Part shown: piece after piece, positions 1 through 9,689 of the stretch
Layout of the letters: each line of letters opens with the position of its first letter
Numbering within the stretch: position 1 is the stretch's first letter
Source: a virus
Taxonomy: Duplodnaviria > Heunggongvirae > Uroviricota > Caudoviricetes
Direction: 5' to 3' (one strand)
Virus record (IMG/VR): IMGVR_UViG_3300026224_000016
Length of the DNA: 9,689 nucleotides
Program-made: the position numbers and the translations under genes
The notes under the pieces: generated by a model
What the model was told of the DNA's origin: nothing
The model's database searches: none
The model's input: the letters and a program-made list of their open reading frames with translations, nothing else

Positions 1-191
1 GCTGGAAAGGCTGGGCCATATTCCTCCGGCAGAAGCAGAAAAAGCTTATTATGCTTCCATCGGAAATACTGATCTGGCAGCCTGAGTTCACAGATAAAAC
101 ACTCTCCAGGAAACCCGGGGCGGTTCAGTTGTTCCGCCTGTCGCAACATTTCCTGTGCCTGTTTACGTAATTGTTCAGGGGTAAAAGTCAT
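1..191 (-). CDS. hypothetical protein, 5' portion only (gene runs off left edge of window)
   Basis: ATG at 191-189 on the minus strand, 11 nt downstream of the helicase stop; my own translation is open to position 1 (MTFTPEQLRKQAQEMLRQAEQLNRPGFPGECFICELRLPDQYFRWKHNKLFLLLPEEYGPAFP...). No clear Shine-Dalgarno and no family recognised. Not in the ORF track because it is truncated by the window edge. Confidence 0.35.
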   Translation of the reverse strand, partial: MTFTPEQLRKQAQEMLRQAEQLNRPGFPGECFICELRLPDQYFRWKHNKLFLLLPEEYGPAFP

Positions 192-202
192 TGTCTGGTT
201 GT

Positions 203-1594
203 TCAAAAGAAACGCTCCATCTTACTGCTGTCAGTTCGTTTGTTGCTGTATCTGCGCGGCTGAGGCTGCTGCATTGGGGTGGAAAGAATCTGTGCGCTTT
301 CCTGATCCACAGGCAGAAAATGTCCGTTATAAAAACGCCGATAAATCGTCCCCAGAGAACCGTTACGTTGTTTCGTGATATTGATTTCTGCGATGCCCCT
401 GGCCTGCGTATCCGGGTTGTACACTTCATCCCTGTAAAGCATCAGAATGATGTCTGCATCCGCCTCTATTTCTCCGGAATTTTTCAGGTCTGAGTTCATG
501 GGGCGTTTATTGGGCCTGGACTCCACACCGCGGGAGAGCTGACTCAGCGCAATCAACGGAAAACCACCGGATTTTGCCAGGCCTTTAAGCCCCTTTGAGA
601 TTTCACCAACGGCAAGGTCATGACGCCCTGTGGTTCGGGTTTTTATCAGCCCGAGATAATCAACCACCACCAGCGCCGTTTCCGGATGTTTAATCAGGTG
701 ATGTTTCGTTGTTGCGCATATCTCATCAATGGTCAGGTTCGCCTGGTCCACCATCCAGATATTGCGCCCGGTCATCCGCCCCACTCCTTGTGAGAAACGT
801 GCCCAGTCTTCGTCTTCAAAGTGAGTGACAGATTTCAGGCGTGATACCGGCATTCCTCCAGCCGCAGATACCATGCGTTCACCAATCTGGATGTTCGCCA
901 TTTCCATTGTGAACAGAAGAACACCATGCCCCTGCTCAGTCACCTTGTCGATGATATCCAGCGCCAGTTCGGTTTTGCCCATCGAAGGACGTGCAGCAAT
1001 AAATACCAGGTCGCCAGGCTCCATGCCGCCCGTTTTTGCGTCCAGTTCATCAATACCGGTCATCAACGTCCTGGATTTCTCCAGCCCCTGATTCCGGCAT
1101 TCAACACGCTCAACCACTTCCGGAAGCACATCATCAATATGTACCGGCTGAATAACGCCCTTTTCCGTCGACAATGAGGCCATCATGTTCTGCGCATCCT
1201 TCAGAGCATCTTCAGCTGCTTCACAGGTATGCGCATCACGTAATTTCTGCAGCGCCTCATTCAGTGTTTTTTCTGCATCACGCAATGCGGCATTACGCCG
1301 CAACGCCGTAACATAGTGCTCCAGTGACGACTTCACCCAGGTTTTGCGCCCGGTATCAGTAATCACCGGGGCAAGTTCCGGCATCTCATTACACAACAGC
1401 ACAGGGTCAATCACGCCGGACACACGGGCCTGTCTGCAGATGCCTGTGTAGATATCCCGGTACGGTCGTACAGAAAAAACGTCCGCCGGTAGTGTGGCCA
1501 GAATATCCATCACTTCAGGATCTGCCCCTCGCAGAAAAAACGCGCCAATGACAGCGCCTTCCAGGTCATCGTTACGCCAGACAGGAGAAGTCAT
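203..1594 (-). CDS. DnaB-like replicative DNA helicase (463 aa)
   Basis: Walker A FIAARPSMGKTELALD and Walker B ALVVVDYLGLIK match the DnaB family RecA-like core. Start moved from the track's 1633 to the ATG at 1594, which has an SD (GGAGGTG, 7 nt spacer) and overlaps the upstream stop as ATGA at 1591-1594. Confidence 0.9.
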   Translation of the reverse strand: MTSPVWRNDDLEGAVIGAFFLRGADPEVMDILATLPADVFSVRPYRDIYTGICRQARVSGVIDPVLLCNEMPELAPVITDTGRKTWVKSSLEHYVTALRRNAALRDAEKTLNEALQKLRDAHTCEAAEDALKDAQNMMASLSTEKGVIQPVHIDDVLPEVVERVECRNQGLEKSRTLMTGIDELDAKTGGMEPGDLVFIAARPSMGKTELALDIIDKVTEQGHGVLLFTMEMANIQIGERMVSAAGGMPVSRLKSVTHFEDEDWARFSQGVGRMTGRNIWMVDQANLTIDEICATTKHHLIKHPETALVVVDYLGLIKTRTTGRHDLAVGEISKGLKGLAKSGGFPLIALSQLSRGVESRPNKRPMNSDLKNSGEIEADADIILMLYRDEVYNPDTQARGIAEINITKQRNGSLGTIYRRFYNGHFLPVDQESAQILSTPMQQPQPRRYSNKRTDSSKMERFF

Positions 1595-2481
1595 GCTGCC
1601 ACACCTCCGATATGTGCACGGTAACTTTCCCAACCAAACACCAGGCAGTTACGCCCACCATCAGTAACGCGATCCACAATCCGTTCACCAATGGACTCCT
1701 TAAGTTGGTCAAATGTCAGATTACTAATCAAAATTGTCGGTAAAACGCTTTCGTAACGTGCATTGATGATTTCCTGCAGGATGGTTATCTCTGTTGGCGT
1801 ACCGAACTGCACACCAACCTCATCGATGATGAGCAGGTCCAGCGATACAAAATGGTCAATAACTTCATCTTCAGTGCGTTCAGAATTGTGACGCCAGGTA
1901 TTTTTCACAGCGCGGGTCAGTCGCATGACATCCGTAATTTCGACAGTCGCCAGGTGGTGGCGAATAATATTTTTTGCCATTGATACAGCCAGGTGATTTT
2001 TCCCGGTACCGCAATTGCCAATCATGATCATGCTGGTACCCGCAGCAAGACACTTCTCCCATGAACTGGCATAGCGCCGACAAGCCTCAAGATTTCTCTG
2101 TGCGTCAGCATTCACAGCCTGGTAGTTCTCAAACTCGCAGTCCTGGAAGCGGCGGGCAATACCAGCTCTGTCAAGTAATTCATGAACTTTCAGGATGCGT
2201 AACGCCTCCTGTACCTGATCCAGTTCATTCGCAATGCAGGTCGGGCAACCAGACACCCGTTTGATGGTTTCCCCACGAACATCTGGCCCTTTCAACACCA
2301 GACGTGTGTATTTCCCGTGTTTCTCACACTCAGCAGTTTCCTCGCTTGTCAGCCAGTGTTCACAGCGCCACGGACGCTTCCCGGCACGGGCAAACTGCAT
2401 CTCCTCCTCCAGTTCCGCCCTGCGGTTGAGCAATTGCGCTTTATCGTGTTGTGCGTAGTGTTTTTTTAACTGTTCAAACAT
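1591..2481 (-). CDS. DnaC/IstB-like AAA+ helicase loader ATPase (296 aa) with N-terminal Cys-rich segment
   Basis: Walker A GNCGTGKNHLA (DnaC-type GTGKNHLA signature) and Walker B LLIIDEVG. N-terminal CEHW...CEKHG...CPTC cluster suggests a zinc-binding module. SD GAGGTG upstream of ATG 2481; stop overlaps helicase start. Confidence 0.85.
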   Translation of the reverse strand: MFEQLKKHYAQHDKAQLLNRRAELEEEMQFARAGKRPWRCEHWLTSEETAECEKHGKYTRLVLKGPDVRGETIKRVSGCPTCIANELDQVQEALRILKVHELLDRAGIARRFQDCEFENYQAVNADAQRNLEACRRYASSWEKCLAAGTSMIMIGNCGTGKNHLAVSMAKNIIRHHLATVEITDVMRLTRAVKNTWRHNSERTEDEVIDHFVSLDLLIIDEVGVQFGTPTEITILQEIINARYESVLPTILISNLTFDQLKESIGERIVDRVTDGGRNCLVFGWESYRAHIGGVAA

Positions 2482-2500
2482 TGTTCATCACCTCGAAAAA

Positions 2501-3478
2501 TCACCAGTTGAAGTTCGTTGAACCGTAGTCCTGCTCACTGAATCCCGAGATCGGGAGGCCGGTAGTTCGCCCACCTCCGGGAGCGGCTGGCTGTTGCCAG
2601 GATTCCTCGAAATGGCGATCGGGTCCAAAGAACGTCGCGGCCTGCTTCACGAACTGTGTGCCTGTATTTCCTGTAGCACGTACCCAGGCGGCATACCGCT
2701 TCACACCATCAAGCATGGTCTCCGGTTTTATTCCCTCCCTGATACGGGCTTTCCAGGCTTTGAAGGCTGCTGACTTGGAATTGCCACCAGCACGTTTGGG
2801 ATATTCCTGCCAGGCCTGTTCAAATTCCGGTGAATATTCCTGTCGGGCAGAACGCGCTGGTGCAGACGCGTCAGCGGATGCGCCAATAGTGTTTTTAGTC
2901 TCCGTTGTAATCTCTGTAGTAATCTCTGTATTTGTATCAACATTCGGCGTATCCCCTGTTCCGTTATGACGTTGGGGGGTGTTCCGTTTTAACGTAATAG
3001 CTGTATCGCTGATTGCGTTATTGCTGTTACTTTCTGGCGAAACAGAAGAAGGAGTAGTAATGGCAGCAATTGCCTGTGGGTTGATCCCGACAAACAAAAT
3101 ATTGCTGCATTTCACACCATCGAGCATTTCCACCGTGCGTAAATCCAGGGAAATAAACCCGGCATCACGAAGGCGCTTCAACGCATCCGCGGTTTCCCTT
3201 TTCCCGAAACCAAACTGCTCAGCAAACGCCTGATAACTTCTTTGCAGCTTGTCCCCCTGAAAACGCTTGCGATATCCCAGCAAAGCCCCGGTATGCTCAT
3301 CCCTGACTTCTGTCGGGCGGTACCAGTAAACGATCTCTGAGAGCAGGGCGATAGCGGTCGCATCCGGACGACCACTGGGTAGCCGAATATGTTTCCACCA
3401 GTTCGCTGGTGTGACATTGCCGGAAATATTAATTTGACCAATAGCTATAACTTCCGGTGTGGGGGCGTAACGACTCAT
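2501..3478 (-). CDS. phage replication initiation protein (O-like replisome organiser, 325 aa)
   Basis: Sits immediately upstream of the loader and helicase genes. Two-domain layout with a low-complexity linker (NTEITTEITTETK) encoded by tandem DNA repeats, as in lambda O where ori lies in the linker-coding region. Start ATG 3478 overlaps the upstream stop (ATGA). Family call is from architecture, not a search. Confidence 0.7.
   Translation of the reverse strand: MSRYAPTPEVIAIGQINISGNVTPANWWKHIRLPSGRPDATAIALLSEIVYWYRPTEVRDEHTGALLGYRKRFQGDKLQRSYQAFAEQFGFGKRETADALKRLRDAGFISLDLRTVEMLDGVKCSNILFVGINPQAIAAITTPSSVSPESNSNNAISDTAITLKRNTPQRHNGTGDTPNVDTNTEITTEITTETKNTIGASADASAPARSARQEYSPEFEQAWQEYPKRAGGNSKSAAFKAWKARIREGIKPETMLDGVKRYAAWVRATGNTGTQFVKQAATFFGPDRHFEESWQQPAAPGGGRTTGLPISGFSEQDYGSTNFNW
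2907..2930. repeat. perfect 12-bp tandem direct repeat GTAATCTCTGTA x2 inside the initiator gene; candidate origin iterons
   Basis: Read directly: 2907-2918 and 2919-2930 are identical, followed by a partial third unit (TTTGTATC). A second imperfect repeat pair GTTCCGTTATGACGTT (2958-2973) and GTTCCGTTTTAACGTA (2981-2996) lies just downstream, 13/16 identical. Confidence 0.6.
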
Positions 3479-3774
3479 ACAGCCTCCTTACGCGGCATAA
3501 CAATGGTGTAACCCCGGGCAGGCTGGAGCCGGGCTTTTGCATCAATAGTGAGCGTTGCAATTTTTCGGATACGCAGATACCCTGCCCTTTCCAGGGTCAG
3601 GGTTTCTCTGAACATTGCCTGTTTTGAACAGCAACAAAAATCGGCAAGGACCTGGTGATCAATAACCCTCTCACCTTCACCGTCTGAAGAACCCGACATC
3701 AAAACACGCAACATAATCAGGCGCTGAATCGGATTATCGAAAACACTTCCGCATACAAACTGAAAACAGTTCAC
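3475..3774 (-). CDS. hypothetical protein (99 aa), possible small DNA-binding regulator
   Basis: GTG start at 3774 preceded by SD GGGAGG with a 6-nt spacer. Start overlaps the upstream stop (GTGA) and its stop overlaps the initiator start (ATGA at 3475-3478). A possible helix-turn-helix segment (QVLADF...ERAGYLRIRK) is by eye only. Confidence 0.55.
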   Translation of the reverse strand: MNCFQFVCGSVFDNPIQRLIMLRVLMSGSSDGEGERVIDHQVLADFCCCSKQAMFRETLTLERAGYLRIRKIATLTIDAKARLQPARGYTIVMPRKEAV

Positions 3775-3995
3775 ACGGCACCTCCCAGGCGTTTAAACAT
3801 TTTTCCGGACTGAAACGCCACCAGTGGGTAACTGATGGTGTAGTTACGCCCCAGTAATTCACACACGACTTTCTGGCTTTCGGTACTGACCAGGCAAACC
3901 CGCAGAACATGGCCGTTGCTGGTGGCAAACCACTGCCCCACACGGGGGCAACGGTTGTATCGGTGATACAGGGAATTAACGACGCGGCGAATCAT
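3771..3995 (-). CDS. hypothetical protein (74 aa)
   Basis: ATG at 3995 overlaps the stop of the upstream 220-aa gene (ATGA at 3992-3995), with a GGGAAG SD-like element 7 nt upstream. The track's longer start at 4010 has no SD. No family recognised. Confidence 0.5.
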   Translation of the reverse strand: MIRRVVNSLYHRYNRCPRVGQWFATSNGHVLRVCLVSTESQKVVCELLGRNYTISYPLVAFQSGKMFKRLGGAV

Positions 3996-4654
3996 GGGCG
4001 CACTTCCCATTGATTACGGCGGAAAGCAGTGTGATTCAGGCTGGTTTCAGCCTCATGGAATGCTTCAATGCAGCTCTCGTAGTACCGCATTGTGCGCAGA
4101 CTTAACCCAAGCTGAAGCATCATCAGACCATCAAGGGTGATGTAATAACCACGCAGGGAATCGCCATACACGTGGTAAGTACCCGGAATGAAATTACGGG
4201 AGAAGAATTCACGTGAGCAGTTCAGATACTCGATTTTGTCGACGATGTTCTGGTGCATGCGCTTAAAGTGGCAGGCAACATGCAGGGAGAAAATAACAGC
4301 TTTGCCGTTGACGACTTCGATTTTCAGGTATGGGGAAGTTGGGACTGTAGCCATGATGGCAGCCTCCGTATGCAATGGATAACTTCCACCACCGGAAACG
4401 CCAATTTCACTGGTGGTGAACTGAACGGGGTTGGCGTAACCGGCGCATACGGAAACCGGCGCATCTTTCGATGCCCCCGCCCAGCCCACCATAATCTGGA
4501 TGTGAGCAAATGCGGACGATAAAAAAGACGCTGGCGCGTCGTATATCGCCGTATGCAATTCCAGGACGCCAATCCCGGCACCCGCTTTATAAGGTGCCAG
4601 AACAGTGTAACGTCCCGAAATTGCAGAATCAATATTTAGGCTTGAAACATTCAT
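3992..4654 (-). CDS. hypothetical protein (220 aa)
   Basis: Long ORF with protein-like composition, co-oriented with and coupled into the replication operon. Weak or absent SD upstream of ATG 4654. No motif recognised. Confidence 0.6.
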   Translation of the reverse strand: MNVSSLNIDSAISGRYTVLAPYKAGAGIGVLELHTAIYDAPASFLSSAFAHIQIMVGWAGASKDAPVSVCAGYANPVQFTTSEIGVSGGGSYPLHTEAAIMATVPTSPYLKIEVVNGKAVIFSLHVACHFKRMHQNIVDKIEYLNCSREFFSRNFIPGTYHVYGDSLRGYYITLDGLMMLQLGLSLRTMRYYESCIEAFHEAETSLNHTAFRRNQWEVRP

Positions 4655-4732
4655 ATGCTTACTGGTATTTTTGTTGACGTTCTTGGATTCTTGGGCCTGC
4701 TTTATGCAGTTGCCTGTATCAACGTTGAGCGA

Positions 4733-4757
4733 GCCGGGTTACTACCCGGCTTTTTTT
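4733..4757 (+). terminator. rho-independent terminator-like hairpin, oriented for plus-strand transcripts
   Basis: GC-rich stem GCCGGGT (4733-4739) / ACCCGGC (4744-4750), loop TACT, followed by TTTTTTT (4751-4757). On the minus strand the hairpin is preceded by an A-tract and followed by non-U-rich sequence, so polarity favours the plus strand although it sits right at the Rha gene stop. Confidence 0.5.
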
Positions 4758-5464
4758 CACCGCTGCCAACCAATAACCTGAAATAACCCCATTTTCGGGT
4801 GATACCAGCGAGTCCCTCGCGGTTCTGCTTCCTCCATAACCCGATAAAAAGCAGCCATAAACGGTTCCACAGCAACAATTGCGCGACGTGACAACAATCC
4901 GTCCGGCGTCATGAACTCATGGGTGTCTGTAGGAATTTGATAGGCGTTCACCAGATTGCGGCATTTATCATCTGACAAACCGGTTTTTGCTTTCAGTTGG
5001 CGATATCCGGCATAGCCCTCACGAATGGTGCCCTTTTTGATTTGCTCAACTGTTTCGGCAACATGGCTGACTTTTTCTTCCACCTGAGTGATCCGTTTCT
5101 GCTGGCGAACAGCTTCAAGAGCCATCGCTGCAACCATTTCGATTTCGCTCATTGGCTTACGGATCTGTTCTTCCAGTTCGCGCCAGCGATCTACCAGGCG
5201 AGCAGTGAATTCAGGACAGAGCTGTGCGACGACAATGATGCTGTCGCGCTTACCTTGTTCTCCTTCAAACAGGTAATGCTCATATTGAACTTTAAAACCT
5301 AAGTTATTGATTCTTTCGGAAACCTCAATTTGAGGAGACCGGACAACGCCACCTTTGGCTAATGTTTCAATAGTGCGTTTCACATTGTCATGACGTTTAC
5401 CCACCAGCTCTGCGATTTCAACGCTGGTCATGGATACTTTGTCGTTAAAAATTGCAGCGTTCAT
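4757..5464 (-). CDS. rha: Rha-family phage regulatory protein / antirepressor-like (235 aa)
   Basis: N-terminal segment MTSVEIAELVGKRHDNVKRTIETL matches the characteristic Rha-family N-terminal motif. Start set to ATG 5464 (SD AAAGAGG about 7 nt upstream) rather than the track's 5488. Confidence 0.75.
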   Translation of the reverse strand: MNAAIFNDKVSMTSVEIAELVGKRHDNVKRTIETLAKGGVVRSPQIEVSERINNLGFKVQYEHYLFEGEQGKRDSIIVVAQLCPEFTARLVDRWRELEEQIRKPMSEIEMVAAMALEAVRQQKRITQVEEKVSHVAETVEQIKKGTIREGYAGYRQLKAKTGLSDDKCRNLVNAYQIPTDTHEFMTPDGLLSRRAIVAVEPFMAAFYRVMEEAEPRGTRWYHPKMGLFQVIGWQR

Positions 5465-5635
5465 TGTTGCCTCTTTACGAAAAACCATGATTAACCTCTA
5501 GCTTTCCCCGTCTTTTCCGCACTTCTTGTACGGTGATATTATTCAGTGCCGGATGCTTACCCGTGTCCGGCGCACGACCACACGTAGCCGCGTGTTGGTC
5601 TCCATTTTCAATTCAGCTCTCAATGGAGGATAAAA

Positions 5636-5881
5636 ATGTCAAATACCCAACATCTAAAAGCGGCGGATCCCGTTTTACGCCTCAATGCACTTGAAACGGT
5701 TGTTCGGGCGATGCTGTCGAGCATGACACCCGAGCAAATAAACAAAGCGCGATTGATTGCTACTCGTGGTGCCCAATTAGCAGCCCTAGATCCATTGCTC
5801 ACTCCTGCGAATCGCGAAGATGTAGAGCACATTCAGGGGATGGTTGATTATTTATTCGCCCATATTCCTGATCAGATTTGA
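5636..5881 (+). CDS. hypothetical protein (81 aa), opposite in orientation to the surrounding early operon
   Basis: Near-ideal SD GGAGGA (5625-5630) 5 nt before ATG 5636. Helix-rich, Ala/Leu-rich soluble-looking product. A hairpin GCCGCC/GGCGGC (5914-5936) followed by a T-rich stretch lies about 30 nt after the stop. No family recognised. Confidence 0.5.
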   Translation: MSNTQHLKAADPVLRLNALETVVRAMLSSMTPEQINKARLIATRGAQLAALDPLLTPANREDVEHIQGMVDYLFAHIPDQI

Positions 5882-5962
5882 TTCTTTGAACCATAATTTC
5901 AGCGATACGAATGGCCGCCGCTTCGAGCCTGGCGGCTTCTTTATCTGCATAAGAGCTACCCA

Positions 5963-6208
5963 TCACTTCTCGTCCTCTGTGTGCGCTAAGCTTGGGTGTG
6001 GAAAAAGCTCTGGTAGGTCTGGACGAAATTCATACGCTTGGATCTTTCCGTCGACAGCTGCAACCAATAACGGCACAAATTCTGGTGAAATCTTGTTCTT
6101 GCAGTTCAACCAATCGCAGACTGTTGACTGGGCCTTTCCGCATCGCTTGGCTAAGGCTTGCTGACTTCCAAGAATCTCAATAGCTTTCTCTATGGCTTTA
6201 TGTTTCAT
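5963..6208 (-). CDS. cro: Cro-like HTH transcriptional regulator (81 aa)
   Basis: Small HTH protein (GSQQALAKRCGKAQSTVCDWLN) transcribed divergently from the cI-like repressor. Start set to ATG 6208 with SD AGGAGA 7 nt upstream; the track's start at 6259 would lie upstream of the predicted promoter. Confidence 0.75.
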   Translation of the reverse strand: MKHKAIEKAIEILGSQQALAKRCGKAQSTVCDWLNCKNKISPEFVPLLVAAVDGKIQAYEFRPDLPELFPHPSLAHTEDEK

Positions 6209-6230
6209 AATCGCATCTCCTATTGAACGC

Positions 6231-6259
6231 ATAATAACAACAGGAAAAGCGATATTCAA
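6231..6259 (-). promoter_or_regulatory. candidate PR-like sigma70 promoter driving cro and the early operon
   Basis: Read on the minus strand: -35 TTGAAT (plus coordinates 6259-6254), 17-nt spacer, -10 TATTAT (6236-6231), placing the transcript start about 15-25 nt upstream of the cro ATG. Confidence 0.5.
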
Positions 6260-6277
6260 CGTTAAACCTAGAACATT

Positions 6278-6293
6278 TATCGGAAAGCCGATA
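6278..6293. promoter_or_regulatory. 16-bp palindrome TATCGGAAAGCCGATA in the cro-cI intergenic region; candidate operator
   Basis: Inverted repeat TATCGG-N4-CCGATA read directly, lying between the divergent cro and cI starts, where lambdoid OR operators occur. Confidence 0.45.
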
Positions 6294-6327
6294 GACTAGC
6301 CAGGATAGAGAGGGGAGGAAAATCGCA

Positions 6328-7020
6328 ATGACATTTTCAGAACGACTTGATTTAGCTATGCGCAACGCAAAATTTACGCAAGGTAGGCTGGCCAAAGAAG
6401 TGGGTATGGCTCAGTCCAGTGTCAATCAACTACTTAACAAAGCCAACGGTTCCAGAAAAACAGTCGAAATAGCAAAAGTTTTGGGCGTTAACCCGGAATG
6501 GCTCGCATCGGGTGTTGGCCCAATGGAAATCGTGACCTCTGCAGACTCACACCAAATACGTAACATTTCTGAAGATTGGGTTACTGATTCGTATGTCGTG
6601 GATGTTTTAGACATCAGATATAGTTGCGGACCTGGTAGTTATAACTCTGATTTTCCTGACATTGTCAGATCTATAGCGATAGAACCAGGATACGCATCAA
6701 GAGTTTTTGGCGGCAGGCCAGCATCAGCAATCAAAGCAATAAACGCCCACGGCGACAGTATGAAAGGCACAATAGACCCTGAAGACTTGGTATTTGTAGA
6801 TGTATCAGTTCGCACATTTAATGGTGATGGTATATACGCCTTTACATACTCTGGAACATCGCACATCAAAAGACTTCAAAAAATCAAAGATACTCTAACG
6901 GTGATATCTGACAACCCAGCTTACAAGGATTGGGCTATCGAACCGGAAGACTTCGAACAACTTCACATTGACGGAAAAGTAATTGTCAGTTGGCCCATGA
7001 CACTACACCGTTTTGCATAA
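6328..7020 (+). CDS. cI: CI-like prophage repressor: N-terminal XRE-type HTH plus C-terminal LexA/S24 autopeptidase domain (230 aa)
   Basis: HTH FTQGRLAKEVGMAQSSVNQLLN. S24 catalytic signatures: Ser in AHGDSMKG and Lys in HIKRLQK. SD GGAGG 9 nt before ATG 6328. Divergent from cro. Confidence 0.9.
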   Translation: MTFSERLDLAMRNAKFTQGRLAKEVGMAQSSVNQLLNKANGSRKTVEIAKVLGVNPEWLASGVGPMEIVTSADSHQIRNISEDWVTDSYVVDVLDIRYSCGPGSYNSDFPDIVRSIAIEPGYASRVFGGRPASAIKAINAHGDSMKGTIDPEDLVFVDVSVRTFNGDGIYAFTYSGTSHIKRLQKIKDTLTVISDNPAYKDWAIEPEDFEQLHIDGKVIVSWPMTLHRFA

Positions 7021-7038
7021 GCAAAAATCATTTAACCC

Positions 7039-7064
7039 GCCCACTCTTAAGTGGGCTTTTTTTT
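7039..7064 (+). terminator. rho-independent terminator downstream of cI
   Basis: Stem GCCCACT (7039-7045) / AGTGGGC (7050-7056), loop CTTA, followed by eight T residues (7057-7064), 19 nt after the cI stop. Confidence 0.8.
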
Positions 7065-7085
7065 GGAAAAAAATCGATAAACCGA

Positions 7086-7114
7086 TTGACAGACAAAATC
7101 GGCAAACCTATTAT
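7086..7114 (+). promoter_or_regulatory. sigma70-like promoter for the accessory cassette, with flanking repeats
   Basis: -35 TTGACA (7086-7091), 17-nt spacer, -10 TATTAT (7109-7114). Direct repeats AAATCGATAAACC (7071-7083) and AAATCGGCAAACC (7096-7108) flank the -35, and CCGATT (7082-7087) / AATCGG (7096-7101) form an inverted pair. Confidence 0.55.
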
Positions 7115-7163
7115 CATGGCATAGGTATCGAACTCACCAAAGCAATTATAGAGGATGAGAAAA

Positions 7164-7661
7164 ATGTCATCGTATATGGGGTTACCAACAAATCAGCACG
7201 ATGCTCTTGAGAATATTCAACTCTTAGTAGGGGCTGGTGCACTACTGTATAGCAGCAATAATCCTGAGTTAATTGAACTTGCCAGCTCCATCCTGGCTGT
7301 AACTCAAAAATACAGCCTCACCGCGTCGCGTTTATGCAAACAAAATTTAGCTATTAATTCCCAGAATCGGATTCGCACCCAACGCGAAGCCTGCGGCTTA
7401 ACAACCGCCGAACTCGCCAGGCTGCTCGATCTCGATGAAGAAATTATCATCCAGTGGGAGAGCGGAGAGTATGAACCAACTATCAGTATGCTTATCCCAC
7501 TGGCAAATATTCTTGGCTGCGATCCGATGTGGCTGTTAACTGGCGAAGTTACTCCTCCGGAGCAACCAAAAAGTGAGGAGCAGCAACACCATGACGCATC
7601 TCAACAAGTTTGCTCCTTATCTCGCGAAGCTCTTCTACGGAAGAACCAATACCAATGGTGA
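7164..7661 (+). CDS. HTH (XRE/Cro-C1-type) DNA-binding protein with an uncharacterised N-terminal domain (165 aa)
   Basis: C-terminal half has a classic XRE HTH (LTTAELARLLDLDEEIIIQWESGEYEPTISMLIPLANILGCDPMWLLTG). The roughly 75-aa N-terminal region matches nothing I recognise. Start chosen at ATG 7164 (SD GAGGA, 8-nt spacer). Confidence 0.7.
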   Translation: MSSYMGLPTNQHDALENIQLLVGAGALLYSSNNPELIELASSILAVTQKYSLTASRLCKQNLAINSQNRIRTQREACGLTTAELARLLDLDEEIIIQWESGEYEPTISMLIPLANILGCDPMWLLTGEVTPPEQPKSEEQQHHDASQQVCSLSREALLRKNQYQW

Positions 7662-7789
7662 CATAATCGCCGCTTCGCCCCTCAAGGTACATGCGAACAT
7701 TTTTATCAATCATTGCGGAAACAGTCTCAATATGAAAACACTTCTGAGACTCGCTATATAGCAGAACATATAAGTCAGCTGAGGAAGCC

Positions 7790-8155
7790 ATGAAAAAGTT
7801 CGAAAACATAACTGTTCTCCATGTTGATGACTTTGATTATACAAACCCGGAACCTCTCCCGGAGGTTGTAAAGGCAATAGATGTTGCCGATATAGTGATT
7901 AGAGGAAAGAGAATTGTCAAAAACAGGCTCGCATGCACTTCAGGAGCAATGACAAAAACAACCTCACAACAAGATGATTATGAAGGCATTTGTCTGGAGC
8001 CGGACTCATTTGCGGTAAATGTTTATCATTTATTGCATGCAACACAGGTATTACATATGTCCAGTAATCACGAAACAAAAACACTTGGCAGCGAAATTCT
8101 GAATTTTGCATGTGAATATGCAAAAGCTGCTGCCGAAAAAGAATTAGCGCAATAA
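7790..8155 (+). CDS. hypothetical protein (121 aa)
   Basis: ORF with SD GAGGAAG immediately upstream of ATG 7790, co-oriented with the HTH gene. No motif recognised. Confidence 0.6.
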   Translation: MKKFENITVLHVDDFDYTNPEPLPEVVKAIDVADIVIRGKRIVKNRLACTSGAMTKTTSQQDDYEGICLEPDSFAVNVYHLLHATQVLHMSSNHETKTLGSEILNFACEYAKAAAEKELAQ

Positions 8156-8353
8156 CAACAAATATGCCATGAACGTTTATTACGGTTTTATCGCCGGGGA
8201 TTGTTGCAACCTTTATTCATAGAGGTAACTCAGTTATGACTTTCCTGAAAAATAAGGCATCGTATAAAACTGCCTGCCTCATTGCACAACATGGAGATTC
8301 TTATCTTCATATAGCCAACCTGTATTTGCGCAAAGCATATGGGAGATAAATAA

Positions 8354-8542
8354 ATGAAAGAAAAACAACAGAACATAACACATGAAAAAGTAAGAGTGTT
8401 GTTGACCATTGAAAATGGGAAAGTGATTTACTCAAAACATCTGTCGGATGATGAATTCGTTGGCTGCATGGATACATTTCTGTGGATGGTAAAAAGAGCG
8501 GGTTACACGATTATTCCACCAGCAAAGGAACAAACATTATGA
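8354..8542 (+). CDS. hypothetical small protein (62 aa), translationally coupled to the downstream gene
   Basis: SD GGGAGA (8341-8346) 7 nt before ATG 8354. Its stop overlaps the next gene's start as ATGA at 8539-8542. Charged, soluble-looking. Confidence 0.55.
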   Translation: MKEKQQNITHEKVRVLLTIENGKVIYSKHLSDDEFVGCMDTFLWMVKRAGYTIIPPAKEQTL

Positions 8543-9120
8543 ATTATTCAGAGTTCCGACCAGAAGTTACGCCACATGGCATAAAAATTGGCAATACAAC
8601 CATTGATTATGTTGAGGCCGTACAGCGACTTAATGATGGTGAATACGATTATCCAAACTCACACGGTTTAAGAATCATGCAATGTATTGCTGAAGCCGAT
8701 GATGCAGGGTTGCTGGGACGATTTTCAGTCGATATGAAAGTTGCTCAATGGCGATGGCTGTATGTGACTACGTTTATAAATGAAGAGAAAGACAAGAACG
8801 GTACCGTTGATATCCCTAACGATAATGGAACTACAGATCGCGCAGTTATTTACAAGGGGAAACATGGTTGCCTGAGTATCTACCCCGGACCACTTCGCAT
8901 TGCCCTGCAAAACCATGTCGAATGGGGATTTATTGAAAAATATGGCGAAGCTGAAGGCATGGGGCGAGTTCTGTTTCTCTATCAAAAAATGCTCATCGCA
9001 GATCCTGATAATGGTTTCATTATCTCTGCTATGGGGCGCGAAGGGCTTGAACTCCTTCTGGATGAAATGATTCACGATCTGAATACTCATGGTATGCCAG
9101 AAGCGCCAGTGACACATTAA
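8539..9120 (+). CDS. hypothetical protein (193 aa)
   Basis: Start set to ATG 8539 (SD AAGGAA, ATGA overlap with upstream stop) rather than the track's 8482. No nucleotide-binding or catalytic motif recognised by eye. Confidence 0.65.
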   Translation: MNYSEFRPEVTPHGIKIGNTTIDYVEAVQRLNDGEYDYPNSHGLRIMQCIAEADDAGLLGRFSVDMKVAQWRWLYVTTFINEEKDKNGTVDIPNDNGTTDRAVIYKGKHGCLSIYPGPLRIALQNHVEWGFIEKYGEAEGMGRVLFLYQKMLIADPDNGFIISAMGREGLELLLDEMIHDLNTHGMPEAPVTH

Positions 9121-9127
9121 ATATTAA

Positions 9128-9152
9128 GAAGAATATAATTCTTCCGTTTTTT
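9128..9152 (+). terminator. terminator-like hairpin closing the accessory cassette
   Basis: Perfect inverted repeat GAAGAAT (9128-9134) / ATTCTTC (9138-9144), loop ATA, then CG and TTTTTT (9147-9152). The stem is AT-rich, so strength is uncertain. Confidence 0.4.
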
Positions 9153-9165
9153 ACTAACCGTTTAT

Positions 9166-9273
9166 ATGAAAAGCAACCGTGAATTAAGCAGAGTAAAACT
9201 GATTTTAATCCTTGCCACAGTGCTGACACTAACTGAAATCATTATTCTCTTTATTGCGCTGTCAGTCGGTTAA
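9166..9273 (+). CDS. candidate small hydrophobic single-pass membrane peptide (35 aa)
   Basis: My own translation: MKSNRELSRVKLILILATVLTLTEIIILFIALSVG, a charged N-terminus followed by one hydrophobic helix. No SD, and below the track's length cutoff, so this is tentative. Confidence 0.25.
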   Translation: MKSNRELSRVKLILILATVLTLTEIIILFIALSVG

Positions 9274-9296
9274 AAATATCGGGATACCACAGACCA

Positions 9297-9485
9297 ATGA
9301 GACTGTATTTCACAATAGTAATTTTACTGGCAATTATCGCATGCATTTACGGATTACTCGTTCCGTTCCTTATATCCATGAAGGATACGATAGCAGTTAT
9401 TTCTGGCTTTGCACTGGCGTTTCTGACCCCGCCCTGCATTTATGCCATTTACAAGGGTCTTTCTTTCACTAAGGATAAAAGATGA
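9297..9485 (+). CDS. small membrane protein, two predicted transmembrane helices (62 aa)
   Basis: Strongly hydrophobic product (IVILLAIIACIYGLLVPFLI and AVISGFALAFLTPPCIYAIY). Stop overlaps the downstream lipoprotein start (ATGA at 9482-9485). Weak SD. Confidence 0.45.
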   Translation: MRLYFTIVILLAIIACIYGLLVPFLISMKDTIAVISGFALAFLTPPCIYAIYKGLSFTKDKR

Positions 9486-9562
9486 AAAAAATTATTTTTG
9501 CTTTAGCCATTGTTCTGCCGACTATTGGCCTTGTCGGTTGCGATCGCGTTGAACCAGGTAAT
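9482..9562 (+). pseudogene. small lipoprotein gene, 5' portion only, interrupted by an IS903-group insertion
   Basis: SD AAGGA then ATG 9482. Product MKKIIFALAIVLPTIGLVGC-DRVEPGN has a signal peptide with lipobox LVGC. The reading frame runs into the IS inverted repeat at 9563 and stops at an IS-derived TAA (9575-9577). Confidence 0.5.
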
Positions 9563-9689
9563 GGCTTTGTTGAATAAATCGAACTTTTGCTGAGTTGAAG
9601 GATCAGATCACGCATCCTCCCGACAACACAGACCATTCCGTGGCAAAGCAAAAGTTCAGAATCACCAACTGGTCCACCTACAACAAAGC
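9563..9689 (+). mobile_element. IS903-group (IS5 family) insertion sequence, left end; element continues beyond the window
   Basis: Starts with the terminal inverted repeat GGCTTTGTTGAATAAATCG. The following about 125 bp differ at only 4 positions from the IS903 left end as I recall it from Tn903 cassettes. Identification is from memory, not alignment. Confidence 0.8.
9640..9689 (+). CDS. IS903-family transposase, N-terminal 16 codons (partial)
   Basis: GTG 9640 followed by AKQKFRITNWSTYNK, matching the conserved N-terminus of IS903/IS102-type transposases (KQKFKITNWSTYNKALINRG). In-frame TTG at 9595 is an alternative start. Confidence 0.55.
   Translation, partial: MAKQKFRITNWSTYNK

Follow-up and report, generated by a model that had tools for sequence, protein, structure and literature searches.

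An intact initiator-loader-helicase replication module in a Caudoviricetes virus, with a candidate origin inside the initiator gene

The locus described here raises the question of whether a phage carrying genes for a replication initiator, a helicase loader and a replicative helicase side by side can replicate largely without the DnaB and DnaC proteins of its host, as a preliminary description of this DNA had proposed. We analyzed the whole stretch of 9,689 nucleotides (IMG/VR record IMGVR_UViG_3300026224_000016), hereafter the window, in which the module lies on the minus strand downstream of cro, with its genes at the positions first reported (initiator 3478-2501, loader 2481-1591, helicase 1594-203) and intergenic gaps of 19 nt (initiator-loader) and -4 nt (loader-helicase). 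The features of the module are the following:

2501 to 3478, minus strand: replication initiator gene, 325 aa, with winged-helix N-domain, disordered linker and conserved helical C-domain.
1591 to 2481, minus strand: DnaC-like AAA+ helicase loader gene, 296 aa, with DnaC, NCBIfam and PHROG matches and catalytic residues kept.
203 to 1594, minus strand: DnaB-family replicative helicase gene, 463 aa, with DnaB_C and DnaB N-domain, E. coli DnaB match and intact motifs.
1591 to 1594, minus strand: ATGA overlap of loader stop and helicase start (translational coupling), kept in 37 of 37 relatives.

The helicase reading frame is open from a TTG at 1633, its real start being the ATG at 1594, which is preceded by GGAGG, and its end being at 203. 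The loader stop codon (TGA, 1593-1591) overlaps the helicase ATG (1594-1592), read as ...GCAGCATGACT..., and when the junctions of the close IMG/VR relatives were read directly, the same overlap was present in every one of the 37, most of which have an insertion of 3-4 residues at the helicase N-terminus; a Yersinia relative displays 4-nt overlaps too. [quoted passage not shown] The contrast drawn earlier with lambda-type and P22-type modules was therefore incomplete: the three genes are indeed present together, but their order is that of a type already named, and it is annotated in the record of phage phiP27 (GenBank AJ298298).

The identities of the two downstream genes were assessed through their domains and motifs, which are located as follows:

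968 to 991, minus strand: helicase Walker A motif RPSMGKTE, from motif reading and DnaB alignment.
1987 to 2010, minus strand: loader Walker A motif GTGKNHLA (K161), from motif reading and DnaC alignment.
2236 to 2328, minus strand: Cys/His cluster in the N-terminal region of the loader, C52-x2-H55 ... C79-x2-C82, retained by relatives that are 83%, 60% and 41% identical.
1 to 127: end of an IS element of the IS3 family, the only IS sequence in the window.

The C-terminal RecA-like domain of the helicase matched PF03796 (DnaB_C) with E=8.2e-73 and 245 bits (cut-off 27) over profile positions 2-247 of 255, and residues 9-96 matched the DnaB-type N-terminal domain PF00772 (24.1 bits, cut-off 23; E=3.7e-5). 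The alignment with E. coli DnaB (E=3e-66, 35.8% identity) begins at residue 12, and the score against the NCBIfam equivalog, 310 bits, lies below its cut-off of 385. Residues K207, E231, D312, Q352 and R410 align with K237, E262, D343, Q384 and R442 of E. coli DnaB, which we take to be the Walker A lysine, the catalytic glutamate, the Walker B aspartate, the motif H3 glutamine and the arginine finger. By these alignments, the protein is a DnaB-family replicative helicase with all canonical catalytic residues.

The loader is best matched among PDB chains by E. coli DnaC (6qel; E=1e-31, 113 bits), followed by IstB (4e-7, 33 bits) and DnaI-type chains (1e-5), and corresponds to PHROG 50 'DnaC-like helicase loader' (E=3e-83). 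Its NCBIfam score for DnaC, 149 bits, is below the equivalog cut-off of 357, hence it is not an orthologue of the host protein; that for IstB is 70 bits (cut-off 200). Residues K161, D220/E221, N254, R271 and R288, corresponding to DnaC K112, D169/E170, N203, R220 and R237, constitute the Walker A, Walker B, sensor I, arginine finger and sensor II positions; all are conserved, and the 'arginine coupler' R267 is also kept. In DnaC, the loss of any of K112, E170, N203, R220 or R237 abolishes ATPase activity, and the residue roles are taken from the same source (PMC8213410). Thus, no catalytic residue was found missing in either protein relative to E. coli DnaC and DnaB, and the two motifs quoted in the preliminary description, the overlap between the genes and the three gene identities (initiator included, see below) were all borne out, with matches far beyond chance. 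Regarding the ssDNA-binding tetrad of DnaC (K143, F146, S177, Y179), the loader keeps the lysine as K193 and has W196, T228 and T230 in place of F, S and Y; of the four contacts, two differ and two are identical or conservatively substituted.

For the loader, PF01695 IstB_IS21 (E=1.8e-15, 57.6 bits, cut-off 24.1) is the single Pfam family to exceed its threshold; together with the IS element end at 1-127, this match would suit an IstB-type transposition helper of an IS21-family element. This reading is rejected on sequence grounds, its probability being negligible, as PF01695 spans the whole DnaC/DnaI/IstB clade and DnaC outscores IstB in both the PDB and NCBIfam comparisons; moreover, the neighbors of the gene are an initiator and a DnaB helicase, with no IstA transposase gene adjacent and no IS21 transposase nearby, the IS end is of the IS3 family, and complete phage genomes show the identical gene order. 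The AAA+ domain is accordingly placed by similarity in the DnaC/DnaI/IstB clade, closest to DnaC, and the protein is classed as a helicase loader. Of the two findings that the preliminary description had named as refuting it, missing catalytic residues and an IstB-type helper, neither was obtained. The similarity to E. coli DnaC starts at DnaC residue 47, none being detected to DnaC residues 1-46, and a search of loader residues 1-120 against the PDB for a DnaI-like zinc domain returned only chance hits to SRP9. The Cys/His cluster of this region may bind zinc and may belong to a helicase-binding region; contact between loader and helicase is assumed, because the N-terminal region is unlike the helicase-binding domain of E. 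coli DnaC.

Which helicase the loader serves bears on the question of host independence. Loaders of 41% identity that keep the N-terminal Cys/His motif and the AAA+ residues are found in lambda-like modules of the order cI-cII-O-like-loader-ren-ninB with no DnaB-like helicase within 5 kb, where they presumably must use host DnaB, and DnaC-type loaders without a phage helicase have been reported in the O157 Sakai prophages Sp4, Sp10 and Sp12. Therefore, this loader clade can presumably also use host DnaB, and the loader of the window might act mainly on the host protein in a hijack resembling that of lambda P, the phage helicase being auxiliary or alternative; independence from host DnaB would then be lost. 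We consider this unlikely, since in this lineage the loader never occurs without the helicase (37 of 37 loci whose loader is at least 82% identical) and the two genes are translationally coupled. Furthermore, purifying selection acts on initiator, loader and helicase alike (dN/dS 0.06-0.20 against four relatives), and the helicase is the most strongly constrained of the three (0.06-0.07). Constant pairing, coupling and strong selection on the helicase thus fit an obligate loader-helicase pair.

The surroundings of the module comprise the following features:

3475 to 3774, minus strand: orf99, optional small gene of the operon, with ATGA overlap with the initiator; PHROG 4617 'replication initiation protein' (N-terminal part), E=1e-27.
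3771 to 4010, minus strand: orf79, small conserved gene immediately preceding the replication genes, with GTGA overlap with orf99; PHROG 1153 (function unknown), E=3e-43.
5963 to 6259, minus strand: Cro-like gene (YdaS family), head of the rightward operon holding the replication genes; Pfam YdaS_toxin, E=1e-14.
6328 to 7020, plus strand: CI-type repressor with HTH and S24 peptidase, divergent from the replication operon; Pfam Peptidase_S24, E=7.5e-17; PHROG 4, E=1e-53.

The small gene orf99 is found in only some of the relatives sharing the initiator; orf79 is present in 36 of 37 close IMG/VR loci, the exception (L018) being cut at a contig end. With the start annotated in E. coli UMNF18, the Cro-like protein has 80 aa. 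A PR-like promoter site at 6259-6231, upstream of cro, was the sole gain of a promoter/terminator scan in which promoter-like sites were fewer than in shuffled sequences. An IS3-family element sits 75 bp beyond the helicase stop; it cuts the next small reading frame and lies between the early operon and the region of the Q antiterminator found in intact relatives, as might be expected if the module were the decaying remnant of a defective prophage that has lost its function. That reading appears very improbable: the insertion lies outside the three genes, which are full-length and of the same lengths as in UMNF18, the DNA is 98.9% identical to that of E. coli cq9, and the catalytic residues are all kept in a gene family under purifying selection. 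The locus is real and ordinary, an undamaged example of a phage replication cassette of three genes that is already well known.

The initiator matched PHROG 270 'replication initiation protein' (E=4.7e-75), and its homologues are labelled 'replication protein' by NCBI; weak matches to 'O-like' PHROGs were also obtained (E=2e-6 and 5e-5). Searches of Pfam, NCBIfam and, with phmmer, the PDB, as well as a PDB profile search with the C-domain, gave no curated family name; in Pfam at E up to 10, the sole match was HTH_36 (E=0.05), and the Phage_rep_O N-terminal domain was not matched. For lack of a Pfam, NCBIfam or PDB sequence match, the assigned role is based on PHROG labels, gene position, fold and co-variation. 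The AlphaFold model contains two confident domains and, between them, a low-confidence stretch (residues 144-212), a linker predicted to be disordered. The domains and the DNA that encodes the linker are arranged as follows:

3050 to 3478, minus strand: initiator N-domain, residues 1-143, winged helix-turn-helix fold, presumed origin-binding domain.
2588 to 2842, minus strand: initiator C-domain, residues 213-297, helical, presumed recruiter of the loader-helicase pair.
2843 to 3049, minus strand: linker-coding DNA, residues 144-212, candidate replication origin with iterons and AT-rich tract.
2980 to 2995, minus strand: iteron copy 1, ACGTTAAAACGGAACA, 16 bp.
2957 to 2972, minus strand: iteron copy 2, ACGTCATAACGGAACA, 16 bp, 23 bp from copy 1.
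2885 to 2950, minus strand: AT-rich tract with a 12-bp tandem repeat (CAGAGATTACTA-like, 2899-2930), presumed DNA-unwinding element, from G+C content and TRF.

Two iteron matches were found within the window against 0.14 expected, and the iteron core is present in 9 of 9 loci encoding this N-domain type, against 1 of 58 loci without it; in the Yersinia relative, the same core lies inside a 45-bp unit repeated three times. Each of three other N-domain types examined has repeats of its own at the corresponding place. The AT-rich tract has 34.8% G+C, compared with 51.9% for the whole initiator gene, and contains the tandem repeat detected by TRF (period 12, 2.7 copies); a segment of 71% G+C follows at 2843-2884. 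Several variants whose N-domains are of other types (e.g., L017 and L024) keep this tract beside iteron sets that differ. A search for DnaA boxes gave two loose matches only, at 1901 and 6005, and none near this region. The linker-coding DNA likely holds the phage origin, formed by the two iterons and the 35% G+C tract. Clear iteron copies in the window number only two, fewer than in classical origins.

Variation among relatives follows the same division of the initiator. Recombination breakpoints between initiator variants fall within the linker, at residue ~165 or ~213, and the C-domain is conserved alongside the loader-helicase pair irrespective of N-domain type, being swapped out where the downstream partner is a primase-helicase. 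Between relatives, the N-domain is exchanged along with its iterons, and the C-domain remains linked to the loader-helicase pair, of which it is presumed to be the recruitment domain.

With the integration of these observations, initiation may be envisaged as follows. Upon loss of the CI repressor, transcription from PR would lead to synthesis of initiator, loader and helicase; the winged-helix N-domain of the initiator would bind the 16-bp iterons within its own gene, and, in the manner of lambda O at ori-lambda, this binding would destabilize the neighboring tract of 35% G+C. The conserved C-domain would recruit the loader-helicase complex, whose ATP-bound loader would open the phage DnaB-like hexamer and set it on the unwound strands, then hydrolyze ATP and leave; the helicase would next recruit host DnaG primase and Pol III holoenzyme. 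Such steps would make it most likely that, at its origin, the phage itself provides replacements for DnaA, DnaC and DnaB, with the host supplying everything else, a reading to which we assign a probability of about 0.8. The independence from host DnaB and DnaC proposed at the outset may reasonably be supposed by analogy. No primase, polymerase or SSB gene is encoded within the window or annotated anywhere in phiP27, therefore dependence on the host would stay heavy. No experimental work on this module type was found in the literature.

A further, rather doubtful possibility is that the initiator is a modular adaptor whose C-domain has a distant DnaD-like fold. In that case, the module of this enterobacterial prophage would follow the DnaD-DnaI-helicase pathway of Firmicutes and not the lambda O-P scheme, and the Cys/His region of the loader would serve, in the manner of DnaI, as a zinc-binding domain for contact with the helicase. 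The lineage would then be a candidate for a surviving relative of the phages that gave rise to enterobacterial dnaC, a gene believed to have been domesticated from a phage.

As a discovery the module carries little weight, being of a named type, annotated in the phiP27 record and widespread in E. coli prophages, including those of many Shiga-toxin (Stx) phages. New here are the domain map of the initiator, the candidate origin at 2885-2995, and the joint swapping of N-domain and iterons with the C-domain tied to the loader-helicase pair. These results have some practical value. For non-lambda Stx phages, replication modules have not yet been the subject of experiments, and toxin output is driven by phage copy number; the domain boundaries, the candidate origin and the joint swapping provide a starting map for such work and bear on host DnaB/DnaC dependence.

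Among known systems, the classic ILH case is G38P-G39P-G40P of Bacillus phage SPP1, with the same three functions in the same order and, as proposed for the window, an origin inside the initiator gene. The helicase of the window is a detectable homologue (E=1e-46) of PDB entry 3bgw, which we take to be G40P. In contrast, the initiators are unrelated in sequence, and the loader of the window is a DnaC-clade AAA+ ATPase, whereas G39P is not an AAA+ protein. In lambda O, the N-domain binds iterons located mid-gene beside an AT-rich tract, and recruitment of the loader falls to the C-domain; a similar layout of two-domain initiator and internal origin is proposed for the window, but lambda P and DnaC are unrelated proteins, and lambda, having no helicase of its own, captures host DnaB. 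In P22 (genes 18 and 12), as in the window, a lambdoid early operon includes a DnaB-family helicase encoded by the phage, although P22 has no DnaC-like loader gene; DnaB-family 'elongation proteins' have been reported in lambdoid prophages. Compared with E. coli DnaC and DnaB, the loader and helicase are 35.2% and 35.8% identical over the aligned regions, the N-terminal region of the loader is longer, unrelated and provided with the Cys/His cluster, and recruitment would be performed by the phage initiator, not by DnaA. IstB of IS21 shares the AAA+ clade (PF01695) with the loader, its match being much weaker than that of DnaC.

The nearest systems are found in E. coli and its phages. Genes L17-L18-L19 of phiP27 (Stx2e) have the same order, with annotations 'putative replication protein DnaC' and 'putative helicase', and, as in the window, have Rha/Ash-Rha genes and a LexA-like CI upstream of them; the helicase and the initiator C-domain are each 98% identical to those of the window, whereas the loader is merely 60% identical and the initiator N-domain differs. 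An article on 'P27' O-protein-origin complexes (PMC7466680), considered as a source on the module, covers lambda-type O proteins and contains nothing on it. The three-gene block occurs in many Stx phages, including those of the Eru7 type, e.g., Stx2_14040 (LC567818), a type defined by Rha and Rha/Ash genes beside cI, the layout also displayed by the window. Among 5426 complete E. coli genomes, 480 match the module, 232 of them over at least 80% of it; a module so common in E. coli prophages such as phiP27 is therefore real but ordinary. The window is closest to the prophages of E. coli UMNF18 and cq9 (96-99%), to which it is much nearer than to phiP27.

The window covers the early genes of an E. 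coli prophage of lambdoid type, in which a preliminary description had placed a three-gene replication module at 203-3478, and three consecutive ORFs were found on the minus strand exactly there:

3478-2501, minus strand: initiator gene (ORF, 325 aa)
2481-1591, minus strand: DnaC-like loader gene (ORF, 296 aa)
1594-203, minus strand: DnaB-like helicase gene (463 aa counted from the ATG)

The helicase reading frame extends back to a TTG at 1633; the ATG at 1594, with a GGAGG just 5', is where annotations in relatives place the start. Both motifs noted earlier, GTGKNHLA (2010-1987) and RPSMGKTE (991-968), are present, as is the reported ATGA (1594-1591) in which the loader stop overlaps the helicase start. 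Upstream, orf79 overlaps orf99 by a GTGA, and the small orf99 overlaps the initiator gene by an ATGA (3478-3475); given the stop/start overlaps in orf79-orf99-initiator and loader-helicase, the block reads as one coupled operon. orf99 (3475-3774, minus strand) aligns to the N-terminal portion of PHROG 4617 'replication initiation protein' (E=1e-27) and occurs in only some of the IMG/VR loci with the same initiator (present in L002, L004, L005, L033 and L035, missing in L003); it resembles an optional insertion or what is left of a second initiator.

The proposed gene identities, a DnaC-like loader and a DnaB-family helicase, were upheld by Pfam, NCBIfam, PHROG and E. coli protein matches. The loader matches PHROG 50 'DnaC-like helicase loader' (E=3e-83) and E. 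coli DnaC (E=1e-31), and the helicase has Pfam hits to DnaB_C (E=8e-73) and, above threshold, to the DnaB N-terminal domain (E=4e-5), and matches E. coli DnaB (35.8% identity, E=3e-66). Measured against NCBIfam equivalog cut-offs, both proteins fall short of host DnaC and DnaB, respectively, and are therefore phage paralogues, not copies of host genes. An IstB-type transposition helper was considered for the loader and rejected, since the DnaC matches are far stronger (149 vs 70 bits in NCBIfam; E=4e-7 only to IstB of IS5376, and about 1e-5 to DnaI-type chains) and no IstA-like gene was found nearby. Loss of catalytic residues was likewise sought in alignments to E. coli DnaC and DnaB, and all were retained: loader K161, D220/E221, N254, R271 and R288 correspond to DnaC K112, D169/E170, N203, R220 and R237, and helicase K207 (Walker A Lys), E231 (catalytic Glu), D312 (Walker B Asp), Q352 (motif H3 Gln) and R410 (Arg finger) align with the E. 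coli residues. DnaC loses its ATPase activity on single mutation of K112, E170, N203, R220 or R237 (PMC8213410).

The N-terminal region of the loader carries a C52-x2-H55 ... C79-x2-C82 motif (residues 52-82, window 2236-2328), which is kept in relatives at 83%, 60% (the Stx2e phage phiP27) and 41% identity. The aligned part of E. coli DnaC lacks it. This region had no sequence match in the PDB, and may form a zinc-binding domain for interaction with the helicase.

Purifying selection acts on all three genes (dN/dS 0.06-0.20 against four relatives). The window is 96% identical to E. coli UMNF18 over 90% of its length, with equal gene lengths, 92.6% identical to phiP27 over 62% of its length, and about 82-88% identical to many Stx1/Stx2 phages. 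Among 5426 complete E. coli genomes, 480 match the 3.3-kb module, 232 of them across 80% or more of it; every match is chromosomal, and the exact sequence has relatives that are 98.9% identical. In IMG/VR, the helicase gene lies directly 3' of the loader gene in 37/37 loci with a loader at least 82% identical, the ATGA overlap being kept. Furthermore, the three genes, again with 4-nt overlaps, recur in a Yersinia enterocolitica prophage with an initiator of only about 50% identity. In the window the genes are intact, coupled and conserved, with the right catalytic residues.

The initiator had no match among Pfam, NCBIfam and PDB sequences; it matches PHROG 270 'replication initiation protein' (E=5e-75), and its homologues carry the NCBI name 'replication protein'. 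An AlphaFold model based on 30 homologues, together with inspection of the linker DNA, gave the following features:

Residues 1-143: initiator N-domain, confidently modelled
Residues 144-212: initiator linker, low-confidence
Residues 213-297: initiator C-domain, confidently modelled, helical
2995-2980: iteron copy 1, ACGTTAAAACGGAACA, 16 bp, in linker DNA
2972-2957: iteron copy 2, ACGTCATAACGGAACA, 16 bp, in linker DNA, 23 bp from copy 1
2885-2950: tract of 35% G+C in linker DNA, containing a 12-bp tandem repeat

The two iteron matches compare with 0.14 expected, and the 35% G+C tract is followed in the linker DNA by a segment of 71% G+C. The initiator is a mosaic across relatives: in all 37 loci with the loader-helicase pair the C-domain retains 81-100% identity, and the N-domain is swapped for at least four alternatives, which include Pfam HTH_36 types, as in L008. 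The iteron core was found in 9/9 loci encoding this N-domain type, always within the linker, and in 1/58 loci lacking it, as a single match with 3 mismatches in a tail-fibre gene. Its copy number clearly differs among relatives, with two half-units in the window vs about six in the Y. enterocolitica locus L064, where a 45-bp unit containing the core is present three times inside the initiator gene (5449-5583), and the protein linker consequently consists of the repeated peptide VTPPTLKRNTPLRSD. Each of the three other N-domain types examined has its own repeat set at the equivalent position, such as a ~21-24-bp GGTGCA...TTCACCAGG unit present four times in L006/L008, and AAACCCnnTTTCG in L024; in two of these types (L017, L024) the sets adjoin the shared A-rich 12-bp repeats. 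Further, a Salmonella variant (L066/L067, 4001-6983, encoding P0112) shares the N-domain, with an iteron to match, has a different C-domain, and encodes a 623-aa Toprim/AAA_25 primase-helicase 3' of the initiator and no DnaC-like loader; it is a natural domain swap tying the C-domain to the kind of helicase system. Taken together, the co-occurrence of N-domain and iterons, the C-domain pattern and the Salmonella swap point to a lambda O logic, in which N-domain and iterons would form one specificity unit and the C-domain would travel with the helicase system to be recruited.

At the start of the C-domain, a 15-bp direct repeat (ATATTCCTGCCAGGC and ATATTCCTGTCGGGC, 33 bp apart, window 2801-2848) encodes QEY...QEY, and exactly this segment is tandemly duplicated in one homologue, P0074 (QEYSPEFEQAW twice).

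In the proposed mechanism, loss of the repressor would allow transcription from PR and production of initiator, loader and helicase; the initiator would bind the iterons within its own gene and open the AT-rich tract, and its C-domain would recruit the loader-helicase complex. The ATP-bound loader would then open the phage DnaB-like ring and set it on single-stranded DNA, departing after ATP hydrolysis. No primase, polymerase or SSB gene was found in the window, and none is annotated in the complete phiP27 genome; therefore host DnaG, Pol III and SSB would still be needed. The suggested independence of host DnaB and DnaC is a reasonable supposition by analogy to P22 gene 12 and SPP1. As a caveat, loaders 41% identical to that of the window, sharing its Cys/His motif, occur in lambda-like modules (IMG/VR L040-L062, e.g., L044 2677-7091) ordered as cI, cII-like, O-like initiator, DnaC-like loader, ren-like and ninB, with no DnaB-like helicase within 5 kb, and O157 Sakai prophages are reported to carry DnaC-type loaders without a phage helicase (PMC2669165); therefore, this loader clade can presumably engage host DnaB as well.

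Regarding flanking features, window 1-127 (junction 126/127) is one end of an IS629/IS1203-like element of the IS3 family, with the terminal repeat TGAACCGCCCCGGGTTTCC as read on the minus strand. The element is inserted 75 bp past the helicase stop and cuts an ~80-aa ORF 3' of the helicase (ATG at 191, minus strand) after about 22 codons. Since in intact relatives such as E. coli UMNF18 this ORF precedes the Q antiterminator gene, the insertion may affect late gene expression, and the prophage may be defective for late functions with its replication module intact. An antisense 81-aa ORF (5636-5881, plus strand) between the Rha gene and cro had no PHROG match, and its UMNF18 homologue is annotated 'bssS family protein'. 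Two strong terminator-like hairpins with T-runs were also identified:

7039-7056, plus strand: just past the cI stop
4731-4752, plus strand: opposite the early operon strand, between the Ash-Rha and Rha genes

The preliminary description was right in its identities and plausible in function, and the module is of a kind already known, without novelty. Genes for DnaC-like proteins are familiar from phages and are regarded as the origin of enterobacterial dnaC (PMC5109545). In phiP27, the module genes bear the annotations 'putative replication protein DnaC' and 'putative helicase'. Our additions are modest, namely a domain map for an initiator family that is uncurated, a candidate origin in the linker DNA, and the loader's Cys/His N-terminal region. 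On the minus strand, an Ash-Rha fusion (220 aa, 3992-4654) and a Rha/Ant-like protein (243 aa, 4757-5488) are encoded between cro and the replication module, the signature of the regulatory regions of Eru7 Stx phages, a replication-region type defined by Rha and Ash-Rha genes beside a LexA-like cI (PMC8951638). PMC9144972, which cites Weigel and Seitz 2006, describes the order initiator, helicase loader, helicase as typical of the 'ILH-type', and the module appears to work alike; at the origin it resembles lambda O/ori. Its initiator had no match to the lambda O Pfam family and is not a member of it.

Follow-up and report, generated by a model that had tools for sequence, protein, structure and literature searches.

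A candidate P4-type antisense-RNA switch and three coupled small genes ahead of the replication genes of a lambdoid Escherichia coli prophage element

A 9,689-nucleotide stretch of viral DNA (Caudoviricetes; IMG/VR record IMGVR_UViG_3300026224_000016; hereafter the window) raises the question of what is encoded by three small ORFs that lead straight into a replication initiator gene, and how their expression is controlled. The sequence-only reading of this DNA had described them as three uncharacterised genes at the position that holds cII in lambda. The ORFs and the initiator gene are as follows.

3992-4654, minus strand: long read-through ORF ('ash family protein', ORF1), 220 codons, single terminal stop
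3771-3995, minus strand: ORF2, 74 aa, ATG at 3995, single terminal stop
3475-3774, minus strand: ORF3, 99 aa, GTG at 3774, single terminal stop
2501-3478, minus strand: replication initiator-like gene, 325 aa, downstream end of the coupled chain

The coupled gene chain

The chain of overlapping stop and start codons described in the sequence-only reading is exact in its coordinates. The ORFs of 220, 74 and 99 aa are joined to one another and to the initiator gene by overlaps of 4 nt each, namely ATGA at 3992-3995, GTGA at 3771-3774 and ATGA at 3475-3478. PGAP annotation of an E. coli prophage with 96% identity has these four genes as well, again with the 4-nt overlaps, and the ATGA that translationally couples ORF2 to the Rha-domain gene in the 3' part of the long ORF is present in 75 of 75 relatives. 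Comparison of the same position in related prophages shows that the overlaps are conserved beyond chance. ORF2 and ORF3 have pN/pS values of 0.21 and 0.08, respectively, with a third-position excess in both, indicating that neither is spurious. DnaC-like and DnaB-like genes lie downstream of the 325-aa initiator-like gene, the DnaC-like genes in at least 61 of 77 related loci, and a promoter scan detects no consensus-like promoter on the minus strand between the RNA module described below and the replication genes.

The three products were compared with known families. In agreement with the earlier impression that none of them resembles CII, Pfam, PHROGs and NCBIfam give no match to a CII or YdaT family for any of the three, and a CII-like or NinB-like identity of any ORF was discarded after family searches without a match. 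A sequence search of the PDB returns nothing meaningful for the three products, and the PADLOC anti-phage defence profiles do not match ORF1 to ORF3. The description as uncharacterised still fits ORF2 but not ORF1, which has a Pfam Ash match, a Rha domain and a match of its 220-aa product to phrog_995 (E=1e-95).

RNA elements within the long ORF

The 5' half of ORF1 carries the known regulatory RNAs C4 and isrK, which the sequence-only reading missed when it took ORF1 for an ordinary gene. The elements that lie within the long ORF are listed below.

4604-4632, minus strand: promoter-like block (P_isrK / P4 P_LE analogue), inside the long ORF and downstream of its ATG
4521-4597, minus strand: isrK / P4 seqA-like RNA, Rfam RF01394, full length
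4409-4496, minus strand: C4 / P4 CI-type antisense RNA, Rfam RF01695, full length
4363-4404, minus strand: downstream target (P4 seqC / P1 a2-b2 analogue), with b2 at 4404-4398 and a2 at 4373-4366
3992-4354, minus strand: nested Rha-domain protein gene, 120 aa, ATG at 4354-4352, at the position of P4 kil and Gifsy-1 anrP

Across about 54 haplotypes the promoter-like block TATTGATTCTGCAATTTCGGGACGTTACACTGT hardly varies, whereas its two flanks vary freely. The predicted promoter consists of a -35 element TTGATT (4632-4627), a 17-nt spacer and a -10 element TACACT (4609-4604), with a predicted +1 at 4597; it agrees with the consensus at 8 of 12 positions and falls under the threshold of a generic promoter scan. 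The isrK match scores 61.8 bits against a gathering threshold of 50, and the three hairpins of the model, ending in a Rho-independent terminator, are matched here. A terminator search independently finds this terminator as a hairpin at 4540-4527 followed by a U-run. The isrK helices show covariation, and two target sites, b1 (4572-4566) and a1 (4556-4549), lie within the RNA.

The C4 match scores 80.5 bits against a gathering threshold of 45 (E=5e-15, model positions 1-87 of 87). RNAs of the C4 family are cut by RNase P out of longer transcripts to stable forms of about 77-90 nt that repress in trans; in the window, a tRNA-like CACCA motif is visible at the 3' end. An in-frame AUG (M55, 4492-4490) is located at the 5' end, where orf45 starts in Gifsy-1. 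Compensatory double changes are found at 14 of 27 pairs in the C4 stems, with 100% of the cells paired; the RNA structure alignment has 98.2% of cells paired, compared with 35-47% when it is slid, and 18 pairs with double changes. Two C4 segments, the loop a' (4452-4445) and the single-stranded b' (4437-4431), are complementary to both target sets. In 21 diverse sequences, 94.4% of the positions between a2/b2 and the C4 loops are paired, compared with 28-38% when slid, and 13 of 15 pairs are changed on both sides. The a1/b1 sites pair at 96.4%, again with both-side changes at 13 of 15 pairs. Full complementarity of cognate loop-target pairs is seen in 12-16 of 17 haplotypes, and in 0 of about 245 non-cognate combinations. 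These pairings were tested explicitly, RNAduplex on whole segments having given over-extended duplexes. The Rfam c4-a1b1 model reaches 22 bits against a threshold of 46.7, the isrK model fitting instead. The loop-target covariation fits cis (intramolecular) and trans pairing alike. A whole-region alignment of the relatives is too mosaic to be used.

The ATG of the long ORF lies upstream of the internal promoter, and the frame runs through isrK, C4 and the targets into the Rha-domain part. Pfam Phage_ASH (PF10554) matches residues 16-108 of this ORF with 64.9 bits against a gathering threshold of 26, and still scores 57.6 bits when the N-terminal half of the 220-aa product is scanned alone. It would be natural to read the locus as three ordinary protein genes, the first encoding a two-domain Ash-Rha transcription regulator, and the Rfam matches as incidental, because the Ash match is accompanied by PHROG 'transcriptional regulator' matches over the N-terminal half, 'ash family protein' is the PGAP annotation and the frame is always open. 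However, the Ash match falls on the same stretch as isrK, C4 and the targets, and the N-terminal half lacks selection at the amino-acid level: the variable sites in the 5' 300 nt of the long ORF are distributed 69/67/65 over the codon positions, without codon periodicity, and pN/pS is 0.84 in the ORF frame and 0.78-0.93 over all three frames, so that purifying selection on the Ash amino acids is not seen by pN/pS and the codon-position test in any of the three frames. The strong RNA structure and the loop-target covariation also argue against ordinary genes, as does phage 2851, in which this RNA stretch has stops in every frame and is non-coding. Moreover, the founding member of the Ash family is an obsolete 'cI protein' ORF of P4 that lies over the CI RNA. 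Reading the locus as three ordinary genes is accordingly highly improbable, and on these sequence data the 5' 300 nt of the 220-aa ORF is taken to consist of two RNA genes and not of an ordinary protein domain.

The coding statistics change at ATG 4354, where pN/pS drops from 0.84 upstream to 0.17 downstream. The nested gene that starts there has variable sites distributed 39/32/74 over the codon positions, and its Shine-Dalgarno sequence and ATG are invariant in the relatives. The a2 site overlaps this Shine-Dalgarno sequence (GGAGG, 4367-4363). Scanned alone, the 120-aa product matches Pfam Phage_pRha (PF09669) with 30.7 bits against a cut-off of 29.9; the Rha part also matches the Rha-like phrog_518 (E=9e-14), and its TIGR02681 score of 37.8 bits stays below the cut-off of 45.95. 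The nested start has the motif 'EAAIMAT' in common with P4, and past the first residues the product shows no similarity to Kil. The earlier view of a single 220-aa gene thus holds for the 3' 360 nt, which are protein-coding-like, but not for the 5' 300 nt, which appear as RNA genes in an open frame.

At the opposite extreme, the 5' half may be purely non-coding, the 220-aa ORF being an annotation artefact and the 120-aa protein the sole product. The missing codon periodicity, ATG 4654 without a recognisable Shine-Dalgarno sequence, and the non-coding version of the stretch in other phages are consistent with this. A direct count of stop positions per frame, however, finds none in frame 0 of the 5' 300 nt in 67 of 67 distinct relatives, whereas the other two frames have polymorphic stop positions, 22 in one and 29 in the other. 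Essentially all relatives have an in-frame ATG upstream of the promoter, in some of them (phiP27-type) an ATGA couples the frame to the upstream gene, and P4 eta provides a precedent for such a frame, which together make an annotation artefact very unlikely. The stop-free frame 0 also covers the stretch upstream of the RNA start. From the sequence, then, the first 'unknown gene' is best described as a phage RNA switch of a kind already known, IsrK/seqA with C4/CI antisense RNA, set in a read-through frame.

ORF2, ORF3 and the initiator

ORF2 is found in E. coli prophages only, where it always accompanies the Rha gene, and its protein has an N-terminal helix followed by a five-stranded Tudor/KOW/SH3-like barrel. 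ORF2 is a module-specific small barrel protein. An assignment to DUF4222 (PF13973) was considered and dropped, Pfam giving no match and BLASTP against the Salmonella DUF4222 neighbour of ORF3 being empty; ORF2 and DUF4222 have only the general small-barrel fold class in common.

The replication module begins with ORF3. Homologues with 60-65% identity occur in Enterobacter, Klebsiella, Salmonella, Serratia and Yersinia, and they always overlap an initiator-like gene by 4 nt, whatever lies upstream, as seen in Enterobacter and Salmonella prophages. The AF2 model (pLDDT 83) has a winged helix-turn-helix (wHTH) topology, and Foldseek places the N-domains of RepA_N initiators first (4pql, 4pt7 and 5kbj), at E-values of only 6e-3 to 1e-2 and a TM-score of about 0.55, followed by generic MarR-type wHTH proteins. 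In PHROGs, the protein matches the N-terminal part of phrog_4617 (E=1e-27) and phrog_391 (E=0.02), and the 325-aa initiator-like protein matches phrog_270, a replication initiation protein (E=5e-75). Far from being the free-standing novelty that it had seemed, ORF3 is conserved across Enterobacterales as a winged-helix partner of the initiator gene, and its most likely role is that of a DNA-binding accessory to the initiator. A tblastn search of 50,697 phage genomes gives no match to ORF3, which is therefore known only from prophages.

A different role for ORF3, as a CII-like lysogeny regulator and not a replication accessory, is suggested by Enterobacter prophages, in which it lies between a cro-like gene and the initiator. 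The analogy with the lambda cII position drawn in the sequence-only reading applies there, directly after cro, but not elsewhere. The size of about 100 aa and the HTH also agree with such a regulator, and ORF3 co-occurs with initiators that differ in either domain, so that it is not tied to one initiator domain. Nevertheless, this role is doubtful, because no CII-family HMM matches ORF3, the predicted fold is a winged helix with RepA_N initiator N-domains as best structural matches, PHROGs group it with the N-terminus of 'replication initiation' proteins, the start of the initiator gene is overlapped by 4 nt in every context, and a candidate direct-repeat site at the 5' end of ORF3 is not conserved.

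This site, an 11-nt direct repeat (3772-3762 and 3749-3739), was rejected as an ORF3 binding site, since the Enterobacter and Salmonella homologues do not conserve it. A paralogous relationship between ORF3 and the initiator N-domain was likewise rejected (hhalign probability below 1% against two initiators). Both ORF3 and the initiator gene have strong Shine-Dalgarno sequences of their own, so that they might be translated independently if transcribed.

The proposed switch, its main alternative and its distribution

The elements of the window stand in the same order as those of the P4 immunity region (P_LE, seqA, cI/CI RNA, seqC and eta/kil), the mechanism of which is summarised in PMC10111431 and PMC4825925. 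In the P4 sequence, the isrK and C4 matches lie within the 199-codon eta, itself coupled to the gene before it, just as the long ORF of the window spans isrK/seqA and C4/CI from a start upstream of the internal promoter; a nested ORF, of 65 aa in P4, begins at 'EAAIMAT' just past the downstream target; and replication genes follow, in P4 those of the epsilon-alpha operon. Translation of the long ORF suppresses termination in P4. Unlike P4, the window belongs to a lambdoid E. coli prophage element, in which CI is LexA-like, Cro is of the YdaS type and the replication genes are of the O/DnaC/DnaB type. The product of the nested gene is a Rha-domain protein of 120 aa and not the toxic 65-aa Kil, and the additional coupled genes ORF2 and ORF3 are present.

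The immI region of P1/P7 (c4, icd and ant) also has a C4-family RNA with its target on the same transcript, loops a' and b' that pair with upstream a1 and b1 and downstream a2 and b2, a downstream site that occludes a ribosome-binding site, and a specificity set by a few loop bases. In contrast to icd-ant, the genes behind the RNA in the window are those for the Rha-domain protein, the small barrel protein and the replication module, and the P1/P7-type c4-a1b1 Rfam model is under threshold where the isrK model fits.

These comparisons suggest, with a probability of about two in three, that the span holds an immunity and anti-termination switch of the P4 type, based on antisense RNA, with three coupled small genes behind it that relay to the replication genes. 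Such a switch probably decides the expression of the coupled genes behind the RNA module, the replication genes included. In the lysogen, transcripts from the internal promoter would be untranslated and would mostly end at the leaky IsrK terminator or be processed to C4. C4 would pair with a2/b2 and block translation of the nested gene, and the untranslated RNA would then end, by Rho-type polarity, before ORF2, ORF3 and the genes for the initiator, helicase loader, helicase and Q. On induction, transcripts from the upstream early promoter would include ATG 4654, and ribosomes starting there would cross the RNA module in its always-open frame, preventing both hairpin formation and antisense pairing. 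Expression of the coupled chain by read-through translation would then be insensitive to C4. Against such a P4-type reading, ATG 4654 lacks a Shine-Dalgarno sequence and is separated from the upstream gene by 100 nt, unlike the coupled starts in P4 and phiP27-type relatives. The strong Shine-Dalgarno sequences of ORF3 and the initiator gene, which might allow their translation independently of the chain, count against it as well.

The regulation could differ in sign from that of P4, as it does at the isrK-orf45-anrP locus of Gifsy-1 (Hershko-Shalev et al. 2016, PMC4825925), where the short IsrK RNA activates translation. With a logic of the Gifsy-1 type, the leader would fold into a silent form, with IsrK paired to the C4 region, and short IsrK would open it in trans; the module would then act as a stress-responsive positive trigger of the Rha protein and of the genes that follow, and not as an immunity repressor. 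The two loci have the same RNA pair in the same order. Gifsy-1 has a leaky IsrK terminator, a processed C4-like RNA (STnc1160) overlapped by a translated small frame that is conserved in nucleotides but not in amino acids, and translational coupling into an antirepressor-like gene, and the window has predicted counterparts of all of these. The in-frame AUG 4492 lies at transcript nt 106, compared with 107 for the orf45 AUG, and the nested ATG is located where orf45 ends. In addition, the covarying b1/b' pairing is the helix tested in Gifsy-1 by the compensatory mutants G28A/C162U and G31A/C159U (PMC4825925). In the window, however, the frame equivalent to orf45 is continuous with that of the downstream gene and, at its other end, reaches upstream beyond the promoter; a2 directly overlaps the Shine-Dalgarno sequence of the nested start, as in repression in P1 and P4; and the long ORF, which starts upstream of the promoter and avoids stops, has the design of P4 eta. 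Replication genes lie downstream, where Gifsy-1 has isrJ. Activation as in Gifsy-1 is therefore an unlikely account of the module as a whole, and the two logics are not mutually exclusive.

The P4-type switch provides a testable model of a second, RNA-based layer of control over replication, which through Q further downstream would reach the late genes, including Shiga toxin in related phages, and it accounts for the specificity types that resemble heteroimmunity. Of 5426 complete E. coli genomes, 1353 contain prophages that match the stretch, and it also matches many Stx-converting phages. The same 'Rha/Ash' gene family occupies the same position by the immunity region in Stx 'Eru' phages and in phiP27-like prophages, L16 of phiP27 being a homologue with 93% DNA identity. 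It is tentatively conceivable, although on balance not favoured, that these modules form a population-wide combinatorial immunity layer of RNA 'locks' that exists apart from CI/Cro in lambdoid and Stx prophages of E. coli. The specificities, at least nine for the a-loop and eight for the b-loop, may assort freely, and some prophages may have two or three modules in series, each with a different key. Every such lock may gate the replication genes and Q, and the frame may be kept open only for override by ribosomes from the induced early promoter. If this were true, the widely annotated 'Ash domain' would be no protein domain at all.

The Pfam Ash family would, on the present reading, be largely the translation of a conserved RNA, even though the first gene is routinely called 'ash family protein'. 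A previous study (bioRxiv 10.1101/2021.11.24.469858) regards Ash as a protein domain without a known function, whereas the present analysis places it on the RNA module. One satellite survey takes the Ash family to mark P4 epsilon, although the latter is a member of another family.

Coupled genes of the early operon

The window is the early region of a lambdoid prophage, as identified by its surrounding genes. A LexA/S24-type repressor gene lies on the plus strand, and the minus strand carries, in this order, a YdaS-type Cro gene, a 243-aa Rha/Ant-like gene, ORF1 to ORF3, a 325-aa initiator-like gene, a DnaC-like loader gene and a DnaB-like helicase gene. Of 5426 complete E. coli genomes, 1353 match the stretch, as do many Stx phages and phiP27.

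Open frames and gene context
3992-4654, minus strand, ORF1, open frame of 220 aa
3771-3995, minus strand, ORF2, open frame of 74 aa
3475-3774, minus strand, ORF3, open frame of 99 aa
6328-7020, plus strand, LexA/S24-type repressor gene

ORF1 and ORF2 overlap at ATGA 3992-3995, ORF2 and ORF3 at GTGA 3771-3774, and ORF3 and the initiator gene, which opens there, at ATGA 3475-3478. The sequence-only reading took these stop/start overlaps to chain three uncharacterised genes into the initiator gene. The chain is real and meaningful, the same 4-nt overlaps being found with an identical gene set, followed by a Q antiterminator gene, in the PGAP annotation of a 96% identical E. coli prophage. The description as three uncharacterised genes does not hold: Rfam isrK and C4 matches lie inside ORF1, and the span is an antisense-RNA switch of the P4/P1/Gifsy-1 family, which here precedes the replication module of a lambdoid prophage, together with ORF2 and ORF3.

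Between the cro-like and Rha genes, an 81-aa ORF on the plus strand (5636-5881) with its own terminator (5917-5936, plus strand), annotated as a bssS family protein in the near-identical E. coli prophage, looks like a moron inserted antisense within the early operon. A 55-aa ORF (5799-5966, minus strand), without a match in family scans, starts with a GTG that shares GTGA 5963-5966 with the stop of the cro-like gene.

RNA genes and the nested start within ORF1

Family scans assign residues 16-108 of ORF1 to Pfam 'Ash' and residues 111-210 to the Rha domain. Both RNA genes lie in the 'Ash' half on the strand of ORF1, and the terminator hairpin of isrK (4540-4527), followed by a T-run, is recovered also by a generic terminator scan.

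RNA genes, C4 segments and their complementary targets
4597-4521, minus strand, isrK (Rfam 61.8 bits, gathering 50)
4496-4409, minus strand, C4 antisense RNA (Rfam 80.5 bits, gathering 45)
4452-4445, minus strand, C4 hairpin loop a'
4437-4431, minus strand, C4 single-stranded segment b'
4556-4549 and 4572-4566, minus strand, a1 and b1 inside isrK, complementary to a' and b'
4373-4366 and 4404-4398, minus strand, a2 and b2 just upstream of the nested start, complementary to a' and b'

Among the relatives, a' comes in 9 types and b' in 8, which together make 17 combinations. A loop and its cognate target match in full in 16/17, 16/17, 12/17 and 14/17 haplotypes; of about 245 non-cognate pairs, none does. 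In a structure and covariation alignment of 21 diverse sequences, including P4, ST64B and Stx phage 2851, pairing in the local hairpins reaches 98.2% (35-47% after sliding), and both sides have changed in 18 pairs. The a1/b1-C4 and a2/b2-C4 helices are 96.4% (slid, 31-53%) and 94.4% (slid, 28-38%) paired, each with both sides changed in 13 of 15 pairs. A promoter-like block, TTGATT-17-TACACT (4632-4604), shows almost no variation between flanks that do vary.

Among 61 distinct, ungapped relatives taken from viral contigs, codon positions 1/2/3 vary at 69/67/65 sites in the first 300 nt of ORF1, with a pN/pS of 0.84 (0.78 and 0.93 in the other frames), and at 39/32/74 sites in the last 360 nt, with a pN/pS of 0.17 (about 1.5 out of frame). 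Therefore, protein-level selection starts at the internal ATG (4354-4352), the start of a nested 120-aa Rha-domain ORF. This ATG is preceded by a strong SD, GGAGG (4367-4363), which a2 overlaps; ATG 4654 has no SD.

The frame upstream is open nevertheless. In loci fetched by the Rha half alone, and hence without selection for the N-half, it is open for at least 104 codons upstream of ATG 4354 in 67/67 distinct sequences. There are no stop positions in the frame of ORF1 but 22 and 29 different polymorphic ones in the other two; these occur in all sub-regions, the stretch ahead of the RNA start among them. These loci nearly always have an in-frame ATG upstream of the promoter block, and some arrangements place this ATG across the stop codon of the preceding gene. 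In Stx phage 2851, an isrK-C4 pair precedes antA and every frame is interrupted by stops, so the RNA module can do without the ORF. The same phage (L163) additionally carries an sRNA-Xcc1 match (79 bits, 4935-5018) immediately before antB, its second antirepressor gene.

Tandem arrays of two or three isrK-C4-Rha modules occur in some prophages (contigs L104, L110, L121, L132 and L147). Every module in them has a conserved promoter block to itself and a/b loops of differing specificity, and the long ORF of the next module begins by ATGA over the stop of the preceding Rha gene. On the plus strand, in the gap that separates the 243-aa Rha gene from ATG 4654, a promoter-like site, TTGAAA-18-TATTTT (4642-4671), is followed by a strong intrinsic terminator (4731-4752) with a T-run, the element as a whole covering 4642-4760. 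It would give rise to an antisense RNA of about 80 nt directed against early-operon read-through. Most relatives keep the hairpin, the sequence from hairpin to ATG exists in at least three unrelated variants, and Rfam gives weak, sub-threshold matches only for this element.

Relation to P4 and Gifsy-1, and a proposed mechanism

The P4 record still carries a 'cI gene product (AA 1-137)', a Pfam Ash member lying over a C4 match, with an isrK match just upstream. When extended, this CDS becomes a 199-codon ORF that spans both RNAs and begins with an ATG overlapping the preceding gene's stop. The ORF nested in it is 65 aa long, the reported size of P4 Kil, and has at its start 'EAAIMAT', the same motif as 'HTEAAIMATV' in the window. 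In P4, Kil is the truncated form translated upon read-through, and full-length Eta is made solely from an upstream promoter, its translation blocking termination (PMC10111431, summarising Forti et al. 1999). In Gifsy-1, according to the paper on it, this RNA pair is likewise accompanied by a small frame that is translated and by coupling to an antirepressor-like gene, and IsrK is a structural homologue of P4 seqA; the Gifsy-1 compensatory mutants fall in the helix equivalent to b1/b' of the window. The isrK and C4 pair has been noted beside Bro/Rha/Ant genes in APSE phages and PICIs, and a Stx-phage preprint still gives the Ash domain as of unknown function.

The layout, the RNA structures with their co-varying targets, the nested starts, the open frame and the conserved coupling can be read from the sequences. 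By homology with the systems above, transcripts from the internal promoter would yield IsrK and C4, and C4 would occlude the ribosome-binding site at 4367-4354, leaving untranslated RNA exposed to termination ahead of ORF2, ORF3 and the replication genes. Transcripts begun at the early promoter further upstream would be translated from 4654 across the module and may thereby escape termination. A promoter scan detected no consensus-like minus-strand promoter between the RNA module and the replication genes, consistent with such gating. IsrK itself may act in either sense, P4-like or Gifsy-1-like.

In the P4 record (L165), epsilon (1389-1676) matches PF25738 (Derepression) and not PF10554 (Ash), which matches the obsolete cI/eta ORF (1669-2085) over the CI RNA; a published survey of P4 satellites took PF10554 as its epsilon marker.

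ORF2, ORF3 and the initiator

ORF2 is the one truly uncharacterised small protein of the span. In phiP27 (L002), tblastn places an ORF2 homologue in a 218-nt annotation gap (5004-5222) between L16, an Ash/Rha homologue, and L17, and the gene appears to be unannotated in this reference phage. The linker GGGARGTGC-NNN-RTGA, an SD with an overlapping start, is shared by the 3' ends of the Rha gene (3995-4010) and ORF2 (3774-3790), and ORF2 has the start ATGATTCGCC (MIR...) in common with the long ORFs of tandem modules; these likenesses suggest cassette exchange at conserved junctions. The ORF2 stop overlaps the next start for several different downstream genes.

ORF3 is a conserved initiator-associated winged-helix protein. 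It is strongly constrained (pN/pS 0.08), and its homologues across Enterobacterales are 55-65% identical. The structure model is a winged helix (pLDDT 83) whose best structural matches, which are marginal, are RepA_N initiator N-domains. ORF3 directly follows cro in Enterobacter prophages and a DUF4222 gene in Salmonella, in both overlapping by 4 nt an initiator-like gene of 300-335 aa. It is present in only 14 of 77 loci with a Rha module, so the mosaic joint falls between ORF2 and ORF3. The initiator, too, is a mosaic of domains: the N-domain shares 54% identity with a Salmonella protein, the C-domain 59% with an Enterobacter protein. The initiators next to ORF3 homologues share one or the other domain with it. 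Comparison with these accompanying initiators led us to reject ORF3 as their paralogue.

The motif FCCCS(K/R)Q (residues 46-50, window 3625-3640) is almost invariant in all ORF3 homologues, and its three-cysteine run, unusual for a winged-helix protein, falls where the predicted recognition helix begins in the model. Within the initiator gene, the part that encodes the linker contains clusters of direct repeats (2801-3072): one repeat with 12-nt spacing (2904-2934), which encodes TEITTEITTE, and the direct repeats 2957-2972/2980-2995 and 2801-2815/2834-2848. These could be iterons or form an origin, as in lambda O.

Follow-up and report, generated by a model that had tools for sequence, protein, structure and literature searches.

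The DNA analyzed here (the window) is a stretch of 9,689 nucleotides from IMG/VR record IMGVR_UViG_3300026224_000016, and it includes a replication initiator gene with short repeats in the middle of its coding sequence. The question raised by this locus is whether these repeats constitute the origin of replication, as proposed in an earlier sequence-only reading that regarded them as iterons of a lambda-like origin, or whether they have another role. We consider it probable, at about 0.72, that positions 2894-2997, possibly extending to 3019, are the core of the prophage replication origin, located in frame within the part of the gene that encodes the initiator linker.

Prophage context and architecture of the initiator

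The window covers part of the early region of a lambdoid, phiP27/Stx2e-like Escherichia coli prophage. The initiator gene is 99.8% identical to its homologue in the stx2e-carrying prophage of strain cq9 (NZ_CP031546), and the RefSeq label for an identical gene is 'hypothetical protein'. In the early-right operon, the initiator gene is followed by genes for a DnaC-like helicase loader and then a DnaB-like replicative helicase (Table 1). The minus strand also contains genes for a Rha-type regulator and an Ash-family protein as well as two small ORFs, and a cI-like repressor gene is found on the plus strand.

The initiator is composed of an N-terminal domain with a winged-helix fold, a linker (aa ~136-205 of the 325-aa protein), and a C-terminal domain. 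Residues Y51, W52, Y53, R54, and P55 of the N-terminal domain are invariant in family alignments, the window initiator included. No Pfam or NCBIfam family matches the initiator (E<=0.01), nor does any match the other N-domain types discussed below, and a sequence search of the PDB returned weak similarity to GntR-type helix-turn-helix domains and nothing else. The C-terminal domain is exchangeable and is presumed to recruit the helicase or its loader. Family members have diverse C-terminal domains, including Phg_2220_C, DnaB_2, DUF6017, and the type found in the window, and this diversity fits a module that docks different helicase-loading systems.

Table 1. Features of the replication module and its predicted origin. 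UE, universal element (see text); register values refer to the UE start.
Feature	Positions	Strand	Description
Initiator gene, 325 aa	2501-3478	-	ORF; phrog_270 'replication initiation protein', E 4.7e-75 (PHROGs)
N-terminal winged-helix DNA-binding domain, aa 1-~135	3074-3478	-	Invariant motif LSEIVYWYRP
Register unit -84, fourth, weak/degenerate	2998-3019		AACGCAATCAGCGATACAGCTA in gene orientation; from the register table
Predicted iteron, register -62	2980-2997		TTACGTTAAAACGGAACA in gene orientation; half-sites TTACGT/TTCCGT
Predicted iteron, register -40	2957-2974		CAACGTCATAACGGAACA in gene orientation; half-sites CAACGT/TTCCGT
Degenerate site, register -18	2937-2951 (unit 2932-2953)		TACGCCGAATGTTGA in gene orientation; dyad symmetry lost
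UE	2894-2935		ACAAAT + ACAGAGATTACT + ACAGAGATTACA + degenerate ACGGAGACTAAA in gene orientation; encodes TNTEITTEITTETK
C-terminal domain, aa ~196-325	2501-2893	-	PHROGs 'DnaD-like helicase loader' and 'primosomal protein' on residues ~180-300
DnaC-like helicase loader gene, immediately downstream of the initiator gene	1591-2481	-	Pfam IstB_IS21 1.8e-15; phrog_50 'DnaC-like helicase loader' 2.9e-83
DnaB-like replicative helicase gene	203-1633	-	Pfam DnaB_C 8.9e-73; TIGR00665 2.7e-92

Repeats in the linker-coding segment

The repeat stretch (2894-2997) encodes aa ~161-195 and in gene orientation is translated as ...AITLKRNTPQRHNGTGDTPNVDTNTEITTEITTETKN..., a part of the linker that joins the N- and C-terminal domains. 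The sequence-only reading had thus placed the repeats correctly in the linker-coding part of the gene. It had also described a perfect 12-bp tandem, which we find as GTAATCTCTGTA at 2907-2918 and 2919-2930; the partial third copy that it mentioned occupies 2894-2905 in plus-strand coordinates and is downstream in gene orientation. Tandem Repeats Finder reports this region as 2899-2930, with a period of 12, 2.7 copies, and 90% matches. Two 16-bp units, TGTTCCGTTATGACGT (2957-2972) and TGTTCCGTTTTAACGT (2980-2995), are likewise present as claimed; they are identical at 14/16 positions and 23 bp apart. The pattern common to both, TTCCGTTNTNACGT, has two occurrences in the window where 0.06 would be expected; in this post hoc test, 0/200 shuffles reach two. 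The evidence from comparison with relatives, presented below, goes far beyond these statistics for the window itself.

A third TCCGTT, previously counted with the two 16-bp units, is indeed found at 2901-2906 but is not an iteron. It falls inside the degenerate third unit of the UE (ACG GAG ACT), and relatives show ACA GAG ACT at the same position, so we rejected it as a candidate site; judging from these relatives, its resemblance to the iterons is due to chance.

A nucleotide element conserved across phyla

The 12-bp tandem is the central part of a longer element, here termed the universal element (UE). A search with the N-terminal domain gave homologues at 40-70% identity, and a pattern scan with one genome per species gave 80 loci in Enterobacterales, Marinomonas, Acinetobacter, Rickettsiales, many Bacillota, Chloroflexota, Cyanobacteria, Atribacterota, Armatimonadota, and others; overall, about 200 related loci were compared. 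In nearly all of the 80 loci, the linker contains a repeated peptide, for example LRSDVTPPTLKRNT, and after it T(N/Y)TE(I/N)TTE(I/N)T. The corresponding DNA has the consensus ACA RAG ANT ACW, repeated two to four times, and is close to a single sequence in all sampled phyla, ACA (A/T)AT ACA GAG ATT ACT ACA GAG ATT ACT. The UE of the window differs from the 30-nt consensus by 1 mismatch, and 55 non-redundant genes among 81 analyzed match the UE consensus with <=6 mismatches. The 12-bp tandem is therefore not a lineage-specific iteron, a candidate role that we rejected because the element is universally conserved across the sampled phyla, and its role probably differs from that of the dyad-symmetric sites described below.

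Codon usage distinguishes conservation of the DNA from conservation of the peptide, as the genes were picked by peptide rather than by DNA. Glutamate in the UE is encoded 52 times by GAG and never by GAA, compared to a ratio of 370:570 elsewhere in the same genes (p 7e-21). Lysine is AAG in all 15 cases in the UE and 291:595 (AAG:AAA) elsewhere in the same genes. Isoleucine in the UE is always ATT (35 codons, with 0 of the other isoleucine codons), and asparagine is AAT at 40:0. The entropy at third codon positions is 0.1-0.6 bit for most UE codons, as opposed to 1.0-2.0 bits in the IVYWYRP motif of the same genes. Moreover, the second position of the I/N/T codon (ATT/AAT/ACT), where changes alter the amino acid, is freely variable. 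Constraint thus tracks the nucleotide position and not the amino acid, which points to a function of the nucleic acid itself, and these codon patterns indicate that selection acts on UE DNA rather than on the peptide. As the UE is always in one reading frame, some contribution of the peptide is possible.

The element also coincides with a region of low duplex stability. Within the initiator gene, and likewise within window positions 1-4600, which comprise the replication module, no 40-mer is less stable than positions 2905-2944 (-45.8 kcal/mol compared to a window mean of -55.5, sd 4.0). GC content is 0.37 at 2880-2939, and the UE is only moderately AT-rich, with about 33% GC. Its 12-nt period does not fit the helical repeat. 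Folding of 2890-3025 as a single strand gives an unremarkable z of -1.6 and leaves the UE unpaired, and the repeat region has no overlap with any Rfam family.

Dyad-symmetric sites in a constant register

Next to the UE, the window has two strong but imperfect dyads at a spacing of 23 bp, along with one or two units that are degenerate. In 19 other lineages there are units that align with those at -18, -40, -62, and -84 of the window, and close relatives from Serratia, Xenorhabdus, and Yersinia have four sites in the same register as the window. In the register table (20 lineages, 22-nt blocks), each block contains one dyad-symmetric 14-16-bp site, separated by C- or G-rich spacers. Among 64 non-redundant homologous loci from Enterobacterales, Marinomonas, Acinetobacter, Rickettsiales, Bacillota, Chloroflexota, Cyanobacteria, Atribacterota, and Armatimonadota, the centers of perfect 5+5 dyads pile up at -9, -31, -53, -75, -98, -120, and -144 from the UE start, which corresponds to a 22-bp phase, and the UE always starts 16-18 nt beyond the last site.

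Within this register, the two strong sites hardly vary among 46 E. coli-type sequences, and the -84 unit is the most variable. The -62 unit (2976-2997) contains TTACGTTAAAACGGAA, translated as T-L-K-R-N-T; its core is invariant in 46/46 of these sequences, and its iteron is the positional homologue of TTACGTTGAAACGTAA and TTCCGTTGAAACGGAA, which are found in Xenorhabdus, Serratia, and Yersinia. The -40 unit (2954-2975) contains CAACGTCATAACGGAA, translated as R-H-N-G-T in a frame other than that of the -62 unit, and its site has two variable positions among the 46 sequences, namely base 3 of the register block and a single base in the central spacer. The -18 site has GATACGCCGAA in common with the positionally equivalent unit of Rosenbergiella.

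The sequence of the site differs by lineage while the register is constant. Lineage sites include TACGTTGAAACGTA in Enterobacterales, TACATTAGAATGTA in Caldanaerobacter, TACAAAATTTTGTA in Coprococcus, ATGTAATCAATTACAT in Syntrophomonas, TGGCGCCACAGCGCCA in Chloroflexota, and TTCCCCACAGGGAA in Rickettsiaceae. Since 22 is not divisible by 3, consecutive copies of a site are translated in different frames, and one DNA motif gives rise to alternating peptides: LRSDV and PTLKRN in Serratia, TLKRNT and RHNGT in the window. With the same motif read in different frames, a conserved peptide cannot be the explanation. The recognition helix of the initiator can be paired with the half-site (KRE with ACGTT, KRS with ACAAA, and KRQ with ACATT), a correspondence that is suggestive but confounded by phylogeny.

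Sites of this kind could also be bound, by the initiator or another protein, for regulation, for instance in autoregulation through a roadblock to transcription, in copy-number control or handcuffing, or in immunity among related phages, with the origin located elsewhere. Dyad symmetry is typical of operators bound by dimers, and in iteron plasmids the same kind of sites serve both control and initiation (PMC5703833). However, there is no other repeat cluster or AT-rich non-coding candidate in the replication module, the sites abut a low-stability conserved element in every one of more than 100 loci, and small plasmids carry the same cassette. We therefore regard a purely regulatory array as decidedly unlikely; regulatory and origin roles are, moreover, mutually compatible.

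Distribution among phages, plasmids, and initiator types

N-terminal domains of the window type form 2,440 clusters (50% identity) at E<=1e-10. They are found in phages of Acinetobacter, Bacillus, Geobacillus, Staphylococcus, and Eggerthella and on plasmids of Vagococcus, Nostoc, Deinococcus, Megaira, and others. A 16-kb Vagococcus plasmid encodes an initiator homologue with both dyads and UE, and the UE is degenerate in larger Nostoc plasmids. In the 145-kb plasmid pPNK, the minimum of the cumulative GC skew is at the initiator gene, but this minimum is uninformative: the homologue has no UE, and a long tra operon in the same orientation confounds the skew. In cyanobacteria, GC skew is weak.

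We define here a group of UE-bearing winged-helix initiators, which have an N-domain helix of the form (L/A)(S/A)(E/D)I(V/I)YW(Y/H)RP. The window initiator carries this helix together with at least two tandem 12-nt units and a 22-23-bp array. Scanning IMG/VR for the exact pattern ATACAGAGANTACNACAGAGANTAC, which has 22 specified bases, gave at least 120 matches. A reading frame could be read for 116/120 of the matches listed, and in 116/116 the pattern is in an ORF with an initiator-type N-terminus; in the remaining 4/120, the ORF is cut off upstream of the UE and could not be typed. These N-termini comprise 76 of the YWYRP type found in the window, 16 of the type 'RPIAY...YW', 8 of the type 'LNEAI.LQQ..YW', and 16 others. 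Among the matches listed, each N-domain type comes with a 22-23-bp repeat array of its own, which runs up to the UE. Profile-profile probabilities of 87%, 68%, and 96% suggest that the three N-domain types are remote homologues. The UE is thus found with at least three remotely related winged-helix N-domains.

The conservation of the UE together with the SEIVYWYRP-type helix, across phyla and across three N-domain types, raises the possibility that the roles are reversed or otherwise different: the winged-helix domain, or a conserved host factor, could primarily recognize the UE, with the dyads providing another function such as specificity, incompatibility, or bending. Fixed bases are needless in a passive unwinding element, and the monomeric Rep proteins of iteron plasmids bind direct repeats, both of which favor this arrangement. 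Still, the dyads are phased at two helical turns, as is classic for initiator arrays, and there are signs of co-variation with the recognition helix, subject to the phylogenetic confounding mentioned above. As for a host factor, we know of none of such specificity that is common to Proteobacteria, Bacillota, Chloroflexota, and Cyanobacteria; the window contains no DnaA box, a formal scan of 2400-3900 found no promoter-like site, and none is apparent by eye in the UE. On balance, a reversal of roles is unlikely. The conservation of the UE is stricter than a passive AT-rich tract needs, so the true role of the element may differ from unwinding. The UE is probably recognized specifically, either by a conserved part of the initiators or by another factor.

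More tentatively, and at somewhat less than even odds, we propose that the UE is an undescribed, coding-embedded origin component common to winged-helix initiators that form one superfamily and occur in temperate phages, plasmids, and other mobile elements. It would be a portable module for unwinding and helicase loading, and may be recognized by the conserved aromatic YW helix, perhaps as single-stranded DNA while the duplex melts.

Module exchange in Escherichia coli prophages and Stx phages

We compared the window initiator gene with close relatives from E. coli prophages, six homologues that are 91-95% identical overall. Among these, the region encoding the N-terminal domain and linker is near-invariant (0-3 variable columns per 30 nt), the C-terminal third has 10-28 variable columns per 30 nt, and variability jumps 3' of the UE. 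Two of the six have one extra 12-bp unit.

A megablast search against phage genomes recovered only the C-terminal part of the gene (window 2501-2929), in Stx phages with other N-domains. The C-domain DNA is 90-97% identical to that of these Stx-phage initiators, with the joint at ~2888-2929. As the C-terminal part is shared with initiators that have other N-domains, the N-domain and the repeats form one cassette. On the evidence of these alignments, the N-domain, the sites, and the UE are inherited together, and the C-domain is swapped at a joint immediately beyond the UE. The Stx-phage 'O' proteins that have the C-domain of the window contain the second N-domain type, and their genes also have sites and a UE. 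In L17 of phiP27, the N-domain is of a third kind, the repeats are different, and there is no UE.

Comparing repeat number across related prophages, we found 2, 3, and 4 full UE units per gene in 40, 5, and 1 of the 46 E. coli-type sequences, respectively, and unit number changes in frame. This variation from 2 to 4 units, along with the low complexity of the linker peptide, is what would be expected if the repeats were products of slippage, and the position of the N/C mosaic joint at or beside the UE would suit a junction that promotes recombination; in either case the repeats would have no DNA-level function of the kind considered here. Neither process accounts for synonymous positions that are fixed across phyla in the UE and saturated in the invariant protein motif of the same genes, for one DNA motif translated in different frames, or for a 22-bp phasing tied to the UE. 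Furthermore, selection for recombination cannot keep at least 20 bases constant across all sampled phyla. The absence of a DNA-level function is thus very improbable and strongly disfavored.

A model of the origin and comparison to known systems

In the model that we favor, in which 2894-2997 is the core of the origin, the N-terminal winged-helix domain would bind the dyad-symmetric 15-18-bp sites, probably as dimers. The initiator-binding array would extend over 2937-2997, with the sites at -40 and -62 as the strong ones, and the 22-23-bp spacing, approximately two helical turns, would place the sites on one face of the DNA. The resulting initiator-DNA complex would destabilize the adjoining UE, which would serve as the site of unwinding and helicase entry and may be recognized in a sequence-specific manner, perhaps as single-stranded DNA. 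The exchangeable C-terminal domain would then bring in the DnaC-like loader and DnaB-like helicase encoded downstream. We infer binding, melting, helicase recruitment, and origin activity by analogy to lambda O and ori-lambda and to the RepA_N plasmids.

In lambda, iterons and an AT-rich tract are located in the middle of gene O, and two iterons plus the tract suffice for unwinding (PMC7466680). The lambda-like anatomy posited by the sequence-only reading is borne out: predicted sites lie in the middle of the initiator gene, in a 22-bp register, and are followed by a low-stability tract under nucleotide-level selection. As in lambda O/ori-lambda and the lambdoid Stx phages, the repeats are within the initiator gene and encode the interdomain linker; dyad-symmetric sites approximately two helical turns apart are followed, in the direction of transcription, by the low-stability tract; and the N-domain is predicted to bind the origin, with the C-domain predicted to recruit the helicase system (PMC7466680). 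The N-domain and origin together also constitute one exchangeable specificity cassette, as they do in lambda. Unlike lambda O, the window initiator has no match to an O family in Pfam or NCBIfam, and its similarity to 'O-like' PHROGs is weak (phrog_391, 2.1e-6; phrog_678, 4.7e-5). The partner genes also differ, being DnaC-like and DnaB-like with no analogue of lambda P. Instead of the plain AT-rich tract of lambda, the window has a sequence-conserved 12-nt repeat common to many phyla, and it has two strong sites compared to four to six in lambda-type origins.

A similar arrangement is found in RepA_N plasmids such as pSK41 and pAD1, in which repeats are central in the rep gene and encode a linker; in pSK41, these repeats are the Rep boxes, and the linker that they encode is dispensable in trans (PMC5703833). 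In contrast to the initiators of these plasmids, the window initiator does not have a RepA_N (PF06970) N-terminal domain.

The origins of iteron plasmids such as R6K, pPS10, F, and RK2 consist of arrays of ~22-bp sites beside a DNA unwinding element made of short repeats, and in some iteron systems Rep binds one strand of the unwinding element. The window would resemble these origins in that an array of ~22-bp sites adjoins a short-repeat element. The initiators of iteron plasmids contain two winged-helix domains and bind, as monomers, to direct repeats in origins that are intergenic. Unlike the Rep_3 iteron plasmids, the window has neither a Rep_3 match nor DnaA boxes, and its sites are intragenic and dyad-symmetric.

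Implications

Origins inside initiator genes are already known, so the kind of origin proposed here is not new. In a literature search that was incomplete, we found no description of the origin of this initiator family, of a 22-bp register tied to the UE, or of the UE, and none of the UE sequence, the UE peptide TEITTE, or DUF6017. The literature found on origins inside genes consists of the lambda and RepA_N work, and the papers found on the replication regions of non-lambdoid Stx phages do not mention origins or iterons.

DNA that is embedded in a coding sequence and fixed base for base across phyla, while the amino acids that it encodes may change, is unusual. There is also a consequence for annotation. 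A change of one unit (22 nt) in the number of sites shifts the reading frame, which would account for the numerous truncated 'proteins' of this family in databases, and such gene models call for caution.

If our reading is correct, it locates the origin of a common group of E. coli prophages that includes Stx2e-type converting phages. The replication modules of such prophages are annotated as 'hypothetical protein', and the control of their replication bears on toxin gene dosage. The 24-36-nt motif together with the 22-bp-phased array is a searchable mark of origins in the initiator genes of phages, plasmids, and integrative elements of many phyla and, if it proves true, the UE signature would locate origins in thousands of unannotated elements.

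Exchange and truncation around the repeats

A mosaic joint lies immediately 3' of the universal element (UE), the 12-nt tandem repeats in the linker-coding part of the initiator gene. The C-terminal domain of the window's initiator is common to Stx1, Stx2 and phiP27 phages, at 90–97% DNA identity (loci compared at the joint: L088 1501-2394, L089 1420-2328 and L090 1420-2346), and these phages carry two cassettes of N-terminal domain and repeats, both unlike that of the window. The first has its own sites and a UE, and the phiP27 L17 cassette has TCAGAWTCTGA repeats and no UE.

Many database "proteins" of the initiator family end soon after the repeats (for example P0018, P0020, P0022 and P0025, with locus L037 for comparison), and their clusters have as many as 435 members. 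The tails of these proteins, DKYKEYYRKYRGDYLS for example, correspond to the UE translated in a different frame. A site number altered by one 22-nt unit, or repeats collapsed in assembly, would shift the frame and cut the initiator short.

The first gene of the Protochlamydia plasmid pPNK (NZ_LN879503.1; L211-L213) encodes a 532-aa homologue of the N-terminal domain and contains neither a UE nor phased dyads. The cumulative GC-skew minimum of pPNK falls at this gene, a signal confounded by the long co-oriented tra operon.

Features in and around the replication region of the window
Feature	Position	Strand	Remark
Tail of initiator	2501-2590	-	final ~30 residues
Mosaic joint	~2888-2929		
99-aa ORF	3475-3774	-	overlaps initiator start codon
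Ash-family ORF (predicted)	3992-4654		
C4 antisense RNA match	4409-4496	-	Rfam gathering score, 80.5 bits
isrK Hfq-binding sRNA match	4521-4597	-	Rfam gathering score, 61.8 bits
12-bp tandem TCTCAATAGCTT	6175-6199		2.1 copies
cI-like repressor gene	6328-7020		

Neighboring elements and the initiator tail

Upstream of the replication genes, the Ash-family ORF contains both Rfam matches, which suggests a prophage with an antisense immunity element of the P1/P7 type. The 12-bp tandem is located upstream of the repressor gene, within the divergent region, and may represent operator repeats. The 99-aa ORF matches phrog_4617 "replication initiation protein" (1e-27), and each of the six E. coli relatives examined has it alongside the initiator.

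The initiator tail occurs in at least three versions among the window and the E. coli relatives' loci L002-L007, ending ...GLPISGFSEQDYGSTNFNW, ...VDVLAGLGAMSDKFGKSSNKLTF or ...DPYFKASYDNVDYSQIPEGFRG, and the version correlates with downstream gene content. Phage DnaC-like and DnaB-like genes are absent 3' of the initiator in L004-L007, where a methyltransferase gene is found instead, preceded by PerC in L005-L007. This pattern suggests that the initiator's tail makes the choice of helicase-loading partner.

What the first reader, a model, noticed from the sequence alone, without database searches (positions are those of the whole stretch)
4655..4757. Plus-strand terminator inside a minus-strand operon: possible oop-like antisense RNA
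The hairpin and T7 tract at 4733-4757 is oriented to terminate plus-strand transcripts, yet every convincing gene around it is on the minus strand. The only plus-strand ORF ending here is a weak 43-codon frame starting at 4655. A short antisense RNA covering the start region of the 220-aa gene, analogous to lambda oop RNA, would explain it. Alternatively it is a leaky bidirectional terminator after the Rha gene. I found only a weak promoter candidate (TTGAAA 4642-4647, 18-nt spacer, TATTTT 4666-4671).
Basis: partly seen in the sequence, partly recalled or inferred. Interest (0 to 1): 0.45.

Follow-up and report, generated by a model that had tools for sequence, protein, structure and literature searches.

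The report
Predicted OOP-like prophage antisense RNA
A strong, conserved transcription stop signal pointing against the flow of a prophage's early genes, with a conserved promoter about 80 bases upstream, most likely makes a short unannotated antisense RNA that resembles lambda's OOP RNA in place and size but not in sequence; this is a modest, untested addition to the known phage small RNAs.

Summary
At 4731-4757 (+) there is a canonical intrinsic terminator (8-9 bp GC-rich stem, tetraloop, T7) that abuts the stop codon of the minus-strand rha gene. Only one other site of this strength exists in the window, the cI terminator, and none appeared in 300 shuffles.

The window is the immunity/replication region of a phiP27-like ("Eru"-type Stx-phage-like) E. 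coli prophage. The 5' 300 nt of the "220-aa gene" hold two Rfam RNA genes, isrK and C4, and do not evolve as coding sequence. The real CDS probably starts at 4354.

The terminator belongs to a ~110-bp unit between rha and the isrK promoter. It is present in 236 of 5426 E. coli genomes as three diverged alleles. All three keep:
- the promoter TTGAAA-18-TGnTAT(T/C)TT, back-to-back with the isrK promoter;
- a 5' 10-mer, GUUCUUGGAU;
- an internal hairpin with a compensatory change;
- the terminator.

Best reading (about 0.55): a ~80-nt plus-strand RNA antisense to the rha-isrK junction of the rightward early transcript. It is OOP-like in geometry but not an OOP homologue, and it overlaps no coding sequence. 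No expression data exist. Interest is moderate.

The parts
4642..4647 (+). -35 hexamer TTGAAA of the predicted plus-strand promoter. It lies 9 bp from, and back-to-back with, the -35 of the isrK promoter.
   Evidence: It is invariant in the three alleles except for one TTGGAA variant. It is absent where isrK modules are preceded by something else.
4663..4671 (+). Extended -10, TGgTATTTT (TG 4663-4664, hexamer 4666-4671).
   Evidence: The TG and TAT-TT are conserved in alleles A, B and C. Lambda Po gets the same score in the same scan.
4677..4757 (+). Predicted ~80-nt antisense RNA. The start is inferred as 6-8 nt after the -10; the end lies in the T-run.
   Evidence: Inference. The fold is -31.6 kcal/mol with z = -4.2; alleles B and C give z = -3.8 and -4.7. 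No Rfam family matches it.
4679..4688 (+). Conserved 10-mer GTTCTTGGAT at or near the predicted 5' end. It could be a seed or a protein-binding site.
   Evidence: It is near-invariant in all alleles while the flanking body is only 64-69% identical. No second copy exists in the window or in phage ASU11.
4692..4716 (+). Internal hairpin 2 (outer GGC/GCC, inner CUGC/GCAG, loop UUUAU).
   Evidence: Allele C has CUUC/GAAG, a compensatory change. Allele B has a different, longer hairpin at the same place.
4731..4757 (+). Intrinsic terminator: stem-loop 4731-4752 with T7 run 4751-4757.
   Evidence: It is conserved with T6-T8 in every allele.
4757..5488 (-). rha (Rha/Roi, Ant-family regulator, 243 aa). 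Its stop codon abuts the T-run.
4604..4632 (-). Predicted isrK promoter: TTGATT 4632-4627, 17-nt spacer, TACACT 4609-4604. The start falls at 4597, which is Rfam isrK model position 1.
   Evidence: Read, with the isrK start taken. It is conserved in all modules.
4521..4597 (-). isrK-type RNA carrying the a1/b1 target sites and its own terminator.
   Evidence: Rfam RF01394, 61.8 bits against a gathering score of 50. Terminator at 4540-4527. a1 lies at 4573-4567 and b1 at 4556-4549.
4409..4496 (-). C4-type antisense RNA.
   Evidence: Rfam RF01695, 80.5 bits against a gathering score of 45. Its loop CCGUAUGC at 4452-4445 is complementary to b1 and b2.
3992..4354 (-). Probable real CDS: a 120-aa Rha-domain protein. 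The Shine-Dalgarno GGAGG at 4367-4363 is overlapped by C4 target b2 (4373-4366); a2 lies at 4405-4399.

Best explanation
The hairpin and T7 run form the terminator of a small, self-contained plus-strand transcription unit. The unit lies in the ~110-bp spacer between the Ant-family gene rha and the isrK-C4 RNA module of a phiP27-like prophage.

A sigma-70 promoter (TTGAAA, 18 nt, TGgTATTTT) sits back-to-back with the isrK promoter. It would fire towards rha and give an RNA of about 80 nt. That RNA has a conserved 5' GUUCUUGGAU, an internal hairpin and the terminator, and it stops exactly at the rha stop codon.

The RNA is fully complementary to the segment of the rightward early (pR-type) transcript that joins rha to the isrK-C4-gated replication genes.

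Mechanism, all inferred:
- As with lambda OOP on cII mRNA, pairing would create an RNase III substrate just 3' of rha.
- Cleavage would remove the 3' hairpin of the rha message and uncouple rha from the downstream genes, so Rha/Ant output falls.
- The terminator also stops this transcription from running antisense through rha and cro towards cI.

Shown here: the terminator, the conservation of the promoter motif, the allelic structure and the genomic position. Not shown: that the RNA exists, or what it acts on.
For: **Terminator.**
- It is canonical and far beyond chance.
- It is conserved with T6-T8 in every copy.

**Promoter.**
- It is the only promoter-like site in 700 nt in alleles B and C, in the same place and orientation.
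- It carries the extended -10 TG, and it scores the same as the real lambda Po in the same scan.
- From the shuffle density, a site of this score falling by chance in a 50-nt window on the correct strand has a probability of about 0.04, before the TG is counted (my inference).
- Promoter and terminator occur together. Tandem isrK-C4 modules, e14-like contexts and a Salmonella phage have isrK without either one.

**Allelic pattern.**
- Alleles A and C are at least 95% identical on both flanks but only 69% identical in the RNA body.
- Even so, the body keeps the 5' 10-mer, a hairpin with a compensatory G-C to U-A change, and GUUGAGYGAGCC.
- All three alleles fold well, with z from -3.8 to -4.7.

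**Independent case.** In phiP27 a different sequence after the orthologous gene is again a plus-strand terminator.

**Precedent (from my own knowledge, apart from the paper cited).** Small antisense RNAs that restrain regulators in this part of phage genomes include OOP on cII (PMC7067206), P22 sar on ant, and P1/P7 c4 on icd-ant.
Against: - There are no expression data, and no paper holds the hairpin sequence.
- The promoter is only a consensus match. Across the whole window such matches are no more frequent than in shuffles: 11 found against 13.8 expected.
- The same region folds as well on the minus strand, with z from -3.7 to -4.75.
- G-U evidence for strand is split. The variants CUUC/GAGG, GGC/GUC and GCUGGG favour the plus strand. 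The allele-B variants GGAACC and CAGAGCC favour the minus strand.
- Unlike OOP, the RNA overlaps no coding sequence, so the proposed effect on rha is indirect.
- No target for the conserved 10-mer was found in the window or in a complete phage genome.
- There is no excess complementarity to the isrK-C4 leader.
Confidence: 0.55

Rival explanations
1. Insulator only. The AT-rich region upstream of the isrK promoter fires divergently as a by-product. The strong terminator is kept simply to stop that antisense transcription, or any other, from entering rha and cro and running towards cI. The short RNA has no function of its own.
For: - The two -35 hexamers are back-to-back, 9 bp apart.
- The terminator sits exactly at the edge of rha.
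- phiP27 has an unrelated plus-strand terminator at the same edge.
- The RNA body is hypervariable, 64-69% identical between alleles.
- No target was found.
Against: A pure insulator does not need a conserved 5' 10-mer, nor a hairpin retained through a compensatory change and replaced by another hairpin in allele B. It also does not explain why the -35, the TG and the -10 of a harmful promoter are preserved in three alleles rather than lost.
Confidence: 0.25
2. Minus-strand RNA element. In the rightward early transcript, the hairpin directly after the rha stop codon acts as a 3'-end stabiliser or processing site, or as a weak terminator. On this reading the A7 run and the second hairpin are features of that mRNA.
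For: - The minus-strand fold is as stable as the plus-strand fold, with z from -3.7 to -4.75.
- Two allele-B variants keep pairing only as G-U on the minus strand.
- A hairpin follows the orthologous gene in phiP27 as well.
Against: - No U-tract follows the hairpin on the minus strand (UCGCUCAACG), so it is not a canonical terminator.
- The strictly conserved A6-A8 run has no known role 5' of a stabiliser hairpin, but it is exactly what a plus-strand terminator needs.
- Three other variants favour the plus strand.
- In more distant relatives rha is translationally coupled to the next gene with no hairpin at all.
Confidence: 0.13
3. Relic. The unit is debris from a recombination junction between the rha module and the isrK module, for example the terminator of a lost plus-strand moron, and has no present function.
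For: It lies at a mosaic boundary. Identity drops from 99% in rha to 66% in the body and rises again to 90% in isrK. The unit has a narrow distribution: 9 phage records and 236 of 5426 E. coli genomes.
Against: Three diverged alleles all keep an intact perfect stem, T6-T8 and the promoter motifs. No decayed copies were seen among about 70 IMG/VR loci or in the metagenome hits.
Confidence: 0.05
4. Small protein gene. The 43-codon plus-strand ORF 4655-4786 is translated.
For: The ORF exists.
Against: - It runs through the terminator.
- There is no Pfam hit.
- In allele B, the commonest, the corresponding frame reads ATG ATC ATA TAG.
- The body lengths of the alleles (67, 73 and 78 nt) differ by 6, 5 and 11 nt, so the frame is kept in only one of three pairs.
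- Its ATG lies upstream of the predicted transcription start.
Confidence: 0.02

Closest known systems
Lambda OOP RNA (77 nt, promoter Po, antisense to cII)
   Same: - It runs antisense to the pR operon, between the gene after cro and the replication genes.
- Its promoter has an extended -10 and scores 9 of 12 matches plus TG.
- The distance from the -10 to the end of the T-run is about 84-86 nt in both.
- The terminator hairpins have similar strength.
   Different: - There is no sequence similarity: the global alignment scores 2.5 against -4.0 +/- 4.3 for shuffles.
- OOP overlaps about 54 nt of cII coding sequence. This RNA stops at the rha stop codon.
- The upstream gene is an Ant/Rha-family protein, not CII. 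The CII-like regulator here lies in the leftward operon, at 7155-7661.
- Its promoter is paired divergently with an isrK promoter.
P22 sar RNA (68-69 nt antisense RNA in immI that blocks ant translation)
   Same: It is a small antisense RNA next to an antirepressor-family gene, transcribed against the operon and ending at the 3' edge of the upstream gene. This comparison rests on my knowledge of P22 plus the layout seen.
   Different: - sar covers the ant ribosome-binding site. The RNA predicted here covers no ribosome-binding site.
- The proteins show no homology: P22 Ant against phiP27 L15 gives E = 0.26.
- The phiP27 allele, with a candidate promoter inside the 5' end of L15, is closer to the sar layout, but I only read it by eye.
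P1/P7 c4, P4 CI and Gifsy-1 IsrK/STnc1160 immunity RNAs
   Same: These are the immediate neighbours of the finding. isrK and C4 are present with complete a1/b1 and a2/b2 target sites. They also control antirepressor-type or replication genes through RNA pairing (PMC4825925).
   Different: They lie on the opposite strand and the Rfam models do not cover 4655-4757. The new RNA shows no excess complementarity to them.
Bidirectional intrinsic terminators between convergent genes
   Same: A hairpin flanked by an A-run on one side and read from both directions.
   Different: The U-tract is present for one direction only, and there is no convergent protein gene.

Membership tests
Intrinsic (Rho-independent) terminator, plus strand | G+C-rich stem with a short loop | tested here: met
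   8-9 pairs with 6 G-C pairs, a 4-nt loop and dG -16.7 kcal/mol.
Intrinsic (Rho-independent) terminator, plus strand | U-tract immediately 3' of the stem | tested here: met
   T7 at 4751-4757, and T6-T8 in all relatives. No site of this class appeared in 300 shuffles.
Intrinsic (Rho-independent) terminator, plus strand | Measured termination of transcripts | not testable with these tools
   Needs Term-seq or a reporter assay.
Lambda OOP RNA family | Antisense to the pR operon, between the gene after cro and the replication genes | tested here: met
   Gene order is CI 6328-7020(+), cro 5963-6208(-), rha(-), the unit, isrK-C4, then O-like, DnaC-like and DnaB-like genes.
Lambda OOP RNA family | Own sigma-70 promoter about 80 nt upstream of the terminator | tested here: inconclusive
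   A conserved consensus match scores the same as Po. Promoter activity was not measured.
Lambda OOP RNA family | Overlaps the 3' coding end of the upstream regulator gene | tested here: not met
   The RNA would end at the stop codon of rha, so the overlap is at most 1 nt.
Lambda OOP RNA family | Sequence homology to oop | tested here: not met
   The alignment is no better than shuffles, and no Rfam family matches.
Lambda OOP RNA family | RNase III-dependent cleavage of the target mRNA | not testable with these tools
   Needs an experiment.
P22 sar-type antisense RNA | Complementary to the ribosome-binding site and start of an antirepressor gene | tested here: not met
   The predicted RNA (4677-4757) covers no ribosome-binding site. 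ATG 4654 lies outside it and is probably not a real start.
Bidirectional terminator | U-rich tract 3' of the hairpin on both strands | tested here: not met
   The minus-strand 3' flank is UCGCUCAACG, and the scan lists the site on the plus strand only.
N-utilisation (nut) site on the minus strand | boxA followed by a boxB hairpin with a GNRA-like pentaloop, a second copy after pL, and an N gene | tested here: not met
   - The loops are AUAAA, ACAAA or CGCAUA, not G...A.
- No similar hairpin follows the promoter at 7086-7114.
- No N-like gene is present in the window or in phage ASU11.
C4 / isrK (Rfam RF01695, RF01394) | Covariance-model score above the gathering threshold over the finding's coordinates | tested here: not met
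   The matches lie at 4409-4496 and 4521-4597 on the minus strand, next to the finding but not over 4655-4757.

The most novel reading that the evidence does not exclude
The unit could be a third, allelic RNA-based specificity determinant of these prophages, a hypervariable antisense cassette with alleles A, B and C.

The facts behind this reading:
- The body diverges to 64-69% identity while both flanks stay at least 95% identical (alleles A and C).
- Each allele keeps a hairpin and a constant 5' 10-mer.

On this reading, the RNA made in the lysogen would act on the incoming or induced phage's rha-isrK junction transcript in an allele-specific way. That would be a heteroimmunity-like layer coupled to the isrK-C4 gate in front of the replication genes.

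Alternatively, the constant 5' GUUCUUGGAU could be an Hfq-type seed that targets a host mRNA.
Probability: 0.15. Interest if true: 0.6.

Novelty: new member of a known kind. Interest (0 to 1): 0.38.

Why it matters
These phiP27-like ("Eru"-type) early regions occur in Shiga-toxin phages, where the lysis-lysogeny switch sets toxin output. Published descriptions of those regions treat them as protein genes only. In PMC8951638 the words antisense, terminator and sRNA do not occur.

If the RNA is real, the stretch between cro and the replication genes carries three RNA regulators, the new antisense RNA plus isrK and C4. Induction of these Stx prophages would then be controlled partly at the RNA level.

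The practical gain is a precise, cheap hypothesis: one Northern blot, one promoter fusion and one -10 mutant. It also corrects the annotation of the 'ash/Rha' ORF.

Tried and rejected
1. **Rfam.** No family matches the finding. The only hits were weak terminator-driven ones to SorY, SorX and AS-pc01, far below threshold.
2. **Homology to lambda Po-oop.** None.
3. **nut or put-like element on the minus strand.** Rejected. The loops do not fit boxB, there is no second copy after pL, and there is no N gene.
4. **The 43-codon ORF.** Rejected.
5. **Trans target of the 10-mer within the window or a complete phage genome.** None.
6. **Pairing of the RNA with the isrK-C4 leader.** No better than shuffles; the fraction of shuffles at least as good was 0.21-0.43.
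7. **Duplex scan of translation-initiation regions.** My first attempt was uninformative because duplexfold ignores intramolecular structure.
8. **Strand assignment from G-U wobbles and fold z-scores.** Inconclusive, since both strands fit.
9. **More distant relatives.**
   - The genome-contig scan found only rha genes translationally coupled to the next gene, with no unit.
   - The metagenome scan returned the same three alleles plus chance hits.
10. **A general feature of isrK modules?** No. The unit is absent from tandem modules, e14-like prophages and Salmonella phage 118970_sal3.
11. **Literature.** No paper contains the hairpin sequence, and I found no transcript data for phiP27 or Eru phages.

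Full report
**What is at the coordinates**

The plus strand reads GAGCCGGGT-TACT-ACCCGGCTT followed by T's, with a T7 run at 4751-4757. The consensus scan ranks it as the strongest terminator-like site in the window: 9 pairs, 6 of them G-C, and a 4-nt loop.

I then applied a stricter definition of my own: a perfect stem of at least 7 bp with at least 5 G-C pairs, a loop of 3-8, and at least 6 T. Under it the window has only two sites. One is this site. The other is the terminator just after the CI repressor gene, at 7039-7056. No such site appeared in 300 dinucleotide shuffles.

The hairpin energy is -16.7 kcal/mol, close to the -17.2 of the lambda oop terminator. On the minus strand the same hairpin is preceded by A7 and followed by UCGCUCAACG. 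It is therefore a one-directional terminator for plus-strand transcripts. The last T of the run is the complement of the third base of the rha stop codon.

The window is the immunity and replication region of an E. coli prophage. It resembles phiP27 and a set of Stx2 phages, the "Eru"-type regulatory regions of PMC8951638. The map is as follows.

| Feature | Coordinates | Strand |
|---|---|---|
| CI-like repressor | 6328-7020 | + |
| CI terminator, then a near-consensus promoter | 7039-7056, 7086-7114 | + |
| CII-like regulator | 7155-7661 | + |
| cro-like gene | 5963-6208 | - |
| rha (Ant/Roi family) | 4757-5488 | - |
| O-like replication gene | 2501-3478 | - |
| DnaC-like gene | 1591-2481 | - |
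| DnaB-like gene | 203-1633 | - |

Between rha and the replication genes Rfam finds two RNA genes on the minus strand, both above their gathering scores:
- isrK at 4521-4597, 61.8 bits;
- C4 at 4409-4496, 80.5 bits.

The P1-type target sites are complete:
- AUUGGCG occurs at 4573-4567 and at 4405-4399.
- GCAUACGG occurs at 4556-4549 and at 4373-4366. The second copy overlaps the Shine-Dalgarno GGAGG at 4367-4363, which lies 8 nt before ATG 4354.
- The complement of GCAUACGG sits in a C4 loop at 4452-4445.

Both RNA genes lie inside the "220-aa gene" 3992-4654, which RefSeq calls an "ash family protein". The Pfam Phage_ASH match covers residues 16-108 of that ORF, which is essentially the DNA of isrK plus C4.

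I ran a codon-position test on 101 distinct homologous sequences:
- In 4354-3992, variable sites at codon positions 1/2/3 number 36/30/73, the pattern of a real coding sequence.
- In 4597-4355 the counts are 47/43/44, which shows no coding signal.

So the real gene most likely starts at 4354 and encodes a 120-aa Rha-domain protein. The "start region of the 220-aa gene" is not a translation start.

**The terminator is part of a conserved, allelic unit**

Of the 80 IMG/VR loci that encode close rha relatives, 67 have the same arrangement directly after the stop codon. In order, that arrangement is an A6-A8 run, hairpin 1, a spacer, a second hairpin, the 10-mer ATCCAAGAAC (minus-strand sense), and then the isrK promoter.

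The unit comes in three alleles: A (the window), B (the commonest) and C. The same three alleles, and no others, appeared in metagenomes. The unit is found in 236 of 5426 complete E. coli genomes and in 9 phage records.

The identity profile is striking.

| Segment | A vs B | A vs C |
|---|---|---|
| Last 600 nt of rha | 99% | 95% |
| A-run plus hairpin 1 | 90% | 96% |
| Unit body (~67 nt) | 66% | 69% |
| Plus-strand promoter | 69% | 100% |
| isrK promoter plus isrK | 90% | 95% |

The body is therefore a hypervariable island. It still keeps four things:
- the 10-mer GTTCTTGGAT (plus-strand sense);
- a hairpin at the same place. Allele A has GGC-CUGC/GCAG-GCC. Allele C has CUUC/GAAG, a compensatory G-C to U-A change. 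Allele B has a different 5+4-bp hairpin;
- GTTGAGYGAGCC;
- the terminator.

**Evidence for a plus-strand promoter**

In an alignment chosen without reference to the promoter, the following are kept in all three alleles, while the spacer and the protein-level reading of the opposite strand change:
- the -35 hexamer, invariant except for one TTGGAA variant;
- the TG;
- TAT-TT of the -10.

In alleles B and C the scan finds this site as the only promoter-like match in 700 nt, in the same orientation and at the same distance from the terminator.

As a positive control, the same scan on lambda finds the true oop promoter with the same score (TTGAGT-17-CATAAT, 9 of 12 matches plus TG). The spacing from the -10 to the end of the T-run is about 84 nt in lambda and 86 nt here.

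The -35 lies 9 bp from, and back-to-back with, the -35 of the predicted isrK promoter (TTGATT 4632-4627, 17 nt, TACACT 4609-4604). That promoter places the isrK start at 4597, which is exactly Rfam model position 1.

Promoter and terminator also occur together. Neither is present where isrK-C4 modules are preceded by something else:
- second and third copies in tandem arrays;
- e14-like prophages;
- a Salmonella phage.

In phiP27 the orthologous gene L14 is followed by an unrelated hairpin that is again a plus-strand terminator: GGCCGG...CCGGCC followed by TTTCTTATTT. In more distant relatives from Yersinia, Providencia, Proteus and Atlantibacter, rha is translationally coupled to the next gene and there is no hairpin.

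**Interpretation**

The simplest account is a small transcription unit that makes a plus-strand RNA of about 80 nt (88-92 nt in alleles B and C). The RNA would start 6-8 nt after the -10 and end in the T-run. All three versions fold well, with z from -3.8 to -4.7. The fold is a 5' segment, an internal hairpin, a spacer and a terminator with a long U tail. From my own knowledge, that is the usual build of an enterobacterial small RNA.

The RNA would be perfectly complementary to the part of the rightward early transcript that links rha to the isrK-C4 gate in front of the replication genes. By analogy with OOP and cII mRNA (PMC7067206, and my own knowledge of the Krinke and Wulff work), I infer two things:
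- Pairing creates an RNase III site just 3' of rha. Cleavage removes the protective 3' hairpin of the rha message and uncouples rha from the downstream RNA.
- The terminator keeps this transcription out of rha and cro, and stops it running on towards cI.

This mechanism is inferred, not shown.

**Limits**

- There are no expression data, and no paper contains the sequence.
- Consensus promoter matches are no more frequent in the window than in shuffles.
- The region folds equally well on the minus strand.
- Single-sided substitutions split between the strands. Three favour plus-strand pairing and two favour minus-strand pairing.
- No partner for the conserved 10-mer was found in the window or in phage ASU11.
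- There is no excess pairing with the isrK-C4 leader.

The rivals are therefore real. In order of weight they are a pure insulator terminator for divergent by-product transcription, a minus-strand mRNA 3' element, and a recombination relic. The 43-codon ORF can be dismissed, and so can a nut-like site.

**Comparison with known systems**

The unit works like OOP in its geometry: strand, position, size, promoter type and terminator. It is not an OOP family member, because it has no sequence similarity and no overlap with the upstream coding sequence.

It resembles P22 sar in sitting next to an antirepressor-family gene, but it covers no ribosome-binding site. The phiP27 allele may be closer to sar.

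It is not part of the C4/isrK families, and it is not a bidirectional terminator.

**Verdict**

- The element is a probable new member of a known kind, the phage cis-antisense small RNAs. It has an unusual allelic, hypervariable body.
- Interest is moderate until a transcript is demonstrated.

Noticed in passing
window 4355-4654 (-), inside ORF 3992-4654: The N-terminal 'Ash domain' (Pfam PF10554, residues 16-108) of the annotated 'ash family / Rha' protein coincides with the isrK and C4 RNA genes. It shows no third-codon-position excess (47/43/44, against 36/30/73 in the C-terminal half). The Pfam Phage_ASH family and RefSeq 'ash family protein' calls may largely be translations of conserved RNA genes. 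PMC8951638 treats Ash as a protein domain of unknown function. PMC10111431 notes that P4 CI RNA lies within a Bro-network gene.
   Followed up: partly
window 4366-4597 (-) upstream of replication genes 203-3774 (-): A complete P1-type a1/b1 - C4 - a2/b2 module, with the isrK terminator, sits between the cro-rha genes and the O-like, DnaC-like and DnaB-like genes. This suggests a P4/P1-style RNA gate on replication-gene expression in these Stx-phage-like prophages. The Eru-phage papers I read do not mention it.
   Followed up: partly
L024 4154-5654; L052 3389-4889: Some prophages carry three tandem copies of the isrK - C4 - small Rha-domain gene module, each about 656 bp. The joint falls in the first codons of the next gene (ATGATCCGCCACCAG|AATATTGATTC).
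   Followed up: partly
window 5636-5881 (+), terminator-like site 5917-5936 (+): An 81-codon plus-strand ORF lies between cro and rha, antisense to the early operon. It has a strong ribosome-binding site (GGAGGATAAAAATG) and its own plus-strand terminator-like hairpin. It has no Pfam or PHROG match. By eye, an extended -10 (TGATATTAT) lies upstream at about 5540.
   Followed up: partly
L319 (phiP27) 4038-4130 (+): After the rha orthologue L14, an unrelated plus-strand terminator (4101-4121 followed by TTTCTTATTT) is preceded by TTGATT-18-TGATATTGT inside the 5' end of the Ant gene L15. An RNA of about 60 nt from here would cover the L15 ribosome-binding site and start, a layout like P22 sar. 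I read the promoter by eye; the scan did not list it.
   Followed up: partly
window 7039-7056 and 7086-7114 (+): A strong terminator (T8) directly after cI is followed 30 bp later by a near-consensus promoter (TTGACA-17-TATTAT, 11 of 12 matches). That promoter leads into a CII-like regulator gene at 7155-7661. The weak Rfam Trp_leader hit at 6985-7064 is just this terminator.
   Followed up: no
window 4679-4688: GTTCTTGGAT is almost invariant in all three alleles, although its distance from the -10 differs by 6 nt in allele C. No explanation so far accounts for it. It could be a seed, an operator or a processing site.
   Followed up: partly
window 6259-6285 (-): The region between cI and cro holds a 16-bp inverted repeat, TATCGGCTTTCCGATA, and a related half-repeat next to the pR-like promoter (6259-6231). 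They are probably CI/Cro operators. No similar site lies near the finding.
   Followed up: no

Follow-up and report, generated by a model that had tools for sequence, protein, structure and literature searches.

The window analysed here, i.e. the whole stretch of 9,689 nt, comprises the immunity and early region of a lambdoid Escherichia coli prophage (Table 1). The repressor gene cI is carried by the plus strand, followed by cro, Rha and the replication genes on the minus strand. The minus strand therefore corresponds to the PR operon, and the plus strand to the cI/PL direction. The cro-like gene is the first gene of this rightward early operon. Past the Rha/Ant-like gene, the same strand presents the Ash+Rha ORF, an O-like gene, a DnaC-like gene and DnaB. 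Two converging reading frames lie between cro and Rha, an 81-codon ORF on the plus strand and a 54-codon ORF on the minus strand.

Table 1. Coordinates of the genes, candidate signals and matches discussed in the text
Feature	Position	Strand	Remarks
Ash+Rha ORF	3992-4654	-	220 aa
C4 antisense RNA match (Rfam)	4409-4496	-	80.5 bits
isrK match (Rfam)	4521-4597	-	61.8 bits
c4-a1b1 target match	4558-4610		weak
Rha/Ant-like regulator	4757-5488	-	Next operon gene after cro; Pfam Phage_pRha, phrog_63; PGAP start 5464
Promoter-like extended -10, TGaTATTAT	5534-5542	+	Candidate, proposed from the sequence; ends 3 nt before the leader
Conserved structured 5' leader, three hairpins	5546-5635	+	Covariance model R1, 5546-5637, 103.4 bits
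Hairpin A	5546-5573	+	
Hairpin B	5576-5600	+	
Hairpin C	5601-5627	+	
SD sequence GGAGGA	5625-5630	+	5 nt before the ATG
81-aa protein gene, cassette cargo	5636-5881	+	PGAP CDS WP_000072550.1
Third ORF	5620-5832	-	70 aa; not a gene
54-codon ORF	5799-5963	-	ATG overlapping the cro stop; not called by PGAP; 5799-5966 from GTG
Overlap of the plus and minus ORFs	5799-5881		83 nt
Intrinsic terminator of the plus gene	5913-5945	+	Stem GGCCGCC/GGCGGCU, tail UCUUUAUC; inside the minus ORF
cro-like HTH gene, YdaS family	5963-6259	-	Pfam YdaS_toxin 1.3e-14, phrog_35; PGAP start 6208
Perfect palindrome, likely operator	6278-6293		TATCGGAAAGCCGATA
LexA/S24-type repressor (cI)	6328-7020	+	
Hairpin and T-run, probable cI terminator	6985-7064	+	GCCCACTCTTAAGTGGGCTTTTTTTT; weak Trp_leader match
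Palindrome copies, likely operators	7072-7087, 7097-7112		Three mismatches each
HTH gene	7155-7661	+	
Second antiparallel gene	7549-7809	-	phrog_6104, 9.6e-50

Both reading frames were found where the earlier note had placed them; its translation of the minus ORF is exact, and the overlap of about 83 nt that it reported has this length. The signals that it had listed are also present. The ATG of the minus ORF sits within the cro stop codon (TGATG), sharing the A of TGA, with AGAGGA 9 nt upstream (minus strand, AGAGGACGAGAAGTGATG); the product is 54 aa long from this ATG and 55 aa long from the alternative GTG start. The plus ORF is preceded by a strong SD sequence and followed by a terminator-like hairpin (5913-5937, 7 bp, dG -14.2), then TCTTTATC. 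As about 30 ORFs of at least 54 codons exist in non-gene frames of the window, the mere existence of either ORF is not beyond chance. What is beyond chance is that the plus-strand protein family is conserved, as is the sequence preceding the plus ORF. A third ORF, on the minus strand, is interrupted by a stop codon in the L006/L007 lineage and was therefore rejected as a gene.

The 81-codon plus ORF is a real gene. Three complete E. coli genomes contain the whole region used as query (5450-6300), and in these PGAP calls it as a hypothetical protein; the exact 81-aa protein is recorded from 93 contigs. A profile search among 1.84 billion representatives gave nine matches with E <= 0.001, of which eight are full-length (79-82 aa, E <= 2.4e-5) and the ninth is a partial match to a 416-aa protein; word-index searches added the family members P0002, P0003 and P0014. 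The aligned members are 27-77% identical to the plus-strand protein, come from Escherichia, Serratia and Enterobacter prophages and also from metagenomes, and share the motifs R-x-N-A-x-E-x-V-x-R and F-x-F-A-H-x-P. Outside the overlap, the pN/pS of the plus ORF is 0.17-0.54, while two of the three antisense frames are at about 1 or more and the third is at 0.29-0.59. The family is conserved over its full length across genera. The product is hydrophilic and predicted by AlphaFold (AF2) to form a bundle of three helices (pLDDT 78). No match to the 81-aa protein was found in Pfam, PHROG, NCBIfam, PADLOC or the PDB; a fold search with its model returned generic helical matches only, and a search for related loci among genome contigs found none.

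Then, we considered the position of this gene relative to the early operons. As the earlier note had remarked for a plus-strand gene at this place, it runs against the early operon, and this orientation is the rule in its whole family and in the much larger cassette class described below. Wherever a locus included sufficient flanking sequence, the family member and the neighbouring early operon, be it PL or PR, run antiparallel. It lies on the PR side, after cro, in the window, L004-L011 and L163, and on the PL side, after the repressor gene, in Serratia (L157/158), Enterobacter (L159/160), L161, L165 and L167. Two short contigs (L168 and L169) show only the converging neighbour. In a crude count of orientation by ORF coverage, the downstream side is opposite in 66 of 74 cases and the upstream side is uninformative. 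The module is mosaic. Some part of the query matches in 104 E. coli genomes, and among the matches listed the partial ones cover the cro side only, with identity ending at 5960-5969; the boundary is exactly at the cro stop. The gene thus appears as an insertion between genes of otherwise conserved order.

Other backward genes were seen in comparable positions. In L003 (2140-2514), the same cro is followed, in the slot between cro and Rha, by an unrelated backward gene of 97 aa (phrog_4753) that has no such leader and is almost wholly covered by a 117-codon antisense ORF without family match. The window itself contains a second gene antiparallel to its operon (7549-7809), which converges on an HTH gene with an overlap of 113 nt. 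In phiP27 and L005, a leader cassette with a 75-aa cargo takes the place of the 3' part of this gene.

The earlier note had left the choice between one real ORF and a genuine antisense overlap. The plus gene is real; that the 54-codon minus ORF is also a functional gene is doubtful. In a genuine convergent pair, the 54-aa frame would be functional and coupled to cro, and the 3' overlap would itself be selected, e.g. as a linkage through an RNA duplex. Such a pair is a tentative proposal, which we hold to be somewhat improbable. The open frame, its length, TGATG and AGAGGA are kept in three lineages (85-90% DNA identity), beside five cro alleles, as expected of a functional frame. Moreover, a hand count of the ~16 substitutions outside the overlap assigned about half of them to third codon positions of the minus ORF, but this excess is not significant (P estimated at about 0.13). 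The pN/pS of the minus ORF (0.1-0.43) is based on few changes and is indistinguishable from that of control frames, and since the converging ORF of L160/L165 has a pN/pS of 0.83, the substitution test has little power for such genes. No homologues of the minus ORF were found outside the module, its only two protein clusters both coming from it, and PGAP omits the frame. ORFs of its size also arise by chance, as counted above.

The relatives bear on the pair in both directions. An operon-strand ORF abuts or overlaps the 3' end of the plus gene in every locus examined, and the N-terminal halves of three of the four converging ORFs scanned match PHROG families. The converging ORFs end in a similar motif, AAxxIAxxxxxxI(K/R), the position of which relative to the plus ORF varies by subfamily; against a tiny database, the motif reaches BLAST E-values of only 0.007-0.7, and part of it mirrors, in antisense, the conserved FAHIP of the plus-strand protein. 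In addition, the overlaps measured in relatives are of -3, 4, 26, 32, 33, 38, 45 and 53 nt. With a range from -3 to 83 nt and a varying frame relation, the overlap is not conserved. At the terminator, which lies inside the minus ORF, the loop has evolved at the expense of the minus-strand protein while the stem was kept: in the L011 lineage, about seven loop bases differ, the stem is unchanged and the protein is altered from RLEA to NFEE. Most likely, the minus ORF is either a minor gene or a short run-on frame with coupling to cro. The overlap does exist, but it probably arose as a side effect of close convergent packing, and its 83 nt are probably not required as such.

The most informative feature of the locus, missed in the earlier note, is a conserved structured leader of 90 nt immediately upstream of the plus gene, which is more conserved than the 81-codon ORF itself. 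Hairpin A has a near-invariant core, CCGGAU...UCCGG, followed by CGCACGA. In hairpin B, the sequence is variable and the pairing is kept: CACACG/CGUGUG becomes CACAUG/CAUGUG, GACCU.../...AAGGUC, CUCCAC/GUGGAG in L059 or GAUCACCACA/UGUGGUGAUC in L163. The abundant variant of L017 has two A-A mismatches in this stem. In hairpin C, UCCAUU pairs with AAUGGA and covers part of the SD sequence GGAGGA (dG about -6.9 kcal/mol). This pairing is predicted at 25-45 C, so that the SD sequence would be sequestered. The corresponding helix (helix 3) has 97.5% of its cells paired and two pairs changed on both sides.

We built the covariance model R1 from 35 leader copies and used it to score the regions upstream of distant members of the 81-aa family. 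It gave 60.5 bits for L169, 51.1 for L157, 49.0 for L163, 40.9 for L159, 25.9 for L165 and a marginal 14.4 for L167 (E 0.11); in L161, R1 gives no match and no leader is recognisable. Across 47 distinct leaders, the proportion of paired cells is 90.4%, and it does not exceed 50% once the partners are slid. Nine pairs are changed on both sides, against 2.2 in shuffles (none of 500 shuffles reaches nine); as the alignment had been fitted to the model, these counts are biased towards the structure. A search with Rfam 15 at 5546-5637 gave no match at E <= 1. On the leader copy of O157, no Rfam family matched the leader at E <= 0.1, whereas the nearby DicF was detected. A full-text literature search with the core sequence of the leader retrieved no paper, and a keyword search of the literature nothing specific. 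The leader, common to many backward small genes, appears undescribed.

The strand on which the element acts decides between two of its readings. It could act on the minus strand, i.e. on the operon transcript, as a put/nut-like antiterminator, a processing site or a barrier, with the plus-strand ORFs secondary. The HK022 put RNAs offer a precedent: they are multi-hairpin elements that N-less lambdoid phages carry in each of their two early operons, on the PR side downstream of cro (PMC9378689). The leader copies likewise occur in both PL- and PR-type operons, in constant orientation relative to the operon flow, as for HK022 putL/putR (PMC9378689), and no N-like gene was seen among the ORFs of the window. 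But the minus strand folds no better than shuffled sequences (-33.8 kcal/mol, z -1.5), against -38.1 kcal/mol and z -4.9 for the plus strand; paired cells amount to 82% on the minus and 90.4% on the plus strand, and G-U cells number 144 on the plus reading versus 39 on the minus. Moreover, the element ends in an invariant SD sequence and ATG at fixed spacing, with a plus-strand ORF in nearly every copy. The G-U asymmetry, the fold z-scores, the invariant SD/ATG and the ORFs that follow together identify it as a plus-strand mRNA leader, and action on the operon strand is highly improbable. A put-like antiterminator was also sought directly and rejected: blastn-short against the HK022 genome gave chance matches of 10-14 nt, and the put motifs are absent. 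Like putL/putR, the leader is a multi-hairpin element of roughly 70-90 nt present in both early operons; unlike them, it is structured on the opposite strand, has three hairpins of which the last contains the SD sequence and precedes an ORF, and shares no sequence similarity with them.

We also considered the possibility that the plus transcript is mainly an antisense RNA directed against the early operon, comparable with lambda oop, the PRE transcript or P22 sar, and that the protein is incidental. Over its whole length, the transcript would be complementary to the stretch of the PR transcript that separates cro from Rha, its position is of the lambda PRE/oop type, and the convergent arrangement recurs across loci. 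Conservation of the protein over its full length, down to 27% identity, is contrary to what an incidental product predicts. The cargo ORFs that follow the leader, moreover, are wholly different while SD and ATG are fixed, which points to translation as the selected output. We consider a main role as antisense RNA improbable and retain the reading of the element as the leader of a translated mRNA.

To describe how widely this leader is spread, the module was searched by distant blastn. Matches were found in 973 of 5426 complete E. coli genomes (~18%), with a median of two places each. Save for the three genomes with full-length matches, the matches listed cover essentially the leader segment alone; the segment is also present in phiP27. 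In the IMG/VR loci, the leader precedes at least 13 unrelated small ORFs (57-101 aa), at the fixed spacing GGAGGAUAAAAUG. A plus-strand open frame follows nearly every copy, a few copies being truncated or frameshifted. Ten cargoes were tested further: seven match PHROG families of unknown function, one of these seven is also annotated as GhoS/DUF2622 by NCBI, and the others are 'hypothetical'. The cargoes are hydrophilic and not toxin-like.

Several further copies deserve mention. A 17-nt leader pattern searched in genome contigs gave mostly chance matches in GC-rich genomes and one true copy, in Edwardsiella ictaluri (L201), where a 30-codon ORF comes after a leader whose stem B is different and compensated. 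With this copy, the range of the leader extends beyond Escherichia, Serratia and Enterobacter. In the commonest leader class (L013, 3438-3505 and 3205-3256), about 65 more bases are conserved upstream, including a CCCTGA-CTTT-TCAGGG hairpin. Stx phages (3500-3561 of P13374, L014, and similar) carry truncated remnants with hairpin A and half of B (29.7 bits), located in the PL-side region without SD sequence or ORF. In O157, a ydfC-like gene and dicB flank the cassette, and DicF lies at a distance of about 250 nt.

The two ends of the transcription unit differ in their support, the terminator being better supported than the promoter. The stem of the plus-strand hairpin is invariant over a diverged loop, so this hairpin behaves as a selected terminator, and the cassette possesses a terminator of its own. 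As it lacks a U-tract on the minus strand, PR transcription should pass through it. The distant family members show no consistent terminator. At the other end, an extended -10 element is a candidate promoter. In the E. coli leader classes read by eye, the end of a -10-like hexamer is 6-7 nt upstream of CCGGA, with TTTTCA-17-TAAACT in the majority class and TTGAGA-17-GATAAT in phiP27; the copies of Serratia (L157) and L163 have a weak or unclear hexamer, and a promoter consensus scan did not score the element at 5534-5542. Hairpin A would be the 5' end of the transcript if this candidate is used. No cI-operator-like site was found near the candidate promoter.

Taken together, these features lead us to favour, with some confidence, the reading of 5534-5945 as a self-contained accessory cassette inserted backward between cro and Rha, with promoter, leader, ORF and terminator. 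A sigma-70 promoter with the extended -10 would start the plus transcript at ~5546-5550, and the first ~90 nt would then fold into the 5'-terminal hairpin A, the sequence-variable hairpin B and the SD-pairing hairpin C. With a hairpin at its 5' end and another pairing with the SD sequence, such a leader would make the mRNA more stable and would either throttle or gate its translation. The 81-aa three-helix protein would be made from this mRNA, and the one-directional terminator would halt the transcript before it runs antisense into cro. As the cassette opposes PR and no repressor operator was found nearby, its expression probably takes place in the lysogen, where PR is silent. Once the prophage is induced, converging PR transcription and the formation of RNA duplexes would work against the cassette.

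The closest parallel is lambda sieB, which in the lambda record (34482-35036, plus strand) abuts N (35037-35438, minus strand) stop-to-stop. As in sieB and the morons, a small gene stands antiparallel to the early operon, after its first gene and converging on it, with its own expression signals (the promoter being putative here), a terminator, mosaic boundaries and probable expression in the prophage. The protein of the window has no sequence relation to sieB and appears to be a soluble three-helix protein. The difference from the morons is the conserved structured leader common to many unrelated cargoes, and we know of no description of such a leader for them.

Ribosome-binding sites paired in a local hairpin, with structures upstream, are also found in RNA thermometers, hok/zorO-type toxin leaders and the lambda cIII leader. 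The present leader has no sequence or Rfam relation to these, and here a single leader serves many hydrophilic cargoes that are not toxin-like. We identified no alternative conserved pairing or partner that would open hairpin C. Type I toxin-antitoxin units (txpA/RatA, bsrG/SR4) are likewise convergent prophage units with overlapping 3' ends. The pair described here differs from them by ORFs on both strands, by the lack of a small hydrophobic peptide and by an overlap of variable extent. An assignment to this type was rejected, the 81-aa product being hydrophilic with a predicted three-helix bundle and the partner strand being the operon mRNA.

A bolder proposal is that the leader forms a new class of cis-regulatory RNA, a shared platform for exchangeable backward proteins of the early operons, in which a signal would gate hairpins A and C, the cargo and PR or PL would form a two-way switch, and the 54-codon ORF would be a real partner coupled to cro. 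We regard this proposal as unlikely. If true, the cargo would be on in the lysogen, and cargo and PR or PL would shut each other off by mutual antisense at induction.

Annotations of small counter-oriented prophage genes usually stop at 'hypothetical'. The plus gene is of an ordinary kind, a sieB-like backward accessory gene, and the leader is the part worth following. One leader stands before more than 12 unrelated small proteins in about one fifth of complete E. coli genomes, O157 strains included. Its covariance model is a handle for finding counter-oriented prophage genes, and the study of this one regulatory element would explain the expression of all the cargoes that it precedes. The apparent puzzle of overlapping genes is best read as a backward accessory cassette that abuts an operon, as lambda sieB abuts N.

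Finally, three minor observations concern the regulatory regions around the module. The C4 and isrK matches and the weak c4-a1b1 target match fall in the Ash+Rha ORF. The arrangement resembles P1 immI, with an antirepressor module of the PR operon under C4 control, and the Ash portion of the ORF may represent an RNA instead of a protein. The leader was tried as a target of these C4/IsrK RNAs and rejected, the duplex energies being within the shuffled controls (z -0.8 to 0.0). The hairpin and T-run after the cI stop are strong and probably form the cI terminator, the Trp_leader match there being weak. A perfect palindrome lies between cro and cI, and two copies of it directly follow cI; a search for this palindrome gave seven matches versus 2.6 expected, and these three sites are likely the OR and OL operators.

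Follow-up and report, generated by a model that had tools for sequence, protein, structure and literature searches.

We identified two 16-bp dyads that overlap the promoter immediately downstream of the cI repressor gene in a 9,689-nucleotide stretch of viral DNA (the window). We propose, at a probability of roughly 0.85, that these dyads are OL1 and OL2, the operators through which CI and Cro would control the early leftward promoter PL. The assignment comes from sequence comparison, and binding by both proteins is predicted. The presence of the sites, their geometry, their statistics, their conservation and their covariation with repressor type were observed directly. A sequence-only reading of the same DNA had noticed repeats flanking this promoter and had offered two explanations: either the HTH protein encoded downstream has its own operator, or CI also controls the promoter. 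Our results support the second explanation through a dyad geometry shared with the cro-cI region, conservation of the half-sites and a motif that changes with the repressor type.

The whole window comes from a phiP27-like lambdoid prophage of Escherichia coli and comprises its immunity and early region. The 1.8 kb around the repeats matched 25 of 5,426 complete E. coli genomes at 92-99% identity, and the immunity type with this cI was found on 22 IMG/VR contigs. Among deposited phages, the match to the region around the repeats was limited to the HTH-domain part of one gene, and CI identity did not exceed 60% for any phage in that collection. The minus strand carries a DnaB-like replication gene (203-1633) and a DnaC-like replication gene (1591-2481). 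Ash and Rha regulator genes, recognized by family search, lie between these and a cro-like gene. The cro-like gene (5963-6210, minus strand) codes for 82 aa from an ATG at 6210 and matches Pfam YdaS_toxin (8e-15; a YdaS/Cro-type HTH) and phrog_35. Divergent from it, in the arrangement expected of a lambdoid OL/PL region, is a cI gene (6328-7020, plus strand) for a repressor with an N-terminal HTH and a C-terminal S24 LexA-like autopeptidase domain. This protein matches Peptidase_S24 (7.5e-17), HTH_19, HTH_3 and Phage_CI_repr in Pfam, and phrog_4 and phrog_6201 (CI-like repressor) among PHROGs. Its nearest solved structures are the 434 repressor for the N-terminal domain (E = 4e-4) and UmuD for the C-terminal domain. 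The S24 domain has catalytic residues Ser144 and Lys181, and Cys100-Gly101 is a candidate cleavage site. An intrinsic terminator of cI (GCCCACT-cttA-AGTGGGC followed by T8; 7039-7064, plus strand) lies after the gene, and its stem is retained with an altered loop and stem top in loci L003, L004 and L029-L031.

Several features on the cro side of this region were observed along the way. Rfam placed a C4 antisense RNA (RF01695, 80.5 bits; 4409-4496, minus strand) and isrK (RF01394, 61.8 bits; 4521-4597, minus strand) within a mechanically called 'Ash family' ORF at 3992-4654. The two RNAs suggest that an antirepressor-type gene downstream of PR is under antisense-RNA control like that of P1/P7 immI, which if true would be a second immunity layer. 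A small plus-strand ORF (5636-5881) is convergent with cro, and a GC-rich hairpin (5917-5936) separates the two. L001 and L003 have a hypothetical protein here, with differing lengths and alleles. The ORF gave no family match in Pfam or PHROG, and it looks like a small gene inserted between cro and the Rha gene. One 24-kb viral contig (IMGVR_UViG_2681813321_000026; loci L018 and L022) carries two copies of this cI allele ~10 kb apart, which could reflect tandem same-immunity prophages or an assembly artefact.

The direct repeats of the sequence-only reading, AAATCGATAAACC (7071-7083) and AAATCGGCAAACC (7096-7108), are in place and identical at 11 of 13 positions. A repeat search extended them to 18 nt (7070-7087 and 7095-7112, 83% identity, spacing 25). 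They are best described as two 16-bp dyads that lie 25 bp apart, centre to centre. The promoter-distal dyad, which we designate OL2 (AATCGATAAACCGATT = AATCGA-TAAA-CCGATT, 7072-7087), is an exact ATCG-N6-CGAT dyad. The promoter-proximal dyad, OL1 (AATCGGCAAACCTATT = AATCGG-CAAA-CCTATT, 7097-7112), matches the consensus WATMGG-N4-CCKATW with 0 mismatches. Both share a 6+4+6 geometry with the cro-cI intergenic palindrome TATCGGAAAGCCGATA (TATCGG-AAAG-CCGATA), which we found at 6278-6293, as the sequence-only reading had stated. The sequence-only reading had also paired CCGATT with AATCGG across the -35. The two arms are present (7082-7087 and 7097-7102) and the CCGATT-N9-AATCGG inverted pair is real, but it is a by-product of the right half of one dyad standing next to the left half of the following one. 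We rejected this N9-spaced pair as a functional unit because its arms belong to different 16-bp dyads, each with the 4-bp centre of the cro-cI palindrome.

The two dyads sit on a strong promoter match. TTGACA (7086-7091) and TATTAT (7109-7114), separated by a 17-nt spacer on the plus strand, agree with 11 of 12 consensus positions. This PL-type early leftward promoter (7086-7114) was the best found between 5500 and 8300 in a promoter scan, and it is kept in all homologues. OL2 and the -35 share 2 nt, the last of the dyad and the first of the hexamer, and the final 4 nt of OL1 overlap the -10, so that the sites overlap both elements of a promoter that leads away from cI towards the early-left genes and on to xis and int. 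All genes downstream of the promoter in L001, a near-identical locus, are co-oriented and end at an excisionase and an integrase. Because the genes are co-oriented to xis and int, the promoter has the position and orientation of lambda PL and is not the promoter of an inserted cassette. The word 'cassette' in the sequence-only reading is therefore a misnomer, and the promoter heads an early-left operon. Two candidates for a further left site were rejected. A dyad at 7107-7131 (ACCTAT...ATAGGT, TATCGA) is not conserved, with ATAAGT or ATAAAT in relatives, and the position of an OL3 25 bp upstream of OL2 is occupied by the terminator T-run and has no consensus match.

We asked how often such sites arise by chance. 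The 5-mer ATCGG/CCGAT is present in 19 copies, with 18.3 ± 4.1 expected, and by the frequency check that had been suggested for it the half-site alone is uninformative. This background frequency favors a reading in which short AT-rich repeats lie near a promoter by coincidence and have no function. Ungapped comparisons favor it as well: when the best 14-nt windows of OR and OL were compared across the five repressor types described below, identities of 11-13 within a type barely exceeded the 10-12 found between types, although this comparison is too insensitive in AT-rich DNA and we replaced it with counts of type-specific motifs. The complete dyad argues against coincidence. ATCG-N6-CGAT occurs exactly twice in the 9689 bp (6279 and 7073), where 0.11 copies would be expected. 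Each copy falls in a regulatory region, and 0 of 200 shuffled sequences reached two. Allowing up to one mismatch, WATMGG-N4-CCKATW has four matches (6209, 6278, 7072 and 7097) against 0.19 expected, and 0 of 500 shuffles reached four; this second statistic is partly circular because the consensus was derived from the same sites, whereas the ATCG-N6-CGAT statistic is not. All four consensus matches fall within the two regulatory regions. A consensus search of six further loci, including the 13.7-kb L001, likewise matched just these four or five sites and no others.

The conservation of the sites was analyzed in 27 homologous sequences (20 distinct) from E. coli genomes and IMG/VR contigs that carry the same cI allele (89-100% protein identity). 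Across the 20 distinct sequences, the OL half-sites had 0.21 variants per column, compared to 2.75 for the central 4 bp and 6.3 for the 9 bp between the dyads. OL2 is invariant but for one central base. The single half-site polymorphism, C7100A, converts OL1 to the perfect palindrome AATAGG-N4-CCTATT in L003, L004 and L029-L031, and the same C/A alternative recurs in OR2 and OR3 of relatives. Conserved half-sites around a variable centre, together with symmetric variants, form the pattern that would be expected of sites read by a dimeric HTH protein. Half-sites that persist amid hypervariable surroundings, a symmetric variant and a layout shared with a related CI type (below) all stand against coincidence, which we consider extremely improbable.

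The 6-nt patch between the PL -35 and OL1 (7091-7096) is itself hypervariable, with 12 hexamers in ~35 loci. Phages with cI DNA differing at 0.005 of sites (0.5%) show 0.275 differences per site in this patch, and its alleles differ even where loci share identical cI DNA. The patch could be an unconstrained spacer, or it could tune PL strength or CI cooperativity.

The same consensus directed us to the right-hand operators, and we regard all of the OR assignments as tentative. The perfect palindrome TATCGGAAAGCCGATA lies on the cI side of the intergenic region (OR3-like, 6278-6293; dyad and consensus search). It is conserved in homologues, and the L031 version, TATCGGAATGCCTATA, has the C/A (G/T) alternative at the same half-site position. 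An OR2-like site, AACAGGAAAAGCGATA (6239-6254), falls within the PR spacer. It is weak here, with 2 mismatches, while the orthologous site in L004 and L029, AATAGGTAAATCGATA, has 1 mismatch. The OR1-like site, AATCGCATCTCCTATT (6209-6224), has 1 mismatch to the consensus. Relative to PR it spans approximately +1 to +16, a stretch that contains the cro SD and the initial base of the ATG. It is invariant in 20 homologues; because it shares sequence with the cro SD, this conservation is ambiguous, with two possible causes. The equivalent site adjoining cro in L033 and L034 is AATCGCTCCTTCTATC. Centre-to-centre distances in OR are 30 and 39 bp, a less tidy arrangement than in OL, and the OL and OR sites lie 794-888 bp apart.

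A promoter scan identified a PR-type promoter for cro on the minus strand (6231-6259), composed of TTGAAT (6259-6254), a 17-nt spacer and TG-n-TATTAT (6236-6231). By analogy, the perfect OR3-like palindrome towards cI stands where a weak PRM would be expected. A PRM candidate picked by eye (TAGAAC 6269-6274, 17 nt, TAGACT 6292-6297) fell below the scan threshold, and we do not claim it.

The gene directly downstream of PL provides a rival for the use of the repeats. It codes for an HTH_3 protein, XRE-type autoregulation is common, and the repeats could be the operator through which this protein regulates its own promoter. We examined this idea by comparing immunity types. Eighty IMG/VR loci with the HTH domain have at least five types of upstream repressor: type A (this window), type B (phiP27-like), type C (L120 and L096), type D (L107) and type E (L163). 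Type D differs by one residue in the HTH domain and the tail that follows it, and the other four types are identical there. All five types have a sigma-70-like promoter in the gap that separates the HTH gene from its upstream repressor gene, and the motif of each type's own cro-cI region recurs on the promoter, as immunity-specific operators should. The motifs, which were chosen by eye for counting, are ATMGG-N4-CCKAT (type A), AGTATCA (type B), ATCAAK (type C), TCAAnTATAnTTGA (type D) and TAGCA-N3-TGCTA (type E). Four of them (A, B, D and E) do not occur outside their own types; that of type C is short and less specific, but reaches its highest count in type C.

Five different sets of sites cannot be accounted for by a DNA-binding domain that stays the same behind all of them, but can be by a repressor that changes. 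The operator does not follow the HTH DNA-binding domain, for the same domain and recognition helix are found behind five sets of promoter repeats, with the A-type dyad missing from the other four. The dyad is also present in the cro-cI region, where CI and Cro act. Recognition helices read from sequence are AQSSVNQLLN in CI and AQSTVCDWLN in Cro, with AQS[ST]V..[LW]LN in common, and helix 3 of the HTH protein (LDEEIIIQWES) is unlike either. On the other side, inheritance of the sites always goes together with that of the HTH protein's N-terminal ~70 aa. Linkage within the five types cannot separate CI from this N-terminal domain because the ~70 aa also change with type. Neither the 5,426 E. 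coli genomes nor IMG/VR held this cI with another downstream gene or left promoter, and a search of genome contigs with CI returned only 4 distant relatives.

A sixth group, the L033-type loci with a related CI, separates the two and closes this loophole. The repressor is 48% identical to the one in the window, with the recognition helix QSSVNKLL where the window has QSSVNQLL, and its OR sites are AATCGC-N4-GCGATT. An OL-like pair, TATCGTTTAAGCGATT-(TTGATA)-...-AATCGCTTTAGCTATC-(AT), lies 1.3-2.2 kb downstream of cI. The pair has the 25-bp spacing and the -35 (TTGATA) and -10 overlaps seen in the window, and it is followed by a small arginine-rich ORF that is not an HTH gene. No relatives of the HTH protein were found in the L033-type loci. 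The other CI relatives that we retrieved each have their own 14-16-bp OR dyads with a 4-bp centre. The first explanation of the sequence-only reading, an operator belonging to the HTH protein, is hard to reconcile with one HTH domain behind five repeat sets and with the related CI's layout in front of a non-HTH gene, and we judge it very improbable.

In L033, the OL/PL-like pair and the ORF after it occupy 4951-5211, and L034-L037 have the same arrangement. The ORF codes for 48 aa (MVKNSASLATRAKRVRWKKH...) and could be an N-like antiterminator. Variable cargo genes fill the 1.3-2.2 kb between cI and the PL-like promoter in this type, which is the position of lambda rex.

The first gene of the PL operon (7164-7661, plus strand) codes for a 165-aa protein composed of an immunity-type-specific N-terminal domain and a conserved HTH_3 domain (Pfam, 2.8e-11). 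Its PHROG matches are phrog_4739 and phrog_4836 ('CII-like regulator'). A mosaic joint lies near 7372, at the domain boundary, and the section of the gene from ~7372 on (HTH domain and tail) recurs in phiP27 and in ~290 additional E. coli genomes. Each of the five repressor types has different N-terminal ~70-85 aa. Weak similarity (E = 0.002) links this part to ORF 7790-8155, in its C-terminal half, and phrog_4587 is matched by both. For the HTH protein and the ORFs that follow it, no specific function emerged from PADLOC, NCBIfam or Pfam: PADLOC returned generic HTH matches only, NCBIfam matches were all far under the cut-offs, and PHROGs assigned phage families of unknown function. Family matching of the proteins downstream of the promoter did not recover a known anti-phage defence or moron cassette.

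Two further observations concern this gene and its neighborhood. In E. coli Z1323HEC0393, an IS3-family element (L005 3017-4273) truncates the HTH gene, leaving a prophage without an intact first PL gene. An 86-aa antisense ORF (7549-7809, minus strand) lies opposite the HTH gene's 3' end and the beginning of ORF 7790-8155. It had no family match in Pfam or PADLOC; a minus-strand CDS is annotated near this position in L004 and phiP27 (L09), but not in L001.

The makeup of the HTH protein raises the prospect of dual control, in which CI and Cro occupy the dyads and the HTH protein acts through its type-specific N-terminal domain, for example by contacting operator-bound CI/Cro or the leader. 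In keeping with this idea, each immunity type has its own N-terminal domain on an otherwise constant protein, and the mosaic joint is placed at the domain boundary. Recombination history alone also predicts a mosaic joint inside the first PL gene, and the imm21 substitution in lambda hybrids includes N. By eye, the leaders of the five types have no conserved feature, and the N-terminal domain had no function-assigning family match in Pfam, PHROG, NCBIfam or PADLOC. We consider dual control improbable. A specific version, which we likewise think unlikely, is that the HTH protein is a third immunity-specific regulator whose N-terminal domain docks on the cognate CI/Cro or on the operator complex at the OL sites. 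If this were true, the docking protein would add a layer to the lysis-lysogeny switch of phiP27-like phages, and selection might have tuned the hypervariable patch that separates the -35 from OL1 as part of it.

Our preferred reading, control of PL by CI and Cro at OL1 and OL2, leads to a simple model, drawn by analogy with lambda and 434. PL begins directly after the cI terminator and would drive the HTH protein, several unknown ORFs and then xis and int. In the lysogen, CI dimers would occupy OL1 and OL2, probably cooperatively given the 25-bp centre-to-centre spacing, and OL-bound CI would cover the -10 and -35 and exclude RNA polymerase. CI would also bind up to three cro-cI dyads (6209-6224, 6239-6254 and 6278-6293), keeping PR shut and regulating its own expression. 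Looping between OL and OR over ~0.8-0.9 kb may be possible. SOS-induced self-cleavage of CI, predicted from its S24 residues (Cys100-Gly101, Ser144/Lys181), would derepress PL and PR. CI binding, cooperativity, repression and looping are all predicted steps of this model. The Cro proteins of other lambdoid phages use the same operators as CI.

We compared this arrangement to well-studied immunity regions. Lambda likewise has CI/Cro dyads in the cro-cI region (OR1/OR2-PR) and at a second early promoter located beyond cI, towards int (OL1/OL2-PL). In both systems the distal site reaches or runs into the start of the -35, the proximal site shares positions with the -10, and CI has a self-cleaving S24 domain. 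Neighboring lambda operators are ~24-25 bp apart, centre to centre. The operators differ in that they have no sequence similarity and are 16 bp (6+4+6) here and 17 bp in lambda. The lambda paradigm of three tandem operators per region does not extend to our left promoter, where there are two dyads only, and the OR spacing is irregular here (30 and 39 bp). Finally, PL lies directly after the cI terminator without rex-like genes, and its first gene codes for the HTH protein rather than N.

The dyads also resemble those of phage 434, in which conserved outer positions flank a variable centre. The 434 operators are 14 bp long (ACAA-N6-TTGT), and the dyads described here have a conserved outer 4-5 bp (ATCG-N6-CGAT). 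The recognition helices of CI and Cro are similar to each other, as they are in 434. The sequence similarity to 434 is only marginal, other bases are recognized, and the C-terminal domain of our CI best matches UmuD. The Stx2 phage 933W has three right operators and two left operators (Tyler et al. 2004, as summarized in PMC8065619). The region described here is alike in having two left sites and up to three right sites, but the repressor is a different one and the operator sequences differ, and unlike our phage 933W carries N and the classical set of lambdoid early genes. Given the two-site OL of 933W, a three-site arrangement is not a defining property of this wider kind of operator region.

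The closest known relative in gene order is the Stx2e phage phiP27 (L12-L11-L10), in which a cro-like gene, cI, a promoter, an HTH gene and early-left genes follow one another as they do here. For the L10 HTH domain, overall identity is 77% and rises to near-identity over the HTH motif, and phiP27 also has repeats common to its cro-cI region and the promoter upstream of L10. In contrast, the phiP27 cI allele is 36% identical over the HTH only, and the repeated motif is AGTATCA. The differences in cI allele and motif indicate a different immunity specificity.

The arrangement we describe is a textbook lambda-type OL/PL region in an experimentally unstudied immunity type, and it challenges nothing known about lambdoid regulation. 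A literature search did not find the operator strings of this immunity type, and reviews on SfIV and on STEC phages offered general remarks only. The type-specific N-terminal domain of the first PL product and the hypervariable patch at 7091-7096 are more unusual than the operators themselves. Our analysis assigns an operator consensus, WAT[C/A]GG-N4-CC[G/T]ATW, together with an OL/PL layout and a tentative OR layout, to an uncharacterized immunity type of phiP27-like E. coli prophages. The genes downstream of the promoter can be re-read as a putative CI-repressed early-left operon rather than a cassette expressed in the lysogen. The operator assignment helps with annotating prophages of this kind and with predicting hetero-immunity among them.

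Follow-up and report, generated by a model that had tools for sequence, protein, structure and literature searches.

Overlapping small and large genes of a phiP27-type prophage as probable cassettes of a predicted early-left operon

The immunity region and its predicted early-left promoter

The two genes considered here lie on the plus strand of a 9,689-nucleotide stretch of viral DNA, the whole of which was analysed ('the window'). The small gene (62 aa; phiP27 L07; phrog_340) occupies positions 8354-8542, with its TGA stop at 8540-8542, and the large gene (193 aa; phiP27 L06; phrog_1515) runs from an ATG at 8539-8541 to position 9120. They share the stop/start overlap ATGA (8539-8542). Judged by its gene content, the window represents the immunity and replication region of a phiP27-type lambdoid E. 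coli prophage. Its minus strand carries DnaB-like, DnaC-like, O-like, Rha-like and cro-like genes. The plus strand encodes, in order, a cI-like repressor, a helix-turn-helix (HTH) protein, a 121-aa protein, the pair, small membrane proteins and the start of an SPFH lipoprotein. Between about 7370 and 9560 the window shares 95% identity with phage phiP27, in which the pair belongs to a series of genes from L10 to L03 that leads on to xis and int. The same layout is found in an E. coli prophage with 97% identity over 7000-9560, whose gene string likewise continues to an excisionase and an integrase. A place between the cI-like repressor gene and xis/int, on the repressor strand, is what is expected of accessory genes of a pL operon.

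The cI-like gene (6328-7020, plus strand), which encodes an HTH and a peptidase-S24 (LexA/S24) domain, is followed directly by a terminator-like hairpin at 7039-7056 with a 7-bp stem, five GC pairs and then TTTTTTTT. Next comes a predicted pL-like sigma-70 promoter at 7086-7114 (TTGACA-17-TATTAT, 11/12), the best promoter match in the region and also on the plus strand. Operator-like repeats of the type AATCG-N6-CGATT, at 7072-7087 and 7097-7112, overlap its -35 and -10 elements and form part of tandem 18-nt repeats with the sequences AATCGATAAACCGATT and AATCGGCAAACCTATT. A related palindrome, TATCGGAAAGCCGATA, is located at 6278-6293 in the cro/cI intergenic region. The AATCG-N6-CGATT pattern as such is not enriched over chance in the window, and the assignment of these repeats as operators is based on their position and on the tandem 18-nt repeat.

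The pair begins about 1.3 kb downstream of this putative repressor-controlled promoter, beyond the genes for the HTH ('CII-like') protein (168 aa, 7155-7661) and the 121-aa protein (7790-8155). A promoter and terminator scan of the plus strand found no terminator-like site from the promoter to position 9120, and the sole other promoter-like site before that point is a weak one (9/12) at 7949-7978, inside the 121-aa gene. Just 3' of the large-gene stop, a weak AT-rich hairpin followed by UUUUUU (9128-9152, plus strand; 7 bp, -4.9 kcal/mol, z = -2.06) is absent from the output of the terminator scan and is possibly a leaky terminator.

An antisense reading frame of 86 aa (phrog_6104, the phiP27 L09 gene) is present on the minus strand at 7549-7809, inside the predicted early-left transcript, and shares 113 nt with the 3' end of the HTH gene (168 aa). 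The NCBI PGAP annotation makes no such call in the homologous E. coli prophage. Because this frame lies between the pL-like promoter and the pair, a separate promoter serving position 7790 onwards is possible. BLASTP relates the C-terminal half of the 121-aa protein to the N-terminal region of the HTH regulator of 168 aa (33% identity over 39 aa, E = 0.002). Both match phrog_4587 and phrog_4836, and the common region may be a duplicated domain.

The pair is flanked by several short reading frames on the same strand. An unannotated 37-aa frame (MTFLKNKASYKTACLIAQHGDSYLHIANLYLRKAYGR; 8236-8349), here called orf37, ends 4 nt before the small-gene ATG. It has its own Shine-Dalgarno sequence (GAGG), and its product has a pI of 9.8. 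This frame is conserved at the protein level in 91 of the 115 related loci described below, including those of Citrobacter, Phytobacter, Raoultella, Salmonella phage Fels-1 and a Klebsiella phage, and it is annotated in the last of these. It matches no PHROG family, and immediately 5' of orf37 and the small gene the scan found nothing promoter-like. The frame probably encodes a real micro-protein that heads the gene string. On the other side of the pair, a 35-aa hydrophobic frame (MKSNRELSRVKLILILATVLTLTEIIILFIALSVG; 9166-9273; no PHROG match) and a gene for a 62-aa membrane protein (phrog_1130; 9297-9485) precede the SPFH-domain lipoprotein gene and together look like a small membrane module. 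The SPFH gene (phiP27 L05) starts at 9482 in an ATGA overlap with the gene for the 62-aa membrane protein. One end of an IS5-family (IS903-like) element interrupts it at about 9563/9564, and the element reaches the end of the window (9689). L05 of phiP27 is labelled 'serine protease' in old records.

This neighbourhood could be read as lysogen-expressed cargo in which the pair acts with the downstream membrane-peptide and SPFH genes in superinfection exclusion or anti-phage defence, in the manner of lambda rexAB and sieB. The genes do follow the repressor gene on its own strand, the next genes encode small membrane proteins and an SPFH lipoprotein, and in a Klebsiella phage an SPFH gene is found directly 5' of the large gene, which it overlaps by 4 nt. 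However, the terminator-like hairpin after the cI-like gene and the repressor-operator-type promoter, both predicted, argue that the pair would be repressed in a lysogen. The large gene occurs without an SPFH gene in most loci, and in the window the IS element has destroyed the SPFH gene but left the pair intact. Defence models from PADLOC-DB 2.0 yield zero matches for both proteins at E values up to 1. Such an exclusion role is very improbable.

The small/large junction and the two proteins

The initial annotation had the stop of the 62-aa frame falling within the start codon of the 193-aa frame, and this is borne out by the open reading frame coordinates and by the PGAP annotation of the 97% identical prophage. 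The listing of open reading frames offers a longer version of the large gene (212 aa, from a GTG at 8482), and the same start is used in the old phiP27 record, which describes both genes as encoding hypothetical proteins and gives both upstream starts (67 aa and 212 aa). Homologues of the large protein align from the Met codon at 8539 onwards, and in the 97% identical E. coli prophage PGAP calls the same two genes, of 189 nt and 582 nt and overlapping by 4 nt. A Shine-Dalgarno sequence for the large gene, AAGGA (8525-8529), resides within the small reading frame 9 nt 5' of the ATG; that of the small gene, GGGAG (8341-8345), resides within orf37. The junction in 56 related loci reads AAAGGAG or AAAGGAA, N9, ATGA, and loci with a spacer in place of the overlap carry GAGGA.

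Both products match PHROG profiles over their full length, the small protein with phrog_340 (E = 1.3e-24, residues 2-61) and the large protein with phrog_1515 (E = 1.4e-92, residues 1-193). Estimates of dN/dS against relatives (Nei-Gojobori) are 0.04-0.42 for the small gene and 0.09-0.20 for the large gene. Taken together, these comparisons indicate that the two genes are real, conserved and under purifying selection.

Overlaps of this kind are not unusual here, since PGAP places 4-nt overlaps at 5 of the 18 same-strand junctions that it annotates in the homologous region of the E. coli prophage. Others in the window include those at 3475-3478, 3771-3774 and 9482-9485. Seen against these neighbours, the ATGA overlap is the routine packing style of the operon and no mark of a dedicated partnership. 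Translational coupling from the small to the large gene is nonetheless plausible, because the 3' end of the small gene contains both the large-gene start and its Shine-Dalgarno sequence, and the scan found no promoter-like or terminator-like site between them. Of the tight stoichiometric co-expression that had been proposed, the coupling can therefore be retained as plausible, but a dedicated stoichiometric pair is not supported, since adjacency is limited to one lineage.

The small protein is predicted to form a beta-hairpin followed by a helix (beta-beta-alpha). No antitoxin-type DNA-binding domain (HTH, RHH, AbrB or Phd) was found in it. A relationship to anti-repressors was considered but not confirmed: the weak PHROG matches concerned are to the C-terminal parts of anti-repressor families, with E values near 1e-3, and hhalign against a neighbouring anti-repressor gives a probability of 0.4%. 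The family of the small protein is much the wider of the two: phrog_340 comprises 505 clusters at 90% identity, whereas an exhaustive search of 1.84 billion representatives with the large-protein profile found only 139, at 50% identity.

The large protein is acidic (pI 4.9), soluble and alpha/beta, without a hydrophobic segment. Structure prediction gives a confident model except for a C-terminal tail with pLDDT below 50, and a fold search with this model found no known relative. Among 59 diverse family members, only G34, D37, W73, R120, E128, Y148, G166 and a C-terminal His are near-invariant. The C-terminal end, G-M-P-x-x-P-V-x-H, is conserved yet predicted to be disordered, a combination that suggests a docking element rather than an active site. 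Red-beta, Erf and Sak usually occupy a pL position, and the large protein might be imagined as a divergent single-strand annealing or recombination protein of this kind. It shows no fold or profile similarity to the Rad52/Sak, Red-beta or Erf families, and this identity was rejected as extremely unlikely.

Neither protein had been seen to carry a Walker motif, an HTH or a catalytic signature, and this agrees with searches of Pfam, NCBIfam, PADLOC and PDB sequences using single sequences and profiles of both, which returned nothing significant. Both PHROG families are labelled 'unknown function', and a search for papers on phiP27 L06 and L07, their protein accessions or their PHROG identifiers yielded nothing relevant. 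The genes are already annotated as hypothetical proteins and PHROG members, and no characterised family includes them. In several Klebsiella phage records (MN166823, MK416014, MF695815 and others) the large homologue bears a name that no search supports and that looks like a propagated annotation error.

Gene order among relatives

A set of 115 loci was scanned with gene-family HMMs. It comprises annotated phage and E. coli records, 16 species-representative genomes, 80 IMG/VR contigs and contigs with diverged small homologues. Loci whose large protein is at least 67% identical to that of the window are referred to as the Escherichia clade. In all 84 of these the small gene adjoins the large gene upstream, with a 4-nt overlap in 56, a 5-nt spacer in 27 and a 14-nt overlap in one. 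The closest described relatives are the orthologues in phiP27 (P27p07 and P27p06; 90% identity for the small and 91% for the large protein), which have the same order, the same 4-nt overlap and the same flanking genes. Stx1a-, Stx2a- and Stx2d-converting phages carry a diverged version with a 5-nt spacer (small protein 56%, large protein 71% identical).

Beyond the Escherichia clade, in 16 species-level loci from other Enterobacterales, the two genes are adjacent in none; the small gene is 411-1442 nt upstream in six and undetected in ten. The recurrent order is orf37, phrog_1737, the small gene (phrog_340), ParE_like, phrog_1886 and the large gene (phrog_1515), and the genes 3' of the large gene are an ORF6N/Rha anti-repressor gene and phrog_37628 or phrog_3007. 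The three intervening genes of the first string are missing from the window and likewise from the phiP27/Stx lineage. Variation on this theme is common. The large gene is packed no less closely against other upstream neighbours: it overlaps phrog_1886 by 4 nt in two loci (L008 and L012), and its upstream neighbour is ParE_like in Yersinia and Rha-like in Providencia. The small gene occurs without a large gene in Salmonella phage Fels-1 and in widespread prophages of Salmonella/Citrobacter and of Enterobacter. Such mosaic gene content among related phages, with cassettes present, absent or reordered, is again what is expected of accessory genes of a pL operon. By this comparison of gene orders, the recurrent arrangement is ancestral, and the small-large adjacency is a lineage-specific, derived state.

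Other E. coli prophages have the order small, ParE_like, large, with a small protein 74% and a large protein 46% identical to those of the window. DNA homology between the small gene of the window and the ParE_like-linked version ends directly after ...CCACCAGCA (codon 57), which places a recombination joint at that point. The variable C-terminal tail of the small protein and the ATGA junction itself are therefore products of cassette exchange or deletion.

These observations bear on the suggestion that the two proteins form a dedicated interacting pair, as toxin and antitoxin, effector and immunity protein or chaperone and client, whose gene overlap enforces a fixed stoichiometry. The overlap with its internal Shine-Dalgarno sequence, the order of a small gene before a larger one, the constant adjacency in Escherichia-type loci and the correlated divergence of the two genes (r = 0.91) would all suit such a pair, as would the occasional frameshifted large genes (P0034 and P0066). 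Constant adjacency and correlated divergence are also explained by shared descent within Escherichia. The pair is split by intervening genes even in E. coli, either gene occurs without the other, and in the other species the two are never adjacent, with the small gene undetected in most of their loci. Nor is there a promoter-like site right upstream of orf37 and the small gene; the nearest is the weak match inside the 121-aa gene. The large protein resembles no toxin family or fold and has no PADLOC match. A dedicated pair appears quite unlikely.

The initial annotation had favoured a toxin-antitoxin, effector-immunity or sensor-effector type of pair, and had named co-occurrence in other genomes and homology and fold searches as ways to check it. 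Neither check upholds it: the partners are apart or alone outside the Escherichia clade, and no toxin, antitoxin or defence family or fold was found for either protein. With respect to type II modules in particular, adjacency across lineages is confined to the one clade, neither protein belongs to a recognised toxin family or fold, and a DNA-binding antitoxin with its own autoregulated promoter is not seen. The pair fails in every toxin-antitoxin feature that can be assessed computationally. Its likeness to ParDE and RelBE modules consists of a small gene overlapping a downstream gene, and in relatives the small gene overlaps a ParE_like gene. The window differs in that it has no ParE_like gene, its 193-aa protein is no known toxin, there is no promoter-like site just 5' of the pair, the small protein lacks a DNA-binding antitoxin domain and the partnership is not conserved.

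The ParE_like gene raises a different possibility, that the small protein is its functional partner, as antitoxin or regulator, and was orphaned in the window by deletion of ParE_like, the large gene being unrelated. The ParE_like protein (72-73 aa) matches PF24732 with E values near 1e-19. Where both genes are present they are, Rahnella apart, always adjacent, and a 29-nt overlap is seen in the gene calls checked (L008, 5180-5564; L102-L106; L111-L114, with L111 at 4001-4403). The C-terminal tail of the small protein, moreover, changes exactly at the ParE_like junction. However, in several species ParE_like directly follows phrog_1737 without the small gene between them: in Rahnella the small gene is about 1.2 kb further upstream, and in Yersinia, Phytobacter and Pantoea no small gene was detected. 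The small gene is found without ParE_like in Fels-1, in L012 and throughout the phiP27 clade, where purifying selection on it persists. The 'ParE-like toxin domain' is a Pfam label only, and the small protein has no antitoxin-type DNA-binding domain. This explanation is doubtful.

A probable place among early-left accessory genes

The arrangement is best explained if the small and large genes are ordinary cassettes of an early-left (pL-type) operon and not a dedicated pair, a reading to which we assign a probability of about 60%. When the cI-like repressor is inactivated, transcription would start at the predicted promoter (7086-7114) and continue across the genes for the HTH and 121-aa proteins, orf37 and the pair. 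On terminating at the small-gene UGA, ribosomes might re-initiate at the overlapping AUG, aided by the AAGGA 9 nt upstream; alternatively, the large gene could be translated from this Shine-Dalgarno sequence in its own right.

The counterpart of this arrangement in lambda and Stx phages is the set of exo-xis genes (orf60a, orf61, orf63, orf73, ea8.5 and ea22). They occupy the same position, from the immunity region to xis/int on the early-left transcript, and like the pair they are small, tightly packed, mosaic and dispensable-looking. Non-essential exo-xis genes of lambda and Phi24B are expressed at very early times and alter lysogenisation and induction (PMC3824215, PMC4195576, PMC8614690). 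No exo-xis family is among the Pfam and PHROG scan matches of the pair, which are strong only for phrog_340 and phrog_1515 and include a few weak matches to other PHROGs. The likeness is positional and organisational only.

By analogy, both products might be independent, soluble, non-enzymatic early accessory proteins that act through protein binding, adjusting host physiology, anti-defence or the choice between lysis and lysogeny in the manner of the non-essential lambda pL genes and exo-xis genes. The large protein would then be likely to dock through its disordered G-M-P-x-x-P-V-x-H tail. This functional assignment is our best guess, held with much less confidence than the cassette reading itself, and it is the weakest step in the proposal: it draws on position and analogy only, and no sequence or fold link from either protein to a characterised early protein was found. 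A more specific variant has the large protein founding a new fold family that docks on a host or phage target via its tail, for example in anti-defence or host takeover, and the small protein separately being the cognate partner of ParE_like. This combination is unlikely, slightly more so than the ParE_like partnership considered above.

For the cassette reading, the main consequence is the removal of a false lead, in that an ATGA overlap in a phage operon is no evidence for a toxin-antitoxin-like pair; otherwise its significance is very small. The comparison also documents a mosaic string (orf37, phrog_1737, phrog_340, ParE_like, phrog_1886, phrog_1515) in Enterobacterales prophages, including Shiga-toxin phages. 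Were any protein of this string found to govern induction, anti-defence or host takeover in Stx phages, it would have a bearing on toxin production. The points of possible value are the orphan-fold 193-aa protein and the small/ParE_like overlap in relatives. If the small/ParE_like pairing were real, it would constitute a new toxin-antitoxin-like module, and survival of the small gene here without ParE_like would imply a second, ParE_like-independent role, possibly with the 193-aa protein.

Some further observations concern the range and the unusual members of the large family. Judged by genome and phage searches, its hosts are mainly Enterobacterales, together with an Aeromonas phage. Two non-enterobacterial records, OM284015 (Elizabethkingia phage EKP1, 46% identity) and L017 (a Paenochrobactrum MAG, 37% identity), also contain large homologues, for which host mis-assignment or contamination is possible. 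Longer representatives with extra sequence (P0108, P0189, P0143 and P0223) offer no functional clue. In P0189 a large homologue is joined to a head-morphogenesis protein in what looks like an assembly or gene-calling chimera. P0108 (336 aa) is a fusion of phrog_1515 with phrog_37628, a family that is likewise uncharacterised in function, and may be a Rosetta-stone indication that the two are functionally linked, or else a read-through artefact. As a separate gene (112-116 aa), phrog_37628 is found directly 3' of the large gene in L017 and L020 and within about 300 nt of it in L006.

Follow-up and report, generated by a model that had tools for sequence, protein, structure and literature searches.

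A two-helix membrane protein gene paired with an IS-truncated SPFH lipoprotein gene in the early-left region of a phiP27-like lambdoid prophage

The 62-codon hydrophobic ORF near the right end of the window (the whole 9,689-nucleotide stretch of viral DNA analyzed here) is clearly a genuine gene: its conservation, codon-position bias, and synteny are clearly beyond chance. Together with the SPFH gene that begins at its 3' end, this ORF, here called ORF62, is best read as a translationally coupled two-gene module, and we consider it probable that its product is a two-helix inner-membrane protein acting in a periplasm-facing SPFH assembly as its minimal membrane partner, the pair being encoded in the early-left operon. 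The window derives from a phiP27-like lambdoid prophage and covers its immunity and early-left region, where the neighboring genes are those for the SPFH protein, DUF5406, DUF4222, xis, and int. The copy of the module found here is inactivated, the SPFH gene being cut after codon 27 and ORF62 left intact but orphaned. The shorter hydrophobic ORF upstream, ORF35, is not part of the ORF62-SPFH module; it is a lineage-specific spacer ORF that possibly encodes a leader or small membrane peptide and is possibly non-coding. The original prediction described the two ORFs as a cluster lying between a cassette terminator and a lipoprotein gene, and suggested type I toxin-like peptides, exclusion proteins, or envelope modulators. 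Its observation is partly confirmed and its interpretation partly supported. The features around the two ORFs are as follows.

9128-9152, + strand: weak hairpin GAAGAAT-ATA-ATTCTTC (7-bp stem at 9128-9144, 2 GC), then CG and six T residues
9166-9273, + strand: ORF35, a 35-codon hydrophobic single-helix ORF specific to the upstream arrangement seen in the window
9297-9485, + strand: ORF62, a 62-aa two-helix inner-membrane protein of the PHROG 1130 family, identical to WP_001242070.1
9471-9485, + strand: translational-coupling junction, with the Shine-Dalgarno sequence AAGGA (9471-9475) of the SPFH gene within the C-terminal codons of ORF62 and the SPFH ATG (9482-9484) overlapping the ORF62 TGA (9483-9485)
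9482-9577, + strand: SPFH/Band_7 lipoprotein stub of 31 codons, the first 27 native and 4 IS-encoded, then a stop
9563-9689, + strand: left end of an IS903B-like (IS5-family) element, beginning GGCTTTGTTGAATAAATCG and continuing past the window edge

Both ORFs lie where they were predicted, start with ATG, and have the predicted lengths and shapes: in ORF35 a polar N-terminus leads into a single hydrophobic stretch, and ORF62 has two such stretches. They have the two highest GRAVY values (1.32 for ORF35, 1.25 for ORF62) among the 64 small ORFs of the window. ORF62 aligns with the phrog_1130 profile over almost its whole length (E 2.5e-23, residues 1-61 on profile positions 2-62 of 66), a family that PHROGs places in the category 'moron, auxiliary metabolic gene and host takeover'. 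The expectation that such a gene would be missed by annotation holds for the phiP27 RefSeq and Stx2a-phage records, from which ORF62 is absent, but not for PHROGs or for PGAP, which calls it as a CDS in UMNF18 with the label hypothetical. In Pfam at E<=1, ORF62 gave nothing but a spurious COX8 match. A search with a profile built from ORF62 itself (threshold E<=1e-3) recovered 90 cluster representatives from a 1.84-billion-protein library, all of them stand-alone proteins of 36-91 aa, with no fusion to SPFH among them and none longer than 91 aa; the longer members of the ORF62 90% cluster are SPFH fragments grouped there by a clustering artefact. The same profile found only 3 loci when genome contigs were searched. 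About 1000 contigs carry ORF62, and the hosts of the ORF62-SPFH family include E. coli (with Stx-converting phages), Klebsiella, Salmonella, Enterobacter, and Pantoea, in addition to metagenomic phages.

The 35 homologs of ORF62 share 63-95% identity. Variants fall at codon positions one, two, and three in the proportion 28/15/60, so that third positions dominate (binomial p 1.7e-11), and dN/dS is about 0.26; the synonymous-biased substitution that had been proposed as a check is thus present in ORF62. Invariant columns of the alignment (A1) are Y18, L20, P23, L25-T31, and G37, and the motif YG..VP.L(I/V)S.KD(T/S).AV..G, placed between two hydrophobic helices and accompanied by a basic C-terminal tail, recurs in distant members. 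AlphaFold2 models helices at residues 2-26 and 31-59, interrupted at S-M-K-D, with moderate confidence (pLDDT 66.8), in agreement with the predicted two-helix membrane protein. The ends are charged, with R2 on one side and a KGLSFTKDKR tail on the other, and by the positive-inside rule both the N- and C-termini should be cytoplasmic and the invariant S-M-K-D-T turn periplasmic.

In essentially every locus examined, ORF62 lies directly upstream of a gene for an SPFH/Band_7 lipoprotein of about 275 aa, usually with an ATGA overlap. This overlap is retained in all but 2 of 98 ORF62-seeded loci, the two exceptions (L015 and L016) being broken by an IS1-like end, and AAGGA or AAGGAG also stands ahead of the SPFH start in several distant pairs. 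Five distant members (P0058, P0063, P0098, P0109, and P0075) adjoin their partner gene with a 4-nt overlap or within 2 nt, the partner having a Band_7 match where Pfam data exist and otherwise a recognizable SPFH sequence; in one further locus (L099) a 65-aa gene sits between the ORF62 homolog and its SPFH partner. The relationship is reciprocal: in each of 80 SPFH-seeded IMG/VR loci the start of the SPFH gene is overlapped by a small hydrophobic ORF, identified by HMM in 75, with the remaining 5 comprising 4 divergent alleles and 1 ORF cut by an IS5 end. Four upstream arrangements with differing neighbors were found, and through all of them the ORF62-SPFH pair is constant. ORF35 is tied to just one of the four and ORF62 to the SPFH gene, and the two ORFs therefore do not form the single cluster that was proposed. 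The two proteins of the pair may associate physically and form a cage together, gene adjacency alone being no proof of a complex. A literature search with the ORF peptide sequences and the phage SPFH partners found nothing specific and no mention of the ORF62 partner gene.

ORF62 does precede the start of a lipoprotein gene, as predicted, but what remains of that gene in the window is a stub cut by the insertion element. The stub retains a signal peptide with an L-x-[GAS]-C lipobox (MKKIIFALAIVLPTIGLVGC, followed by D), in which the lipobox LVGC and the Asp at +2 are followed by 7 further native residues. Homology to the intact 275-aa SPFH gene ends at 9562/9563, where the IS903B-like element starts; the IS sequence matches 2953 records, annotated as IS5 family or IS903B transposase elements, and the junction of the stub with the IS occurs in no complete E. 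coli genome. The IS matches begin about 12 nt before the inverted repeat, which is explained by a similar target sequence at another insertion (L098) rather than by a longer IS end. In an intact relative (L001:4383-5210), the SPFH gene matches Band_7 at 109.2 bits against a Pfam gathering cut-off of 23.6 (E 3e-31). The closest relatives of the SPFH protein are HflK, through PDB 7vhq (E 4e-4), and the NCBIfam models for hflC/hflK; E-values are 4e-4 to 4e-6, and the matches fall far short of the family cut-offs. A signal peptide and lipobox cysteine are present in every SPFH partner examined, and the lipoprotein has no transmembrane helix of its own. Since the lipobox is combined with Asp at +2, the Asp+2 rule predicts that the protein is kept in the inner membrane, tethered to its periplasmic face. 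Among distant relatives the +2 residue is D, W, or S, and the membrane location may therefore differ between them.

What might a 62-amino acid hairpin contribute to such an assembly? SPFH proteins (stomatin, prohibitin, flotillin, HflK/C) build membrane rings or cages in all domains of life. In the mechanism that we propose, the early-left promoter would fire after derepression or infection and the ORF62-SPFH pair would be expressed; the SPFH lipoprotein, distantly HflK/HflC-like, would be tethered to the periplasmic face of the inner membrane; and the ORF62 hairpin would supply the integral-membrane component of the assembly, whether as anchor, nucleator, or enclosed client. ORF62 is given this part because the lipoprotein lacks a transmembrane helix, and by analogy its role could be likened to that of the NfeD-type partners of cellular SPFH proteins.

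The timing of expression is suggested by features some 2 kb upstream.

7039-7064, + strand: strong intrinsic terminator GCCCACT-CTTA-AGTGGGC followed by eight T residues (terminator scan: 7 pairs, 5 GC)
7073-7086 and 7098-7111, + strand: two operator-like 14-mers, direct repeats, overlapping the PL-like promoter
7086-7114, + strand: near-consensus PL-like promoter TTGACA-17-TATTAT (11/12 promoter match)

The terminator lies 3' of the cI-like repressor gene and divides the repressor transcript from the early-left operon. The PL-like promoter is the probable start of a transcript carrying ORF35, ORF62, and the SPFH gene, the ORFs being about 2.1 kb downstream of it. A 14-mer similar to the two operator-like repeats is found at 6279-6292, between the repressor and cro-like genes, although the operator-like pattern was derived from these same sites and its statistics are partly circular. 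Control of the promoter by the repressor, with read-through to ORF62, would fit this layout, and the location in an early-left operon behind a promoter with operator-like repeats suggests that the pair is switched on after derepression or infection. The hairpin at 9128-9152, which had been taken for the cassette terminator upstream of the ORFs, is weak: its folding energy is -4.9 kcal/mol in the window and -2.4 to -4.3 kcal/mol in relatives, where it is degraded with no compensatory changes, and the terminator scan did not report it. Hairpin energy and non-conservation argue against a strong terminator ahead of ORF35. A promoter scan of 9121-9296 on the + strand returned none, the sole + strand match being inside ORF62; an internal promoter may make the pair a lysogen-expressed moron. 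In the arrangement seen in the window, no Shine-Dalgarno sequence is present 4-12 nt before the ORF62 ATG (GGGATACCACAGACCAATG), and its level of expression in this arrangement is therefore uncertain.

ORF35 is present in 70 of the 98 loci and intact in 69 of these 70. We give even odds to the reading that it arose by chance or survives as a relic within non-coding spacer DNA, leaving ORF62 as the sole gene. As predicted, it has no Shine-Dalgarno sequence; it has never been annotated, and it is confined to one lineage. Its variants fall at the three codon positions as 13/5/13, with dN/dS of about 0.63 and a binomial p of 0.15, and the antisense frame does equally well; the synonymous-biased conservation seen in ORF62 is not significant here. 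ORFs of 20-36 codons are common in this region, 14 ORFs of at least 20 aa overlapping 9100-9689. Frame conservation in homologous regions, by which ORF35 was to be judged, divides: the frame is not conserved outside one lineage, which counts against it on that half of the question, and it is open in nearly all close relatives, which speaks weakly in its favor, since all of these lie within about 10% divergence and preservation of the frame carries little weight. Against a chance origin stand its extreme hydrophobicity and T-rich second codon positions, which are improbable in random sequence, although a decayed membrane-gene fragment would still be allowed. When the 176-nt spacer was shuffled, 4.7% of shuffles gave an ATG ORF of 35 codons or more and only 0.055% gave one that was equally hydrophobic; among the window's 64 ATG ORFs of 30-80 aa, none exceeds ORF35 in hydrophobicity. 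Descent of ORF35 from the ORF62 family by degeneration was also considered and rejected, its HMM score being only 0.6 bits.

More tentatively, ORF35 could be a real translated leader or small membrane peptide whose stop, 23 nt upstream of the ORF62 start, feeds ribosomes to that Shine-Dalgarno-less start. Of the four arrangements, the one that bears ORF35 is alone in lacking a Shine-Dalgarno sequence ahead of ORF62; in the rest, ORF62 is preceded by AGGAGG-type sites, by an AAGGGA/GAGGG-type site, or by an upstream gene that overlaps it. Over the 131 nt from the ORF35 ATG to the ORF62 ATG there are no indels, and indels do occur in the T tract just upstream; the open frame in the close relatives, the low variation at codon position two, and the hydrophobicity far above that of shuffles point the same way. 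The missing Shine-Dalgarno sequence and the codon statistics of ORF35 count against a leader, as does one relative that has ATA instead of ATG and no other change. Three common ORF35 variants were sought as exact sequences in a 15-billion-protein collection and were absent, despite the abundance of ORF62 contigs, and no homologs of ORF35 occur in other contexts: Pfam, PHROGs, PADLOC, and NCBIfam gave no family match, and a degenerate ORF35 DNA pattern run against IMG/VR returned known phiP27-like contigs and one chance match, judging from contig names. A tblastn search against phages returned nothing even though phiP27 was in the collection, with low-complexity masking the probable cause.

For ORF62, an unlikely alternative to the membrane-partner reading is that it is itself the effector, either pinholin-like or excluding superinfecting phages in the manner of T4 Imm and HK97 gp15, the SPFH protein then serving to regulate or chaperone it. 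ORF62 shares with class II holins and small exclusion proteins a pair of transmembrane helices, a basic tail at the C-terminus, and a length of 60-70 aa; its early operon is close to genes for immunity and integration, a neighborhood in which phages commonly carry exclusion genes; and the PHROGs category would suit such a function. The small protein also evolves much faster than the mature SPFH protein, as an arms-race protein would. However, ORF62 matches no holin or exclusion family, no endolysin or spanin genes neighbor it in the loci examined, and the invariant periplasmic turn with strict 1:1 coupling fits a structural partnership at least equally well. PADLOC gave no defence-model match for ORF62 or the SPFH protein, nor for ORF35 or the upstream 212-aa protein, and a known defence system was accordingly rejected.

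A decidedly speculative proposal goes further. The pair would form a cage of HflK/C-like type, built by the phage, facing the periplasm, and containing a minimal membrane subunit of its own; early after induction or infection it would capture or wall off a host inner-membrane machine, either FtsH, thereby setting the stability of a CII/CIII-type regulator, or a DNA-entry channel, thereby excluding superinfecting phages; the fast-evolving small subunit would set target specificity, and ORF35 of the phiP27 lineage would be an additional translated membrane peptide gating the Shine-Dalgarno-less ORF62. Finally, that either or both ORFs encode membrane-depolarizing type I toxin-like peptides controlled by antisense RNA is very improbable: the two peptides are short and markedly hydrophobic, ORF35, which has no Shine-Dalgarno sequence, matches Ldr/Fst-type toxins in size and layout (one helix after a polar N-terminus), and two promoter-like sites lie antisense within it, but neither ORF matches a toxin family in Pfam, PHROGs, NCBIfam, or PADLOC, no Rfam family falls at 9100-9500 (whole window scanned, E<=1), antisense promoter-like sites are at chance level (3 found, 3.3 expected), RNA folding is no better than that of shuffles (z = -1.1), strict SPFH coupling accounts for ORF62, which stays intact here though its partner is destroyed, and the ORF35 ATG is lost in one relative with no other change. 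Among the three suggested roles, envelope modulator is the nearest, ORF62 being the obligatory neighbor of an SPFH-superfamily lipoprotein, and the toxin role finds no support.

Under the membrane-partner reading, a dedicated two-helix partner of 60-80 aa accompanies the SPFH lipoproteins of an entire phage and prophage family, and several reference annotations omit its gene. The 62-aa gene deserves to be called, and the 'lipoprotein' of the window to be annotated as an IS-truncated pseudogene. The clients and partner proteins of SPFH assemblies are still being worked out, and the ORF62-SPFH pair, possibly the smallest SPFH-plus-partner system, would be a tractable model of the anchoring and contents of SPFH cages, and it is also a candidate phage early function acting on the host envelope.

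The pair can be set against several known systems. Like the type I toxins Hok, Ldr, TisB, Fst, Ibs, and ShoB, both ORFs are short, hydrophobic, and easily left unannotated, and ORF35 is alike in size and shape; ORF62 differs in its two helices and its conserved protein-coding partner, and here there is no toxin-family match, antisense RNA family, or structured mRNA signal. Class II holins and pinholins (such as phage 21 S), T4 Imm, and HK97 gp15 are phage-encoded inner-membrane proteins of about 60-85 aa with two transmembrane helices and a charged C-terminus. ORF62 resembles the holins in its two helices, its predicted N-in/C-in topology, and its charged C-terminus, but it lies in an early-left operon beside xis and int rather than in a lysis cassette, is always paired with SPFH, and has no holin HMM match. 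PM0222, an HflK/C-like SPFH protein of a Pasteurella multocida lambda-like prophage, is reported to be released in outer-membrane vesicles and to contribute to virulence via TLR1/2 (PMC9872710); both systems are prophage-borne SPFH proteins, likened here by description only, and a small partner gene is not mentioned in that paper.

The HflK/HflC cage around FtsH provides the nearest sequence relatives of the SPFH lipoprotein, on the same predicted side of the inner membrane, HflK/C being the periplasm-facing SPFH proteins of E. coli (PMC10434171). It is also linked to phage biology: FtsH degrades lambda CII and is itself modulated by HflKC (cited in PMC4936722 and PMC10434171). The similarity is nevertheless very weak, there is one SPFH gene rather than a K/C pair, the anchor is a lipid instead of an N-terminal helix, and nothing here points to FtsH as a client. 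In NfeD-SPFH operons (E. coli yqiJ-yqiK and qmcA-ybbJ; Bacillus and Staphylococcus nfeD-floA/floT), the partner is believed either to favor assembly of the SPFH oligomer or to become part of it (PMC13086221, PMC10434171). Unlike the cytoplasm-facing SPFH partners of NfeD proteins, of the QmcA/YqiK type, the partner of ORF62 is a lipoprotein predicted to face the periplasm. ORF62 is a 62-aa helical hairpin with no room for the OB-fold domain that defines NfeD, and PF01957 was not matched at E<=1, so the analogy is a functional one only; what the two systems have in common is a small membrane protein gene adjoining an SPFH gene in one operon.

Which of the two small hydrophobic ORFs is a gene? 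Both lie exactly where the original prediction placed them, the 35-codon ORF (ORF35) at 9166-9273 and the 62-codon ORF (ORF62) at 9297-9485 on the plus strand, and both have the architecture assigned to them. ORF35 (MKSNRELSRVKLILILATVLTLTEIIILFIALSVG) has a polar, net-positive N-terminus and then one hydrophobic helix; ORF62 (MRLYFTIVILLAIIACIYGLLVPFLISMKDTIAVISGFALAFLTPPCIYAIYKGLSFTKDKR) is predicted by AlphaFold2 (21 homologs, pLDDT 66.8) to form two helices, 2-26 and 31-59. ORF62 is a real gene for a conserved membrane protein with two helices. Over its full length it fits PHROG 1130 ("membrane protein"; E 2.5e-23). It is identical to the PGAP protein WP_001242070.1 and has 35 homologs at 63-95% identity, including E. 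coli, Salmonella and Klebsiella proteins; a related locus was found in Pantoea. A profile search of every protein of a 1.84-billion-protein library returned 90 cluster representatives (E<=1e-3), all of 36-91 aa and none fused to anything larger. Family members carry the motif YG..VP.L(I/V)S.KD(T/S).AV..G flanked by two hydrophobic helices, and end in a basic tail. It is already present in databases as a hypothetical membrane protein, with no family assignment in Pfam, NCBIfam or PADLOC. The synonymous bias by which the original prediction proposed to judge the reading frames is evident: among the 90 loci whose copy is 62 aa long, codon positions 1/2/3 carry 28/15/60 variant alleles, synonymous variants outnumber non-synonymous ones (57 vs 46; dN/dS ~0.26, binomial p 1.7e-11), and no stop codon arises in the frame. 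In the other two frames the ratios are 1.0 and 1.9, and some variants create stops.

ORF35 and ORF62 had been proposed as one cluster, but ORF62 goes with the SPFH (Band_7) lipoprotein gene downstream, and the upstream gene varies among four arrangements. In all but two of the 98 ORF62-seeded loci the ORF62 stop and SPFH start overlap as ATGA, the two exceptions having an IS1-like end at the junction, and the AAGGA Shine-Dalgarno of the SPFH gene lies within ORF62 codons; ORF62 is coupled to the SPFH gene through this overlap and embedded Shine-Dalgarno. A partner gene also follows five distant ORF62-family members from metagenome assemblies, with a Band_7 match where Pfam data exist and otherwise a recognisable SPFH sequence. 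These pairs overlap by 4 nt or are at most 2 nt apart, apart from one locus with an intervening 65-aa gene, and every partner has a signal peptide and lipobox cysteine. Reciprocally, the HMM detects an ORF62-family gene in 75 of 80 SPFH-seeded IMG/VR loci. Of the five missed, four have diverged two-helix alleles (67 or 78 aa) that retain both the overlap with the SPFH start and a Y..LLP.MISS motif, and in the fifth the small gene is cut by an IS5 end. The ORF62-SPFH pair moves as a unit among phages.

Two side observations concern the pair. In IMG/VR loci L173, L174 and L185 (~1284-1520), alleles of 62, 67 and 78 aa differ strongly in the small gene and in the SPFH signal peptide, and the mature SPFH protein past the lipobox Cys is at least 91% identical across them; this would reflect either faster evolution of the membrane-embedded parts or an exchanged cassette of small gene plus signal peptide. 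The 90%-identity protein cluster containing ORF62 also takes in incomplete SPFH lipoproteins of 64-217 aa, one of which is its representative. We rejected these as fusions, as they look like a clustering artefact, and the mixed cluster could mislead automatic naming.

The lipoprotein gene expected after ORF62 is represented in the window by its start only. The ATG at 9482 is, in all relatives including UMNF18 and phiP27, the start of a 275-aa protein that PGAP names "SPFH domain-containing protein"; it has a signal peptide, the lipobox LVGC followed by Asp at +2, and a Band_7/SPFH domain (109 bits, E 3e-31). Homology to this gene stops at 9563, from where the sequence (GGCTTTGTTGAATAAATCG...) has matches at thousands of sites to IS5-family / IS903B-like elements; only 27 codons of the gene are thus left, followed by four IS-encoded codons. 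The junction at 9563 was found in no complete E. coli genome of the collection. The SPFH module in the window is a pseudogene remnant. Insertion sequences have struck the module at least three separate times: in the window; in L015/L016 (Shigella flexneri and E. coli genome), where near 3186 a sequence that we take to be an IS1 end lies exactly at the ORF62/SPFH junction; and in IMG/VR contig L181, where near 130 the small gene is truncated by sequence resembling an IS5 end. The module could be dispensable or costly in lysogens, or the hosts could merely be IS-rich. The 12-nt IS flank at 9551-9563 (GAACCAGGTAAT) resembles that at 1300-1312 of L098 (GAACCGGGAAAT), where an IS5-family element has inserted into an unrelated gene in a different strain; because the flanks are alike, many BLAST matches to the IS begin ~12 nt early. 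The likeness may reflect target-site preference.

The window comes from an E. coli lambdoid prophage of the phiP27 type and is its immunity and early region. Positions 9100-9563 are 100% identical to E. coli UMNF18, 97.8% to the Stx2e phage phiP27 and ~97% to several Stx2a/Stx2d-converting phages. The features on the way to ORF62 are:

6328-7020, plus strand: LexA-family cI-like repressor gene, faced by a cro-like gene and replication genes on the minus strand
7039-7056 plus T8: strong terminator 3' of the cI-like gene, from the terminator scan
7086-7114: near-consensus promoter TTGACA-17-TATTAT (11/12 match), after the terminator
9128-9144: hairpin of 7 bp with two G-C pairs, then CG and T6

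Two 14-mers of the form ATCGnnAAAccnAT (ATCGATAAACCGAT and ATCGGCAAACCTAT) overlap the promoter, and a similar one, the palindrome ATCGGAAAGCCGAT, lies at 6279-6292 between the repressor and cro-like genes. Judged from sequence, the promoter is probably a repressor-controlled, PL-type early-left promoter, and the elements at 7039-7114 and 6279-6292 likely correspond to OL/PL and OR in this immunity type, the 14-mer pattern being derived from the same sites it describes. From 7155 on, every gene lies on the plus strand, and in intact relatives such genes run through the SPFH gene to the excisionase and then the integrase. ORF35 and ORF62 lie ~2.1 kb into this early-left unit. For the identical UMNF18 sequence, PGAP chooses other starts than the ORF list: a 136-aa helix-turn-helix protein in place of the listed 168-aa ORF (7155-7661), and a 193-aa protein in place of the listed 212-aa ORF (8482-9120). 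The GTG start of the 212-aa ORF, overlapping the 62-aa gene before it, probably lies too far upstream.

Farther away, downstream of a Rha-family gene and inside a listed 220-aa ORF (3992-4654), Rfam strongly matches a C4 antisense RNA (80.5 bits, E 5e-15) and an isrK Hfq-binding RNA (61.8 bits, E 1e-11); the two occupy 4409-4496 and 4521-4597 (minus strand). This layout suggests a putative P1/P7-type c4-controlled antirepressor (immI-like) module in this lambdoid prophage. Between the Rha-family gene and the C4/isrK region there is a third hydrophobic small ORF (4655-4786; 43 aa, GRAVY 1.04), which runs on the plus strand, opposite to its neighbours.

Four arrangements precede ORF62:

A (window type): 212-aa gene, hairpin, then ORF35
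B: 92-aa gene overlapping ORF62, preceded by AGGAGG
C: 130-aa gene followed by a CAGGAGG-containing spacer
D: 135-aa gene overlapping or abutting the ORF62 start

They meet ORF62 at its first two or three codons (MRL... vs MNI..., MIA..., MKL...; L079-L097, L003-L008 and L015-L017 compared with window 9121-9305), where a recombination breakpoint appears to lie, at the extreme 5' end of the gene. The hairpin, originally called a cassette terminator, does exist with its T6, but it is weak (-4.9 kcal/mol in the window; -2.4 to -4.3 kcal/mol in relatives, where no substitution is compensatory) and was not reported by the terminator scan of the window; at best it would act as a leaky terminator.

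Neither ORF has a Shine-Dalgarno at normal distance in the window, as the original prediction had said of ORF35, and arrangement A alone leaves ORF62 without a ribosome-binding site or overlapping upstream gene. With its end 23 nt short of the ORF62 ATG, ORF35 might be a leader that delivers ribosomes to ORF62 in arrangement A. It occurs in 70 of the 98 loci, in this arrangement only, and in E. coli only between the same two genes. Its frame is open in 69 of the 70 copies, but this carries little weight because all are within ~10% divergence, and in one copy ATA replaces the ATG. The 131 nt from its own ATG to that of ORF62 are free of indels, while the T tract upstream varies in length; codon position 2 is least variable (13/5/13), yet 11 synonymous vs 20 non-synonymous variants (dN/dS ~0.63, p = 0.15), from one lineage, provide no clear synonymous bias, one antisense frame scores equally, and per-site variation equals that of the spacer. 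ORF35 is the most hydrophobic of 64 ATG ORFs of 30-80 aa in the window, and spacer shuffles give an ORF as long and hydrophobic in only 0.055%. It has no family match in Pfam, PHROGs, NCBIfam or PADLOC, a degenerate DNA pattern scan of IMG/VR found, judged by contig names, no relative outside the lineage apart from one chance match, and its three common variants are all absent from a 15-billion-protein collection in which ORF62 is on ~1000 contigs. On balance we lean somewhat against ORF35 being a translated, functional peptide.

What might ORF62 do? The type I toxin reading is not supported: neither ORF matches a known toxin family (Pfam, PHROGs), no Rfam RNA family matches at 9100-9500 (E<=1), RNA structure is not unusual, and antisense promoter-like sites are at chance level. 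A constitutively expressed toxin-antidote pair fits poorly because either partner is found lost, ORF62 being intact in the window with its SPFH partner destroyed and the small gene being IS-cut instead at another locus. Neither ORF matches a known or candidate PADLOC defence system, and ORF62 was rejected as a recognisable holin (wrong context, no HMM match). Lysogenic conversion seems less likely than a lytic or early role, given the apparent early-left location and contigs with replication genes, though there may be an internal promoter; contigs of the distant pairs also encode DNA polymerase A, ribonucleotide reductase, DNA ligase or methyltransferase. A Pasteurella prophage SPFH protein is a reported virulence factor (PMC9872710).

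A role of the ORF62-SPFH pair in the lytic or early programme seems more likely. By the positive-inside rule both ORF62 ends would be cytoplasmic, with the invariant SMKDT turn at the periplasmic face, and the lipobox with Asp at +2 would keep the SPFH protein at the inner membrane's outer leaflet. HflK/HflC, its nearest, though very distant, sequence relatives, are on the same side (PMC10434171). Candidate outcomes are FtsH modulation (the lysis-lysogeny decision), exclusion of superinfecting DNA and envelope protection. We found no mention in the literature of a strict pairing of ORF62 with phage SPFH lipoproteins. SPFH proteins form rings or cages, often with an operon-encoded membrane partner, NfeD (PMC13086221). 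ORF62 is not NfeD, which has an OB-fold domain that ORF62 lacks, but as the SPFH lipoprotein has no helix of its own, the analogy makes ORF62 a likely integral-membrane subunit or enclosed client of the SPFH assembly. In kind, the pair is an SPFH protein with an operon partner.

Follow-up and report, generated by a model that had tools for sequence, protein, structure and literature searches.

The closest described counterpart of the gene considered here is L05 of the Stx2e-converting phage phiP27 (AJ298298.1, positions 3501-4328), an intact gene located downstream of a cI-like repressor gene and upstream of xis/int. L05 belongs to a family of SPFH (Band_7) proteins represented in 737 phage records. 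L05 and several of its homologues carry the annotation "(putative) serine protease"; in Pfam, the one domain found is SPFH/Band_7, and the "serine protease" name looks like a propagated misannotation. The SPFH/Band_7 domain is common to the L05-type proteins, to the FtsH modulators HflK and HflC and to other bacterial SPFH proteins. The similarity to HflK is weak, with PDB 7vhq (E = 4e-4) as the sole PDB sequence match, and the hflC and hflK models return E-values of 4e-6 to 8e-4. Identity as an HflK or HflC orthologue was rejected because the scores obtained with these models (18.5-25.9 bits) do not reach the NCBIfam equivalog cut-offs (134-660 bits). The lipoprotein anchor would imply a periplasmic location of the SPFH domain, as in HflK/C. 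In contrast to HflK/C, the L05-type protein is phage-borne, and its predicted anchor is a lipid-modified Cys, not a transmembrane helix. A literature search for a characterised prophage SPFH lipoprotein returned one lead only, PM0222 of a lambda-like prophage of Pasteurella multocida, an HflK/C-like virulence factor (PMC9872710); no homology between PM0222 and L05 is claimed.

A second point of comparison is provided by the SPFH-NfeD operons, which resemble the present locus in that a gene for a small membrane protein is coupled to an SPFH gene. The partner found here, a protein of 62 aa, differs in that it has no NfeD domain, is encoded upstream of the SPFH gene and falls well short of the NfeD proteins in length. 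Membership in the SPFH-NfeD operons was rejected, as the search of the partner against Pfam gave no match at E <= 0.01, NfeD included. The third described system is the IS102 (pSC101)/IS903 (Tn903) group of insertion sequences, members of which usually transpose by simple insertion and duplicate 9 bp of the target.

At the locus described here, an orthologue of L05 occupies the same place as in phiP27 and is cut after codon 27 by an insertion sequence of this third group. The window (the whole stretch of DNA that was analysed, 9,689 nt) covers the immunity and early region of a lambdoid prophage that resembles phiP27, and positions 7703-9563 of the window align with phiP27 DNA at 95.0% identity, the alignment ending at 9563. 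The minus strand carries DnaB-like and IstB/DnaC-like replication genes and Rha/Ash genes, while the plus strand carries, past the gene for an HTH protein, several small phage ORFs followed by the 62-aa gene and the SPFH gene (Table 1). In intact relatives, the pair is followed on its 3' side by DUF5406, DUF4222, excisionase and integrase genes and then by yecE(DUF72)/yecN/cmoA. The interval between the repressor gene and the pair also contains conserved phage ORFs matching phrog_1515 and phrog_5451 at 8482-9120 (+) and 7790-8155 (+), which correspond to L06 and L08 of phiP27, and a 121-aa protein encoded in the same interval has a faint match to a CII-like regulator (phrog_4836, E = 3e-4). 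The gap immediately upstream of the 62-aa gene holds a 35-aa ORF (MKSNRELSRVKLILILATVLTLTEIIILFIALSVG, 9166-9273, plus strand) with one strongly hydrophobic segment. The related RefSeq genomes do not annotate this ORF, it matches nothing in Pfam or PHROGs, and the small membrane peptide that it would encode may or may not be real.

Table 1. Positions in the window of the features discussed in the text
Feature	Position	Strand	Basis
cI-like S24 repressor gene	6328-7020	+	
HTH protein gene	7155-7661	+	
Intact gene for the SPFH lipoprotein's 62-aa partner, a protein of two hydrophobic helices	9297-9485	+	ORF list; hydropathy; phrog_1130
Surviving 27 native codons of the phiP27 L05-type SPFH lipoprotein gene	9482-9562	+	100% identical to intact alleles up to 9562/9563
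Chimeric 31-aa ORF (27 native codons, IS-derived G-F-V-E, stop)	9482-9577	+	Sequence; gene calls on 4 assembled contigs
Predicted left copy of the 9-bp target duplication, CCAGGTAAT	9554-9562	.	Position relative to the terminal inverted repeat
IS102/IS903-group (IS5-family) insertion sequence, first 127 nt	9563-9689	+	Runs off the window and contig end
Left 18-bp terminal inverted repeat of the IS, GGCTTTGTTGAATAAATC	9563-9580	+	Found once, as an exact match, in the window
Start of the transposase ORF (GTG 9640), VAKQKFRITNWSTYNK...	9640-9689	+	Sequence; comparison with a full copy

The interrupted gene and its break point

The nature of the interrupted gene is apparent from its uninterrupted alleles. 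The initial annotation had described a small lipoprotein gene and had proposed a comparison with related genomes as a way of recovering the full protein. This comparison does recover it, and the protein is not small: intact alleles encode a 275-aa lipoprotein in which a Band_7/SPFH domain (PF01145) extends over residues 22-208 (E = 1.8e-30; 106.8 bits versus a cut-off of 23.6), and 27 of the 275 codons are left in the window. The product encoded in the window keeps the first 6 residues of the SPFH domain only, and so it is not an SPFH protein. The intact protein is assigned in PHROGs to phrog_200, "lipoprotein". The product of the E. coli allele whose DNA is identical to that of the window as far as the junction shows 100% identity to phiP27 L05, and the annotations in E. 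coli chromosomes that match the native side are "hypothetical protein" and "SPFH domain-containing protein".

The reading frame that begins with the ATG at 9482 encodes MKKIIFALAIVLPTIGLVGC DRVEPGN and continues with GGC TTT GTT GAA TAA, the stop codon occupying 9575-9577. The native side is 100% identical in DNA to intact E. coli alleles from 9290, with the identity ending at 9563. These alleles read GAA CCA GGT AAT up to the break and GTT GGC ATC AAG after it, with the protein continuing as GTTGGCATC... to 275 aa. The G at 9563 is common to the native codon GTT and to the IS terminus, and because it fits either, the break point is fixed only to within 1 nt. The presumed target CCAGGTAAT at 9554-9562 occurs once in the window; if the G at 9563 is native, the duplication would instead read CAGGTAATG.

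The N-terminal part of the protein carries the features of a bacterial lipoprotein. A lipobox, LVGC, with its Cys at residue 20, is preceded by MKK and a hydrophobic core, and a PS51257-like pattern matches. This signature ([LVI][ASTVI][GAS]C after a basic and hydrophobic N-terminus) is kept in 80 of 80 relatives, and lipidation is predicted. Both the 27 native codons and the lipobox had been reported in the initial annotation and are seen in the sequence. After lipoprotein processing, the 31-aa product would leave a 12-residue lipopeptide, CDRVEPGNGFVE. In E. coli, an Asp at the +2 position leads to retention in the inner membrane, and the Asp at +2 in the window allele suggests such retention for this protein. 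The homologue from Erwinia phage vB_EamP-S6 has Tyr at +2 after the lipobox Cys, in contrast to the Asp of the E. coli alleles, and the +2 residue is therefore not conserved across the family.

A further allele of E. coli (GCA_047262165.1, near position 1530; equivalent to window 9555-9556) has a 2-bp CA deletion inside the same 9 bp, CCAGGTAAT. This deletion puts the signal peptide out of frame, and the product is annotated as a 260-aa protein (P0004) starting MALSVAIALNGNVG. Coincidence, a sequencing error and an excision footprint are all conceivable explanations of the CA deletion. Partial or truncated products make up much of the 786-member cluster that the 260-aa P0004 represents.

The insertion sequence beginning at 9563

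The sequence from 9563 onward is the end of an insertion sequence. The 18-bp repeat GGCTTTGTTGAATAAATC is identical to both termini of the 1057-bp copies in E. coli AR_0019 and pSC101, and it is the sole match in the window even when up to 3 mismatches are allowed, with 0.03 expected by chance. The 127 nt of the window, extended by 13 bases of the parent contig to 140 nt, have 0 mismatches to IS102 of pSC101 (NC_002056.1, 6916-7972) and 0 mismatches to the 1057-bp copy in AR_0019. These results bear out the earlier assignment of the terminal repeat to the IS903 group and also supply the alignment to reference IS102 that had been suggested as a check on it. The visible part, 127 of about 1057 nt in the window, is without any difference to IS102.

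The element is widespread. The 140-nt IS end is 100% identical to approximately 590 records in complete E. coli genomes, and matches to the IS stretch number at least 5000 among plasmid records and 2778 among E. coli records. The annotation at the matched features is IS5-family transposase or "IS5-like element IS903 family" transposase, and the number of places per E. coli genome with an IS903-group element has a median of 2 and reaches 47.

The AR_0019 copy provides the full-length reference. It has perfect 18-bp terminal repeats, is flanked by a 9-bp duplication, TCTCTTGGA, and contains an ORF of 307 aa that begins with GTG at IS offset 78 and matches NF033579 (IS5-family transposase) at E = 1.1e-105. 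The window holds only the first 17 codons of this transposase, counted from GTG 9640, and these are identical to the reference copy; a longer version predicted by PGAP begins at the in-frame TTG 9595. Since the transposase starts on the plus strand, the IS is co-oriented with the interrupted gene.

The full copies in AR_0019 and pSC101 differ from each other at 47 of 1057 positions, yet both match the visible 140 nt perfectly. Consequently, 140 nt cannot separate IS102, IS903, IS903B or another isoform, and the finest assignment that the visible sequence allows is "IS102/IS903 group". The IS903 end of Tn903, in the form that we presume from cloning vectors, has 4 mismatches in the 140 nt, and this comparison serves as a lead and not as a test.

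A probable simple insertion and its alternatives

Taken together with the usual behaviour of the group, the junction is best read as a simple insertion of an IS102/IS903-group element between codons 27 and 28 of the L05 orthologue, a reading that is likely rather than proven. In this mechanism, the element would have entered a phiP27-like prophage in a host of the E. coli type, with its IS5-family DDE transposase making a 9-bp staggered cut at CCAGGTAAT. Signal peptide, lipobox and 7 mature residues would have been left behind, joined to 4 codons contributed by the IS. The remainder of the element, the duplicated CCAGGTAAT and the 3' part of the gene would lie beyond the end of the contig, as expected from IS903 biology and from the reference copy. 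The right junction would then consist of the right end of the IS, ...GATTTATTCAACAAAGCC, followed by CCAGGTAAT GTTGGCATCAAGG.

The alternative that survives best is that the IS end marks the boundary of a rearrangement, such as an adjacent deletion, a recombination between IS copies or the end of a composite transposon, with the SPFH 3' part and possibly xis/int deleted or moved elsewhere. This is unlikely, though it deserves to be weighed, as a single IS end is observable and IS903-group elements are present in multiple copies that can serve as substrates for recombination. Copies without a flanking duplication do exist: IS102 of pSC101 has no flanking 9-bp direct repeat, its flanks being ...ACTGAAAGT and GGGTGTGGT..., and it is a reminder that IS-bounded rearrangements occur. 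The expected right junction, modelled from the AR_0019 copy and the intact allele, is also absent from the collections that were searched, with 0 matches in genome_contigs, JGI metagenome_contigs and IMG/VR, the IMG/VR scan having also been run with a variable gap to accommodate the 1-nt ambiguity. However, the source assemblies lie outside these collections, and so this absence carries little weight. The left junction behaves similarly in an exact-pattern scan, with 0 matches in genome_contigs and JGI metagenome_contigs, and was found again in IMG/VR only.

Two further points argue against a rearrangement. First, simple insertion with a duplicated target is established for this IS group and is exemplified by the AR_0019 copy. 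Second, some records fit a retained 3' part of the gene. In the modelled right junction, the SPFH frame meets a stop codon inside the IS, and there is no ATG, GTG or TTG before a GTG at codon 44 and an ATG at codon 67. A 209-aa product of the matching allele that starts at Met67 is on record on 8 Logan/ENA contigs that are not tied to the sample of the window, and this product fits a 3' part that persists downstream of some N-terminal disruption.

Simple insertion also has to be distinguished from the case in which a genuine small lipoprotein gene ends at this point and the IS lies just downstream. The ORF at 9482-9577 is complete, with start, lipobox and stop, and is called by gene callers, which is what such a gene would look like. 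However, the last 4 codons and the stop of the 31-aa ORF are IS sequence, and the phiP27 and E. coli alleles, together with all 80 IMG/VR loci examined, read through into an intact SPFH protein of 275/276 aa. These 80 loci were gathered with the 209-aa Met67 product as query, and none is from isolate 2547132272. A natural end of the ORF in related genomes, the outcome that the initial annotation had named as fatal to its proposal, is excluded because 80 of 80 relatives are intact, and a small gene ending here is accordingly extremely improbable. One IMG/VR locus that appeared to be a contig-edge candidate was rejected, as it is an intact allele starting at a contig end. Among complete E. coli genomes, the IS junction is found in 0 of 5426.

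The end of the window itself has a technical origin. The window corresponds to positions 13-9701 of the 9714-bp MEGAHIT contig k141_5596 (ENA ERZ27241745), which stops exactly 140 nt (k-1, with k = 141) into the IS, at contig positions 9575-9714, as is expected of a de Bruijn assembler that meets a repeat. The window thus ends where a repeat broke the assembly, and this edge is no biological boundary; the k-1 stop is also independent evidence that the repeated sequence starts at 9563. The record IMGVR_UViG_2547132272_000017, derived from an isolate and 9491 bp long, matches window 101-9591 at 100% identity, contains this junction as well and stops after 29 nt of the IS. A cultured isolate and several metagenome assemblies thus contain this prophage lineage with the knockout. 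A mis-join of the prophage contig with an IS from another replicon or organism would be a natural worry with short-read metagenome assembly (MEGAHIT k141) and an IS highly repeated in Enterobacterales, but it can hardly account for a junction that recurs in two independent assemblies with different break points, for a 31-aa fusion ORF called on 4 contigs in all, or for a break at the exact first base of an IS terminal repeat, a hallmark of transposition rather than of random mis-joining.

Consequences and the two-gene module

As a result of the insertion, the SPFH domain is physically separated from the signal peptide and lipobox, while the 62-aa gene and its stop codon are untouched. Because the SPFH domain is cut off from its export and lipidation signal, the allele is a null allele, in agreement with the inactivation that had been proposed initially. 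Any product restarted downstream would lack a signal peptide and would be expected to stay in the cytoplasm, unable to function as a periplasmic scaffold. The 31-aa "lipoprotein" ORF is best annotated as a fragment of a pseudogene, that of a phiP27 L05-type SPFH lipoprotein, and not as a small gene. Polar effects on the genes up to xis/int, or effects of IS-borne promoters, are speculation. Scans for promoters and terminators around the module and the intact gene gave results at chance level, and they offer no basis for claims about promoters or polarity.

The interrupted gene does not stand alone. The upstream 62-aa protein has two hydrophobic segments and is assigned to phrog_1130, "membrane protein" (E = 2.5e-23). 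The TGA of its gene overlaps the ATG of the lipoprotein gene, forming ATGA at 9482-9485, and the translational arrangement is shared by relatives: among the 80 IMG/VR loci, the ATGA start is present in 80 and the 62-aa upstream ORF in 77. The coupling to an upstream two-helix membrane protein noted in the initial annotation is thus confirmed. What it described more widely as a coupled membrane-protein cluster amounts to an accessory module of two genes, situated in the early-left arm of a prophage of the phiP27 type.

A similar arrangement occurs in Erwinia phage vB_EamP-S6, a virulent, N4-like phage in which a membrane-protein gene and an SPFH-lipoprotein gene overlap at positions 1013-2034. 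The 67-aa membrane protein of this phage is 28% identical to the 62-aa partner, while the lipoprotein is 70% identical. The presence of the pair in a virulent phage indicates that the module is not specific to lysogeny. An annotated 347-aa ORF (P0002, 8 members), equivalent to window 9297-9562 and the sequence that follows, contains a two-helix membrane protein fused in frame to an SPFH lipoprotein; alternatively, this fusion may be a mere 1-nt change at the ATGA overlap. Conservation of the pair and the 347-aa fusion ORF suggest that the 62-aa protein and the SPFH lipoprotein work together.

The role that the two proteins may have is less clear from these comparisons. The initial annotation had raised the possibility of an exclusion lipoprotein. 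Neither the intact SPFH protein nor the 62-aa partner matches a model in PADLOC-DB v2, and Pfam finds only Band_7 in the former. Membership in a known exclusion or defence family was rejected, as there is no homology in PADLOC-DB v2 or Pfam and the PHROGs labels, "lipoprotein" and "membrane protein", carry no function. An exclusion role is unsupported by any of the results, while one of a kind not yet described is conceivable. A broader proposal, which we consider quite doubtful, is that the module, found from temperate phiP27-like prophages to virulent N4-like Erwinia phages, forms a phage membrane scaffold. Such a scaffold might be, for example, an HflK/C-like modulator of FtsH, and hence of lysogeny control of the CII/CIII type, or an inner-membrane barrier to superinfecting DNA.

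For the prophage itself, the most likely biological meaning of the insertion is neutral decay of an accessory gene. Both the IS102/IS903-group element and phiP27 L05 were already known, and knockout of an accessory prophage gene by an IS is commonplace. The event is a textbook insertional inactivation by one of the commonest enterobacterial insertion sequences, and it matters little beyond annotation. The phiP27 L05 family, which is widespread, mislabelled as "serine protease" in some records and functionally uncharacterised, is more interesting than the insertion. The only mildly interesting thread that runs from this locus is the uncharacterised module of a membrane protein and an SPFH lipoprotein, for which the IS allele is a natural knockout; if the module does act as a membrane scaffold, this allele would show that it is dispensable for prophage maintenance.
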